From Mobula hypostoma (lineage: Eukaryota), in the NCBI RefSeq assembly GCF_963921235.1, contig NC_086097.1:9424001-9488000 (forward strand): a stretch of 64,000 nucleotides of DNA, read 5' to 3'. Below are positions 1 to 64,000 of the stretch, piece by piece. The notes under the pieces are model-generated. The model had not been told where the DNA came from, did not search any database, and saw nothing but the letters and a program-made list of their open reading frames with translations. The translations under genes and the position numbers were made by a program. Within the stretch, counting starts at the first letter, position 1, and each line of letters begins with the position of its first letter.

Positions 1-253
1 TGTGACCTGCTGCATGCTTATTTTTATTTAGGACTTCAAGCATTTTCAGATTGGCTAACATTTTTCAGCAGTGAAATTCAAGTATCTGATAGCACTCACT
101 GATGCTTTCTGCAACGTCAGATTGGGTGAGCGAGAAATGTTTTGAAAGAGCCATTAAGTGAGTAAATTCAGCATGCCACATTTGCGTACAAAGATTCCAA
201 AAAGCTTGCAATTGGAATGTTGACCAGTTTTGGTGAATGGCTAATCAGAAACC

Positions 254-666
254 AAGAGGTTCTGCAGATACTGGAAATCCAGAGCAACAAACACAAAATA
301 CTAGAGGAACTCAGTAGCTAAGGCAGTATCCATTGAAATGTATAAACCAGGGTGCCACTCTTACATTTTCTTTTCTCTTCCCCTGCCCATCATCTCACTC
401 TGGTGTCTCTCCTCCTTTCCTTTGTCCCATGGTCTGGTCCATTCTCCTCTCCTATCAGATTCTTTCTTCTTCAGCCCTTTACGCTGTTCATTCAGCACCT
501 CCCAGCGTCTTGTTTCGTCCTCCTCCACCCACCTTCTTATTCCGGCATGTTCCCCCTTCCTTTCTGGTCCTGAAGCAGGGTCTCAGTCCAAGATGTTGAC
601 CATTTATACCTCTACATAGATGATGCCTGACTTGCTGAGTTTCTCCAGTATTTTGTCTGTGTTGCT
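254..666 (+). mobile_element. Penelope-like element (PLE) terminal fragment with inverted arms and a decayed hammerhead motif
   Basis: Left arm ctgcagatactggaaatccagagcaac...gaggaactcag is inverted relative to the right arm (~600-666). It has a pyrimidine-rich tract like that at 49900-50130 and a hammerhead relic tggtc-ctgaagca...gacca at 565-602. Confidence 0.75.
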
Positions 667-754
667 TTTAAAGAATAGTCACTTCCCTAAAATACTGTAT
701 TAATTAAGTTTGCTTTCCCATAAATGCTCTGCCGTACTGAATTTAAAGTCGTAA

Positions 755-1030
755 CAACACTTATATTCCTTCTGGGTCACCTCCAAACTGATGGCATGAA
801 TATTGATTTCTCCTTCCGGTAAAATATTTTTCCCCACTCTGGTCCCTTACCACTTCACCTTCCAGCTATTCTCCATCCCCTCCCCCCACCTTTTTATTCT
901 GGCATCTTCCCCCTTCCTTTCCAGTCCTGGAGTAGAATCTCGGTCCAAAACATTTACTGTTTGCTCATTTCCATCGACGCTGTCTGAGCGGCTGCGTTCC
1001 TCCAACATTTTCTGTGCGTTGCTTTGGATG
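755..1030 (+). mobile_element. PLE 3' fragment
   Basis: ctccaaactgatggcatgaatattgatttctcc encodes LQTDGMNIDFS, the same C-terminus as at 49860-49895. It is followed by a decayed hammerhead (922-959) and the terminal repeat. Confidence 0.75.
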
Positions 1031-1235
1031 AATTGTCACTTCCCTAAATTATTGATTGAGTTTGTTCTCTCATAAATGCCCTCTGTTGTACGGATCTTAG
1101 AGCATTAGAGTTATGCAGCATGGAAGCAGGCCGATTGGCCCAACACATCCAAATGGAACAAGTTGCCGACATGAGCTGGACTTATTCACCTGCATTTGGT
1201 CCATTTTACTCTGAAACTTTCTTATTTATGCACTT

Positions 1236-1522
1236 ATTTATTTATTTATTGAGATATCGCATGGACTAGGCCCTTCCAGTCCTTCAAGCTGCACCACAGG
1301 GCAATCCCCCAATTTAATCCTATTCTAACCACAGGGCAATTTACAATGAACAACTAACCTACCAAGCGATATGTCTTTGGACTGTGGGAGGAAGTCAGAG
1401 CATCTGAAGGAAACACAAGCAGTCATGGGGAGAACGTAAAAACTCCTTACAGGTAGTGATGGGAATTGAACCCAGGTTGCCTGTACTGTAAAGTGTTAGG
1501 CTGAGAACTACACTACTGTGCC
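1236..1522 (-). mobile_element. tRNA-derived V-domain SINE (HE1-like)
   Basis: On the minus strand: B-box ggttcaattccc, V-domain ...cttcctcccacagtccaaagac, and an A-rich tail. Confidence 0.8.
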
Positions 1523-1526
1523 ATGT

Positions 1527-2070
1527 CATATCAGAATCAGAATCCTTTATTACTGCCAAGTATGTGGACACATACAGGGAATTTGATGCCAATTTCCCTG
1601 AGCTCTCGCTGTACAGAATCAAAAAGCAAACAAAACAATAGCGCAAATAATTGTGAACTATATACAATGAGGTATACCTGTGTATGTACAGGTGGACTTG
1701 GTTTATAACAGACTAAAATTCAAGTGTTCATAAGACTGATGGCATACGGAAAGAAACTGCCCTTGTACCTATTTGTCCTGGCATAGTGATCTAAAGCGCC
1801 TACCAGAAGGAAGGAGTTGGAACAGGTGATGTCCAGGGTGTGATGGATCTACAATGATGCTGCTTGCTCGCTTCCTGACTCTAGATGCATATAAGTCCTG
1901 GATCGAGGGCAGCTTCACACCAATAATCCTTTCTGCAGCCCTGACGGTTCTTTGGAGCCTATTCTTGTCTTGTTTGGTAGCTGATCCAAACCAGACAGTG
2001 ATGGATGAACAGAGAACAGACTGGATTATTCCTGAATAGAATTGAATCAGCAGCTCCTGAGGCAGGTTTA
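1527..2070 (-). mobile_element. Rex1/Babar LINE 3' fragment
   Basis: Minus strand encodes LFQLLPSGRRFRS and ends in a (GATTCT)n tail. Confidence 0.75.
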
Positions 2071-2074
2071 CTCC

Positions 2075-2415
2075 TAGGCGATCATGGTCTATCCATGACC
2101 ATGATTGTTCTTGGCAAATTGTCGATAGAAATGATTTGCCATTGCCTTCTTCTGGGCAGTGTCTTTACAAGATGGATGAACCCAGTCATAATCATAACTC
2201 CTCAGAGATTATCTCCCTGGTGTCCGTGGTCACATAGCCAGGACTTGTGATATGCACCAAATGCTCATACGACCATCCACCTCTGCTTCATGTGACTGTG
2301 ATTGGGGTGGGGTGGGGGAGGGCACAAGCAGGTGCTACTTCTTGCCCAGGCTAGCGGAGGGAAGGAGTTCCTTACACCTCCTTTGGTAGAGACATATCTC
2401 CACCCCGCACCCACC
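2075..2415 (-). mobile_element. RTE-related non-autonomous element or SINE
   Basis: Contains tttgccattgccttc, the reverse complement of the RTE-type GAAGGCAATGGCAAA motif. Homologous to 9440-9902. Confidence 0.6.
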
Positions 2416-3132
2416 TGTGACTATATAACTCTAAAAAGCAGCGATAATAAACTTGATTCTGATTTCATTCAGATTCTAATGTGGGAACTTTTTTTAAACA
2501 AGGAGATCTTTTGCAGACAATTAAATTACAATTCTCAGAAGCAATATATCATGCCTGGTTCTACCAAATGCTGCCAATATTCTTTTGAAAAGCCTTTTCA
2601 TCTGAAGCTTAAATTGAAGACTTTTGTCTTGTGAAAGACTGAAGTTAATGGCTGGAGGAGGGAGGGTCGAAAAGGGGCAAGTTCTTCTTTAATGATCCCA
2701 CTCACGGTGGTTTCTGTTGAGTGACAGATTGACAGGCAGAGCTGAAATGCAAGAAGGCACTTTAACTTCAGCAGAGGAGGCAGAATTAAATGGATTCTGT
2801 CCAGGTGACTACCACCTTCAATCTTACAGCTGATTCCACTTAGATGGGTATTTGTAAAGCGAATGTTTGTGCAGGGAACAAATTGAAAACTAAAAGCAAT
2901 TTTCCGTGTTGTACCATCATAACCATCGCAGAATACTAAATACCCTCAACTCTGCTGTTACAGAGATGGCACTGCTTCGCAATTTACTCCAGTCAAATTG
3001 CCTTCTATCATGGTTCATGGCTTCCTTGCTGAAATGTGTAAATGCCTGAGCATATTAAAAGTTGTTTTTCTTGTTTCACCAGCCCCTACCTTCTCCCCAG
3101 TCAACAATGTCATCAAAGAAAAATGCCTACAA

Positions 3133-3590
3133 GGCACACGGTAGCATAGAGGTTAGCGTGACGCCACTACAGTTCGAAGTATGAAGCTCAATTTCGGCGC
3201 CATCTGTAAGGAGTTTGTACGTTTTCCTTGTGAATACAGAGATTTCCTCTGGGTGCTTGGATTTCATCCCACAGTTGAAAGACATACCAATTAGTCAATT
3301 CACAAACATGAGAAAATCTGCAAATGCTAGAAATCCTTGCATATACACAAAATACTGGAGGAACTCAGCAGGCCAGGCAGCATCAATGGCAATGAATAAA
3401 GACTCATAAGTCCTGATGAAGGATCTCAAGCCTGAAAAGTTGACTGCTTACTCTGATCTGTAGGTTAATTGATTTTTGTAAATTACTCTATGATTAGTCT
3501 AGTGTCAAATTGGTGGGTTGCCGGGCATGTTGGGATAGAAGGGCCTGTTCCACACTTTAGCTCTGAATAAAATTTAAAAACTAAAGTAAA
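3133..3590 (+). mobile_element. V-domain SINE interrupted by a PLE-hammerhead unit (~3297-3459)
   Basis: tRNA-like head and V-domain. The SINE body resumes at gtaggttaattg after the insert, which carries ctgatga...gaaa at 3409-3445. Confidence 0.75.
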
Positions 3591-3702
3591 ATAAATGAAT
3601 ATGTAATACAAAAATCAAGATTGATACAAAATTTGGAATAGAAACTGGATCTCATTCAGTCTCGAAATGGGTGGGCTTCAGCAGCAAGAGATGACAAATG
3701 TA

Positions 3703-3759
3703 CACTCAGTGGCCACTTTATTAGGTACAGGAGATATCTAATAAATTGGCCTCTGTGTG
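3703..3759. mobile_element. Short palindromic Tc1/mariner-type MITE
   Basis: TA-cactcagtggccactttattag ... ctaataaattggcctctgtgtg form imperfect inverted termini. Confidence 0.6.
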
Positions 3760-3827
3760 TTTTAAATATTATCCATCGTGAGTAGGTGAGTGGTAAAATC
3801 AGAAGGGTGGGGATTTGATGAGAACAG

Positions 3828-4400
3828 GGGTTGCGACGGTAGAGTAGCGGTTAGCACAACACTATTTCAGCTCAGGGCATCAGAGTTCAGAGTTCGATTC
3901 CGACATTGTCTGTAATGAATTTGTACGCCTTCACTGTGAACGCATGGGTTTCTGCCGGGTGCTCCAATTTCCTCCCATAGTCCAAAGATGTATCGGTTAT
4001 TAAGCTGATTCGTTATTATAAATTGCCCTGTGATTGACACTCATCTGTCTCTAGGGACTATGGGTGCAAGCCTGGGCAGAAGATATAGAGATTCTGAGAT
4101 GCCCAGTCATTAATATTCCCTTCTGAGCCTCACCAGTGTAATCCAAAGGAAACCAAAACAACACATTTGACACCAGCTTGGCCGCAGGACCTGCTGGAAG
4201 GATGTTCAGTTTTGTCCAGCTGCCTTAGGGCCTCCACTCCAGCTTTTCTGTCTGGGTTTACTCCCGTAGCCTTTGTACCTCCCAAGGCTTGCCCACAAGG
4301 CAAATGATTAGGCCCAGGTTAAATAGGTGGGTTGTTGAATGGCATGGCGTGTTGGGCCAGAAGAGCCTGTTCCACACAGTGTCTCTCTAGTAAAATAAAC
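3828..4400 (+). mobile_element. V-domain SINE carrying an RTE-type insertion (4036-4304)
   Basis: B-box gagttcgattcc and V-domain. The insert is flanked by TGATT at 4031-4035 and 4305-4309. Confidence 0.75.
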
Positions 4401-5114
4401 TACCATCTCCCCAATCAACAACATCAAAGAAAAATGCCTGCAAGCATTATTTCACATTCATTAGTGTGTTCAATTCTTACTTCAGGATGTATCTCAGTTC
4501 AACAGTGACACTGGGCACTCCTGTTATCTCCCACAGTCCAAAGACGTACCGGTTAGCGTTAGTGAAGTGTTGACATACGATGTTAGCATCATAAATGTGA
4601 CAATACTTACGGATAGCTTAGTACAATCCTTGATGACTTTAATTTGAGACTAATGGCGCCTTTCACTGAATGTATCCATGTATGTGTGACAAATAAAGCT
4701 AATCATTTAACCTTTAATATTCACCATTCCACCATCATTCTCACTGATACCTCGAATGTCACCCTCACTATTCTGTTCATCTCCAACTTTTACCACCGTC
4801 CACATTGTTGCCCTCTTCTCCATCCTCATGAGTTTCGTCCTCATCTGTATCACTATCTTCATCATCACCCTGTTCCCCCATTCAGATCACCATGCTCATC
4901 ATCCTCATCTTCAATCTCATTACTATTCCCATCCCATTTTTACCTGTTGCATCATCTCATCCTCAGATCCACAATGAATATCAGTGTTACAAAGATGGAG
5001 TCTGGTGGTAAAAAATAACCACCACAACCACCCAGGCCATGCTCTCTTACCATTGGAGCCCTGGATCCCACATCAGCAGGTTCAGGAACAATTATTATCC
5101 CATAGTCATCGGTT

Positions 5115-6740
5115 GAATCTTTGGAGTCTTTGTTCATATTTCTCACAACATTTTCAAGATGTTTCAACTGTTTTAAGTTCTTTACTTGATTTTCAAAAGT
5201 TCTTAAATGCTTCTAAACATCATTGGATGTACAGGAGGTTTTGAAAATGTTAACTACCTTGAGAGACAGTAAAAAGTGACAGGTCAAATCTTTTACCAGC
5301 TATCTCTTTAGACTGCCCATGTAACCAGATTATACCTACAGGAGCTTGTCACCATGTACAACCTTGCTTAAGAGAAACTGAGTGCTATTGTGCAGCGAGT
5401 AATGTGTCTCATAATCTTATAAATAGCTATCAGATCTCCCTCAGCCTTCTTGAAAGTTCTTCTATAAACTGTATGAACTCTACAGAGAGGAATATCCTGA
5501 GATTTCTTCTCATTAGAGAAGGCCATTTGATTGACTGAGTTTATGTTTTCTCTTATATTGATCTCATTCTACCACTTTATTTCCCTGATAGTTATTCTCT
5601 CACACACGCCCATGAACTCCACCTGCGTTAGGGGTAATAAACTCACCTATTTATCTCACAACCAATATGTCTTTGGGATGATTTTTGCAAAAAAAGTGTA
5701 TAAACTTCATACATGCAGTACTAGAGGAATCTGTCATTTCAAATTCCATTTCAGAGACTTGAACACTAAAGTGACAATGAATGAGTTACTGGTCTGTTGG
5801 AGGAGACTTCAATGATAGCACCAATCTGGCCTTTAATCTGGGCATAAAAACTAGACCCTATTTTAAAAATACTGCAGTTTGCCTGGCCGATAGTCATCAT
5901 TCAATTTCTTAATTAAAACTGTCTAACACTCATTGAAGGTACCTTAAAACATAGAATATAAAACAGGACAGCTCAAGAAAAGGCCTTTCAGCCCACAAAG
6001 TTGTGCCAATCCAATCAAATGGCTAACTAAACAAATCCCTTCTGCCTACACAACGTCCATATCATTCCATTTTCCTCACATTCCAGGGCCTATCTAAACA
6101 TTTTTTAAAGGTCTCTGATGTATCTGCCTCGACCACCACCCCAGGCAGCACGTTCCAGGCACCCACCACTCTCTGTGTAAAAAAAACACTTGCTCCTCAC
6201 ATCTCCTTTAAAATTATTCCCTCCCACCATAAATGCAGACTCTCTGGTATTAGACATTTAATCCCTGGGAAAAACTTACTTTCCATCTACTGAAGGAAAG
6301 GGTCAAGGACTTCTTGCTTAATGGTAATGGTTCATGGCATAACAAAGTTGGGAACCCCTGGTCTCATGTACCTATACCTCCGATAACCTTATAAACCTCA
6401 GCCGTTGCTGCTCACCAGCAGAGTTGCGAACTTAGCAAAACCAAACCTGCAAGGCATTACTTGCTGAACAATAACACTCGTAGTCTCTTAAACAAGGCCA
6501 TACATTGTAACAGAGTCCTGTAGGGGTAATCTGGTTACATGGGCAGTCTAAAGAGATAACTGATAAAAGATCTGTCGCATTGCTTTACTGTCTGTCAAAG
6601 CAGTTAACATTTTCAAACTCCACTGTACATCCTGATATTTAGAAGCATTTAAAAACCTTTTAAAATCAAGTAACTAACTTAAAAAAGTTTAAACATCTTG
6701 AAAAATTTGTGAATATGAAAAACAAATCCAAAAAAATTCA
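5115..6740. repeat. Long imperfect inverted repeat (arms ~5115-5404 and ~6455-6740)
   Basis: For example, tatctctttagactgcccatgtaaccagatta (~5301) is the reverse complement of taatctggttacatgggcagtctaaagagata (~6527). The similarity is collinear over about 280 bp. Confidence 0.85.
5945..6400 (-). mobile_element. CR1-type LINE 3' fragment
   Basis: Similar to the CR1 3' ends at 62757-63295 (caccaccactctctgtgtaaaa; aacatagaa tail). Confidence 0.65.
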
Positions 6741-7614
6741 TAGAAATAACTTCAAATATTATAGCAAACATAAATAATTAACATGCCATATTTTCATCTA
6801 TCTTCCTCATTCCATTCAACTCTCCACTCAAAAGATTGGGCAGATGATCCTGAATGGTGTGCACTGCTGTCAGCAGGAGGCCCCCGTACTCGAACGATCT
6901 TGACCTCTCCTTCTCTCTCCCCCCTCCTCTTCTCCGTTTCCAGTCCCCAAGCCAGGGGGGCTTCGATGCAAAGCAGGAGGTTGTAAAATTGGAACTGCGA
7001 GTTGTTGGTCTGCCGTTCTAGCAAGTGAGAACCTGTCTGAGATATCCAAATATTGGGATATGGACTGTAGTTTTTGACTGACTCGGATCAAGGTCTCTTT
7101 GGAGGGTTTTTGCTATTGCTTGCATAGTAGGGGAGAAGAGGTGGGGTTGGTGCTTTTGCTAGTGCAAGTGGGGGGAGAGTCAATGCTGCTGCTGGTGTCA
7201 GGAGGGGGAGAAGGGGATTTGTAGCTCTGATGTCACCATCATTAATTTTTTGAGGTTTCTTGTTTCATAGATGTCTTTGTGAAGAGTAAGAATTTCAGGC
7301 TGCATATTGTATACATTCTCTGATATTAAATTGAAACCATTTTAAATTTGAGTTTAACCTGACACACTCTCTGCACGTAGACTCCTCAGCCCATGAGCTG
7401 GGAAAACCCAGCCAATTCCCCTTGCAGTCAAATGGCAACATGCAGCCAGGAAGTTGGTCATGAAGTTCAGCTAGGACCTTCAAGGCCTGCCCAGATTTGA
7501 ACTTGGTAGCACTTGTAGGCTTAATTTCCAGCAGTTTCCCACAGAAATGCTTGCAGCTCTCTGCAAGTTCTAATCTATTTGTTGTCCTTTTGATATTGCT
7601 GGCCATGCTATTTG

Positions 7615-8186
7615 CAGACATCCCACCCTGCAAAAACTCATTTCAGGGGGGTAGCACCATCAATTTGCGGGAGAATCCCAGAACTTCCGGGAGATGGGAT
7701 GTCTGCAATAGAGTAGCTCCTTCGGAGCTAGCCAACTAGTTTAAATAACATTAGCTATGCTAATGAACGAATGACACCTATTAAACTCACCTCAACATGT
7801 CTTTTACAGTCTTAACCTACCATGGGCAATAGAAAAGTCACTGTTGCAAACAGTGCAGCGAGCAACACCGTCATTATTTCTGGCCCCTATTAGGCAGGGG
7901 TACACTTTAGTGTAGTCTGGGGTGACGTATGTTTTATATTTTCTTTTTTTGGAACACTCTGCCATGGCGCAGTCTCTCTATCTCGTGCACGCTCTCTTGC
8001 TCTCACTCTCGCTCACTCCCTCTCGCTCTCTCGCTCTCTCTCGCACTCTCTCTTGCTCTCTCTCGCTCGCTCGCTCGCTCTCAAAAAAATCGATTTCCGG
8101 GATATTGTATATAATTTGCGGGCAGCAGGGAGCCACTGTCAATATGCGGGAGACTCCTGGAACTTGCGGGAGAGGTGGGATGTCTG
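7615..8186. mobile_element. hAT-like MITE with a duplicated internal terminus
   Basis: TIRs cagacatcccacc / ggtgggatgtctg, an internal copy of the TIR at ~7695-7707, flanking TATTTG on both sides, and an internal (CT/CGCT)n tract. Confidence 0.75.
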
Positions 8187-8191
8187 TATTT

Positions 8192-8485
8192 GGGTGCTAT
8201 GGTAGCACAGTGATTGGCAGGATGCTATTACAGCTTGGGGCGTCACAGTTTGGATTTCAATTCTGGCATCCTCTGTAAGAAAGTTTCTCTTCCTGTGTGT
8301 GCTTGGATTTCCTCCTGATATTCTGGTTTCCTCCTACATTTGAAAGACATACCAATTCTAAGTTAATTAGTCACTGTAAATTGTCCTGTGATTAGGCTGG
8401 AGTTAAATAGTTTGGTTGCTGGGTAGTGCAGCTCATTGGGCCAGAAGAACATGTTCTGCTGTATTGCTAAATAAATAAAATAAAT
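8192..8485 (+). mobile_element. V-domain SINE
   Basis: Decayed tRNA head, V-domain and aaataaa tail, collinear with the other copies. Confidence 0.7.
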
Positions 8486-9439
8486 AGCAGCTGTATTTCC
8501 TATAACTCCAAAGTCAATATACTTCAATAAAGTATACATTTGACCATAAAAGTTTTAGGTACTTCCTGTGATCATGAGAAGCGTAAGTCCACCAATATTA
8601 ATATAATAACTGTTCAGACCAGTTTAAAATATTTGGCTCCATGTATTTGAGAAAATATTAACAAGTCTGCTTCCTGTTCATTCTTCATCATCATTAGGCC
8701 TACATGGCAACCTTTGTCAACAGGATTAAATAAAATAACAAGAACAATTTAATAATAGATCTTCAGGTTTCAAAGTCATAAGATCTTTTTCTTCTAAAGG
8801 TCTGCCAGATTAAAGTATAAGATAATGAAAGCATCAATTTTAATTTAAAGTCAGATGGATGGGAAATAAGTCAGGAATGGCATTTACAGGTCTCCATCAT
8901 GTATCTCCTTGGAGCACAAGCATTTGAAGTTGGGCTTAACCTAACAAAATCTCAGATAGTGGCAGAGTCAATTAATTTTAATTAAAGAAAAAGCAACAAG
9001 GAGAAAGGACACAAAATACTTCAAATAGCTATTCAGCCAGATTTATGGGCAAGGTCTTCCCCAGAGTGGGAACCAAAGGGCTCTTTCCTTCCCAAGCTTG
9101 GATTTAAATTGATTAAAGAAATGAGATAAAAAAAAAAATCTGACTCACTTATTGCTAATAAAAGTGGAATTACAACAGGCTGTAGCTTAATATTTCCACC
9201 TTGTTTTATGTACTAGTTGCCCTGGGTTGAAGCTTATTTTCTACTATAGCCTTTAGCAGATCAATTAAATCTGGAACTCTGGCAGAAAACAGCAGATGCA
9301 AGCCTGTTTCGAACTGGCTTCCTTACTGCACAGTTTATGTTCTCGATGGGACTCATTTCTCTCTTTGAAGTTGAAGAAGCTCTTATTAAAAAGCAAGATG
9401 CCATTTTCTTGTGTTATGAGGCAAAATAAACAGCTCTAT

Positions 9440-9902
9440 AGCATCATCATCAGCACCATTATGTGCCGTGTTACATGGGCAATCATGGGCTCATTTTTCT
9501 GCAGAAGTGGTTTGCCATTGCCTTCTTCTAGGTGGCATCTTTTGAAGCAACACTCACAGCACGCTGGAGGATCTCAGCACGTCGGGCAGCATCTGTGGAA
9601 ACGATCAGTCGACGTTTCAGGCCGGAACACTTCGTCACCCTTCTTTAGAAGATGGGTGACCCTAGCCACATTATCAACACGCTCTAGAGATTGTCTGCCT
9701 GGCGTCAGTGGTCACATAACCAGGACGTGTGATATGCACCAGCTGCTCATACAACCATCCACCACCTGGTCTCATGGCCTCACATAACCCTGATCAGTGG
9801 TGGGGGGGGGGGGCACGGAGAGCTAAGCAAGTGCCACACCTCTCCCAAGGGTAAAGGGAAGGAGTGCCTTATACTTCCTTTGATAGAGAAGTATCTCCAC
9901 CC
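9440..9902 (-). mobile_element. RTE-related non-autonomous element with a PLE-hammerhead insert (9543-9641)
   Basis: Has the gaagtggtttgccattgccttc motif and is homologous to 2075-2415. The insert is flanked by TCTTT. Confidence 0.65.
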
Positions 9903-9929
9903 CTAAAGTGTAAAATAGTTTTACATTCC

Positions 9930-10680
9930 AGAAAAAGATGGCACCAGCAAAATAAGTCACCGAGGACATTTCACAAAGCCACTCTTTCACTTCCGTTGCA
10001 TCTTTTTTTTTCTTTCAAATGTTCTGCTTCTGTTGGAGCCTGTGATCTACATGCTGGTGGTGTGATTTTGGTCTGATAGAGCAGTCTGGTGCTTTGCTTC
10101 CTCTGAGAGTATTCCATGAGGCTTGCTGCCTCAAGGCCAAGAACCCTGGAGATGGCACATGAGCCCATGACTGACTCCATTTCTCACCTGTTCAGTGCCA
10201 TCTAGCAGCCTGTCACTCATAGAAAGTGTCTCTCTCTTGCTCTCGCTCGCTTCAACCAAAGGAAGTTGCCTGTGCTCGCATAGTTTCTCTCTTCCTCGAC
10301 GCCGTCAAAGAATGGTGCTGGAGTCCTGGTTCATGGGCAAGGTTTAATCAACATGGTTTGTGGATTGAACTCTGTATTTCATTTTATGATCTGTTTCTGG
10401 TTTACGGTTGCAACTTTTCTGGTTGCTATTTTGGGCGATTTTGAATCAGGGCAGTCTTCAGATAACATACGTGGACCTTGCAATTTTCCCTTTTATATTC
10501 TGTGTTATTCACTCTTGTTTTTGTTTCTGTTTGCGTGATTTTTTTGTGAAGGGGGGTTGATGTTTTTCTTCAAACAGATTCCATGTTTTTCTTTGTTTCA
10601 TCACTGTCTGTGGGGAAGACAAATCTCGGGGTTGTACACTGCATGCATACATTGTTAATAAATGTACTTTGAATCTTTGA
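9930..10680 (+). mobile_element. Non-coding LINE-derived element (AAGATGGC start, Rex1-like 3' tail)
   Basis: Homologous in inverted orientation to 27520-27800 and 26720-27000. Ends aataaatgtactttgaa. Confidence 0.55.
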
Positions 10681-10980
10681 ATATTTGTCTTAGATATATT
10701 TTGTATCTGAGCTGAAGCATTGTGAGAGTATAAAAGGAAAATGATTGGCGATTGAGAAGCCTTCTCACAAACCTGTTATGTCTGTGGTTTTCAAAATACT
10801 GAATAATATCTGCTGATACTTTTTCATTTATTATGGTTGTAGACCATGTGAAGTTAATATCATATGTAAAGGATTTCCTCTGCCTGTTATTCTGAGCAAG
10901 ATTGTAAAGTCATATCAATGCTGAAGTTGTTCCTGATGCACAGTGGTCAGATAAAATCCTCACCCTGATGGGTAGAACAT

Positions 10981-12410
10981 TCAGAATCTGAATCAGGTTT
11001 ATTATCACCGGCATGTGACGTGAAATTTGTTAACTTAGCAGCAACAGTTCAATGCTATACATAATCTAGCAGAGAGAAAAAAATACTAAATAAACAAGTA
11101 AATCAATTACATATATTGAATAGCTTTTTTAAAAGCGTGCGAAAACAGAAATACTGAATATTTTTTAAAAAGTGAGATAGTGTCCAAAGATTCAATGTCC
11201 ATTTAGGAATCGGATGGCAGAGGGGAAGAAGCTGTTCCTGAATCACTGAGTGTGTGCCTTCAGGCTTCTGTACCTCCTGCTTGATGGTAACAGTGAAAAA
11301 AGGGCATGCCCTGGGTGCTGGAGGTCCTTAATAATGGATGCTGCCTTTCTGAGACACTGCTCCCTGAAGATGTCCTGGGTACTTTGTAGGCCAGTACCCA
11401 AGATGGAGCTGACTAGATTTACAACCTTCTGCAGCTTCTTTCAGTCCTGTGCAGTGTGGCAACAATGAATATCAGCCGAGACAGGTTATATAAAAACAAC
11501 CAAACATTTATTAAACACGGATAAATGATAAGGAAAAAAACAAATGAAAAACTTTAACCGGAAGTTAACAGATATGTGCAGCCGTTCACCAACTCGTCAC
11601 TTGGCTCTGGTTCTTAAAGCGTTAAATGCGAAAACAGTTCTTAAAGCGATACAGTCAGATAAAGTTCTTAAAGCGATAACTTTGAAAGTCCAACAGATTT
11701 ACACGTTCAATTGGGAGAGACTTCTCTGGAGAAGGATTTCTTCACAGACGCAACTTTACTGCTGGTTCTGTCCACAGGATTCACGATGCCGAAAATAAAC
11801 AGTTTAAATCAACTGACCTTGAATTTCTTTAGCGAGAGAGCACAGCTTTGCATGAACTCCTTGCTCTTTTTGGCAAGAGTTATCCATGATGCAGGTCGTA
11901 CTCCTCCAACAAAGACTCAATAAGGTCGATCCTTTAATAAACTGCCAAATGATGCCAACTTCTCTCGATCCTTCGGTCCTGTACTTCGATAAATTCTTCA
12001 CTCTCCCTTCTACTGTTGGATTTGGGTAAATCAACACATCTAGCAAAAATTTCCAGTCCAATAATATGGTATCTTGCAACAGAACGTAACACTCCATTTT
12101 AAAAATGAAACTGTGTCACAAAAACAAACACGCAACAGAAACAGAGATACAGCGCGTTCTACCAGGAAATCAACAAACTAAAAACCAACTGCATCACCTG
12201 GGTAGACCCTTATATACTCATTGTGTACATATCGTCACGTGACCTCACATCGGTGGGAAAATCACATCAGGTGACTTTCAAAAGTCCATTACATCATTCT
12301 CACAAAAAAAAAACACGGATCTCCTTGAGCATGTAACAGCAGTGGCTCCTCCACACCAGACAGTGATGCAGCCTGTCAGAATGTTCTCCATGGTACAACT
12401 TTGGAACGCG
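10981..12410 (-). mobile_element. Rex1/Babar LINE 3' fragment interrupted by a solo LTR
   Basis: Its 3' UTR and (GATTCT)n tail are nearly identical to 58630-58824, and its coding remnant matches 55270-55650. Confidence 0.85.
11455..12338 (-). mobile_element. Solo LTR (884 bp)
   Basis: TG...CA termini and a 4-bp TSD GCAG (11451-11454, 12339-12342). TATA and AATAAA lie on the minus strand. Confidence 0.85.
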
Positions 12411-12632
12411 TAGAGCACGACCAGACACAGAAGACGTCCTGGTCATCCACTGCGCCTAGTCCCATCTCCAGCCGTCTCGACTCTTGTCTTGCCGCTGGAT
12501 CCAGATGGGAATTGGGAACAGAGAGTGAGGCTGACGCTGCGCAACTCTCCCTCACTTAAATCCAAATCATGCGCTAGTCTCAACACCATCAACTAGTGTC
12601 AAGGTCTTCATCGACAAGGATGGACGAACATG
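12402..12632 (+). mobile_element. RTE-derived non-autonomous element, 5'-truncated
   Basis: Near-identical in inverted orientation to 35770-36010. Confidence 0.65.
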
Positions 12633-13084
12633 AATAGAACTATAGAAGTATAGAAGTTGTAGAACTATAGAACTATATATTACAGCCTGTGAGAACAAAT
12701 CATTTTTCCTATGCATCTACTGTCAAACGTTAGTATTCTAGCCAAGTTTAAAACAATTACATGGTGTCTCAGCCCATAATAATTACAGAGCTTCCAACAA
12801 AACAAGTCTCCAATTGCTTTGTTGCCTTTTTTGTGTGAGAAAATAATATTAGTGATATTCATTGGGCAGTGCATGCTGTAAACTCATGTTTCCTCAGTAA
12901 TATGGTATAGTCTGTCAGAGAACACGTTCATGCTGTCTGTGTATGTTAAATGGAATCCAGGGGATTTAAATACAAGATCCTTGAAATTCTACAGCACATA
13001 AAAAACATTGATTTGATGATCCATGAGAAGCCTGCGGCAGGTTTATTCAAGGCTGTATAAGAAAGATGTTCTAATAATTAAGTA

Positions 13085-13222
13085 CAGAAGAGATTCTACG
13101 GGTGCTGTGGGAATCCAGAACAACACACACAAAATGCTGGAGGATCTCAGCAGGTCAGGCAGCATCTATGGAAGTGAACAAGCAGTCAATGTTTTGGACT
13201 GAGACCCTTCATCAGGACTGGG
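13085..13222 (-). mobile_element. PLE terminal unit with a CpG-decayed hammerhead
   Basis: Minus strand reads cagtc-ctgatga-agggtctcagtcc-aaaacatt-gactg at 13183-13220. Confidence 0.8.
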
Positions 13223-13242
13223 AAATGAAGCAGCACAACAGC

Positions 13243-13520
13243 CTAGGGGTTAGCACAATGCTTTACAGTACTAGCAACCGGAGTTCATTTACCCACCTCC
13301 CCCCACCGCCTATTAGAGGTTTGTATGTTCTACCCGTGACTGCGTGAGGTTCATCCAAGTGCTTAAGTTTCTTTCCACATTCCAAAGGCGTCGGTAGGCT
13401 AATTGTTCATTGTAAATTGTCCCGTGATTAGGCTAGAGTTAAATCAAGTGATTGCTGGGCAATGCGGCTCAAAGGACCAGAAGGGCTTGCTCTGCACTGT
13501 ATCCCAATATTTAAAAAAAA
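13243..13520 (+). mobile_element. V-domain SINE
   Basis: V-domain tttgtatgttctacccgtgactgcgtg...ccacattccaaag, with the tail shared by other copies. Confidence 0.75.
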
Positions 13521-14784
13521 ACTACAATAAAACAATGGGGGAGGAGAAGGAGTACAAGGTAAAAGGTGATAGGTGAGACCAGGTAGGTGGAGGGTGAGGT
13601 AAGAAGCTAGGAGGTAATAGGTGCCTGTGATGTTGAGTCTGGGTAAGAACATGATCGAAGAGTTAGAGGGCAACAGAGATCATAGAGGGGGAACAGAGAG
13701 TGAGGGTTTCACTGAACTCCTGTCAAAGGGAAGAGTTAAACTTCTTCAGAGTAGGCATACCTCGAAGAGGCTTCGCTTTGAGATACTTTCTTATAATGTT
13801 GCTGATTGATAAATGTTGACCAGAAAGAATTCCTTTGCATGGATTTGTGATGTGAGATCTTTGATACATCTGTAGGAACAGATCTGTTGGTTAACTTTCA
13901 TTCAAGAGAAGGTGCTTGTCAAAGAGTGAAGCATTCCCACAGGATGATACTGAACTGTTATCATGATATTTATGCTCATATCTATGGAGTGAGACTAGAA
14001 TTCCATTAATTCAGCAACTCCACAAATAAATCACAGATCACCAAGTTGTATCACACCATACTGCCAATGTTACTGAGCAATTAGCAATTCAACTTATCTC
14101 GGGTCTCTTGATGTTTCTAATGCAAATCTCAGATGTTCTGATGATCTTTTGCAGTAACCTTTAGGAAGACAAAAAAGACTATTCATCCTACTTCACTTTG
14201 TAAAACAAGCTGACAGAGATCTTTATGCTATCATATTCATGTCAACATCAGTTAGAGAATGTATGAATTTGTAAAACATGTCTAGCTCTGGAACAAAGAG
14301 GAAGGTAGATTATAGGATTTACAACACAGAAGGAAGCTATTTCACACAAGGTGCTTGCAATGCTGTTGGTTGTTCATCTGGAGTTAATAAACCACTTCTT
14401 TTTATTCTTGCATTGGAAGCTTATAATTTCCTCAGAAAGCCTTTCACTGTTTCCAACTAGAGATCCACATGCTAAAGCATTTGTACTAATCACAAGTTAT
14501 ATGAACAAAGTTCCATTATTCCCTTCAGTCCTCGATAATAATTCTGAATTTTACAGCTCTTTATTTTCATGATCAGAACTGCTTTGTCCTTGATCCCACA
14601 AGATGTTTGCAACAAAAAAGTCTAGAGACTTTATGCATCTACAACTGTGAGGTGTTTCCTCAATATAAAAGCACTTCCACTTAAGGTGAAGATGAAGAAG
14701 AACAACTTCATTAAGTTGGCTGAGTCTCTAGAATTCATTACCCTAGGTATCTGTGAAGGTTTGGCCATTAATTTCAAAGTTCAA

Positions 14785-15023
14785 CGACTTTGTGTTGGTC
14801 ACAGGGCCAAGTGGTTAAGGCGGTCGTCTAGTTATCTCAAGGTCGCTGGTTCGAGCCTCAGCTGTGGCAGCATGTTTGTGTCCTTGAGCAAGGCACTTAA
14901 CCACACATTGCTCTAGTGTCTGTGCGAGGAGTGGCGCCCCACACAGACTTCCAATCTGCGCCTTGTAAGGCATGAAAATGCCCGATGCAGGCCTCTCATG
15001 GTCTGAGTCAACGTTCCCCCCCC
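14785..15023 (+). mobile_element. tRNA-headed CORE-like SINE (tail type A)
   Basis: A-box gggccaagtgg, B-box ggttcgagcc, CORE-like gtccttgagcaaggcacttaacc, and a 12-bp TSD TTCAAAGTTCAA. Confidence 0.85.
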
Positions 15024-15850
15024 TTCAAAGTTCAAAGTACATTTATTATTAAAGAATGTATATCATATGCAACCTTGAGATTCATTTTCTCGCAGGCAGC
15101 CACAAAACAAGAAAACACAATAAAACTCATTTTTTAAAAAAACCCATGCAACAAAGATTATCAAACACTGAATATGCAAAACAAAAGAACAAGTCGTGCA
15201 AGTAATATAAAAGTAAAGAAATAACACACAGAACATGAACTGCAGAGTCCCCGAAAGTGAGTCCACAACCACAGAGATAGTTCAACGTTGCAGCCAGTCC
15301 ACGAGCCCGATAGATGCAGGCCACAGCCACAGAGCCAGTTCATTGCTGAGGTGAATGCTGATGGCTGCAGGTCACAGCCACAGAGTCAGTTCAGGCTGAG
15401 GGGAGTAAGCTTCCTAGAGTAGTCAGTCGAACATCGGTTCATCCTTTGCTCTCATTCTTTTTGTGGTGATTATTTTAATCTGGCTCATCAAATATTGGCT
15501 CATGTCTACCTTTGTGCTCGGGTCCTTCCTCTTGATCCGGCCCTAAGCCCTCTCCAACAATGACCAAACATTGGTTCACTTTCTATTCTTGGGCCTGGGG
15601 CCTGCCACTTCGATCTGGCCCCAAGCCCACTCCAGCAATGGTCACCGAAGCTGTAACCCAAATTCTCAAGAGTATAGTTTGTGAATTCTTCACAATACCA
15701 CAAAAACACCAGGTTGTACAGACAGTTCAAAAGCCCAGTTCCCAAAGGGAAATAACAGACTGGGTTGCAGTCATTGTAGTGCAGAAAAGGTGTAATTAAT
15801 AGAATTGTTGGTAGTTTTGTATGTCGTCTGCAATGCGTTGCCATATCTCA
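15024..15850 (-). mobile_element. Non-coding LINE-derived element with a Rex1-like tail
   Basis: The tail aaagttcaaagtacatttatta is shared with 26066 and 10660-10680. Confidence 0.5.
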
Positions 15851-16357
15851 CCAATGCCATATATTCAATGCTGAGGTGAATTTTTAGAAATGAAGGAGAA
15901 ATGACAAGTAATTGGAGGTTAAAGCCAATGAGAAATTCAGTAAATCATTATGAGTGGAGGAGAGTCAAGATGCTATGCATTTTATTCCAGCTGTGATGCA
16001 TTTTGTTCTAATGAAAAGGGATGAAGTTTTGTCTCATATGTTCAGCTATTATCTGGTTCTTCGGGCAGACTTCGAGTGAATCCTCATGGCCCCAATATAC
16101 TGATTATAAAATCTTCCTCTGGTGACCTGATTAGTCCATTGGATATGCTCCTTCTTTCAATGAAAATCAGCAGATTCCTTTACAAGAAAATATTTGCATT
16201 TTATGTCACAAGTATTGATGCCTCCTTCAGATTAGTTGAAACAATTTCAACTAACTTCCTCCATTGATTTAAACATTCCTTTGCGATATTTGACCTAAGC
16301 AAAATTTACAAATCTAAAGCTAGACAAACTGTGAATGTAACTCTTTGAGAGACATCA

Positions 16358-16610
16358 GACCATAAGATATAAGAGCAGAATTAAGCCATCTGTCCCATTG
16401 CGTCTGTATCGGCATTTCATCATTGCTGATTTGATGTTTCCTCTCAACACCAATCTCCTGTATTCTCCCCGTGTCCCTTCATGTCCAGACTAATCAATAA
16501 TCTATCAACTTCTACCCAATAGCTTGGCCTCCACAGCAGCCAGTGGCAACAAATTCCACAGATTTACTAATCTCTGGCTCAAGAGGTTTCTCCTCATCCC
16601 AGTTCTAACC
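16358..16610 (-). mobile_element. CR1 3' fragment
   Basis: agaccataagatataagagcagaa matches the CR1 3' end at 51415-51690. Confidence 0.75.
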
Positions 16611-16895
16611 AAATTAAATGAAGGCAAATTTGGGCTTTTCCTTTTCATTTTTTTGGGTTGACAATGCTTTCTTTGAATTGCATATCTACAGTGCCAGTTG
16701 CCTCTGAATGTTCAAGTACATTCACTGGAACAAAGTAATTCACAGAGATGGTCTAAAAGCTTCTGGGGATGGGGATCCTCGACACTCAAAATTAATGTTG
16801 CTTAGGACTGACTCTCTAAGTACACAAATCTCCCAAATATCATCACTTATGAGTTTTTTTGTGGCAGCACTACATTGCAATATATAAGATTACAA

Positions 16896-16963
16896 CAGTA
16901 CTGTGCAAAAATCTTAGGCACCTTTGCTGGATATATGTGCTTGAGACTTTTGCATAGTCTTGT
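16896..16963. mobile_element. ~70-bp palindromic Tc1-type MITE
   Basis: cagtactgtgcaaaaatcttaggcac ... gtgcttgagacttttgcatagtcttgta; the same terminus occurs at 24209-24600 and 24965. Confidence 0.65.
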
Positions 16964-17282
16964 ACATATAATAAATAAATGAATCTGAATTCAGGAAAAA
17001 TAAATTTGAAGGTTGACGCTGCAGTTCTAGCCTATTTCATTAGCAAATTGTTTACTCAAAACAAATTAAGATACTGCAGATGCTGGAAATCTGAAATTTA
17101 AAAAATGTTGGAAATAGTCAGTCAAACAGCATCTCTGGAGAGTGAAGGAGATCAAACATGCTGGGATGATTCACATTTCATTACTATAGCTTTTAATGAA
17201 AAGTCATTAATCTGATTCTATTTCTCTCTCCACTAATGCTATCTGGCATCGTGCATTTCCAGTATTTTTGATTTTTATTGCT

Positions 17283-17392
17283 CAGTTCTGATGAAAGGTC
17301 TTGGCCTGAATTGTCAACTGTTTGCTCATTTCCATAGATGCTGCCCGACCTGCTGAGGTCCTCCAGCATTTTGTGTGTGTTGCTTTGGATTT
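17283..17392 (+). mobile_element. PLE terminal unit with a hammerhead relic
   Basis: cagtt-ctgatga-aaggtcttggcct-gaatt-gtc-aactg, followed by the terminal repeat. Confidence 0.75.
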
Positions 17393-17454
17393 ACATTCTT
17401 ATTTTTATCCTATTTGTCTATTATACTTACGGCATATCAAAGTTTTATATATTC

Positions 17455-17510
17455 GTGTGTGTGTGTGCGTGTGTGTGTGTGCGTGTGTGTGTGTGTGCGT
17501 GTGTGTGTGC

Positions 17511-17543
<33 letters not shown>
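17455..17543. repeat. (GT)n/(GC) microsatellite
   Basis: Visible directly in the sequence. Confidence 0.95.
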
Positions 17544-17546
<3 letters not shown>

Positions 17547-18119
17547 TGGTTGATAAAATCCAATACAAACATGTGACCCTCTTCAACTCTTTGTTATTAT
17601 GTCCTCAGAGAAGTTAGTTAAGCAGAATTTTCCATTTAAAAAAAAATATTATTGACTGTACTTGAATAATCTGCATTTTCCTAAATACTGATTTTTGGTG
17701 TCATTTAAATATATTCCTAATAACTATCCCCAGCTGATGATTGGCTAACAGGGCTTTATTTCCATGATTTATCCTTTTTTTTAAATCAGAGATTACTCAT
17801 CTTCCCGCACCCCCACAACAAACCCATAGCCAATGGGGAGTGAAAAATTAATTGTCTGAGTCCATGCTATTTCTTTCCTTGGTTCTTATTGGAAAGTTCA
17901 ATGTGAAACTGTCCCAATTCCCCCAACAATCTGATTTAATATTTTCCAGGGTTACATCTGCGATGCTGGAAAAGTTACCATCAAGGAGGAGGTACAGGAA
18001 GCTAAGACACACACTCATTGTTGTATGAACAATGCCATCAGATTTCTGAATGGACAATGAACCCACCAACACTACCTACTTATTCATTTTTCTCTTATTG
18101 CACTACTTAATTAATTTAA

Positions 18120-18120
18120 T

Positions 18121-18170
<50 letters not shown>
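18120..18170. repeat. (TA)n(TG)n microsatellite
   Basis: Visible directly in the sequence. Confidence 0.95.
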
Positions 18171-18632
18171 CAAGTATGTGTATATATGGCTAGGGCACGT
18201 AGATAATTTTTATGCATTGCACTGTAATGCTGTCACAAAAAAAACAAATTTTGTCACATATGATAATAAACCCAATTCTGATATGGGTCTGTATTGTGCA
18301 CTGAGAGTGGGAAGGGGGCAAGGAGTGGGGAATAATGGCTGGGAAAAGTGGAAAGGAGATGGGAGGGAGCAGGAAGCACCAGAGAGATATTCTGTAATGA
18401 TCAATAAACTAATTGTTTGGAATCATAACACCTTGCCTGGTGTCTCAGGGCTGGGTGTGTCTGCACCCGTGACATACCCTGCCCTTGGCACTCTTTCTCT
18501 TCCACCTGTCCTACAGCACACCACCCTCGCCATTCCCAACATCTTTTGCTCCTGTCAGATTTCTGAACTTATATATAGTGCCTGTAATTTATAGAGATTA
18601 TTATGTATTTTTTATGTTGTACATTTTATGTT

Positions 18633-18948
18633 GTGTGGGCACATGGTCAAGAGGTTAAGGCATTTGACTAGCGATCTGAAGGTCGTGAGTTCGAGCCCCA
18701 GCTGAGGCAGCGTGTTGTATCCTTGAGCAAGGCACTTAACCACACAGTGCTCTGCGACGACACTGGTGCCAGGCTGTATCGGTCCCTGCCCTTCACTTGG
18801 ACAACATCGGTGTTGTGGAGAGGGGAGACTTACAGCATGGGCAACTGCCCATCTTCCATACAACCTTGCCCAGGCCTGCGCCCTGGAGAGTGAAGACTTT
18901 CCAGGCGCAGATCCATGGTCTCGCAAGACTAACGGATGCCTTAATTTA
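18633..18948 (+). mobile_element. tRNA-headed CORE-like SINE (RTE-type tail B)
   Basis: B-box gagttcgagcc, CORE-like body and TSD TTATGTT. Near-identical to 24228-24538. Confidence 0.85.
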
Positions 18949-19904
18949 TTATGTTTTACAATGTACTACTGCTACATAACAACAAATTTCACGACATATG
19001 CCAGTGATATTAATCCTGATTCTGATTGTGATGTAAGTGTTATATATTTCTATAAGCAATGCTTTTCAATATGTTAGCAGCAACAATGTTAAAGGAACTT
19101 AATTCGATTTGCACAAAAGACTTGACTTAATACCGGAGCTAAAAAAAAATGACATTAAAGCAATTTAAAGTAAATCTTGCTGAAAATGAAAATTGCAACC
19201 CCAAAGAAACAAACTGCCAGCTTCATTTTTGCACCGATAAAAATGTCTTTGTAGCTCTCAAGCTCGGTTTGTGCACTGATTTGTTTCGCTGGCAGTGGTT
19301 TAGGTGAAGTACATTGATGAGATATAACTTTGACAATTTTGAACTACAACCGAGGTAAACTAGGAGAGAGAGAAAAACATTACAGCTTCTTTCATTGGCA
19401 AACCTAACAAGGATTTACAGCTCTATCCATTTACGGAGAAATAATACGAGCAATTTCTAGCTGCTTTAATGCCAATGTTTTATTTCCCCTGCAGGTGTAA
19501 CCTTCTTGGAAGAGCAAAGTCCTCCCCACCATTGAGCACGTTTACATGCAGCACTGCCACAGGAAAGCAGAATCCACCATCAAGGACACCCGCCAGTGTG
19601 GTGACGCTCTTTTCTCACCATTACCATCAGGCAGGAAGTATGAGACCCTTAGGTGCCACACCACCAGGTTCGGGAACAGTTATTATCCTTCAACTTTCAG
19701 GTTCCTGAAACAGAAAGGATAACCACACTCACCACAACTACAAGAGTGGACTGATTCCACAGCCTGTTTTGTTTCATTTGCACAATTTGTCTTCTTTTGC
19801 TCATTGGTTATTTGTCAGTCTTTGTTAGTGTATCATTATCATCATCATTATGATGATGACGCATAATGCTGATAATGATAATGACATATCATTATGCACC
19901 TCAT

Positions 19905-20800
19905 CATGCACAATACTTCCTTTGCAACTGGGTCCTGGAACTCCTCACTTGCAGACCCCAGTCAGTTCATCTTGGCAACAACATCTCTGCCAAGATCTCT
20001 ACCAGCAGAGTTGCAGCACAAGCCTGCTTGCTCCACTCACTCCACTGTGTGGAGAAGCAGAGCTTCAACATCATATTCATGTTTGCTGAAGGCACCACTG
20101 TTGTAGGGCGAATCAGCATATAGGAGAGAATTTGAAAAGCTGGCTGAGTGGTGTGATAACAACAACCTTTCGCTCAATGTCAGCAAGACTAAGGAACAGA
20201 TTATTGACTTCAGGAGAAGAAAAATCACAGGTCAATGAGTCAGTCCTCATTGGGGGATCAGTATTTGAGAGTCTCAGCAACTTTAATTCTTAGGTGTTAT
20301 TATTTCAAAGGATCTGTCCTGTCCCTAGCTCCTAAGTGTATTTACGAAGAAAGTACAGCAGCTCCTCTACTTCCTTAGGAGTCCGAGGAGATTCTGCATG
20401 ACATCTAAAACTTTGACAAACTTCTATTTATGTGCACTTGAGGGTATAATGACTGACTGCATCACAGCCTGGTATGAAACACCAATACCCCTGAATGAAA
20501 AATCCTACAAAAAGTGATGGATACATCCCAGTCCATCATGGTCAAGCCCTCCCCAGCAGTGAGCACATCAATATTGAGCATTATCTCAGGAAAGCAGTAT
20601 CCATCATTATGGACTCTTTCCACCCAGGACATGCTCACTTCTCACTGCCATCAGGAAGAATGTACAAGAACCTCAGGAAATGCACCACCAGGCATAGGAG
20701 CAATTATTACCCCTCAACCAATAGGAGACAACTTCACTCAACTTCATTTGACCCATCGTTGAAGTGTTCCCACAACCAATCGACTCAATTTCAAGGACTC
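19905..20800 (+). mobile_element. Decayed Rex1/Babar LINE (RT to 3' end)
   Basis: CNWVLELLTCRPQSV, FAEGTTVVGRIS and LPSGRMYK; homologous to the RT at 54445-55650. Confidence 0.8.
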
Positions 20801-20805
20801 TTCAT

Positions 20806-22870
20806 GGACCTCAGATTACAACAGGAAACAGAAAAGGCATATCAAAAAATATTATGATAGTCATGGAAGATTTTAACATACAGGTCGATTGGGAAAATCA
20901 GGTTGGTAATGGATCTCAAGAGAGTGAATCTGCTGAATGCCTATATGTAACTCTTGCTTCGACTAGTGACTTAATATAGGGGGTGTTAGCCCCTGGCCTG
21001 GCCAAACTTAAGAAATCTTGTTTGGGTGGATGTTGTGTGGTGTGTCCCCTGTTACAAATCAGTAACCTGAAATAACAAACAGTACACAATATGCAATTTA
21101 ACGATTGAGCTTTATAATTCTTACTTTGACTATATGGTTAGTGAAAAAACAAAAAAAAAGAAAAAGGGCCCATTCTCCTGAAACAGTCTATTGTGCAATG
21201 TTGGAACTCACTGATGAGCCGGTTGTCCACCATTGCCCTCTTCCGATCGTCGCTGACCTTCAGACCCTCACTCCAAGTCGGCAGTCTACCAACTCTTTCC
21301 ATTCCTGTCTTCGCTCCTCATCTCTCCCCGGCAAAAGGCCACAAAAATCTCTCTTCCAGACTCACAAGAAAGAACAACAGCATTCCAAACCCTGTTATCT
21401 CTAGTCATAACCCAAACATTGCTGCTACAGAGAAACCATTACATTCTCAGTGATACCCTACAGCATGTTACACCTACGAGATATCTTTTTAGAGCAGTTT
21501 GTCGTTGATCCTACTAGGGGATCAGCTATACTGGATTGGGTGCTACTTAATGAACTGGAGGCAATTAGGGAGCTTAAGGTAAAGGAACCATTAGAAGGCA
21601 ATGATCACAATATGATTGAGTTCAACTTGAAATTTGATAGAGAGAATGTAACATCTGATGTAGCAGTATTTCAGTGGAGTAAAATAAATTACAGTGATAT
21701 GAGAGTGGAGCTGGCCAAAATAAATTGGAAGGAGATGCTGGCAGGAATGACAGCAGAGCAGCAATGGCATGAGTTTCTGGGAAAATGAGGAAACTGCAAG
21801 ATAGATGTATTTCAAAAACAAAGAAATATTAAATGGCAAAATAGTACAACTGTGGCTGAGAAGGGGAGTCAAAGCTAATGTAAAAAAACAAAAGAAGGGC
21901 ATACAACAAAGAAAAAATTCGTGGGGAGAGAGAGGATGAGGGAGCTTTTAAAAATCTATAGAAAGCAATTAAAAGAATCTTTAGGAGGGAAAAGATGAAA
22001 TATGAAAGCAAGCTAGCAAACTATATAAAGGTGTATAGAAAAAACATTTTCAAGTATATGAAAAGATAAAAGAGATGTGAGTGGATATAGGACAACTAGA
22101 AAATGAGGCCAAATAAATAATAATGCAGGACAAGGAGATGACAGATGAACCAAGTGAGCATTTTGCATCAGTCTTCACTGAGGAAGACACTAGCAGTGTG
22201 CCAGGTGTTGAAGGGTGTGAGGGAAGAGAAGTGAGTGCAGTTACTATTACAAGAGAGAAGGTGCTCAGAAAGTTGAAAGACCTAAGAGTACATAAGTGAT
22301 CCGGACCAGATGAACTGCATCCTAGGCTTCTGAACGACTCAGCAGTCGAGATTGTAAAGGCATTAGTAATAATCTTGCAAAAATCATTGGATTCTGGCAT
22401 GGTACTGAAGGAATGGAAAATTGCAAAAGTCACTCTACTCTTTAAGAAAGGAGGGATGCAGCAAAAAGGAAATTATAGACCAGTTAGCCTGACCTCAGTA
22501 GTTGGGAAGATGTTAGAGTCAATTGTTAAGGATGAGGTGATTAAGTACTTGGTGACACAGGACAAGATAGTACAAAGCCAGCACAGTTTCTTTCATGGAA
22601 AATCCTTTCTGACGAACCTGTTGGAATTTTTTGAGAAGATTGCAAAATAAAGGGGATGCAATGGATGTTTTATACTTGGTCTTTCAGAAGTCCTTTGACA
22701 AAGTGCCACACATGAGGCTGCTTACCAAGTTAATAGCCCATGATATTACAGGAAAGTTACTAACATGGTTAGAGCATTGACTGATTGGTTGGAGGCAGCG
22801 AGTGGAAATAAAAGGATCCTTTTCTGGCAGCCAGTGACTAGTATTCCGCAGGCGTCGGTGTTGGGGACCA
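20806..22870 (+). mobile_element. Decayed CR1 LINE (endonuclease to RT) interrupted by a solo LTR
   Basis: VMEDFNIQVDWENQ, LEQFVVDPTRGSAILDWVL and WKIAKVTLLFKKG..NYRPVSLTSVVGK. Confidence 0.9.
20946..21472 (-). mobile_element. Gypsy solo LTR
   Basis: TGTAAC...GTTACA termini, homologous to 38660-39382, with CCTA repeated at the flanks. Confidence 0.85.
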
Positions 22871-22874
22871 CTGC

Positions 22875-23240
22875 CCTACAGCTTATAGTGCTAGTACTAC
22901 CTTGGTTTGTCCTCACAAAGTGCAACATCTCACACATGTCTGCATCAAGTTTCATCTGCCATTTTTCCAGCTGGTCCTAGTCCCGCTGCAAATTTTGATA
23001 GCCTTCCTTGCTGTTTAATACAGCCCAATCTTGGCAAATTTGCTGATCTAACATACCACATTATCATCCAGACAAACACAATGGGCCCAGCATTGATCAC
23101 CACAGCACACCACTAGTCGCAGGCCTCCAGTCAAAGAGCTAACCATTGCTACCACTCTCTGGCCTCCCACAAAAAACTAATGCCTAATCCAATTTACTAC
23201 CTCATCTTGAATGTCAATGGACTGAACTTTTTTAACCATT
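22875..23240 (-). mobile_element. CR1 RT fragment
   Basis: Minus strand reads MKLDADMCEMLHFVRTN, the CR1 'W.M.FN..KC.V.HFG' region. Confidence 0.6.
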
Positions 23241-24208
23241 ATTAGCATGATTTCTTTTTTGTCTGTTAATCTTCATCTTCAGATATTTTTAGTTGAATAC
23301 ATGTTTCAACTGGATGTATTCACATTTCATTTGAAATTTCCTCGACCATCTGGCAACAATTTGATCTTTGTTAAATGTTTTGGCAGACCTCCTTATTGTT
23401 TTCCATACTTTCGACTGTGTCCTCAAGATGGTCAATCCCAAAAATAATCTGCACGTGTCCATTACTGGCCCCTGGGGTACTCAAGTTCCAAAGGTTTTCC
23501 AATTCAAGCAATAAGCTTTAAATGCAAACCTTTGTTTCCCGTCCAATAACAAATTCCCCTTTCCATACTTTGGGTAGTTTTATAATAACATAGCCTTTCA
23601 ATATTGAAACAGTGATTAATTTGATGAGAAGTCCTAATAGCCACCCTAGCCAATGGGTCATTATACTCAAAGGTAATAAGCCCTGATATCTAATGCTAAT
23701 CAATGGGTCTATGCCACGCACTGCACTACAGCACCCACTTGTACTTTTGCAGCTGAACAAATAGCTGTTTGGTCTTCCCTCCCCAGCAGGCTCCCAGAAT
23801 GTCAGTGATAGAATATTCTCAACAAAAAAAAACACATGCCGAGTGGAGCACTATCCAACTCTTTGAAGTACCTGTGAGGCATTACATGAATTACATGGAA
23901 TTTACAGCATAAAAGTACTTGGCCAACTGTTCCTTGCCAAATTTTATTCTCCAGATAAGCTTCTTCCCACCCTGATTGTATTTAATGCTTTGGTCTCTCC
24001 TCAGTATCAAGGAAGCTTTAAAACCTGTGCTGTTCTGTGTGGAAATGTGTCTCATCTTCTTACTACCTTTTGGTGAGTTATTAGAATTAATAAGCAACTT
24101 AAGAACAATTTAATTTATAATGTCATGCTACCCCAAAAGCATCCCTACTTCATCCATCCTCAAAAGATGAGCAGACCCAGTGGGCCGAATGTGCTTATTC
24201 TGCTTCCA

Positions 24209-25002
24209 CAGTACTGTATAAAAGTCTTTTTATAGGCATCCATTAGTCTCATGAGACCATGGATTTGCGCCTTGGAAAGTTTCCAGGGTACAGGCCTGGG
24301 CAAGGTTGTATGGAAGACCAGCAGTTGCCCATGCTGCAAGTCTCCCCTCTCCATGCCACCGATGTTGTCCAAGGGAAGGGCATTAGGACCCATACAGCTT
24401 GGCACCGGTGTTGTCACAGAGCAATGTGTGGTTAAGTGCCTTGCTCAAGGAAACAACACGCTGCCTCAGTCAAGTCTCGAACTAGCGACCTTCAAATCAC
24501 TAGACGAACGTCTTAACCACTCGGCCATGCGCCAACACTATAAAAGTCTGAGGCAACACATATATAGGTAGGGTGCCTAAGACTTCTGCACAGTACTGTA
24601 CTAATTTTATGTATTACACTGTACTGTCAGAAATTTCATGACGCATGTGAGTAATGATAAACCTGATTCTGATATGAGTCTCTATTGTGGACTGAGTGGG
24701 AATGGGGTAGGGAGACGGGAATTATGGTTGGGTAAGGGAGAGAAGGAAGAGGGGAGGAAGCGGGAAGCACTAGAGAGATATTCTGTAATGACCAACAAAC
24801 CAATTGTTTGGTCTCAAATTACCTTAGGGTTGGGTGTGTCTGCACTGCTGCCAGCCCCCTCCTGTCCCTGGCACTCCTTCCCATGGTGTTCCGCACTTGC
24901 CATTCCCAACATTGTGTGCTCTGGCCAGATTTACAAACTCACCTTCTGCTCCATGTTGACAAATACAGCACTGTGCAAAAGTCTTGGATACCTTAGCTAT
25001 AT
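24209..25002. mobile_element. Compound Tc1-type MITE (mini-palindromes flanking captured sequence)
   Basis: cagtactgt(g/a)caaaagtct termini at 24209, ~24575-24600 and 24965. The interior 24600-24960 is homologous to 18200-18565. Confidence 0.6.
24228..24538 (-). mobile_element. tRNA-headed CORE-like SINE (tail B)
   Basis: 11-bp TSD TATAAAAGTCT (24217-24227, 24539-24549) and A-box tggccgagtgg on the minus strand. Confidence 0.9.
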
Positions 25003-25231
25003 TGTTTTAAAACCCGAAAAAAATTATCTTACATCTATCTCTAATGATCACAATTAAATGGTCAAAATTTCAAAGTATGTTTATTATCTAAGTACATATA
25101 TGTTACCAAATACTGCACTGTGATTCTTTTTTTTGGGGCATTCACAGTAAATACAAATAAACACAATAGAATCACAATTAATTGTGATAATTAGAGATAG
25201 ATAGCCAATGCTATAAGTTAGCACAACCATT

Positions 25232-25550
25232 ATTAGCACAGTGGTGTTACTGTGCAATTGCTGTACAGTGCCACTGATCACAGATCAGGGTTTGACTTCC
25301 AGCAATAAGCTTGTTCATTCTCCTCATGACCAGTGACCAGTTGGGTTTCCTCTGAGTGCTCCAGTTTCCTTCCACATTCTCAAGACATACAGTTAAGTTC
25401 TGTGAGATGTGGGCATGCTATTTGGCGCCAGAAGGGTGGTGACACTTGCGGGCTGCCCCCAGCATATCCCCTGACTGCATTGGTTGTTAAATCAAAAATG
25501 ATGCATTTCACTGCATGTTTCAAAGTTTCAATGTAGGTGTGACAAATAGA
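25232..25550 (+). mobile_element. V-domain SINE with an alternative tail
   Basis: V-domain gggtttcctctgagtgctccagtttccttccaca; the tail resembles 4540-4700. Confidence 0.6.
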
Positions 25551-26096
25551 ATTTAAAGTTCATCATAAAACAAACTGTTGAGTGAACTTATACAAATGCT
25601 GGATGTTACTCCCAAGTTTCCACATTTGGGGTGTCTCTTGTAGGTTCACTTTGGAGGAATTCAGCAGGTCAAGTGACTCATGTAGAGGCAAAGGGATAGG
25701 CAGTAGTTTGGATCAGACCCCACTAAGCACACTGCATCAGTTCTGATGCAGCACCTCAACTATAAACATCGACCATTTATTTGCCTTCATGATGCTGCCT
25801 GACCACAGAGTTCCTTCAAGTTTCAGTTTTACTCCAGATTTCAGCCAGTGCAGTCTCCTGAGTCTTGCTGTCGGTTCAGATTTGTCTATTTAATATGAGG
25901 GAGTTTTGTTTGCTAGCTCTACCCTACTTATTTGCCTTACTGAACAGCAGGATAGCCCAGATCTCCCCAGTTGGTTTGGAAAAAGGGAATTAATTTGCAA
26001 GGAGTCATGGGTACAGTATAAAAAAAATGTACTAACCAGTTGAACCAAATAGCCTTTTTCTAAGAAAGTTCAAAGTACATTTATTATCAAAGTATG

Positions 26097-26713
26097 TGTA
26101 ACACGCTGTAAGGTTTCACTGTTAAGGCTAATGTAATGGCTCCTATGTAATGTTCCACTGCTAAGGAAATGGTTTCTCTGTAGCAGCAATGTTTGGGTTA
26201 TGGCTGGAGATAACGGGGCTTTGGAATGTATGTTAACCAATGAGGAAATGTTGTCCTTTCCTGTGTGTCTGAAAGCCGGGATTTTTGTGGTCTTTCCTCA
26301 GGGAGCGATGGAGAGAGAGGATACAAATGGAGGGAGTCAGAAGACCACCAGTTCGAATGGACTGAGGAGTGAGGGTCCGAAGGCCGGCTACACTTGGAGG
26401 TCAGCAACTCTCGGAGGAGGTCGATGGTTGTTGAATAGTCGTAACAGTGAGTTCCAACGATGCTCAATATACTTTTTTCCCTAAAACAGGCCCTTTTTCT
26501 TTTTATTTTCTTTACTAACCCTCTATCCAGATTAAGATATACAAAGTTCAATCATTTAATTGCATATGGTGTACTGTCGGATATTTTGCAGTGTGGATTT
26601 GTAACTGGGCAACATGTCACGCAGCATCCACACAAACGAGATTTCTCAGTTTGGCGGGGCCAGGAGTTGTTTTCCCCTGGACGAACACGTGCTGGCCGAG
26701 CCTGAGGGTTACA
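26097..26713 (+). mobile_element. Gypsy solo LTR
   Basis: TGTAAC...GTTACA termini, 4-bp TSD TATG, related to 38660-39382. Confidence 0.9.
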
Positions 26714-27007
26714 TATGTATGCAGTATACAACCCATCTTCCCACAGGCAGCCAGGAAACAAAGACCAGGAAACTGTTCAAAGAAAAACATCACACCCCCA
26801 AAGTGCAAAAAAACTAACATAGATAGCGTGAAGAGTGAAAAAAAGGAATGAGAAACACCTAATATAAAGCACCAATCCACATGGAAAGAGTCTGGACATA
26901 TTCAGTTTAGCTCAGCAGACTTCAATCTGGTGCTATGTTGTACGTTAACCTCAGCCCACAGCACCAGTGAGCGACCAGAAAGCAGAAACCCATCATAACA
27001 TGAACTC

Positions 27008-27145
27008 ATAAACACCAGGAATTCTGCAGATGCTGGAAATTCAAGCAGCACACATCAAAGTTGCTGGTGAACGCAGCAGGCCAGGCAGCATCTCTAGGTA
27101 GAGGTACAGGTGACGTTTCGGGCCAAGACGCTTCGTCAGGACATG
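27008..27145 (-). mobile_element. PLE-derived hammerhead unit
   Basis: 10-bp TSD ACATGAACTC. Minus strand reads gtc-ctgacga-agcgtcttggccc-gaaac-gtc. Confidence 0.85.
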
Positions 27146-27236
27146 ACATGAACTCTAGAGTCTAATCCACAAAACACGTTGATTAAACCTTGCACAAGAC
27201 CCAGGACTCTAATCCTCAATGGTTTTCATCGTTCTC

Positions 27237-27476
27237 TTTTTTTTTGGTGTGTGCCTGCGTGTGTGCGCGTCTGCGTGTGTGTCCGTGCGTCCGTGATGAT
27301 GTCTTTTTCATGGCTCTTACAAGGCGTGGAGCGAGAGAGAGAGACTGTGTGGCGTGCCACTCCTCACACAGATATTTTCGCAGTACTTTTCCCTTTATTT
27401 TAGGAGGTCAAGTTGCAATCTCGACACTCAACCCAGCATGGATGGGAACCTCTGCTCCCGGGTCCGGCGTCGACGA
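27237..27476 (-). mobile_element. Short retroposon sharing tail type A
   Basis: 14-bp TSD TTTTCATC(G/A)TTCTC. The sequence gaggagtggca/cg...cttgtaag is shared with 14920-14980. Confidence 0.65.
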
Positions 27477-28509
27477 TTTTCATCATTCTCAACACTTTAG
27501 TCAGTGAGGCTGGTGAGAAATAGTGTTGATCATGGGCTTGTACCCCATCTCCAAGCTTCTGGGCCTTGAGGCTGCACCATTTGCACAAAACCTTCCCAAA
27601 CCCTCTCAGAGACAGCAAAGCAGCAGATCATTCAGTTGGCCCAGAAGAACACCAACAAGATGTAGATCACAGGCTCCAACAGTAGCAGAACCACATTTGA
27701 AAGAAAAAAGGAAGCATGAAAGATGTGAAAGCAGTAGTTTCATGAATCTCCTGAAGAATGTCTCCCTTGGATGTATTGTTTGCTGGCTCCATCTTCTTGT
27801 AATTGTCAGATAGAAATTATTACATTGAATTGCAACAAGAAAGGCTATGGAATAATTAATAAAATATTCACTCCGAGTTATATGTTTTGGCATTCCATAG
27901 ATTTACGTACAGGTATATACTTTATGTGGTGCAAAATTATTCCACAAAATTTAATGCACCATCATCAATCCATTTTAGAAATTTGGCTGGAGTTTTTACA
28001 AGAAACAGCATCCTTCTACACTTCAGAGTTGCGGGTTATAGGTTTTCATCGCTTTCATAAGAAACACCTGCAAAATCCTCTTGTGTAATCAATATTAATG
28101 AGACACGCAGCTCTGGGTTCTCCTGCCAGATATTAAGTCTGCTTCAGCTTTCTTTACTTCTTTGTTCACTTTCTGATGTTGACTTAACAAAGGTCCTGGC
28201 TTTGAAGAATGAAAAGGGTCTGTGAAATCAGCTCTTTTTTTTCTCTCGGAGTATTAACAGGACATTATCCAGATTACACAAAGTGTCCTGAGTAATTGTG
28301 GGCATTTATCAGAATTGGGTATTTTAAGAAGATTTACAGTTTCAATTATAGTGATCACAAGACCTATTACTGGTGGCAGATGTGCTATTCTTGCCAGACA
28401 CTTCCTGCTAACTCAGTATCCAAGCATTTAACCCAATGGTGGTGCACCTGTAGTGAATGGTTGCCATTGGTTACTGCAGGACTAAGCATTTATCATCGGT
28501 CATTCACTT

Positions 28510-29345
28510 GTTACATAGTCAACTTCACTCACCCCAACACTGAACTGTTGCTACAACCTATGGACTCACTTTCAAGGACAGTTCATCTTATGTTGTTGAT
28601 ATTTATTGCTTATTTATTTAATATTACTTTTTGTTCTTTTTATATTTGCAGAGTTCGTTGTCTTTTGCACATTGGTTGTTCCATCTTATGTACGGTTTTT
28701 TGCTGATTCTGTTACATTTCTTTGCATTTACTGTGAATATCCATAAGAAAATGAATCTCAGGGTTGTATATGGTGACATATATGTACTTAAATAATAAAT
28801 TTACTTTGAACTTTGAACCTCAAACCTGTGTTTAATTAACAACTAAACAAATACAACCCTAAGATTCATTTTCTTACAGGTAAAACAATACCCCAAAAAA
28901 CTTAAAAACCACACCAGCCTGGTGGAAAACCAATGTGTGGATGACCACATTTTGTGCAAATAGAAAAAGAAGGAAATAATAATAATAATAATTAATAAAT
29001 AAGCAATAATTATCAAGAACATGAGTTGAAGTGTCCTTGAAAGTGAGTTCTGGGAACCTTTCAGTGATGGGGCAAGTGAAGTTACGTGAAGTTATCCCTT
29101 TTGGTTCAAGAGCCTGATGTATGAGGGGTAGTAACTATTCCTGAACCTGGTAGTGTGAGTCCTGAAGCTCCCCTATCTTGTTCTTGATGGCAGCGGTGAG
29201 AAGAGAGCATGACCTTGGTGGTTGATGTCCCTGATGATGGATGCTGCTTTCCTGAACACACTCCATGTAAATATGCTCTACAGTGAGGGTGGTTTTATCC
29301 GAGATGGACTAGGCCATGCCCACTATTTTTTGCAGGATTTTGTAC
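28510..29345. mobile_element. Two tail-to-tail Rex1-type 3' fragments
   Basis: Plus-strand tail aataaatttactttgaactttgaa at ~28795-28818, and a minus-strand LLPSR-type remnant at ~29140-29340. Confidence 0.6.
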
Positions 29346-29914
29346 TTAATATTTTTGTATAAATCTTACATTTTATTTTCTATGCACGCAGCTCTCTAGC
29401 CTTTATCTTTCAATTTATGCAGGCATGATTTCTGCTTTCACATAATTATTTTGTTTCCTTTTTCTGAGGTATTTGTTTCTTTCTCACTTGCAAAAAGTGT
29501 GTGCAACTCTTGTTATAGTCTCTTTTTCTCTGCAGATTCTTAATTTCCTTACTCTTGTTGCTGAACAATTTCCAAAACCCCTTCCTTTCATTTCTCTGCA
29601 ACACACACAAAATGCCGGAGGAACTCAGCAGGTCCTGCAGCATCTATGGAAATGAGTAAACAGTTGCTGTTTTGGGGTGAGACCCTTCATCAAGGCTCAT
29701 AAAGTCAGGACTCAAAGTCCTCGAAACTTCGATAATTCACTTTACCAACTCTAGATGGGATATAAATGGAGGAGAGCTAGGAAGCTGCAGGTGACTGTTA
29801 TTTAACAGAGAAGTATCCCAGCTTTTGTAACTCCAGGTTGTATCAAAACCTCAGGGTGTGCTGCCAACAGGAATTGCTCCTGAATTTAAAAGAGCAACAC
29901 TCCATTACCAGACC

Positions 29915-30102
29915 AATGCACACAAAATGCTGGAGGAACTCAGCAGGTCAGGCAGCATCTATGGAAATGAATCTTTCATCAAGACTACCCGAAATGCCGA
30001 ATGTTTACTCAGTTCCATAGATGCTGCCTGACCTGCAGAGTTCCTCGGGCATTTTGAGTGTGTTGCCCTGGATTTCCAGCATCTGCAGAGTCTCTTGAGT
30101 TT
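29915..30102. mobile_element. Palindromic PLE terminal unit with a collapsed centre
   Basis: aaaatgctggaggaactcagcaggtcaggcagcatctatggaa is inverted to ttccatagatgctgcctgacctgcagagttcctc. Another single arm lies at 29598-29696. Confidence 0.8.
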
Positions 30103-30924
30103 ATTTCTCTAGTCAGCTTCTTCATCTTTGTCTTCAGTTTTAGACTTTCTTTATCCATTCAGCCTCTCTCTTTTTCTGTTTTTATTCTTTGTGTGGATTA
30201 TAACTCCATCTGGATGATGATTCATACCCTATGATGTAGATGGAACTGCTGCAATTCATCTACTGTTTGTTTATGCAAGAACCGTTGAGTCTGCCCTGCA
30301 ATCTTTACAGAGTCAACCTGGGTGAAAACACACATAGATCAGAAGTCAATCATGATCTCACAAAGCAGACTCATTGGGCTAAATGTAGTCATGCTGTTCT
30401 TACATTCCAATACAGTTAAATAAGAGAATATAATGATCATTCCATGTGCAAACTGTCAAAGCCAAATGTCTGGACAAGCTCTGCTTTTCTTCAATAGAGT
30501 GTCATGTGATATTTCCCCGATGTTAAATGGTGTAAGTAAGCACTTTTAATATGATTACATCCTATATCCTGGAGATGGAGAACATTAGAATAATAATCCA
30601 TAACTGAACACTAACCCAATGAAAAACAATTGCAAGTAGTTGAAAGGAGTGCCTGATTTTCTGACGAACTCCCTGCTGAAAGCACAGATTCTGAAGAACA
30701 ATCACAGTGGATATTTTTGGCAATGCTGGATATCAGAAATCTTCAACAGAATTTAGAGACATTAAGACGCAAAAGATGACAAATAATGAAGAAGAATGTG
30801 CAAGTGACCAAAGAGGAAGAAATAGACAGATTCTAAGATTGGACATTGATCACAATACATTCGATAACTGAAGATTATTATAGCAAAGTTGGAAATATAA
30901 CAATATTATTTAATTTTAATTTAA

Positions 30925-31210
30925 TTTAATTTAATTGAGATACAGTACAGAATAGGCCCTTCTAGTCCTTTGAGCCATGTCACCCAAAAATCCCACGCTT
31001 TGATCCTAGCCTAATCACGGGACAATTTACAATGACTAATTAACCGACCAACTGGTACGTCTTTGGACTTTGGGAGGAAACTGGGTCACTTGGAAGAAAC
31101 CCACAGAGTCACGGGGAGAACACATAAACTCCTTACAGGCAGTGGCAGGAATTGTACACGATCGCCTATACCCTTATATTGTAAAGTGTTGTGCTAACCA
31201 TTACACTACT
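30925..31210 (-). mobile_element. V-domain SINE
   Basis: Collinear with 1236-1522. Confidence 0.8.
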
Positions 31211-31427
31211 GATTATCATCGAGGAACTACAGTACCGATTCGAAGAGTTGTACAGTATAGAAATAGATTCTTCAGTCCAACACCTCCATGTTGGACAAGT
31301 TGTGCCATTCACCTGGAGTTGGCCAATAGCCTTCTAAATATTTTCTATCAATGCAAAATTCAAAGTAAATTTATATCACTATATATATATATCAATATAT
31401 CTACCTAGCTATCTATATCTAGCTACC

Positions 31428-32620
31428 ACCCACAATGGCCCCCTACAGTTCACGTACCATCACAACCAATGACGCAATAGCCACTGCTCTACACACCGTT
31501 CTTACATATCTGGAAAAGAGGGATACTTATATGGGAATGCTGTTCTTGGACTACAGTACAGTATTCCTCCTGGCTTGACAAGAAGCGCAGAGACCTTAGC
31601 CTTCACCCTGCCTTGTGTAGCTGGATCCTGGACATCCTGTCAGATTGCTGGCAGGTGGTAAGAGTGGGCTTCCTTACCTCTACCCCTCTGACCCTCAACA
31701 CAGATGCCCCTCAGGGATGTGTCTTAAGCCTCCTCCTTTATCCCTGTATACCCATGACTGTGTCGCCACCCACAGCTCCAATATACTAATTAAATTTGCT
31801 GATGATACTACATTGATTGACCCTAATCTCAAATAATAACGAGGCATCCCACAGAGAAATCAACATCACCCTGACACAGTGGTGTCAAGAAAACAATCTC
31901 TCCCTCAATGTCACAAAAACAAAGGAGCTGGATGTGGACTACAGGAGGAATGGAGACAGGCTCACCCCTATTGATATCAATGGATCTGGGGCTGAGAGGG
32001 TAAACAGCTTTAAGTTCCTCGACATACACATCACCGATGTTCTTACGTGACTTGTACCTACTGGCTATGTGGTGGAAAAGGCACAACAATGCCTTTTTCA
32101 CCTCAGATGATTGAAGAATATTGGCATAAATCCCCAAGTCCTAAGGACTGACTACAGAGGCACAATTGAGAGCATCCTGACTGCCTGGTATGGGAACCAA
32201 ACTTTCCTCAATTGCAGGACTCTGCAGAGAGTGGTGCGGACAGCCCAGCACATCTGTAGATATGAATTTCCCACAATTCAGGACATTTATAGAAACAGGT
32301 GCATAAAAAGGGCCCGATGGATCGTTGGGGACCTGAGTCGCCCCAACCACAAACTTTTCTAGTTGCTACCATCTGGGAAACAGTACCGCAGCATTAAAGC
32401 CAGGACCAACAGATTCCAGGAAACCTTCTTCCAGCAGGCCATCAGATTGATTAATTCAAACAAATACAATCGTATTTCTGTGCTATATTGACTGTCCTGT
32501 TGTACATACTACTTATTACAAATTACTATAAATTGCACATTGCTCATTTAGATGGAAACGTAACGTAATGATTTTTACTCCTCATGTACGTGAAGGATGT
32601 TAGAAATAAAGTCAAATCAG
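31428..32620 (+). mobile_element. Decayed Rex1/Babar LINE
   Basis: YTHDCVATHSSNILIKFADDTTL, WCQENNLSLNVTKTKELDVDYR and LLPSGKQYRS. Confidence 0.9.
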
Positions 32621-32739
32621 TATATATATCATCAAGTACTATCCCGAGATTCATTTTCTTGCAGGGATTCACAGTAGACATAAAGAAGCACAATAGGATC
32701 AATGACACACCACACACAACAAGACGAACAACTAATAGC

Positions 32740-33841
32740 AGGAAAGCACTGTGACCATCATGCCTTGTGATTTCTCAAGTGCCTTCAATACCATATAGCC
32801 CACATTGCTGGGGGAGAGCTCCCTTCAGTGCAAGACTGGCACGTCCATTGTACCCTGGATAATGGACTACTTGACTGGTAGCTCACAGCTTGTGCTGCTT
32901 TCGAGTTGTGTGTCAGACATGGCCATAAGCAGCACTGGGGCCCCACAGAGGATTGTATTGGCTCCCTTCCTACTTACCCTGTATTCCTCGGACTTTAGAT
33001 ATAATACTGACTCATGTTAGCAGCAGACATTCTCTGATGATTCAGTCATAAGTTCGGTGTATAATGGGAGGATGAATACAGGGCCCTGTTGGAGGATTTT
33101 GTCAAATGATGCAGGCTGATTCATCTACAGCTCAACACCATTAAGACAAAGGATTTGTGAGGACTTTAAGAAGACTAACTCTGCAGTCCTCCCTGTTACT
33201 ACTGATGGTGAGGACGTGGATGTGGTGATGACCTACAAGTACCTGGGGGTGCATCTGGATGACAGACTTGAGTGGAGCACCTGCACAGAGGCCGTGTACA
33301 AGATGGGCCAGAGTCACCTCTACTTCTTGAGAAGGCTGAGGTCCTTTGTTCAGGCTTTTCCTTCACATGTTCTATTGTTGCCAGTGGTGCGCTGGGGCAA
33401 TGCCACCAACATGGGTGATGCCAACAGGCTTAATAAACTGATTAGAAAGGCTGACTCTGTTATTGGAGTCAAACTGGACTCACTGGAGCTTGTGGTAGAA
33501 CAAAGGACCCGATGGAAAATCCTGGCAAATCTGGACAATGTTTCTCACCCTCTGTATGCCACCTCGGATGAACAGAGGAGCACTTTTATTAATAGACTAA
33601 GAAAATTGCGCTGCTCCAAAGAGCACTATATGAGGTTATTCTTACTCGTGGCCATTAAGCTCTATAATGAGTCAACCTATAGCCAGGTAAGTTATGACCT
33701 CCTCCTGTTAGACTGTTTGAGATTATTTACTTTTTACTCTTTCTGACTTCTCTTCTAATATTTGTGTATCCGTATATCTGTGCACTTGTAGTGCTACTGT
33801 GACACTGTAATTTCCTTTGGGATCAATAAAGTATCTATCTA
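32740..33841 (+). mobile_element. Rex1/Babar LINE of a second family
   Basis: STGAPQRIVLAPFLLTLYSSDF, YKYLGVHLDDRLEWS and LYFLRRLRSF, followed by aataaa and a (TATC)n tail. Confidence 0.85.
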
Positions 33842-34203
33842 ATGTGCAAAAGAGAAAAGAAGCTGTGCAAATACAAAAAGGAAAAAAAAAGCAATAAATA
33901 TCAAAACACGAGATGTAGAGTCCTTGAAGCTGAGTCCATAGGTTGTGAGAACTGTTCAGTGTTAGCGTGAGTGAAGTTGAGTAAAGTTATCCCCTCTGGT
34001 TCAAGAGCCTGATGGTTGAGGGGGTAATAAGTATTTCTGAACCTGGTTGAGTGAGTCCTGAGGCTTCTATACCTCCTTCCCAATGGGAGTAGTGAGAAGA
34101 CCCCACGGCCTAGCTCAGGGGTCCCCAACCTTTTTTTGCACTGCGGACCAGTTTAATATTGACAATATTCTTGCAGACCAGCTGACCGGGGTGGGGGGAC
34201 GGG

Positions 34204-35613
34204 TAGGGTTGCCAACTTTCTCACTCCCAAATAAGGGACAAGAGTAGCAGTCAAATACGGGACACTTGAGTTTACCCCAAGAAAGACTACCGTGACCATG
34301 AAGCCTTGCGTGGGCACCTGTGTGTGTCACATACATGACGTGTGCATGTGTGTACGTGCCGATTTTTTTCTACAAATCGATTTTGGTAATTCTGTTCAGT
34401 GAAACTACACTGTACATACATTATTTCTACTTTATATAGGCTGTGTATTTATCATATCATTCCTGCTTTTACTATATGTTTGTTTTATCTTAGGTTTTAT
34501 GTTTTCTTGTTAATACTTCCTCTATCTGTTCCAAACACTCTTTAATTCAATTTAAAGCTGTTCATAGAGCACATATGTCTAAAGATAAATTAGCTCGTTA
34601 TTACTCTCATATTAATCCTCTTTGTGATAGATGTCATGGAGAGATAGCTTCCTTGACCCATATGTTTTGGTCTTGTCCTACTCTGGAAACTTTTTGGAAA
34701 GACATTTTTAATATTATCTCAAAGGTTCTGCATAGTGATATTTCTCCCCGTCCTATTACTGCTATCTTTGGATTATCTAAAACTTCTAGTAATTTACCCC
34801 CCTCAGCGTGTAGAATGATCGCATTTCTTACTTTAATGGCAAAAAGATGTGTTCTACAACATTGGAAAGAGATTAATGGCCCAACTACGTTTTTTTGGTT
34901 CTCTCAAACGATACTGTGTCTAAATTTGGAGAAAATCAGAAGTAAATTTTATGATACTTCAGTTAAATTTGAACAGAGCTGGAGAGCATTTATTCAATAT
35001 TTTCATTTAATCTAACTATTTTTTTCTCTCTGACCATATATACATTCCCTTTGTGGATTTTATCTGTTATTAGCGGAGGTCGGGTTTGAGGACGCGATTG
35101 TTTAATTGTTCGAAGTCTAGTATATACCTAGTTAGCCTGTTGCTTTGCTCTGTTAGGTTAGTTGCATGGTAGGTTTTTTAATTCTGGGTTTTTTTTTCGT
35201 TCTGTTGGTATATATGAAAAATTATTATACAATTATATTACCTTATTATTCTATAATTAACATACGTTGTTTGTATCTTTTTTGTATTAATATTACTGTT
35301 ATATTTATATCCTAACAATGTATTGGTTGCTATATGTTTTACTCTTTGTGTACTAATTCAATAAAAAGATTTAAAAAGAAAGAAAAGGTTTTATGTGTCA
35401 TTTGGTATGATTTGGTAGGTTATTTTTTGGGTCTGGGAACTCTCATTAATGGTAATTGCTTCTTCACTTTACGCCATTTCAGCACGAAAGGTTTCATAGG
35501 AACGCTCTACCTTAGTGGGGGAAATACGGGACAAGGGCGGTCCCGTATGGGACAAATGAATTTAGCCCAATATACAGGATGTCCCAGCTAATACGGGACA
35601 GTTGGCAACCCTG
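34204..35613. mobile_element. Nested hAT (Blackjack-like) MITE
   Basis: TIRs tagggttgccaact / agttggcaaccctg, with repeated subterminal acgggaca motifs. Confidence 0.75.
34503..35385 (+). mobile_element. L1-clade LINE 3' fragment (ORF2 CCHC domain, 3' UTR, A-rich tail)
   Basis: CDRC..SLTHMFWSCP zinc knuckle in ORF 34575-35015, aataaa plus an A-rich tail, and an 11-bp TSD AGGTTTTATGT. Confidence 0.9.
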
Positions 35614-35769
35614 GGGGGGAGGGAGTGTTAATCTCGATTGGAATATAGGTGATAAGTCAACTAAAAGTCACTTATTAGTGGCTAATACGCTCAATTTTGT
35701 TTCTAAAAGGGTTTATCTAAAGAATTTAATATTAAACACACAGCTCATATTTTCCTCGTATGAACATAT

Positions 35770-36120
35770 GTTGGTTGTTCGTCCATCGTTGTTGTCGATG
35801 AGAACCTCGACACCATTATGATGGTGTCGAGACTAGCGCGTGATTTGGATTTAAGTGAGGGAGAGTTGCGCAGCGTCAGCCTCACTCTCTCTTCCCAATT
35901 CCCATCTGGATCCAGTGGCAAGACAGAGTCTAGATGGCTGGAGATGAGACTAGGTGCAGTGGATGACCAGGACATCTTCTGTGTCTTGTCCTGCTCTACA
36001 CATTCCACGACGCTGGCAGAGACCGCCTTCTTGACCGTTGGACCTTCCATAGGTCTCATCCGCTCAATCCGCCGGAGTCTGTCTTCACATGCTGGGATAG
36101 ACAACTCCCTATCGCACCGA
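35770..36120 (-). mobile_element. RTE-derived non-autonomous element
   Basis: Same family as 12402-12632; absent from hAT copy 2. Confidence 0.65.
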
Positions 36121-39011
36121 TACAATATATAAAATCATTGCAACACACCAATATCGCTGAATCAGTAGGAGCCCTGGGCTTGTTTCCCTGCAACAAGATG
36201 GTCCCATCGAGGGGTGATGGGAGACAGCGATACTCGAAGGGGGTTCCTTATGTCCAGTCTATTCCGCAATTTAGTTTTCCTTGCATTCATTGCAGAAAAC
36301 CCCGCTTTTGCAGAGATATATTGGAAATGGAAGCAACGTTTTCAGTGCTTTCCTGGCTCTCTCATGATATTCAGCCTTGACTGTGATCCAGAATGCCGGC
36401 AGATGTTATGTCAAACATATTTTTCAGCCCGCCGTCATTTACAAACTCGAGGAGTTGATCTCCTTCCCGCGCTGACATGGATTACACATGTGTAATGACC
36501 TCGTGTGTGTTCAAGTTCAACAGTGGACGTGATAGGAAATGAGGAAATGTGCAGCTGACTCATATCACCAAATCATATCGTTTCCTCACGGCTCGGTAGC
36601 ACACGCTTTGCGGCCCGGTGATTGGGGACTACTGGCCTAGGTAATGGGGGTCCTTAATAATGGATGCTGCTATCCTGCCACACCGATCCTTGTGAATGTG
36701 CTCAGTGGTGGGAAGGGCATTATATGGGATGGACTGGGCTCAAGGCTAAGTTCTTTTCCTTCCCTTCTTTATATCTGCTAAGGACTGTTGGAGTGCCAGG
36801 CATCATAGTTGAATGTTCCTCTTGTGGGATGTGGGAAGGCAGGGAGACCTTCAGTGTCCCTGATGACTACAACTGGGAGAAGTGTTGGAAATGGATGAAC
36901 TCTGGATCATTTGGGAGGCTGAGGGGGTGATGGATGGGGCATTTAGAGAGGTGGTTACACCAAAGGTGCAGGACACAGGAAACTGGGTGACAATCAAGAC
37001 CTGAAAAGGGTTAAGGAGCCATGCAGCCATAAGTAGACCCTATGGCTATTGCCCTCAACAACAGGTATATCACTTCCAATACTGTCAGGGTGGGGATGAG
37101 CTAACAGTGGTCGGGTTTCTGGCACTGAAGAAGAGGCACATTGTGGTGATAGAGGATTCATTACTTAGCAGAACGGACAGGAGGTTCTGTGGGCGAGAAC
37201 AAGATTCCCGGATGGGATGTTGCCTCGCGTGTGCCAGATTCTAGGATATCTCAGATCGAGTCCCCAGCATTCTTAACTGGGAGAGTGAACAGCCAGAAGT
37301 CGTAGTCCATGTAGGTACCAATAACATGGGCAGGATGAGTGACAAGGCTCTGCATTGTGAGTTCAGAAAGTTAGGTGTTAAGTTAAAGGGCAGAACCTCC
37401 AGGGTTGTGATCTCAGAATTGATACACTTGCTATGTGCTAGTGAAGCCAGAACTTAGAAGATTATACAATTTAATACGTTGCTAAGCAGTTTGTGTAGGA
37501 AGGGGGGCATAAGAATTTTGGATAATTGGGCTCTCTTCCAGGAAGGGTGGGACCTGTACAAAAGGCACATTTGCACCTAAACTGAACTGGACTAATATCC
37601 TGGCAGGAAGATTTGTTAATGCTACACATGGGGTTTAACCTAGAGTTGCAGGGGAATGGGAACCAGATTGCCAGAACCGTTAGTGTAAAGACTGCGGAGG
37701 CAGATGATAGTAGGATGTCAGACATAGTTAGGAATCAAAAGGCTGAGTATGGTGCGAATAGTGTCCTGAGCTGTGTATATTTCAATGCAAGAAGTATCGT
37801 AGGAAAGGCAGATGATAGTGCTGAAGATGTGGTAGCTGGTTTACAAATAAAGACAATGTGCAGTGAGGAGAGGCTGCTGATAAGGCAAAATTGCAGTCAA
37901 TATGATAAGTTGCAACATAAAAGGTGGACAAATCCGAAAAGGATGAATACAGGACTGAAGCTGTCATATTTGAATGCAGGCTGTATACGGCATAAGGTAA
38001 ATGAACTTGTAGTGCTGTTGCAGATAGGCAGGTATGATGTTGCAGACATCACAGAATCATGGCTGATTAAATCAAATCATTGGAAAGTGGTGGCATGGGG
38101 TCAGAAGGTATTGAATCATTGTGGATAGAGCTAAGGAACTGCAACATTAAAAATACCATGATGGGAGTTGTATACAGATCCCCAAACAGTAGTAAGGATG
38201 CGGTCTAAACATAGGAGGTAGAAAGTACATGTCAGAAGGGCAATGTTCGAGTAGTCAGGGGAGATTTCAATATGAAGGTAGATTTGGAAATCAGGTTGCT
38301 TCTGAATTCCAGGAAGGGGAATTCTGAGAGTGCCTATGAGATGGCTATTTAGAGTAGCTCATGCTTGAGCCCACTTCCAAATCAATTATTCTGGATTGGG
38401 TGTTGTGCAATACATCAGAATTGATTAGAGAGTAAAATAACCCTTAAGAGAAAATGTTCATAATATAACCGAATTCACTCTGAAAGTTGAGAAGGAGAAC
38501 TTAAAGTCAGAGGTATCAGTATTACAGTGGAATAAAGGGAATTAGAGAGGCATGAGAGAACAGTTGGTCAGAATTGTTTGCGAAAGAACACTGGCAGGGA
38601 CGATGGCAGAGCAGCAATGGCTGGAATTTCTGGAAGCAACTTGGAAGGCACGGGACATCTGTAACATGCCGTAATGTTTCACTGTTAATGTAATGGATTC
38701 TCTGTAGCAGCAATGTTTGAGCTATGACTAGGGATCACAGGGCTTTGGAACGTGGGGGTTATCCAATGAGAGAAAAGTTCTTCTTTCGTGTGAGTCTGGA
38801 AGAGAGATTTTGGCAGTTTTTGCCGGGGAGAGATGAGGAGAGAAGACGCGAATGGAGAGAGTTGGTAGACTGCTGGATGGAGTGGACTTGGAGCGAGGAT
38901 CCGAAGGTCAGCAACGATCAGAGGAGGTCGAATGTGGATGACCGGCTTATCAGTGAGCTCCACCATTGCACAATAGACTGCTTCATGAAAATGGGCCCTT
39001 TTTCTTTGTTT

Positions 39012-39171
39012 AAAAACGTAAACACGAGGAATTCTGCAGATGCTGGAAATTCAAGCAACACACATCAAAGCTGCTGGTGAACGCAGCAGGCCAGGCAGCA
39101 TCCCTAGGAAGAGGTACAGTCGACGTTTCGGGCCGAGACCCTTCGTCAGGAGGGTGTGTGATGTGTGTTTC
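39012..39171 (-). mobile_element. PLE-derived hammerhead unit inserted in the LTR
   Basis: 13-bp TSD TTTTTCTTTGTTT; absent from the related solo LTRs. Confidence 0.85.
39116..39152 (-). ncRNA. Minimal type I hammerhead ribozyme motif (best-preserved core, stem I truncated)
   Basis: Minus strand reads tc-CTGACGA-A-GGGT-CTCG-GCCC-GAAAC-GTC-gactg. All catalytic core nucleotides are present; activity is untested. Confidence 0.7.
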
Positions 39172-42100
39172 TTTTTCTTTGTTTTTTCACTAACCATATA
39201 GTCAAAATAAGAATTATGAAGCTCAATCTTAATCGCATATTGTTTACTGTTTGTTATTTCGTGGTACTGATTTGTAACAGAGACACAGCGCACAGCATCC
39301 ACCCAAACAAGATTTCTTAAGTTTGGCCGGGCCAGGGGCTATCACCCCCTATATTAAGCTGCTAGCTGAAGCGAGAGTTACAATTGTGGGAGCTACATTT
39401 AAGATTGATTCTGTTGGTGCTGTGTGATTACCCTGAGCAATGAACCAGTAGGGCAGATACTTGTACTCCAGATGAATTGTTAATTCACCTGTTAAATACT
39501 GTTAAAGGTGCTATTGTGGGCAGAGGTTTGATAAAATGGCTGGCGCAGCTCTTGCTTTAATGCAGACCAGCACTAAGGTAGCGGTAGCTGGGGGCAGAGA
39601 TTTCAAAGACAGGGTTCTCTTGTTTCTGAGGAGTGAGGGGAAAGAGTGGTCGGATTTGGAATGTCTAATTAGTCCACATACCCCGGTGAAGAGTGAGAAT
39701 TCTGAGTTAGTTTCCCCCCTTACTTCTCTGGCGAATAAATGGAAATATCTGAAATCAAAGTCCCAGCTATGGCAGGCTCCGCCTATTCTCTGGAATAACG
39801 CCCACTGCTAAAGGGGAGGAGGAGTATGAGACTTGGACGGAGCAGGGCTCTCAGTTGTTAGATGAGTGGCAGTGCTGTGATAATGAAAAGTGACAGAGTT
39901 TGGTTGAAAGTTCGAATGGGTGAGTCGCTGACGTTGTGAGAGCTGTCAGGTTGAAGTCTCCCGTAGCAACAGCTGTCAATTACGTGCAAGCACTGGACAA
40001 TGCTTTGGGCCTAACAGGAAGCCCAATGGAGCTCATGGTGGGGTTTCAGGAGATGCGCCAGGAGAAGGGGGAGAAGCTTTCTGCTTTTATTTTTCGGCTA
40101 GAGAAGCAGCTAAATTGCTTGCAGCGCAGAGGGGTCATTCAGGCGGCTGAGGTGGATCAGTTAAGAATGGACCAGATAGCCAGAGGTGCCCCGTCCCATG
40201 AGCTGATTGCTTGGGGTTTCCGACAGTCTCGTAAGACACACCCCTCTCATCTTTTGTGGAGCTGATCAGAGAGGTACGGGAGGAGGAGAACGCGGTGGAG
40301 GCGCGGGAGTACTCCGTCAGCAGGGTACAGTCTTCAGTAGTAGTCCCCTGCGGTGAAGTGCACAGATCGCCTACCTTGGGGAGCGATAGAGGAGATTGTG
40401 ATAGAGTTGAGAATAGTGATATGTCTGTTGATATCAGCGGGTGTGAGCCCCCCATATGATGGATCTGATGGGGGGGGATTCCCCAAGGGGACAAACAATG
40501 CGGAGGGCTGCTGGCAGCAGGTGTCACGCCTGAAGGAGAGTGAGCCCCCGGGTACCTCAGCAGGGAGAGCTGTTGGGAAAACCTAGAGGAGACCCAGTGA
40601 GGGGAAAGGCCTCAGGTCTCTGGGGGAACACGTTCCCAGCAATGTACCAAGGAACTCCCGAAATCGAAAGGCCCAATTCCTGAAGGCTTAGTGGGTCCAC
40701 GCTCCAGTGTGTCGCTATGGATAGAGGGTATTTATACTAAAGCCATACTCGACACAGGGTCACAGGTCACGTTATTGTACCATTCGTTTTACAACCGGTA
40801 TCTGAAGCATTTACCATTGACACTATTCAGGGTACTGGAGATCTGGGGGCTTAGTGCTAGTGATTATCCATATGACGGTTATTAGTCAGTGAAGTTGGAG
40901 TTCTTGGACACCGATGTGGGAGTGTCTGAGGTCCTTGATATGTTGGTGCTGGCTTGTCCGGACCCTGTTAAGACGGGTGGTGTTTCAATTCTGGTGGGGA
41001 CCAACACCCCTCTTGTGAAGAGGCTACTGGGGGCCTGCAAGGAGAAGGCTGGCGAGAGCTTTCTGGGAACGTCCGTGCACCCGAAATTTCCGGCGGCTTC
41101 TGAGGAAGTGTGTGGCTACATCAGGCCAGATACTGAATTTAGATGAGGGACTATATCACCTCCTATATTAAGCTGCTAGCGGAAACAAGAGTTACACATC
41201 CTGAAGAGGAAGAATTATTCTAAAGGAAAGATGACTGAACCATGGCTAACAAGAGAAGTCAAAGTCATATAAAAGCCAAAGAGAGGTCATAATAATAGAG
41301 CAACAATTAGTGGGAAGTTAGAGGATTGTGAAGCTTTTAAAACCACCAGATGGCAACGAAACAGGTCACTAAGAATGTAAAGATAGAATGGGAAAGTAAA
41401 CCAGCCAATAATAAAGATATCAAAAGTTTCTTCAGATACATAAAAAATAAAAAAAGACAGGCAAGAGTGGATACTGGAGCACTGGAAAACTATAGCATGA
41501 CAGCATGAAGGGATATGTGGAGAAGACAGGAGACTGGCACTGAGAAAGAAATTGGATCTGCCATTACGAAATGGTGGAGCAGAGTGGATGGGCCGAATGG
41601 CCTAATTCTGCTCCTATATCTTATGGTCTTAACTGCTCAGCCAATTGTTCAGCACAGGTTCTCGGTATTTGACCAGGTTCACTACCCGGGCCGGATGCTT
41701 TCTTTGTGTTCAATGTCCTGAAGGATGCTCTCATGTCAGCCTCAGAGACTGAAATCACATGGACATTGGGGGCCATGGGAGTTCCTGAAGCTTCCTCCAT
41801 GTTTTATTCCTTCATAAAAGATATTGAGCTCATCTGGAGTGAAACCTTGTCATTTATGTCCCTTGGTTTTACTTTGTTTGATCATCCATGTAGATGTCCA
41901 AATATGTTTTAATAGTTATAATTGTACACACCTCTACCACTTACTTGTTTTCATTCATTCACTGTGAAAAACTTACCTCTCATTGCCCCTAAAGATCTTA
42001 CCCTTTTCTTAACTTACACCTCTGCCTTCTAGTTTCAGATTCCACTACCTTGGGAAAAAGGCCATGACCACTCGTCTTATTTATGCCTGTCATGACTTCA

Positions 42101-42431
42101 TAAACCTATTTAGTTCTGTGTACTCTCCCTCAGATTTATTGTACACAATCGAAGCTTCTCTTTTTTTCTCCTTTTTATTTAAGAGAGAATGAGTTTTCTC
42201 TGTCAACAGGGATATGGAACGCAAGGAAATATTTGCTTATCATGGCTTTACATCCAATAAAGGAGGCGGAGAGTTTTCTTTTTGTAACTCTAAAACATAA
42301 AGCTAATTGAAGGGAAATGGATAGGAGCCCAGGTAAACAGGTCATAATTTTGTTTTTCACGAAGTGCGCACAAGTGAGGTGACAGCATAATGATGTATGC
42401 AATTTACATAGTTTTACAATAAATTCACATA

Positions 42432-42895
42432 GTTTTGCAGCTGTATAGGACCCTGGTCAGACCCCACTTGGAGTAATGTGCTCAATTCTGGTCGCCTCAC
42501 TATAGGAAGGTTGTGGAAACCATAGAAAGGCTACAGAGGAGATTTACAAGGCTGTTGCCTGGATTGGGGAGCATGTATTGGGAGAATAGGTTGAGTGAAC
42601 TGGACTTTTTCTCCTTGGAGCGACGGAGGATGAGAGGTGACCTGATAGAGGTGTATAAGATGATGAGAGGCATTGATTGTGTCGATAGGCAGAGGCGTTT
42701 TCCCAGAGCTGAAATGGCTTACACAAGAGAACACAGTTTTAAGGTGCTTGGAAGTAGGTACAGAGGAGATGTCAGGGATAAGTTTTTTACGCAGAGAGTG
42801 GTGAGTACGTGGAATGGGCTGCTGACGACGGTAGCGGAGGCGGATACGATAGGGTCTTTTAAGAGACTCCTGGACAGGTACATGGAGCTCAGAGG
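42432..42895 (+). mobile_element. CR1 ORF2 C-terminal fragment
   Basis: ERLQRRFTRLLPGL..FSLERRRMRGDLIEVYK..FFTQRVVSTWNGL. Confidence 0.9.
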
Positions 42896-44024
42896 TATCC
42901 AGGCAGAGAGTCAGGTGAGGGGGGGAAAGACAAGGGGGGGGGAGACAAGGAGGGGAACAGAACAGTCCAGAAGGGAATCCCTGGTTTGCAGAGGTATTTA
43001 TGTCTCAGCCCCAAAACAAGAATCATGTGCCCACAACAGAAATTGGAGAAAGCCAGAAACCCCGGAACAAGGAACCATGGACCAGAGCGTGGACCGGAAC
43101 ATGGACTTCACGGACAGGACCATGACACTAATTCCGCTCTGTGTCTTATAGTCTTATAGTCAATGTAGGATGGAGATGAGGGGGAATTTATTCAGCCCAC
43201 TTAGTGCATATTGAGCTGCATGAGGTTAAAACAAGGGAAATACTGGAGTATTTTAGCTACATATTGCCAATACAGATGTCAAATTACTTTTGTGCCTTGA
43301 CTTCCTCCACAATTATGTTTCCTTTAAATGTTCTTTTGTGTGCACACCAGCATGAGGCTTGGTATAAAGTATCCAAAAATGTGCCTACGTTCCACCAGCA
43401 TCATCTGCCACTCTGTTTATACAGAAACACAAAATTCGGCCTCAACAAGCCCAATTTCAAACCCACGTTTAAATTAATCTGCCTAGTTCCTGACATAAAA
43501 TACCTCATTTTTATTCTTCCTGAAACATCAGTGTAGCAGAAATGCTAATTGTGACATCTGAATAAGACATGTGTGAAGAGAGTGAATGAGCTTGTATGGG
43601 ATTTGTAGTATAGCACTTAAAAAAAACAAGCACAATCCCTTCATCTTTGCACTAGTATCTGTCAAATTTAAATGCCATCTCATCTATCAACCACGCAGCT
43701 TTTTCATACCTGTCTCTTTTTCTGTGACAAGTCTACCTTTTACCCAAGCACAAATATATATCAATTGGAAAGAGTTTGACACTGACCACACAGTACAAGG
43801 CATAATCCATATAATCCTGCTCGAGCTCTCAGGTCTTCTGCCAGTCCCTTACGTTTAAACAATCTCCCTGAAAATTCAATTGGCAGGTCAGCTATTTTGA
43901 ATTATGTTCCCAAACTGTAGAATTCAATACCTAAAACGTTTAAGGGATGCAGGCTCAGTTAATAAGCAATAATATTGAGAACATGAGAAGAGTCCTTTAA
44001 AGTGAGTCCATCTGTCGTGAGTTC

Positions 44025-44510
44025 AGAGGGGAAGGCCCTGAGTCCTCAGCTTTGCTTGTTGCTCGGCGGCCAGGGCGGTGTTGAAGCGCTCGGTAGAGAT
44101 GGTGCTCGGTGCTCGGTGTCGGAGGGCTGGTTAGAGCCTCAGAGTTTTCGGACGGGCTCAGAATCGGCTGTGGTCAGGTGCTTTCTAGTGCTGCATTGGC
44201 AAGTTTGCGGCACTGGAGGTTCACGGCAGGGAGAGTTTCTCCCTTCTACCGTCTGCGTGAGACGATGGGGCTATCGGGACTTGAGACTTGTTTTACCGTG
44301 CCCATGGTCTGCTCTTTATCAAATTATGGTATTGCTTTGCACTGTCGTAACTATATATTAAAATGATGTGGTTTTGTCAGTTTAGCCTTGGTTTGTCCTG
44401 TGTTTCTGTGATATCTTTCTGGGGGAACATAGTATCATTTTTTAATGCATGCATTTCTAAATAACAATACACGAGGACTGAATGTCTTCATAATCTAAAT
44501 TTATCTAAAT
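44025..44510 (+). mobile_element. Unclassified retroposon 3' region
   Basis: CpG-rich block with sharp edges ending in an ATCTAA-repeat tail; no recognisable ORF. Confidence 0.4.
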
Positions 44511-44514
44511 GTGT

Positions 44515-46330
44515 GGTGATCAGTTGTGAGATATGTTTGTAAACAAGTAATTGGACAATATTTTGATGGATCTATTGTGATTTGCCCTTTAGGTAAAAGG
44601 TATGTTTAACCTTCTGTCAAAAATTCAAACACTTTTTCAGGATTTTTAAGAAAAATAATGTTATGCATTATAGGTACGGATGAAGGCAAGTAACTTTTTA
44701 TATCAATAATTATGAATATTATCACTTCCAGTACTTTTCTAGTTGTGGGTATTTTTTTATAACCTCTTTCAGCACATCCTTTGTAACTTCAGGTATTTGC
44801 ATCTCTTCAATTATGTGTGTGTGCTCTTTTTCCTCCCTAATCCAGTTGCTTCTTGATTTTGTGTTACTTTATTTGACCAGATATTGGACCAAAAGTTCAT
44901 TATCTCTGTGCTTGTTGTAATTTTGCGACGGGGTTGGTGAGATTTTGATGCACTGAATTTAATTTCAATGTCCTAAATAAACTTTTCTCATTGTTTCTGA
45001 ACTGATAATTCTGTTTTCTTCATCTGGTGTATTCCATGTATCTATTTAGTCTGGTTTTGTATGCACCAAGGTTTTGTTTTAATGTATCTATAAACTCTAC
45101 AGTGCTTTTGTTAGGCTGATCATATCTTGTATGAATTTATATTTCCTTAGCATTTCCTTAGCTTTTCTCATAATTTTCTTGCTCAGATTATCCATTTTAT
45201 ACTCCTTTAAAGTGAAATATTTCTACTCTTATGGTTTAAATTTTGTTTTTTAATCTCTTCTCCATTTTGCTGTTCTCACTTCATTACTTAGTTTTGAGTT
45301 TTGTCAATGAGTGCCTGTGTTCTCTATTTTGGAGCCACTGCTGTTAATGCTGCGCAGTATGCTATTCTGTGTAGTTCTTCAAATGTTTCAAGTTTTCCTA
45401 AATGTTGTGGCAATATAATATTGTTGAGACTATTAACAATTTTTGCAAATTTTGGTGACATATTTTGTTTTAGTATGTCGGGTCTTTTTGGCAGGTCAAT
45501 GCCCATATATTCTGTTAGTATAGTGTTAAATATTAGGATAATTTTGTCTGTAAGCTCAGTGTACTTTTATTATTTTTTATTTTTTTCTCAACTCAAGCTG
45601 GTAAAACCTGAGGTACAAGGAAAGCACAGAATACTCATTTGTCAATTTCTAGGAAATTTTGGACTATTCTAAGCAGGTTAGTGTTGTGGCTTTCTGAAGA
45701 TTTACATAGATATATGGTGTAGCCTAAATGGTTAATGATATTGTGTAGTGCCTTTGGGATGACACCAGTTGTAGATATTGTTATCGGAAATATGCGTTCC
45801 TTATCCATGTTCCAAAGACCTTCAATGTCCTCTATTATTTTTTTTTTAGCTCAAGTTTGTAAAACCTGAGGTACAAGCATAGCCAAGCACATTCATTTCT
45901 CAATTGCAACGAACTTCCAGACTCTTCTATTGGTGTTTGGTTTTGTGGCTTTCTGAAGATTTATGTAGCTATTACTGTGTAACTGATGATGAAGTTTGTC
46001 CCAGTATCCTATCATATCTGTCTTAAGTTGTGTTACTGGGTAATATACAGGCATTATGAATGTGTTTACTTCTAATGACCATTTCATGCAGCTCTTTCTT
46101 AACTGCTTGAGTGCTCTCAGTTGTAAGTGGACTTCTCTTGAGAAACACCTGAGGGAGTACTTTAAATGTTGGCGTATCTTTATTGGGTTTTCCGCTGCCT
46201 GCTCGCCCATTCAGCAGTGCATCACTAGTGGTCCGCTTATTATCACGCCCAGAGCTCGCTCCAGGCATGGCCTGGCGATCCCCAAGCAGTGGCCATATCA
46301 CTCCATTCAATAGACACCTCTCCATTTCTA
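44515..46330 (-). mobile_element. Decayed R4/Dong-like non-LTR retrotransposon (N-terminus to start of RT)
   Basis: Minus-strand peptides in the expected order: MKWSLEVNTFIMPVYY, LHRIAYCAALT, IDTLKQNLGAYKTRLNRY..QNYQFRNNEK, WSNIWS, FLTEG*TYLLPK..DPSKYCPITCL. Confidence 0.75.
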
Positions 46331-46834
46331 AAGTGAAAGAGTATTGCTTTCTATAACTACAGCCAGGTTTTAGTTTCAGACGCCCCTAACATGGGGAGCA
46401 GATCCTGACCAGAGCACCGCCCAATTTGGGTACAGATGTGTCTGGATTCTAATTTTTATTATACAGTATGTTGTGCACTCATAGGTTTTGCCTCATGTTA
46501 TTACAATGAATAAAATTTAGATTAATTCATTGTAAAAATAAAACTATGATTGTGGGACATAATCATGGTGATTATGGTTAATAGATCCAAATGGAAAATT
46601 TTACATTCAGCCATTCTAGATGAAGAATCTCTTAGATTTATACACGCTCACTGTGAGTCAGAGATTTACTGACAGATTCAAGAACCCAGGCCCATGGAGT
46701 CTAGTAATGGGTCCTGGGTTTGCTCAAATTCGCCAGCAATATCCAATAGAATTCCTGCACCCTCGCAAATCATACACCATGTCAATCATTGTCACCAAAT
46801 CAGAAGATTTTAGGCCTAGAAATCTGACAGCTAA

Positions 46835-47130
46835 AAACTAGATGGTATGAGCAGCACATATTCCATCGTGGTAGCCTTCAACCTGATGGCATGAATATTG
46901 ATTTCTACTTCCAGTAATTTTTCCCTCCCCCTTTCCTCTTCTTCTATTCCCCTTTCTGGGCTCCTACCACTTCTCCTTATTTGCCTATCATCTCCCCCTG
47001 GTGCCACTCCTCCAGCTCTTTGTTCCACAGTCCACTCTCTTCTCCTATCAGATTCCTTTTTCTCCAGACCTTCGCCTTTTCCACTTATCATTTCTCAGCT
47101 TCTTACCTTATCCCCCTCCTCCACCCACCT
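46835..47130 (+). mobile_element. PLE 3' fragment
   Basis: EQHIFHRGSLQPDGMNIDF followed by the pyrimidine-rich tract. Confidence 0.75.
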
Positions 47131-47779
47131 GGCATGGCAGGTGTCTGAGGTGGGCTGGCGGCTGGCCCCTCCCTTTGTTGCTGCTCTCCAGTGTTTGCTC
47201 TCGAGAACAACTGGATTGTGTTCGCCTGTGGCTGCACTTGCGTGTGATGCCCGGACTGCTGCCGGCTTGTTCTTGTTGGCAACATACCATGCACCACCCA
47301 TCTGAAGGGCATGACACTTGAAGATTTGCCTGTATTATTATTTTTTGTGACTGTATGTTTACTGCTATTGAAATTATATGTGCTATTTGTGTGATGTGCT
47401 GTGTATGACTGTTGGTACTGGGTTTTGTTATCCATGTAATCCATACTGAACTATTATTCTGCCTAGTGCCATCGACCCATACCCAGACCATAGCCCTCCA
47501 TACTCTTCCTGTCTATATACTTATCCAAACCTCTCTTAAGTATTGAAATCAAATCTCTGTCCATGTTTATGGAAGAGCTCAGGTTGGCAGCTTGCTCAGC
47601 ATGGACAAGTTGGGCTGAAGACCCTTGCCAGCACTGTATAAATTCTAACTTGTGCATTCTTGTATTTGATGCCATGCTGAGAACTACCTTCACTAACTTA
47701 ATTCATAGGAAGAAGGGGGTGACATACTTAAAGGATAATGGATATTAAAGTGACATACATAAAGGATGAGCTGGTTTCA

Positions 47780-48550
47780 CATTGAATTTAAAAAAAACTG
47801 AAATCTGATCTTATTGAAAAATGAAATTTCTGAGGGGCCTAACAGCATGGATGCTGAAAGAATGTCCCCTCTAATGGGAGTATCTAGAATGGGATGGGAG
47901 GGGAGAGTGGTGGAGAGCATTGTATCGGAATAAAAGGAAACCTACTTAAACCTGAGTAGGAGAGGTTTTTCTACCTTCTGAGAATAATGACTCCTTGACA
48001 TTCTTTATTCCAGACAATGATGGAAGTTGAGTTCTTTATTGCATCAAAGTTGAAATTGTCTATTAGTTAAACCACAAGTGGATCAAGAGGTATGGGTAGA
48101 GGGCAGGAATGTAATGTTGAGACCAAGGTTTGATCAGCCAGAATCTTAACAAATGGCAGGGCCATATTTCTTGTGTTAAACATGAAACACTTAACAATGC
48201 AGCACAAGAAGAGGGCTTTCAGCTCATAATGTCTCACAGCTCCCAACTCCATTATTGTATCTGCTTCTAGGCACCTACCACCCTCTGTGTTAAACAAAAA
48301 CTTGCTCCACACATATCCTTTAAACTTACCCCCTCTCGCCTCAAATGTTCATCTTCTGGTATTTGACACTTCCACTCTGGAAAAAAATGATTTTGACTGG
48401 CTATCCTATCTTTGTCTCTCTTAATTTTATGAACTTCTATTAGGTCTCCCCTCAGCTTCCGATGTTCCAGAAAAAAAACAAGGCAAGTTTGTCCAACATC
48501 TTATAACTCATGCCCTCTAATCCAAGCAACATGCTAAAGCTCTTCTGCAC
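47780..48550. mobile_element. Two tail-to-tail decayed CR1 3' fragments
   Basis: The plus fragment (~47780-48170) resembles 61480-61860; the minus fragment (~48185-48550) resembles 62760-63200. Confidence 0.55.
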
Positions 48551-48555
48551 ATTTC

Positions 48556-49050
48556 AGTTCAAGTACAAGTTTATTGTCACTCAACTGTATACATGTACTC
48601 CATCAAATGAAACAATGTTCCTTTAGACCAAGGTGCACAACACAATATATATCACTCACACTCAACACATGAAGTTAAATTACACAAATAAATTAACAAA
48701 TACTAAAATGTAAGAAGACTGACATTTAGCATAAGCTGCATTTATGACACAAGTCAAAATGTAAATAGTATAATGCTACAGGGTCTTCACAGGTGATGAG
48801 ACCAGGATGGTGGCAGGAATTTCAGTAATCTCCACAGCTGGGGAAGAAAGTTCTTTCCCTTCTTAACTGTCCCTGTCCTGTTGCTGTGGTACCTAGGAGG
48901 GTCAAAAAGATCGTTGGACGGCCGGAGAGATCCTCAACATTGCTAAGGGCCTTGTGTATGCAGCAGTCCTGATAAATATTCCTGATGGGCGGAAGAGATC
49001 CTGATTAACCTCTCAATAGTCCACACAATCCTTTGTAGGGTCTTGCACTC
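48556..49050 (-). mobile_element. Rex1-type 3' fragment
   Basis: Tail gttcaagtacaagtttattg and a coding remnant of the 'ALQRIVR' type on the minus strand. Confidence 0.5.
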
Positions 49051-52000
49051 AAAGCCTTCACATCTTTTCAGTGTGGAGGTGACTAGAATTGCACACAATA
49101 CTTCAAGTGCGACCTAAGTTTTATCAAAATGCACAATTATTTCCATACCTTTCTACTCAATGCCTCTAATATATTGGGGGACAATACATTAGTTACCTAA
49201 AATATTTGTTTCAAGAACTTAATACAATTTAATAACATGGTACAATCCTTTCCTTTCCAGAATATTAGAGATTGCCTCTTTCTTCAAGTTTCCCTTCCTC
49301 CACCATTGATGCTGCCCTCACCCACATCTCATCCATTTCCTGGACATCTGCACACATTCCACCTTCCCACTATCTTAACAGTCATGGAGTTTCTCTTGGC
49401 CTTACTAATCATCCCATGAGCCTCTGCATCTGACGCATTATTTTCCACAAGGGACCTTACAACTAACCACATCCTTATCTTTCCAAAGAGATCACTTCCT
49501 CAGTGATTCCCTTGTCTATTCATTTTTCCCAACTAATCTACCTTCAGGCAGTTATTCCTGCAAATGGCCAAAGTGCTACACCTACCCTTTCACCTCTGAC
49601 CTAACCTCTATTCAGGGTCCGAAACAGTCCTTCCAAGTGAGCCAACACATCCCCTGCAAATCTGCTGCGGTTGTCTATGGTGTCCAGTGCTCCCGATGCA
49701 GCCTCCATCTGCCAAAAGTGGAACTTCCCAGTAGCCAAACATTGTAATTCTGATTCCCATCCCTGTTCTGACGTGTCAGTCCATGGCCTCTTCTTGTGCC
49801 AGGATGAGACCACTCTCTGCATGGAGGAGCACCACCTTATATTCCATCTGTGTAGCCTCCAAATTGATGGCATGAATATTGATTTTTCCTTCCAGTAATT
49901 ATTTTTCCTCACCCTCCCCTCTTCTTCAATTCCCCACTCTGGCCTCTTACTGCTTCTGACCAGCATATCACCCCCACCTTGCCTTTCTCCTATGTTCCAC
50001 TCTCCTATCCTATCAGATTCTTCCCACTCCAGCTCTTTACCTTTCCCACCCACCTGACTTCACCTATCAAGTTCTATCTATCTACTTCTCCTCCCCCCAC
50101 CTCTTTAGTCTGGCATTTTCCCCCTTTTTTCTAGTCCTGAAGACTTGTCTTGGCCTGAAACATTGACTATTTATTCAATTTCATACAGTGCTGATAAAAA
50201 TTATTCACCCCCTCCTCCAGAAGTTTTCTTGTTTCATTGTTTTACAACATTGAATCACAGTGGATATAACCTGACATTTTTTTGACACTGATCAATAGAA
50301 AAAGACTATTTTGGGTTAAAGTGAAAACAGATCTCTACAAAGTGATCTAAAATAATTACATATATAAAACACAAAATAATTGATTGCATAAGTGTCACTC
50401 CATTTAATATGACACATCAAATCATCACTGCTGCCGCCAGTTGGTTTTAGAAGTCACATAATTAGTTAAATGGAGATCTGTTTTTGGAGACCTGTGTGCA
50501 ATCAAGGTGTTTCAATTGATTGTAATAAGAATACACCTGTTTCTGGAAGGTCCAACTGTGGGTGAGTCAGTATCCTGACAAAAGCTACACCATGAAGACA
50601 AAAGAAAACTCCAAGCAATTCTGCAAAAAGGTTATTGAACAGCCAAGTCAAAAGCTGGATACAAGAAAATGTCCAAGTCACTGAATATCCCTTGGAGTAC
50701 AGTTAAGTCAATCATCAAGAAATGGAAAGAATATGGCACAGCTGTAAATCTGACTAGAGCAGCCCATCCTCAAAAACTGAGTGACCGTGCAAGAAGTGGA
50801 CTAGTGAGGGAGGCCACGAAGAGACCAGTGACAGCTCTGGAGGAGTTACAAGCTTCAGTGCCTGAGATTGGAGAGACTGCACATACAACAACTGTTTCCC
50901 AGGCGCTTTATCAGTCACAGCTTTATGGGAGAGTGGCAAAGAGAAAGCACTACTGAAAAAAGCTCACATGAAGTATTGGCTAGAGTTTGCCAGAAAGCGT
51001 GTGGGAGACTTTGGCATCAGCTGGAAGAAAATTCTATGGTCTGATGAAACTAAAACTGAGCTTTTTGGCCATCAGACTAAAGGCTTTGTTTGGCATATGC
51101 CAAACACCACATATCATCAAAAAAAAAACACCATCCCTACTCTGAAGCATACTGGTGGTTGCGTCATACTCTGGAGAAGCTTCAGACTTTGGTCCAAATA
51201 AGAATTTGTGGCTGGACATGAATAGAGTTGTTCACTCATCATCCCCATGCAATCTGACAGAGCTTCAGCAGTTTTGTAAAGGAGAATGGGGAAACATCCA
51301 GTGTCCAGACATGCAAACTGATAGAGATCTATCCACACAGACTCAAGGCTGTAATTGCTGCCAAAGGTGCATCTACTAAATACTGATTTGAAGGGGGTGA
51401 ATACTTAAGACCACAAGACCATAAAACAATAAGATATAGGAGCAGAAGTGGGCCATTCGGCCCATCGAGTCTGCTCTGCCATTCAATCATGGGCTGATGC
51501 AATTATTCCAGTTATCCCCACTCCCCTGCTTTCACCCCATGCCCATTGATGCCCTGGATAATCAAGAACCTATCTATCTCTACCTTAAATACACCCAATA
51601 CCTTGGTGTCCACAGCCACTCGTGACAACAAATTCCACAGATTTACCATCCTCTGACCAAAGTAATCTCTCCGCATATCAGTTCTAAAAGGACGTCCTTC
51701 AATCCTGAAGTTGAGCCCACTTGTCCTAGAATCCCCTACCATGGGAAATAACTTTGCAATATCTAATCTGTTCAGGTCTTTTAACATTCTGATTGTTTCT
51801 ATGAACTCCAGGGAATACAGCCCAAGAGCTGCCAGAGGTTCCTCATATGGTAACACTTTAATTCCTGGAATCATTCTTGTGAATCTTCTCTGAACCCTCT
51901 CCAATGTCATTATATCCTTTCTAAAATAAGGAGCCCAAAAAGTGTGGTCTCACGAGTGCCTTATAGAGCCTCAAAATCACATCCCTGCTTTTATATTCTA

Positions 52001-52150
52001 CACCCCTAGAAATGAATGCCAACATTGCATTTGCCTTCTTCACAAACAACTCAATCTGGAGGTTAACCTTCAGGGTATCTTCCAAAAGGAATCCCAAGGC
52101 CCTTTGCATCTCTGCATTTTGAATTCTCTCCCCATCTAAATAATAGTCTA

Positions 52151-52980
52151 AATAATAATAATGGTCTGACACCAGTAGAGAAGTGGTTATTGGTGAACTC
52201 ACAACACGCTGGAGGAACCCAGCAGGTCGGGCAGCATCCGTGGAAAAGATCGGTCGACGTTTCGGGCCGGAACCCTTTCTCAGGACGAAGGGTTCCGGCC
52301 CGAAACGTCGACAAATCTTTTCCACGGATGCTGCCTGACCTGCTGAGTTCCTCCAGCGTGTTGTGAGTGTTGCTTTGACCCCAGCATCTGCAGATTATTT
52401 TGTATTGGTGAACTCACAGTCCCCTGGGAAGAAAACATTGATGAAGCCTATGAGCGCAAGTTAACCAAATATGCAGAATTAAGATCGGAGTGCAGAGACA
52501 GAGGGTGGAAGGTCTCATACTATCCATTCGAAGTAGGCTGCCATGGGTCTATTGTGTTCACTCTCCAGAAGTGGCTGTGTGACCTTGGCTTCACTAGAAG
52601 AGAGATCAAGTTAACCAGCAGGGCTGTAGCTGAGGCAGCAGAGACAGGATCAGCATGGGTGTGGACCAAGTATGTCCAGAGGGGCAGATAGTCGGACAGC
52701 GTATACATCTTTTACAAACCCTTCAGTAGTTGCATAGACACCTGAAGAGTAGATTATCTGTTGGATGGAAGCGAGCAACAACTCTGATAGAGGCAGGTGC
52801 CAAGTTTTTAAGCTCACCAGTAAGAGGTTGTGCTTTAGCACTGCTGGCCCACCACCTCAAAGGAGTCTTGATCATAAGTGGGCTGGAACTCCTGAAGACA
52901 GGTGGCAGATCAACTGATGATCCCACTGGTGATAGCACGGGACAGTTAACATCTTAGTCCACGTGTATTTTCAATTCAAT
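52151..52980 (+). mobile_element. HERO-like (R2 superfamily) 3' fragment encoding a restriction-like endonuclease
   Basis: After removing the 52204-52402 insert and one TSD copy, the frame from 52162 to 52691 reads WSDTSREVVIGELTVPWEENIDEAYERKLTKYAEL..GWKVSYYPFEVGCHG..AAETGSAWVWTK*. It has a TTCAA-repeat tail and TCTA at both flanks. Confidence 0.85.
52204..52402. mobile_element. Near-perfect palindromic PLE-hammerhead unit
   Basis: Inverted arms of about 85 bp centred near 52285-52295, with a 16-bp TSD TATTGGTGAACTCACA. Confidence 0.9.
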
Positions 52981-55696
52981 TCTACCCATTTATTTCTTCC
53001 ACCAAAGTGTATGACCGTACACTTTCCCACATTGTATTTCATCTGCCACTTTTTTGCCCATATCCCTAAACTATCTAAGTCTCCCTGCAGGCTCTCTGTT
53101 TCCTCAACACTATCCACTCCTCCACATATCTTTGTATCATTGACAAATTTAGCCACAAATCCATGAATACCGTAGTCCAAATCATTGATATACATCGTAA
53201 AAAGCAGCTGTTCCAACACTGACCTCTGGGGAACTCCACTGGTAACCAGCAGCCGGCCAGAAAAGGATCCCTTTATTCCTACTCTCTGTATTCTGCTGAC
53301 TAGCCAATGCTCCACCCATGTTAGTAACTTCTGGGTAAGTTCATGGGCTCTTATCTTGCTAAGCAGCCTCATGTGCGGCACCTTGTCAAAGGCCTTCTGA
53401 AAATCCAAGTACACCATGTCTACTGCATCTCCTTTGTCTACCCTGCTTGTAATTTCCTCAAAGAATTGCAGTAGGTTTGTCAGGCAGTATTTTCCTTTCA
53501 GGAAACCATGCTGGCTTTGGCCTATCTTGTCATGTGCCTCCAGGTACTCTGTAATCTCATCCCTAACAATCGATTCCAACAACTTCCCAACCACTGATGT
53601 CAGGCTAACAGGTCTATAGTTTCCTTTCTGCTGCCTCCCACCCTTCTTAAATAGTGGAGTAACATTTGCAATTTTCCAGTCATCCAGTACAATGCCAGAA
53701 TCTATAGATTCTTGAACGATCATCGTTAATGCTTCCTTCATAACCGGAGGGTGCATTCCATCAGGTCCAGGAGATTTATCCACCCTCAGACCATTAAGCT
53801 TCCGGAGTGCCTTCTCAGTCGTAATTTTCGCTGCACAAACTTCACTTCCCTGATACTCTTGAATGTCCAGTATAAGTAGATGTCTTCCACCGTAAAGCCT
53901 GATGTAAAATACACATTCAGTTCCTCTGCCATCTCTGCATCTCTCATTACAATATCTCCAGTGTCATTTTGTATTGGTCCTATATGTACCCTCAGCTCCC
54001 TTTTACCCTTTATATTCTGAAAAATACTTTTAGTATCTTCTTTGATATTAGCCACCAGCTTCCTTTCATAATTCATCTTTTCCTTCTTAATGATCTTCTT
54101 AGTTTCCTTCTGCAAGTTTTTAAAAACTCCTCAATCCTCTACCTTCCCACTAGCTCTGGCTTCCTTGTATGCCCTCTCTTTTGCTTTTACTTTGGCTCTG
54201 TCTTCACTTGTCAGCCACAGTAGTGTCCTTCTTCCCTTTGAAAATTTCTTATTTTGAATATATCTCTCTTGTACTTCCCTCATTTTTTGCAGAAACTCCA
54301 GCCATTGTTACTCTGCTGTCTTTCCTGCAAACGTCCTTTTCCAGTCAACTTTGGCCAGTTCCCCTCTCATGCCATTGTAGTTTCCTTTATTCCACTGAAA
54401 TACTGACACATTGGATTTTATTTTTTCCCTCTCAATTTTCAATGACATTGATGAGATACTTTGAGAGATTGGTTATGACTAGACTGAACTCCTGCATCAG
54501 CAAGGACCTGGACCCATTGCAATTTGCCTATCATCACAATAAGTCAATGGCAGACGTAATCTCCATGGCTCTTCACACGGCTTTAGACCACCTTGACAAC
54601 ACAAACACCTATGTCAGGACGCTGTTCATTGACTATAGCTCAGTATTTAATACCGTCATTCCCACAATCCTGATTGAGAAGTTACAGAACCTGGGCCTCT
54701 GTAGCTCCCTCTGTAATTGGATCCTCGACTTCCTAACCAGAAGACCACAATCTGTGCAGATTGGTGATAACATATCCTATTCGCTGACGATCAACACTGG
54801 CACACCTCAGGGGTGTGTGCTTAGTCCACTGCTCCACTCTCTATATACACATGAGTGTGTGGCTAGGCATAGCTCAAATACCATCTATAAATTTGCTGAC
54901 AATACAACCATTGTTGGTAGAATCTCAGGTGGTGACGAGAGGGTGTACAGGAGTGAGATATGCCAACTAGTGGAGTGGTGTCACAGCAACAACCTGGCAC
55001 TCAATGTCAGTAAGACGAAAGAGCTGATTGTGGACTTCAGGAAGGGTAAGACGAAAGAGCACGTACCAAACCTCATAGAGAGATCAGAAGTGGAGAGAAT
55101 GAGCAGCTTCAAGTTCCTGGGTGTCAAGATCTCTAAGGATCTAACCTGGTCCCAACATATTGATGTAGTCATAAAGAGGGCAAGACAGTGGCCATACTTC
55201 ATTAGGAGTTTGAAGCGATTTGGCATGTCAACAAATACACTCAAAAACTTCTATAGTTGTACCGTGGAGAGCATTCTGACAGGCTGCATCACTGTCTGGT
55301 ATGGAGGGGCTACTGCACAGGACCGAAAGAAACTGCAGAGGGTTGTAAATCTAGTCAGCTCCATCTTGGGCACAAGCCTACAAAGTACCCAGGACATCGG
55401 GAGCAGTGTCTTAGAAAGGCAGGGTCTCGGCCTGAAACGTCGACTGCGCCTCTTCCTATAGATGCTGCTTGGCCTGCTCCGTTCACCAGCAACTTTGATA
55501 TATGTTGACCATTATTAAAGACCTCCAGCACCCAGGGCATGCCCTTTTCTCACTGTTACCATCTGGAAGGAGATACAGAAGCCTGAAGGCATACACTCAG
55601 CAATTCAGAAACAGCTTCTTCCCCTCTGCCATCTGATTCCTAAATGGACTTTGAAGCTTTGGACATTATCTCACTTTTTTAATATACAGTATTTCT

Positions 55697-58619
55697 TGCT
55701 ACAAACCCATAACCCTGGAACAAAGTTGATGCACAGTAAGATTAAAGAACTAACGGGGAAGTTACCATGCTCAGCAGGTGGTTGCATCAAGGCAAAAGAC
55801 GGCAGTTTAATTATGAACAAAGAGGAAATCCTAAACAGATGGACAGAATATATAAAAGAACTTTTTGAAGACCAAAGAGGAGAAAACCCGAACATAAAGA
55901 AGAATCTTGAAGGACCTAGCATTCTAAAGTCAGAAATTCAAGCAGCCATAAATAAAACAAAACATAACAGAGATCCAGACAACATGGCTGTTGAAATGAT
56001 ACTGGCCTTAGAAGATTTTGGAATAGAGAAAGTAACAGAAATAGCAAATGAAATCTATGATCATGGGGAGATACCTGATGATTTAAGTAAATCAGTGTAC
56101 ATCACAGTTCCAAAGAAAGAGGAAGCAACAGAATGTGAGTTACATCGTACAATAAGCCTGATGAGCCATGTGGCAAAAAATTATTCTCAGAGTAATCATG
56201 ATGAGAGCAGGACGCTGTATAAAACCAGAAATCAGTAAAGAACAATGTGGCTTTGTGGAAAACACTGGAACCAGAAATGCACGGATGATCAGTGAACGAG
56301 CCATCCAGGTACAAAAAGACATCTACCTATGTTTCATCGAGTATACAAAAGCTTTTGACACTGTCAGACAGCAAGATCTTCTGGATATGGTTCAAGATCT
56401 TGACATAGATGGAAAAGATATACGTTCCTTCAGAAACTTATACTGGGACCAGACAGCATTGATCAGAATAGAAGGAGAAGTGAGTGAGTATGTGAATATC
56501 ATGAGAGGAGTCAGGCAAGGTTGTGTCTTTTCGCCAGACTTATTCAACCTGTATAGTGAAATTATCGTGAGAGGTATCAAAGACATCAAAGGATTCACAA
56601 TTGGAGGGCATAATATAAATCAGCAGTCCCCAACCACCGGGCTGCGAACTGGTACTGGGCCGCAAAGCATGTGCTACCGGGCCGTGAGAAAACAATATGA
56701 TTTGGCGGTATGAGTCAGCTGCACCTTTCCTCATTCCCTGTCACGCCCGCTGTTGAACTTGAACGCACGCGAGGTCATTACCCACGCATCATCCATGTCA
56801 GCGCGGGAAGAAGATCAAATCCTCGAGCTTGCAAATGATGACGGGCTGAAAAGTATGTTTGACATAACATCTCTGCCAGCATTCTGGATCAAAGTCAAGG
56901 CTAAATATCCTGAGATAGCCACAAAAGCACTGAAAACGTTGCTTCCATTTCCAACATATTTCTGCAATGAATGCAACGAAAACTAAATTGCAGAATAGAC
57001 TGGACATAAGGAACCCCCTTCAAGTATCGCTGTCTCCCATCACCCCTCGATGGGACCGTCTTGTTGCAGGGAACAAGCCCAGGGCTCCCACTGATTTCGC
57101 GATATTGGTGTGTTGCAATGATTTTATATGGGGAAAATATGTGCTGTGTGTTTAATATCCAAACATTACGATGCTATTGACTTATAAGTGACTTATATAA
57201 CCATTCAATAATTACAGCATGGAAACAGGCCATCTCTGCCTTTCTGGTCCGTGCCGAACGCTACTCTCACCTAGTCCCACCGACCTGCACTCAGCCCATA
57301 ACCCTCCATTCCTTTCCTGTCCATATACCTATCCAATTTTTCTTTAAATGATAATATCGAACCTGCCTCTACCACTTCTACTGGAAGTTCATTCAACACT
57401 TACTTCAAGCTCCCCTGTCCTGCTCTGATAATTGACATCACTATATTCATGCGAGGAAAATATGCGCTATGTGTTTAATATTAAATTTGTTAAATAAACC
57501 CTTTTAGAAACGATATTGAGTGTATTAGCCACTTATCACCTATATTCCGGTCGTGATTAACACCCCCCCCCACAGAATCACCAAGAATGATTTGTAGAAA
57601 AAATCGGCACGTACACGCATGCGCAAGTCACGCATGCACACTGGTGCCCGCGCAAGGCTTCATGGTCATTGCAGTCTTTCTCATGGTAAACACAATGTAT
57701 TTGACTGCTACTCTTGTCCTTTGGCAACCCCACCCCACCCCCCACCCGGGTCAGCCGGTCCGCAAGAATATTGTCAATAATAAACCGGTCTGTGTTGCGA
57801 AAAAGTTTGGGGACCACTGATATAAATAACAACAGATATGCTGATGACATCGTACTAATTGCTGACTCAGAAACAAAACTTCAAGAACTACTCACTATAG
57901 TGGCAGCAGAAAGTAATCGCAGAGGCCTCTCAATCAACACCATGAAGACAGAAAGCATGGTCACCTCCAGAAAGACAAACATCCCACAATGTGTGATCAA
58001 GATCGGAGATACAAACATCAAACAAGTCAACAAATTCAGATATCTTGGCAGCCTAATGACAAGTGATGGCAGGTGTGACACAGATATCAAATACAGAATA
58101 GCAATGGTGAAAGAAGCTTTCCAAAAAATGAAGACCATATTAACAGACAGAAAGATGAGCACGTACACTAAAAACAGAATACTGCAGTGCTACATTTATT
58201 CTATCCTGACTTATGGAAGTGAATGCTGGACCACTTCCCCAGTTATGGAAAAGAGACTAGAAGCAGCTGAATTATGGTTCTACAGGAGAATGATAAAAAT
58301 ATCATGGACCACACACACATCAAATGAAGAAGTTCTCAGAAGAGCCCAAGCAGTTCGATCACTCACACCAACAATAAGAGAAAGACAAATCAGATTCCTA
58401 GGACACATCATGCGGAAAGATGAGCGAGAAAAACTCATACTCTCTGGAAAGATCGAGGGGAGCAAACCTAGAGGAGGACCTCGGCTTATGTACATCAAAA
58501 GCCTAGCCAGGTGGCTACACATCGAGGAAATGAAGTCATCCAAAGAACGAAGGATAGATCTATATGGAAAACCATGGTCACCAACGTCCGCATTGGATAT
58601 GGTACCTAGACACAGACAG
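55697..58619 (+). mobile_element. RTE-clade LINE, 5'-truncated
   Basis: HRTISLMSH, EQCGF, FIEYTKAFDTV, GVRQGCVFSPDLFNLY, RYADD and FRYLGS; 11-bp TSD ACAGTATTTCT. Confidence 0.95.
56621..57819 (+). mobile_element. Non-autonomous hAT (Charlie/Buster-like) composite element, copy 2
   Basis: TIRs cagcagtccccaacc / gtttggggaccactg, perfect 8-bp TSD ATATAAAT, and dimerisation-domain remnant FWIKVKAKYPEIATKALKTLLPFPTY..KTKLQNRLD. Confidence 0.95.
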
Positions 58620-60459
58620 ACAGTATTTCTATTTTTGCACATTTTTAATCATCTATTCAATATATGTAATTGATTTACTTGTTTATTTATTATGTTTTAT
58701 TTTATTTATTATTTTTTTTCTCTCTCTTGGCTAGATTATGTATTGCATTGAACTGCTGCTGCTAAGTTAACAAATTTCACGTCACATGCCGATGATAATA
58801 AACCTGATTCTGATTCTGATTCTGGTGTGAACTCGATCATTTTGTGATCACTGTTTCCTAAGGGTTCCCTAACCTTAAGCTCTCTTATCACCTCTGGATC
58901 ATTGCACAACACCCAATCCAGCACAGCCGATCCCCTCATGGGCTCAACAACAAGCTGTTCTGAAAAGCCATCCCTTAGACATTCTACAAGTTCACTCTCT
59001 TGACGTTCAGTACTGGCCTGGTTTTCCCAATCCACTTTCATGTTAAAATCCCCAACGATTATCATGACATTGCCTTTCTGACACACCTTTTCTATCTCCT
59101 GCCATAATTTGTAGTCCACATCCCGGCTGCTGTTTCGAGGCCTGTATACAACTGCCATTAGGTTCCTTTTACCCTTGCCATTTCTTAACTCAACCCACAG
59201 AGACTCTACACTTTCCGATCCTATGTCATCACTTTCCAATGATTTAATATCATTTCTTATACACAGAGCCACACCACCCTCTCTGCCTACTAACCTATCT
59301 TTCTGATATACTGTATATCCTTGGAAATTCAGCTCCCAATGGCAGCTGTCCTTCAGCCAAGTTTCAGAATGGCCACAACGTCATATCTGTCAATCTGTAG
59401 CTAAATTTCAAGATCGTCCATTTTATTCCTTATGTTGTGTGCATTCAGATGCAATACTCTCAGTCCAGTATTAGTTGCTTTCTGTTTCAACTGCACCACA
59501 CCTCTATTGCCCTGTAACTCATGCCACTGGGTTTGATTAAGCCTCATTTCCTGCCTGTTCTTTCTATTATCTCTGTTGCACACTATCCTTGATTTATTTC
59601 TGTTTTACTCCGGTTCCCATCCCCCTGCCAAATTAGTTTAAACCCTCCCTAAGAGCTCTATTAAATGTGCCCACTGGGACCCCTTTTGTACAGGTCATAC
59701 CTCCCCCAGAACACGATCCAATGATCCAGAAATCTGAATCCTTGCTCCCTGCACCAGTCTCTCAGCCACACATTAATATGCCTGATCATGCTATTCCTGC
59801 ACTCGTTAGCACGCGGCACAGGCCGCGATCCTGAGATTACTGCCCTAGAGGTCCTGCCTTTCGGCTTCCTACCCATCTCCCTAAATTCTCTCTTCAGGAA
59901 CTCACACGTTTTTCTACCTATATCATTGGTACCAATGTGTACTGTACCAAGATTTCTGGCTGTTCACCCTCTCCGTTCAAAATACTCTGCACCCGATCCA
60001 AGACATCCCGTACCCTAGCACCTGGGAGGCAACACACCATGCAGGTATCTCTATCAGGCTGATAGAACTTCCTGTCTGTTCCCCTCAATATGGAATCCCC
60101 TATGACTACCCCATTCCTCTTCTTCCTCTTTCCCTTCTGCACTTTTGCACCACTTATGCAATTATTTTATCTCTTATGTTTGAAATTAATTTAGATCACT
60201 TTGTAGAGATCTTTTTACAATGTGACCTGAAGGAGTCTCTTTCTGTTGATGAGTGTCAAAAAAGCCAAATTAAATCCACTGTGATTCAACGTAGTAAAAC
60301 AATAAAACATGAATACTTCCAAGGGGAGTGAATACTTTCTATAGGCACTGTACATGCTGCCTAACCTACCAGCATTTTGTGTGTTTTGCTTTGAATTTCC
60401 AGCAATAACAGAAATTCTTTTGTAAACAATCTCCATCCTGTTTGTCAAGGCTTGAAGAG

Positions 60460-61860
60460 AATGCAGAAGAGGTTCATTAGGATGTTGTCACGATTAGAGG
60501 ACATGCATTACGATGAGAGATTGGATAAACCTGTGTTGTTTTCTTTGGAGGCTGGTAGAGGTTTATAAGATTACGAATAGCATAGATAAAATAGACGGAC
60601 AGTCTCTTTTTTCCAGGGTTGAGACATCTAATACCCGAGAGCATGCGTTTTATCTGAGGGGGTAATTTGAAAGGAGATGTGATGGGCAAACATTTTACAC
60701 TGAGAGTGCTGGCTGCTTGGAATGTGCTGCCTGGGGTGCTGGTAGAGGCAGATACATTAGGAATGTCAAGAGATGTGTAAGTAGGCCCTTAAATGTGAGG
60801 GAAATGAAATGATATGGACATTTTGTAGGCAGAAGCTATGAGTTTAGTTAGTCATTTGATTACTAATTTAATTGGTTTGGCATGCTACTGCCTGCTCCTG
60901 TACAGCACTGTCCAATGTTCTAATTGTCACTGACCTGAAATGTTTGTTCTTTCTCCTTCCATAGATTTGGACTAACTTACCAAATATTTTCTGATTTTTA
61001 AGTAGTTTAAACAGGATACTGATTCTTAAGTAATGATGAGCATGAGAGTGTTGGAATTGCAGTGAAGCAATGGTCATGCACTTTTGTAGATGGAATAAAA
61101 ATATGCACTATTTTCAAAAGACCAGCAGATTCTGAAATCAGAGATGCAAAAGGACCTGGAAGTCCTTGTACAAATTTCCCTAAAGGTTACCTTCCAGGCT
61201 GAATTGTTAGTAAGGAAGGCAAGTGCAATGCTAGCATTCACTTTGAGAGGACTAGGATATAAATGCAAAGATGTAATGTAAGGATTTATAACGCATTGCT
61301 CAGACTGCACAGAGTATCATGAGTTAATTTGGGCCCCATTTCTAAGGAAGAATGTGCTGGTGTTGGTGAGAGTCCAGAGGATTTTTAATTAAAGTGATCC
61401 CAGGAATGAAGGGGTCAACATATGAGAGCTTCTGAAGGCTCTGGGACCTGTACTCGCTGTGGTTTCAAAGAATGAAGGAGGACCTCATTGAAACCTATCA
61501 GATATTTAAAGGCCTAGATAGAGTGGATGTGAAGAGGATGTTGCCAATAGTGAGTGAGTCTAAGACCAGAGGACACAGCTCCAGAACAGAGTGAGGTTAC
61601 GTTAGAAGGAAGATGAGATGGAATTTCTTTAGCTGGAGGGTAGTGAATCTATGGAAATCTTTGTCTCAAATGGCTGTGAGGCAAAATAATAGAGTATTCT
61701 TAAAATGGAGGTTGATAGATTCTTGATTAGTAAGGGCATCAAAGTTCATGGGAAGAAGGCAGAGGAATGGCGTTGAGAGATAATATATCAGCCATGATTT
61801 AAAAGTAGAGCAGAATAGATGACTTGGTGAGCCCAATTCTGCTCCAATGTCCAATGGTCA
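60460..61860 (+). mobile_element. Two decayed CR1 3' fragments (~60460-60925 and ~61120-61860)
   Basis: Collinear with the CR1 C-terminus and tails at 51420-52130 and 62757-63295. Confidence 0.75.
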
Positions 61861-62414
61861 TTCGGCATTTTTCAGCGATTTTCCTCAGTGTGGAGTTTCT
61901 ACCCAACCCTGACTCAGATTTTTGTTATCAGTGGACGTTGACATTGATATCTGCAATAATTAAGGAAAAGATCAATAATTGGCAGTTGAACCTTTCTGAG
62001 TAGTTTCAAACATTTATAGTCACAGGTTATATCATTATTACCTTCCTCTGAGGTTTGGATACTCAAATCGTGTTTGACAAGAAGGTTGCTTTATTAATAC
62101 AGGAGCTGACAATGGAACACAACCATTGTGTGCCTTATAATGGATTGAAGCTCACCTGTTAAAGAAGCTGGAAACAATTGTGTCATGGACATTTCTCAGA
62201 GGAAGTTAATTTTCCTCCGGCATTGGCAACAGCCTTTACTTATAACAGCATGATATATTTTCTCTTTGACTTTCTCTTGTCCTTAATACTTACCTACTGA
62301 GTGTCCATTATGCTGCTGTTGCTCAGGACCACAATGAAGTTCCTCTTATCCCTGCTGGTGTTCAGGGCTTCCTTCATGATGTCAGTAGCATCCTCTTGGA
62401 TTTCACCTGTCAGA

Positions 62415-62675
62415 GGTTAGCTCAACACCTTACAGTACGAACGACCCAGGTTCAATTGCTGCCGCTCCCTGTCAGGAGTTTTCCCTATGACCACATGGCT
62501 TTCCTCCAGTTGCTCCAGCTTCCTCCCACAGTCCAAAGATGTACTGGTCGGTAAGGTTAATCAGTCATTGTAAATTGTCCCATAATTAGGCTAGGATTAA
62601 ATTGGAGGATTGCTGGATGACGCAGCTCGAAGGGCTGGAAGAACTACACTGTACTGTATCTCAATAAAATAAATT
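62415..62675 (+). mobile_element. V-domain SINE
   Basis: B-box ggttcaatt, V-domain ttcctcccacagtccaaagat and aataaa tail. Confidence 0.8.
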
Positions 62676-62756
62676 AAAGGCTGTGGGTGGAGACTCAGGA
62701 ATACCATCGCACTCAGATGTAGAAGGAATGTCCATTGCTGTTTCCCTAACAGTTGT

Positions 62757-63295
62757 TAGAACATAGAACAATACAGCACAGTACAGGTCCTTCAGCCCAC
62801 AATGTTGTGCTGACCCTCAAACCCTGCCTCCCATATAACCCCCCACTTTAAATTCCTCCATATACCTGTCTAGTAGTCTCTTAAACTTCACTAGTGTATC
62901 TGCCTCCACCACTGACTCAGGCAGTGCATTCCATGCACCAACCACTCTCCGAGTAAAACACTTCCTCTAATATCCCCCTTGAACTTCCCACCCCTTACCT
63001 TAAAGCCATGTCCTCTTGTATTGAGCAGTGGTGCCCTGGGGAAGAGGCGCTGGCTATCCACTCTATCTATTCCTCTTATTATCTTGTACACCTCTATCAT
63101 GTCTCCTCTCATCCTCCTTCTCTCCAAAGAGTAAAGCCCTAGCTCCCTTAATCTCTGATCATAATGCATACTCTCTAAACCAGGCAGCATCCTGGTAAAT
63201 CTCCTCTGTACCCTTTCCAATGCTTCCACATCCTTCCTATAGTGAGGTGACCAGCACTGGACACAGTGCTCCAAGTGCGGCCTAACCAGAGTTTT
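62757..63295 (-). mobile_element. Young CR1 3' fragment
   Basis: LVRPHLEHCVQCWSPHYRKDVEALERVQRRFTRMLPGL, with a tagaaacatagaa tail. Confidence 0.9.
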
Positions 63296-63699
63296 AAAGC
63301 CTTCAGCTGAATCCCTGAACCTGGAGGCCTTGTGAACCACTATTCATCTGGCCTCTATCCTTCGACCTGTTTGGCATAGATGATCCAACCAACATCCAAA
63401 GCATAAAGTCTGACTCCAGCCAAAAAAACTACAAAAAAAACTAAATGTTGCCTTGGTGTTAAGGGAAGATAGTCTCACCTCTTTTCTAACATTCAGCATT
63501 TGTAAGCCAGATAGTTTGAAGGTAAAACTGGCTGAGAAGCAGCTTTCTTTGAATTTTATGGTCTTCAAAAAATTGCAGCAACAAAATAGGTGGGTTGAAA
63601 AACTAACTATATGTCCTTTGACCTTGCGTTCTTGATGCAATTTCTCTTCAGCATCTCAATGCCATTTTCAAAAGGAGAACTGAAAAATTTATCTTAAGT

Positions 63700-64000
63700 T
63701 GGTCAGTTCAGATTGGCAACAACATCTCCTCCATGATCTCCCTCAGCACAGACGCACCAGAAGGCTGTCCGCGTAGCCCCCTGCTCTTCTCGCCTTTACC
63801 AACCAGTAAGCACATCTGCATGAAACGCTGTCACAATAAAGTAGCGTCCTTCATCAGGGACCCCAGACAATCAAGGCATGTTCTCTTCTCATTTATGCCA
63901 ACATGAAGAAAGAAGTGAAGTTTCAGGACTCACAGCACCAGGTTCAGGAACAGTTACTACCCCTCATCCCTCTGATCTTGAAACAAGGGGGATTACTTCA
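63700..64000 (+). mobile_element. Deleted Rex1 fragments
   Basis: gtcagttcagattggcaacaacatctcctcc and accaggttcaggaacagttactacccc match other Rex1 copies. Confidence 0.65.

What the first reader, a model, noticed from the sequence alone, without database searches (positions are those of the whole stretch)
39116..39152. Family of minimal hammerhead ribozyme motifs dispersed through the window
Seen in the sequence: about 14 copies of one ~38-nt motif, at 565, 922, 3409, 9606, 13183, 17283, 25737, 27107, 29661, 39116, 50132, 55421 and twice at 52253-52312. The consensus is CAGUC-CUGAYGA-A-GGGU(CUCG)GCCC-GAAAC-GUC^GACUG. This gives the complete hammerhead core (CUGANGA, GAAA, GUC), a 5-bp stem I, a 4-bp stem II with an extra A after A9, and a stem III reduced to the palindrome ACGU. 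At 50132 the motif directly follows a GIY-YIG coding region. Established: Penelope-like elements carry minimal type I hammerheads that need dimerisation. Inference: this is the self-cleaving module of a very abundant chondrichthyan repeat. No copy here has both a perfect core and a full stem I; this one has the best core.
Basis: partly seen in the sequence, partly recalled or inferred. Interest (0 to 1): 0.8.

Follow-up and report, generated by a model that had tools for sequence, protein, structure and literature searches.

The report
Hammerhead ribozyme motifs of Penelope-like retroelements
The repeated 38-base motif is real and is the small hammerhead ribozyme motif that Penelope-like jumping genes carry near their ends, a known kind of element that is extremely abundant in this cartilaginous-fish genome.

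Summary
Observation confirmed. All 14 listed copies exist. A covariance model built here finds 13 of them. The copy at 39114-39151 lies on the minus strand and has a complete hammerhead core.

Interpretation supported. The motif sits about 300 nt after the stop of an RT + GIY-YIG ORF and about 100 nt before the 3' end of a Penelope-like element (PLE). Complete units form head-to-tail tandems of about 3.5 kb with the motif in each flanking repeat.

It has the published traits of the PLE "min-HHR" (Cervera & de la Pena 2014, PMC4209133): a 5-bp helix I, an extra nucleotide after A9, and no loop III (palindrome ACGU). That architecture predicts activity only as a dimer.

Genome-wide there are 109,266 copies within 2 mismatches of the 33-mer, against 0 for the reversed control. 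Many ORFs are still open.

The window's own copies are dead: they are 5'-truncated or CpG-decayed. Cleavage could not be tested, because no raw RNA reads were available. None of 14 mapped 5' ends lies at the cleavage site. The most successful lineage has U instead of C at 11.1.

This is a known kind, so interest is modest. The scan found the same kind earlier in another shark-type genome (e1-7788964).

The parts
39114..39151 (-). Hammerhead motif of the finding. The core is complete (CUGACGA / GAAA / ACGU / C17), helix II is 4 bp with G10.1-C11.1, and only 2 nt of the helix I 5' strand remain.
   Evidence: 46.2 bits, E 3e-10
39019..39151 (-). The whole PLE copy that holds the motif: a 133-nt 5'-truncated 3' end (hammerhead plus about 100-nt tail). 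It starts 2 nt before C3.
   Evidence: nhmmer (E 2.1e-45, profile 59-191); sequence
27104..27142 (-). Second young copy with an intact core. Helix II has 3 bp, and the copy is truncated 3 nt before C3. The full copy spans 27010-27142.
564..609 (+). Decayed hammerhead copy with 4 core mismatches and an indel in helix I. The PLE 3' UTR is present upstream (copy 515-670).
921..964 (+). Decayed copy with 4 core mismatches, mostly CpG decay (copy 879-1025).
3407..3447 (+). Copy with 1 core mismatch. It abuts an inverted tail fragment at 3303-3391(-), forming a fold-back arrangement.
9603..9638 (-). Copy of a third subfamily (loop II UCCG). It is truncated at C3 (copy 9541-9637).
13177..13226 (-). 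Older-subfamily copy (N7 = U, helix I CAGUC/GACUG) with 2 core mismatches from CpG decay (copy 13084-13220).
   Evidence: 57.1 bits
17282..17325 (+). Older-subfamily copy with 2 core mismatches. Helix I keeps 5 bp through a U-A pair in place of C-G (copy 17283-17390).
25737..25778 (+). Most decayed copy: 3 core mismatches and helix II lost. The covariance model does not find it.
   Evidence: (E 0.075); absent
29656..29699 (-). Decayed copy with 4 core mismatches (copy 29594-29699).
50132..50170 (+). Copy with 1 core mismatch. It lies in the 3' UTR of the decayed PLE whose GIY-YIG remnant is upstream.
49409..49898 (+). Decayed Zn-finger linker and GIY-YIG endonuclease coding remnant of a PLE, in two frames. 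It is 54% and 63% identical to the young element's protein.
   Evidence: E 1e-22; E 7e-28. Pfam itself found nothing in these pieces.
52248..52289 (-). Left arm of a head-to-head (fold-back) pair, with 1 core mismatch (copy 52197-52289).
52280..52316 (+). Right arm of the fold-back pair. The junction lies inside the CUGANGA box (copy 52281-52406).
55419..55449 (+). Copy truncated inside the core (it starts at helix II). It belongs to the U11.1 lineage that carries the open ORFs (copy 55419-55516).

Best explanation
The motif is the minimal type I hammerhead ("min-HHR") carried in the pseudo-LTR of a canonical, endonuclease-bearing Penelope-like retroelement (PLE).

Anatomy (shown):
- A unit of about 3.5 kb reads: hammerhead, 60 nt, first ATG, ORF of up to 1043 codons (RT, CX4CX2C linker, GIY-YIG), about 300-nt 3' UTR.
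- Then comes the next hammerhead plus a roughly 100-nt tail that already belongs to the next unit's 5' end.
- Because insertions are 5'-truncated, the last 130 nt (hammerhead + tail) is the most frequently kept part. This is why the window holds 14 motif copies but only one coding remnant.
- The window copies are dead remnants, either truncated at helix I or CpG-decayed.

How it works (inferred, from the anatomy and from published work on other PLEs):
- Helix III is only the loop-less palindrome ACGU, so one copy cannot close the three-way junction.
- Two copies can pair ACGU with ACGU and exchange helix I strands. The two copies could be the two pseudo-LTRs of a tandem transcript, or two RNAs.
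- Cleavage would then follow GUC, 60 nt before the ATG.
- I put about 0.5 on real, probably protein-assisted, dimer-dependent cleavage of multimeric PLE transcripts in vivo.
- Every genomic copy keeps the cleavage site joined to the tail, so the RNA that is reverse-transcribed is uncleaved (or re-ligated) at its 3' hammerhead.
For: Identity of the element:
- The GIY-YIG coding end, stop codon and 3' UTR lie directly upstream of the motif in 4 of 7 aligned young copies.
- GIY-YIG reaches the Pfam cutoff in one copy (23.6 against 22.6 bits).
- RVT_1 and GIY-YIG both hit one 670-aa frame, each below its curated cutoff.
- 2,868 homologues were found, with RT and GIY-YIG domains among the precomputed Pfam families of the listed ones.

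Pseudo-LTR arrangement:
- L028 and L029 carry the motif 3,512 and 3,520 nt apart on either side of the ORF.
- 16 of 30 copies that hold the ORF start run on upstream through a hammerhead.

min-HHR traits (against the text of PMC4209133):
- Core complete.
- Helix I of 5 bp.
- An extra A after A9 in 19 of the 20 aligned copies.
- ACGU with no loop.
- 86.5% of helix cells paired, against 17-41% when the partner is slid.

Selection:
- Between diverged subfamilies only the coding region and the hammerhead + tail stay alignable. The 3' UTR between them does not.
- In the youngest family, copies varying only at 5 core positions number 1,233. Copies varying only at 5 helix II/loop II positions number 2,216. 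Both are counted on a base of 39,061 exact copies.

Activity:
- By my count, 26 of 150 scored matches have an open frame of exactly 1043 codons.
- 36 of 44 hammerheads found in the 41 ORF-bearing loci examined have an intact core.
Against: Cleavage was not observed, and several results do not favour it:
- No Rfham hammerhead model matches, even at E <= 10. This is expected for a motif without helix III.
- Of the 14 (out of 30) ORF-bearing copies with a mappable 5' end, none starts at the cleavage site. The ends lie at reference positions 106-478, with the cut after 351.
- The most successful lineage has U at 11.1: 39,061 exact copies against 5,864 with C, and 41 of 44 motifs in ORF-bearing loci. 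This weakens the G10.1-C11.1 pair that the 2014 paper lists as typical.
- Nearest-neighbour folding prefers a competing GACG/CGUC pairing that buries the core.
- In Anolis, the PLE hammerhead was not needed for insertion in vitro, and no RNA-seq ends mapped to its cut site (PMC11167929, passages).
- Naiad PLEs thrive without hammerheads (PMC8557442, passages).
Confidence: 0.9

Rival explanations
1. The motif descends from a hammerhead but is kept mainly as part of the RNA that the element's reverse transcriptase recognises. In this reading it acts as an anchor or template-boundary structure beside the tail where reverse transcription starts, and self-cleavage is incidental or absent in vivo.
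For: - Hammerhead and tail are conserved together as one block between subfamilies.
- All genomic copies are uncleaved at the site, and 0 of 14 mapped 5' ends lie at it.
- The U11.1 lineage amplified most.
- 5' ends pile up at the helix I 5' strand. By my reading, about 17 of the 100 listed young copies end within 7 nt before C3, against about 4 in the 13 nt further upstream.
- 3 of the 14 mapped boundaries lie at reference 320-335.
- Five window copies begin at or inside the core, from 3 nt before C3 to helix II: 9603, 27104, 39114, 52280 and 55419.
- In Anolis the hammerhead cleaved only when the protein was added, which suggests the protein acts on it, and core mutants did not affect insertion.
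Against: - Five catalytic-core positions vary 1.8 times less than five helix II/loop II positions among about 40,000 young copies. A pure binding site need not show this.
- The exact catalytic core is conserved across PLEs of all eukaryotic kingdoms, and fungal PLE hammerheads cleave well.
Confidence: 0.3
2. The dispersed short copies belong to a separate non-autonomous element: a SINE-like or retrozyme-like RNA of about 130 nt (hammerhead + tail) that parasitises the PLE machinery. On this reading they are not simple 5'-truncated PLE copies.
For: - Many copies start at the helix I 5' strand.
- Head-to-tail arrays of very short hammerhead units exist: 45 pattern matches, with periods of 40, 51-67 and 122 nt, and five identical 40-nt units in L067.
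- A 2026 preprint argues that animal retrozymes derive from PLE pseudo-LTRs (10.64898/2026.07.22.740005; abstract and Results part 1 read).
Against: - About 79 of the 100 listed young copies continue upstream into the PLE 3' UTR.
- The 5' ends in that list are spread over several positions rather than one.
- Tandem arrays are rare: 45 pattern matches against more than 10^5 dispersed copies.
- The L067 array sits inside a fold-back copy and can be explained by slippage between short GTAC repeats.
Confidence: 0.1
3. The match to the hammerhead consensus within a repeat is a chance resemblance.
For: No Rfam hammerhead hit.
Against: All 14 core positions, both helices and the specific min-HHR oddities (extra nucleotide after A9, palindromic 15.2-16.2) coincide, and they do so at the place in a PLE where the literature puts them.
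Confidence: 0.01

Closest known systems
min-HHR of metazoan Penelope-like elements (Cervera & de la Pena 2014, Mol Biol Evol, PMC4209133; whole main text read)
   Same: - Location in the PLE flanking repeats.
- Helix I of 4-5 bp.
- An unpaired nucleotide between A9 and 10.1.
- No helix III loop and a palindromic 15.2-16.2, hence a predicted dimer.
- Mostly dispersed single copies from truncated elements.
- Pairs on opposite strands close together.
   Different: - Helix II here is 4 bp, against 6-8 bp in the Schistosoma and Drosophila examples described there.
- Copy number is more than ten times the highest counts given there (about 4,000 in coelacanth, about 9,000 in Xenopus).
- The dominant lineage has U11.1.
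- Cartilaginous fishes are not named in that paper's main text ('shark', 'Callorhinchus' and 'cartilaginous' each occur 0 times). Its supplements were not opened.
Poseidon PLE of Anolis carolinensis (PAc) and its hammerhead (Mob DNA 2024, PMC11167929; passages read)
   Same: - The hammerhead lies at the pseudo-LTR/ORF border.
- Reverse transcription starts inside the RNA and leaves a 'tail'.
- Genomic copies end past the hammerhead.
   Different: - In PAc the ORF starts inside helix II and the cut site is 26 bp after the start codon. Here the cut site lies 60 nt before the first ATG.
- Biochemistry exists for PAc and none exists for this element.
Non-LTR retrozymes: tandem type I hammerhead repeats of animals (NAR 2020, PMC7229834, seen in the search listing only; bioRxiv 10.64898/2026.07.22.740005, abstract and Results part 1 read)
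   Same: A type I hammerhead with a weak helix III. A few loci here are head-to-tail arrays of short hammerhead units. The preprint derives retrozymes from PLE pseudo-LTRs.
   Different: The window's copies are dispersed single 3' ends of an autonomous PLE, not tandem arrays. The 40-nt unit in L067 is shorter than the 51-972 bp range given in the preprint.
Dimer-dependent hammerheads of newt satellite 2 and viroid-like RNAs (Forster et al. 1988, as cited; paper not read)
   Same: An unstable helix III, so that two copies form a double hammerhead.
   Different: Those have a short helix III with a loop. Here there is no loop at all.

Membership tests
Hammerhead ribozyme (catalytic motif) | Conserved core: C3 U4 G5 A6 N7 G8 A9, G12 A13 A14, the A15.1-U16.1 pair, and H17 at the cleavage site | tested here: met
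   0 mismatches in 2 of 14 window copies (39114-39151 and 27104-27142). The genome holds 5,864 + 39,061 exact 33-mers.
Hammerhead ribozyme (catalytic motif) | Three helices around the core within one molecule | tested here: not met
   Helices I (5 bp) and II (4 bp) are present in complete copies. Helix III is only A15.1-U16.1 and C15.2-G16.2 with no loop, so it cannot close in cis. This is the defining departure of the min-HHR subtype.
Hammerhead ribozyme (catalytic motif) | Match to a curated Rfam hammerhead covariance model | tested here: not met
   No hammerhead family at gathering score or at E <= 10 over the whole window.
Hammerhead ribozyme (catalytic motif) | Site-specific self-cleavage after position 17 | not testable with these tools
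   The listed runs are kept as contigs only and none is on record as RNA.
PLE min-HHR (Cervera & de la Pena 2014) | Lies in the flanking repeats (pseudo-LTRs) of a PLE | tested here: met
   The motif flanks the ORF on both sides in L028 and L029. 16 of 30 ORF-start loci run through an upstream copy.
PLE min-HHR (Cervera & de la Pena 2014) | An unpaired nucleotide between A9 and 10.1 | tested here: met
   A in 19 of the 20 aligned copies and C in one.
PLE min-HHR (Cervera & de la Pena 2014) | Conserved G10.1-C11.1 pair | tested here: inconclusive
   G-C in the finding's copy and in 5,864 exact copies. G-U in 39,061 exact copies and in 41 of 44 motifs of ORF-bearing loci. With U11.1 the extra A could instead pair as A-U in a shifted register; that is my reading and was not tested.
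PLE min-HHR (Cervera & de la Pena 2014) | Palindromic 15.2-16.2 with no or minimal loop III, giving a dimeric active form | tested here: met
   ACGU in all intact copies. Dimer activity itself was not testable. Cofolding favours a dimer by about 8 kcal/mol, but in an extended duplex rather than the double hammerhead.
Canonical EN+ Penelope-like element | A single ORF with RT followed by a C-terminal GIY-YIG endonuclease | tested here: met
   RVT_1 and GIY-YIG hit one 670-aa frame, each below its curated cutoff. GIY-YIG scores 23.6 bits against a cutoff of 22.6 in L013. Open frames reach 1043 codons. Homologues carry RT and GIY-YIG families in their precomputed Pfam columns.
Canonical EN+ Penelope-like element | Partial tandems forming pseudo-LTRs, adjacent inverted 5'-truncated copies, and a terminal 'tail' | tested here: met
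   Tandems. Inverted pairs: window 52248-52316 and 3303-3447; L002, L008, L009, L010 and L031. Two recurrent 3' ends lie about 67 and about 100 nt past the cut site, in 2 and 7 of 10 loci.
Canonical EN+ Penelope-like element | Assignment to a named clade (Neptune, Penelope/Poseidon, Nematis) | not tested
   No tree was built. The linker reads C-x4-C-x2-C, which fits the CX2-5CxxC linker that PMC8557442 links with Neptune (passage). This is a lead only.
Non-LTR retrozyme | Head-to-tail arrays of short hammerhead-bearing units | tested here: not met
   None of the 14 window copies is in a direct tandem. Elsewhere in the genome there are only 45 pattern matches, one of which (L067) was examined.

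The most novel reading that the evidence does not exclude
The hammerhead + tail block works as the reverse transcriptase's anchor and template boundary, much as a template-boundary helix does for telomerase, the closest relative of PLE reverse transcriptases (that comparison is recalled, not from a call).

On this reading the enzyme sits on the folded hammerhead, starts in the tail and very often stops at the helix I 5' strand. That would explain three things:
- The pile-up of 5' ends there: by my reading about 17 of the 100 listed young copies end within 7 nt before C3, 3 of the 14 mapped boundaries lie at reference 320-335, and five window copies begin at or inside the core.
- By my reading, five of nine distinct short-unit arrays have a unit that begins 4-5 nt before C3.
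- A lineage with a weakened 10.1-11.1 pair could still make 39,061 identical copies.

Self-cleavage would then be a side activity. It would also explain why PLEs keep catalytically poor hammerheads.
Probability: 0.12. Interest if true: 0.65.

Novelty: new member of a known kind. Interest (0 to 1): 0.3.

Why it matters
It settles the finding. The dispersed motif is not a new ribozyme class but the known hammerhead of Penelope-like retroelements, here in a ray-like genome.

Three things make this genome useful for an open question, namely what PLE hammerheads do in vivo:
- The family is huge and young: 109,266 near-consensus copies, and about 1% variation per non-CpG site among about 40,000 copies.
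- Many ORFs are still open.
- Two natural variants (C11.1 and U11.1) and natural tandem arrays are available for direct comparison.

The published cleavage tests on animal PLE hammerheads read here gave low activity. RNA-end mapping in this species could therefore be informative.

Tried and rejected
- Rfam at gathering score and at E <= 10 gave no hammerhead family. The hits were low-complexity or hairpin noise.
- A strict CTGATGA...GAAAC pattern gave 0 hits, because the intact window copies have N7 = C and the others are decayed.
- Folding of monomers, dimers and the 40-nt array was not decisive. The energy model cannot represent the hammerhead core, and it prefers a GACG/CGUC pairing or an extended duplex.
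- Test for cleaved templates: if cleaved RNA were the template, full-length copies should begin at G1.1. None of the 14 mapped 5' ends does. L027 and L030 begin about 12 and about 43 nt after the cut site.
- Sequencing runs: no RNA holder is listed and all 22 runs are kept as contigs.
- Laying four of those runs gave no table of molecule ends. The tool states that contig depth cannot rank parts of a stretch, so I draw nothing from the depth profile or from uncovered parts.
- Covariation in helices I and II is weak: 4 pairs have a double change, each in one decayed copy. Decayed copies evolve neutrally, so I do not lean on this.
- Per-column conservation in 20 copies shows core non-CpG positions at 0.90-0.97 against 0.83 for the tail. 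The sample is too small to weigh.
A full genome scan and a large unbiased sample of copies were therefore not possible.
- Literature searches found no paper on hammerhead ribozymes in cartilaginous fishes. Searches were hammerhead + shark + Penelope, hammerhead ribozyme with six chondrichthyan terms (where none of the 20 listed papers holds the ribozyme term), and Penelope + elasmobranch. The exception is one unnamed chondrichthyan species in the 2026 retrozyme preprint. Supplements of the 2014 paper and of the preprint were not seen and may list such species.
Full report
**1. The observation**

The stretch 39116-39152 holds the motif on the minus strand. Window 39114-39151(-) reads UCCUGACGAAGGGUCUCGGCCCGAAACGUCGACUGUAC.

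I built a profile from the 3' region of clean genomic copies and ran it with nhmmer. It gives 20 hits in the window:
- Six hold only the downstream tail: 256-337, 3303-3391, 17072-17143, 29914-29967, 29988-30102 and 60337-60423.

A covariance model with helices I and II (alignment A1 of 18 natural copies) was searched with filters off:
- It finds 13 of the 14 at E <= 1.2e-4. Seven of those were in the seed and match by construction.
- It misses the most decayed copy at 25737.
- It adds one chance-level hit (38380, E 0.77).

Chance is excluded:
- The 28-nt pattern with up to 3 mismatches gives 2 hits against 0.00 expected.
- In the 3.48-Gb genome the 33-mer with up to 2 mismatches occurs 54,736 + 54,530 times, against 0 + 0 for the reversed control.
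- Six arbitrary 10-kb stretches from other contigs hold six more motif-bearing copies.

Rfam gives no hammerhead hit at gathering score or at E <= 10.

**2. State of the window copies**

- Only 39114-39151(-) and 27104-27142(-) have all 14 core positions intact.
- Both begin 2-3 nt before C3, so the 5' strand of helix I is missing.
- The other twelve carry 1-5 core mismatches or truncations. Many mismatches are CG-to-TG or CG-to-CA changes at the motif's four CpGs.
- All window copies are dead remnants.

**3. What the repeat is**

*Coding region and layout.*
- Around exact genomic copies (L001-L010), the sequence upstream of the motif is, in 4 of 7 aligned copies, the end of a coding region, then a stop codon, then about 300 nt of C/T-rich 3' UTR.
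- That coding region reads ...VIYCVRCSRCGLLYIGETRRRLGDRF...GMNIDFSNFR.
- Pfam calls GIY-YIG at 23.6 bits against a cutoff of 22.6 in one copy.
- RVT_1 and GIY-YIG both hit one continuous 670-aa frame, each below its cutoff.
- A protein search returns 2,868 relatives. The listed ones carry RT and GIY-YIG families among their precomputed domains.
- The closest named relatives come from rays and sharks: Mobula hypostoma 88-94%, Hypanus sabinus 78-81%, Chiloscyllium punctatum 67-71%, Rhincodon typus 71%.

*Complete units.*
- Complete units were fetched. In L028 and L029 the motif stands on both sides of the ORF, 3,512 and 3,520 nt apart.
- In L028 the upstream neighbour is another unit ending in GIY-YIG.
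- The cut site (after GUC) lies 60 nt before the first ATG of the long frame.
- Genomic copies end about 100 nt past the cut site, just inside the next unit's frame, in 7 of 10 loci. They end about 67 nt past it in 2 of 10 and earlier in 1.

*Upstream extent and fold-backs.*
- Of 30 copies that hold the ORF start, 16 run on upstream through a hammerhead into the 3' UTR sequence. The other 14 stop at scattered points.
- Head-to-head (fold-back) pairs are frequent: window 52248-52316 and 3303-3447; L002, L008, L009, L010 and L031.

*Match to the literature.* RT + C-terminal GIY-YIG, pseudo-LTRs from partial tandems, adjacent inverted 5'-truncated copies and a terminal tail are the published description of canonical Penelope-like elements (PMC8557442, passages; PMC6765202, passages).

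*The window's coding remnant.* The window holds a decayed remnant at 49409-49898. It is 54% and 63% identical to the young protein (E 7e-28 and 1e-22). The motif at 50132 follows about 235 nt later, in the 3' UTR.

**4. Comparison with the published motif**

Cervera & de la Pena 2014 (PMC4209133, main text read) describe minimal hammerheads in the flanking repeats of all PLEs. They list these traits:
- Helix I of 4-5 bp.
- A conserved G10.1-C11.1 pair.
- Palindromic 15.2-16.2.
- No or minimal helix III, so that only a dimer can be active.
- Low activity in vitro.

Here:
- Helix I is UAGUC/GACUG in the young family and CAGUC/GACUG in an older one.
- The extra nucleotide is A in 19 of 20 copies.
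- Helix II is GGGU/GCCC closed by CUCG.
- GAAAC is followed at once by GUC, which gives the loop-less palindrome ACGU.
- On alignment A1, 86.5% of helix cells pair, against 17-41% when the 3' partner is slid by 1-3 columns.

So this is a member of that subtype. It is not a hammerhead in the strict three-helix, single-molecule sense, which also explains the blank Rfam result.

**5. Signs of constraint**

- Between the young family and diverged subfamilies, blastn aligns only the GIY-YIG coding part and the hammerhead + tail. The roughly 280-nt 3' UTR between them is not alignable in the copies that span both.
- Within the youngest family, the exact 33-mer occurs 39,061 times.
- Letting five core positions (G5, A6, G12, A13, A14) vary adds 1,233 copies.
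- Letting five helix II/loop II positions vary adds 2,216. That is 1.8 times more.
- My estimate is that base composition can explain only about 10% of this difference.
A few amplified sub-lineages could also produce it.

**6. Signs against an essential cleavage role**

- Every genomic copy has the cut site joined to the tail. The reverse-transcribed RNA is therefore uncleaved, or re-ligated, at its 3' hammerhead.
- None of the 14 mapped 5' ends of ORF-bearing copies lies at the cut site. The ends are at reference positions 106, 116, 152, 156, 205, 265, 275, 320, 330, 335, 408, 460, 475 and 478, and the cut is after 351.
- The ORF-bearing lineage has U at 11.1 in 41 of 44 motifs found in the 41 loci examined.
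- That variant is 6.7 times more common as an exact 33-mer than the C11.1 form: 39,061 against 5,864. A C-to-U change in the pair the 2014 paper calls highly conserved did not stop amplification.
- In Anolis, hammerhead core mutants did not affect insertion in vitro, cleavage needed the protein, and no RNA-seq ends mapped to the site (PMC11167929, passages).
[quoted passage not shown] Those authors raise the idea that hammerheads may simply parasitise PLEs.

**7. Most likely mechanism**

*Shown:* the anatomy above.

*Inferred:*
- A single copy is inactive because helix III cannot close.
- Two copies could pair ACGU with ACGU and swap helix I strands, giving two active sites. The two copies could be the two pseudo-LTRs of a tandem transcript, adjacent units of an array, or two RNAs.
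- The cut would release an RNA that starts 60 nt before the ATG.
- The copy at the 3' end must stay uncut to keep the tail where reverse transcription starts.
- I give about 0.5 to real, probably protein-assisted cleavage in vivo.
- I give about 0.3 to a mainly structural or recognition role.
- The identity as a PLE min-HHR stands at about 0.9 either way.

**8. Activity of the family**

- Of 150 scored matches to the ORF's first 200 residues, 26 by my count have an open frame of exactly 1043 codons. About 50 have 1000 or more.
- A subset has a 935-codon frame that ends before the GIY-YIG part, which there lies in another frame. This holds for 4 of 4 such copies examined.
- 36 of the 44 hammerheads found in the 41 ORF-bearing loci examined have an intact core.
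- About 1% variation per non-CpG site among about 40,000 copies points to a recent burst.

**9. Things seen on the way**

*5' ends cluster at the helix I 5' strand.*
- In the first 100 listed young copies, 21 have a boundary within 20 nt before C3. About 17 of those lie within 7 nt (my reading).
- That list slightly under-samples boundary copies, because of the H letter at the pattern's end.
- 3 of the 14 mapped boundaries lie at reference 320-335.
- Five window copies begin at or inside the core.

*Rare head-to-tail arrays of very short units exist.*
- There are 45 pattern matches, with periods of 40, 51-67 and 122 nt.
- L067 holds 5.1 identical 40-nt units inside a fold-back copy.
- In such an array, neighbouring ACGU palindromes could form helix III in cis.
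- The array can also be explained by slippage between short GTAC repeats created by the fold-back.

*A splice-acceptor-like signal.* A pyrimidine tract ending in CAG stands directly before helix I in both main subfamilies, with ACTAAC a few bases upstream in some young copies. In Drosophila virilis the PLE intron ends at the 5' end of helix I. No spliced copy was seen among the 16 contiguous upstream repeats.

**10. Verdict**

- This is a new member of a known kind.
- Interest is modest (0.3). The value lies in the size, youth and natural variants of the family as material for testing what PLE hammerheads do.

Noticed in passing
genome list; loci L043, L063, L065; window 27142, 39151, 9638: 5' ends of copies pile up at the 5' strand of helix I. 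By my reading, about 17 of the 100 listed young copies end within 7 nt before C3, against about 4 in the next 13 nt upstream. No explanation was tested; an RT stop, an RNA 5' end or a transcription start are all possible.
   Followed up: partly
L067:113-316 (G000 contig C190); other places listed: Head-to-tail arrays of very short hammerhead units exist (periods 40, 51-67 and 122 nt; 45 pattern matches genome-wide). L067 has 5.1 identical 40-nt units between an inverted and a direct PLE tail. The 40-nt unit is shorter than the 51-bp minimum given for retrozyme consensus lengths in the 2026 preprint.
   Followed up: partly
L027-L030 against the table: Two classes of long open frame occur. The 1043-codon class includes GIY-YIG (26 of 150 scored matches by my count). 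The 935-codon class ends before GIY-YIG, which then lies in another frame (4 of 4 such copies examined). Whether the second class is a dead sub-lineage moved in trans was not examined.
   Followed up: no
directly 5' of helix I, e.g. L029:2296-2318; window 13221-13235(-): A pyrimidine tract ending in CAG, with ACTAAC a few bases upstream in some young copies, resembles a 3' splice site. It sits where the Drosophila virilis PLE intron ends. No spliced copy was seen among 16 upstream repeats.
   Followed up: partly
window 52197-52406, 3303-3447, 29914-30102; L002, L008, L009, L010, L031: These are head-to-head (fold-back) pairs of 5'-truncated PLE ends with variable junctions.
   Followed up: partly
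window 50639-51201 (+): Stop-to-stop frames here read like a Tc1/mariner-type transposase (…WSDETKTELFGHQ…), just downstream of the PLE remnant. The family name is my recollection; no search was run.
   Followed up: no
window 3698-3764: A 67-nt near-perfect hairpin scores on both strands against the mir-9256 model (33.0 and 30.1 bits, far below the gathering score of 80). It is probably a palindromic repeat rather than a microRNA.
   Followed up: no
window 18022-18192: A (GT)n microsatellite gives spurious sub-threshold hits to the mir-297 and SCARNA7 models.
   Followed up: no
L011:1239-2735 (+): An open 499-aa reverse-transcriptase frame of a different, LINE-like element lies 3 kb upstream of a PLE copy. 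On the opposite strand a further hammerhead copy lies next to it, at 3650-3677 in plus-strand coordinates.
   Followed up: no
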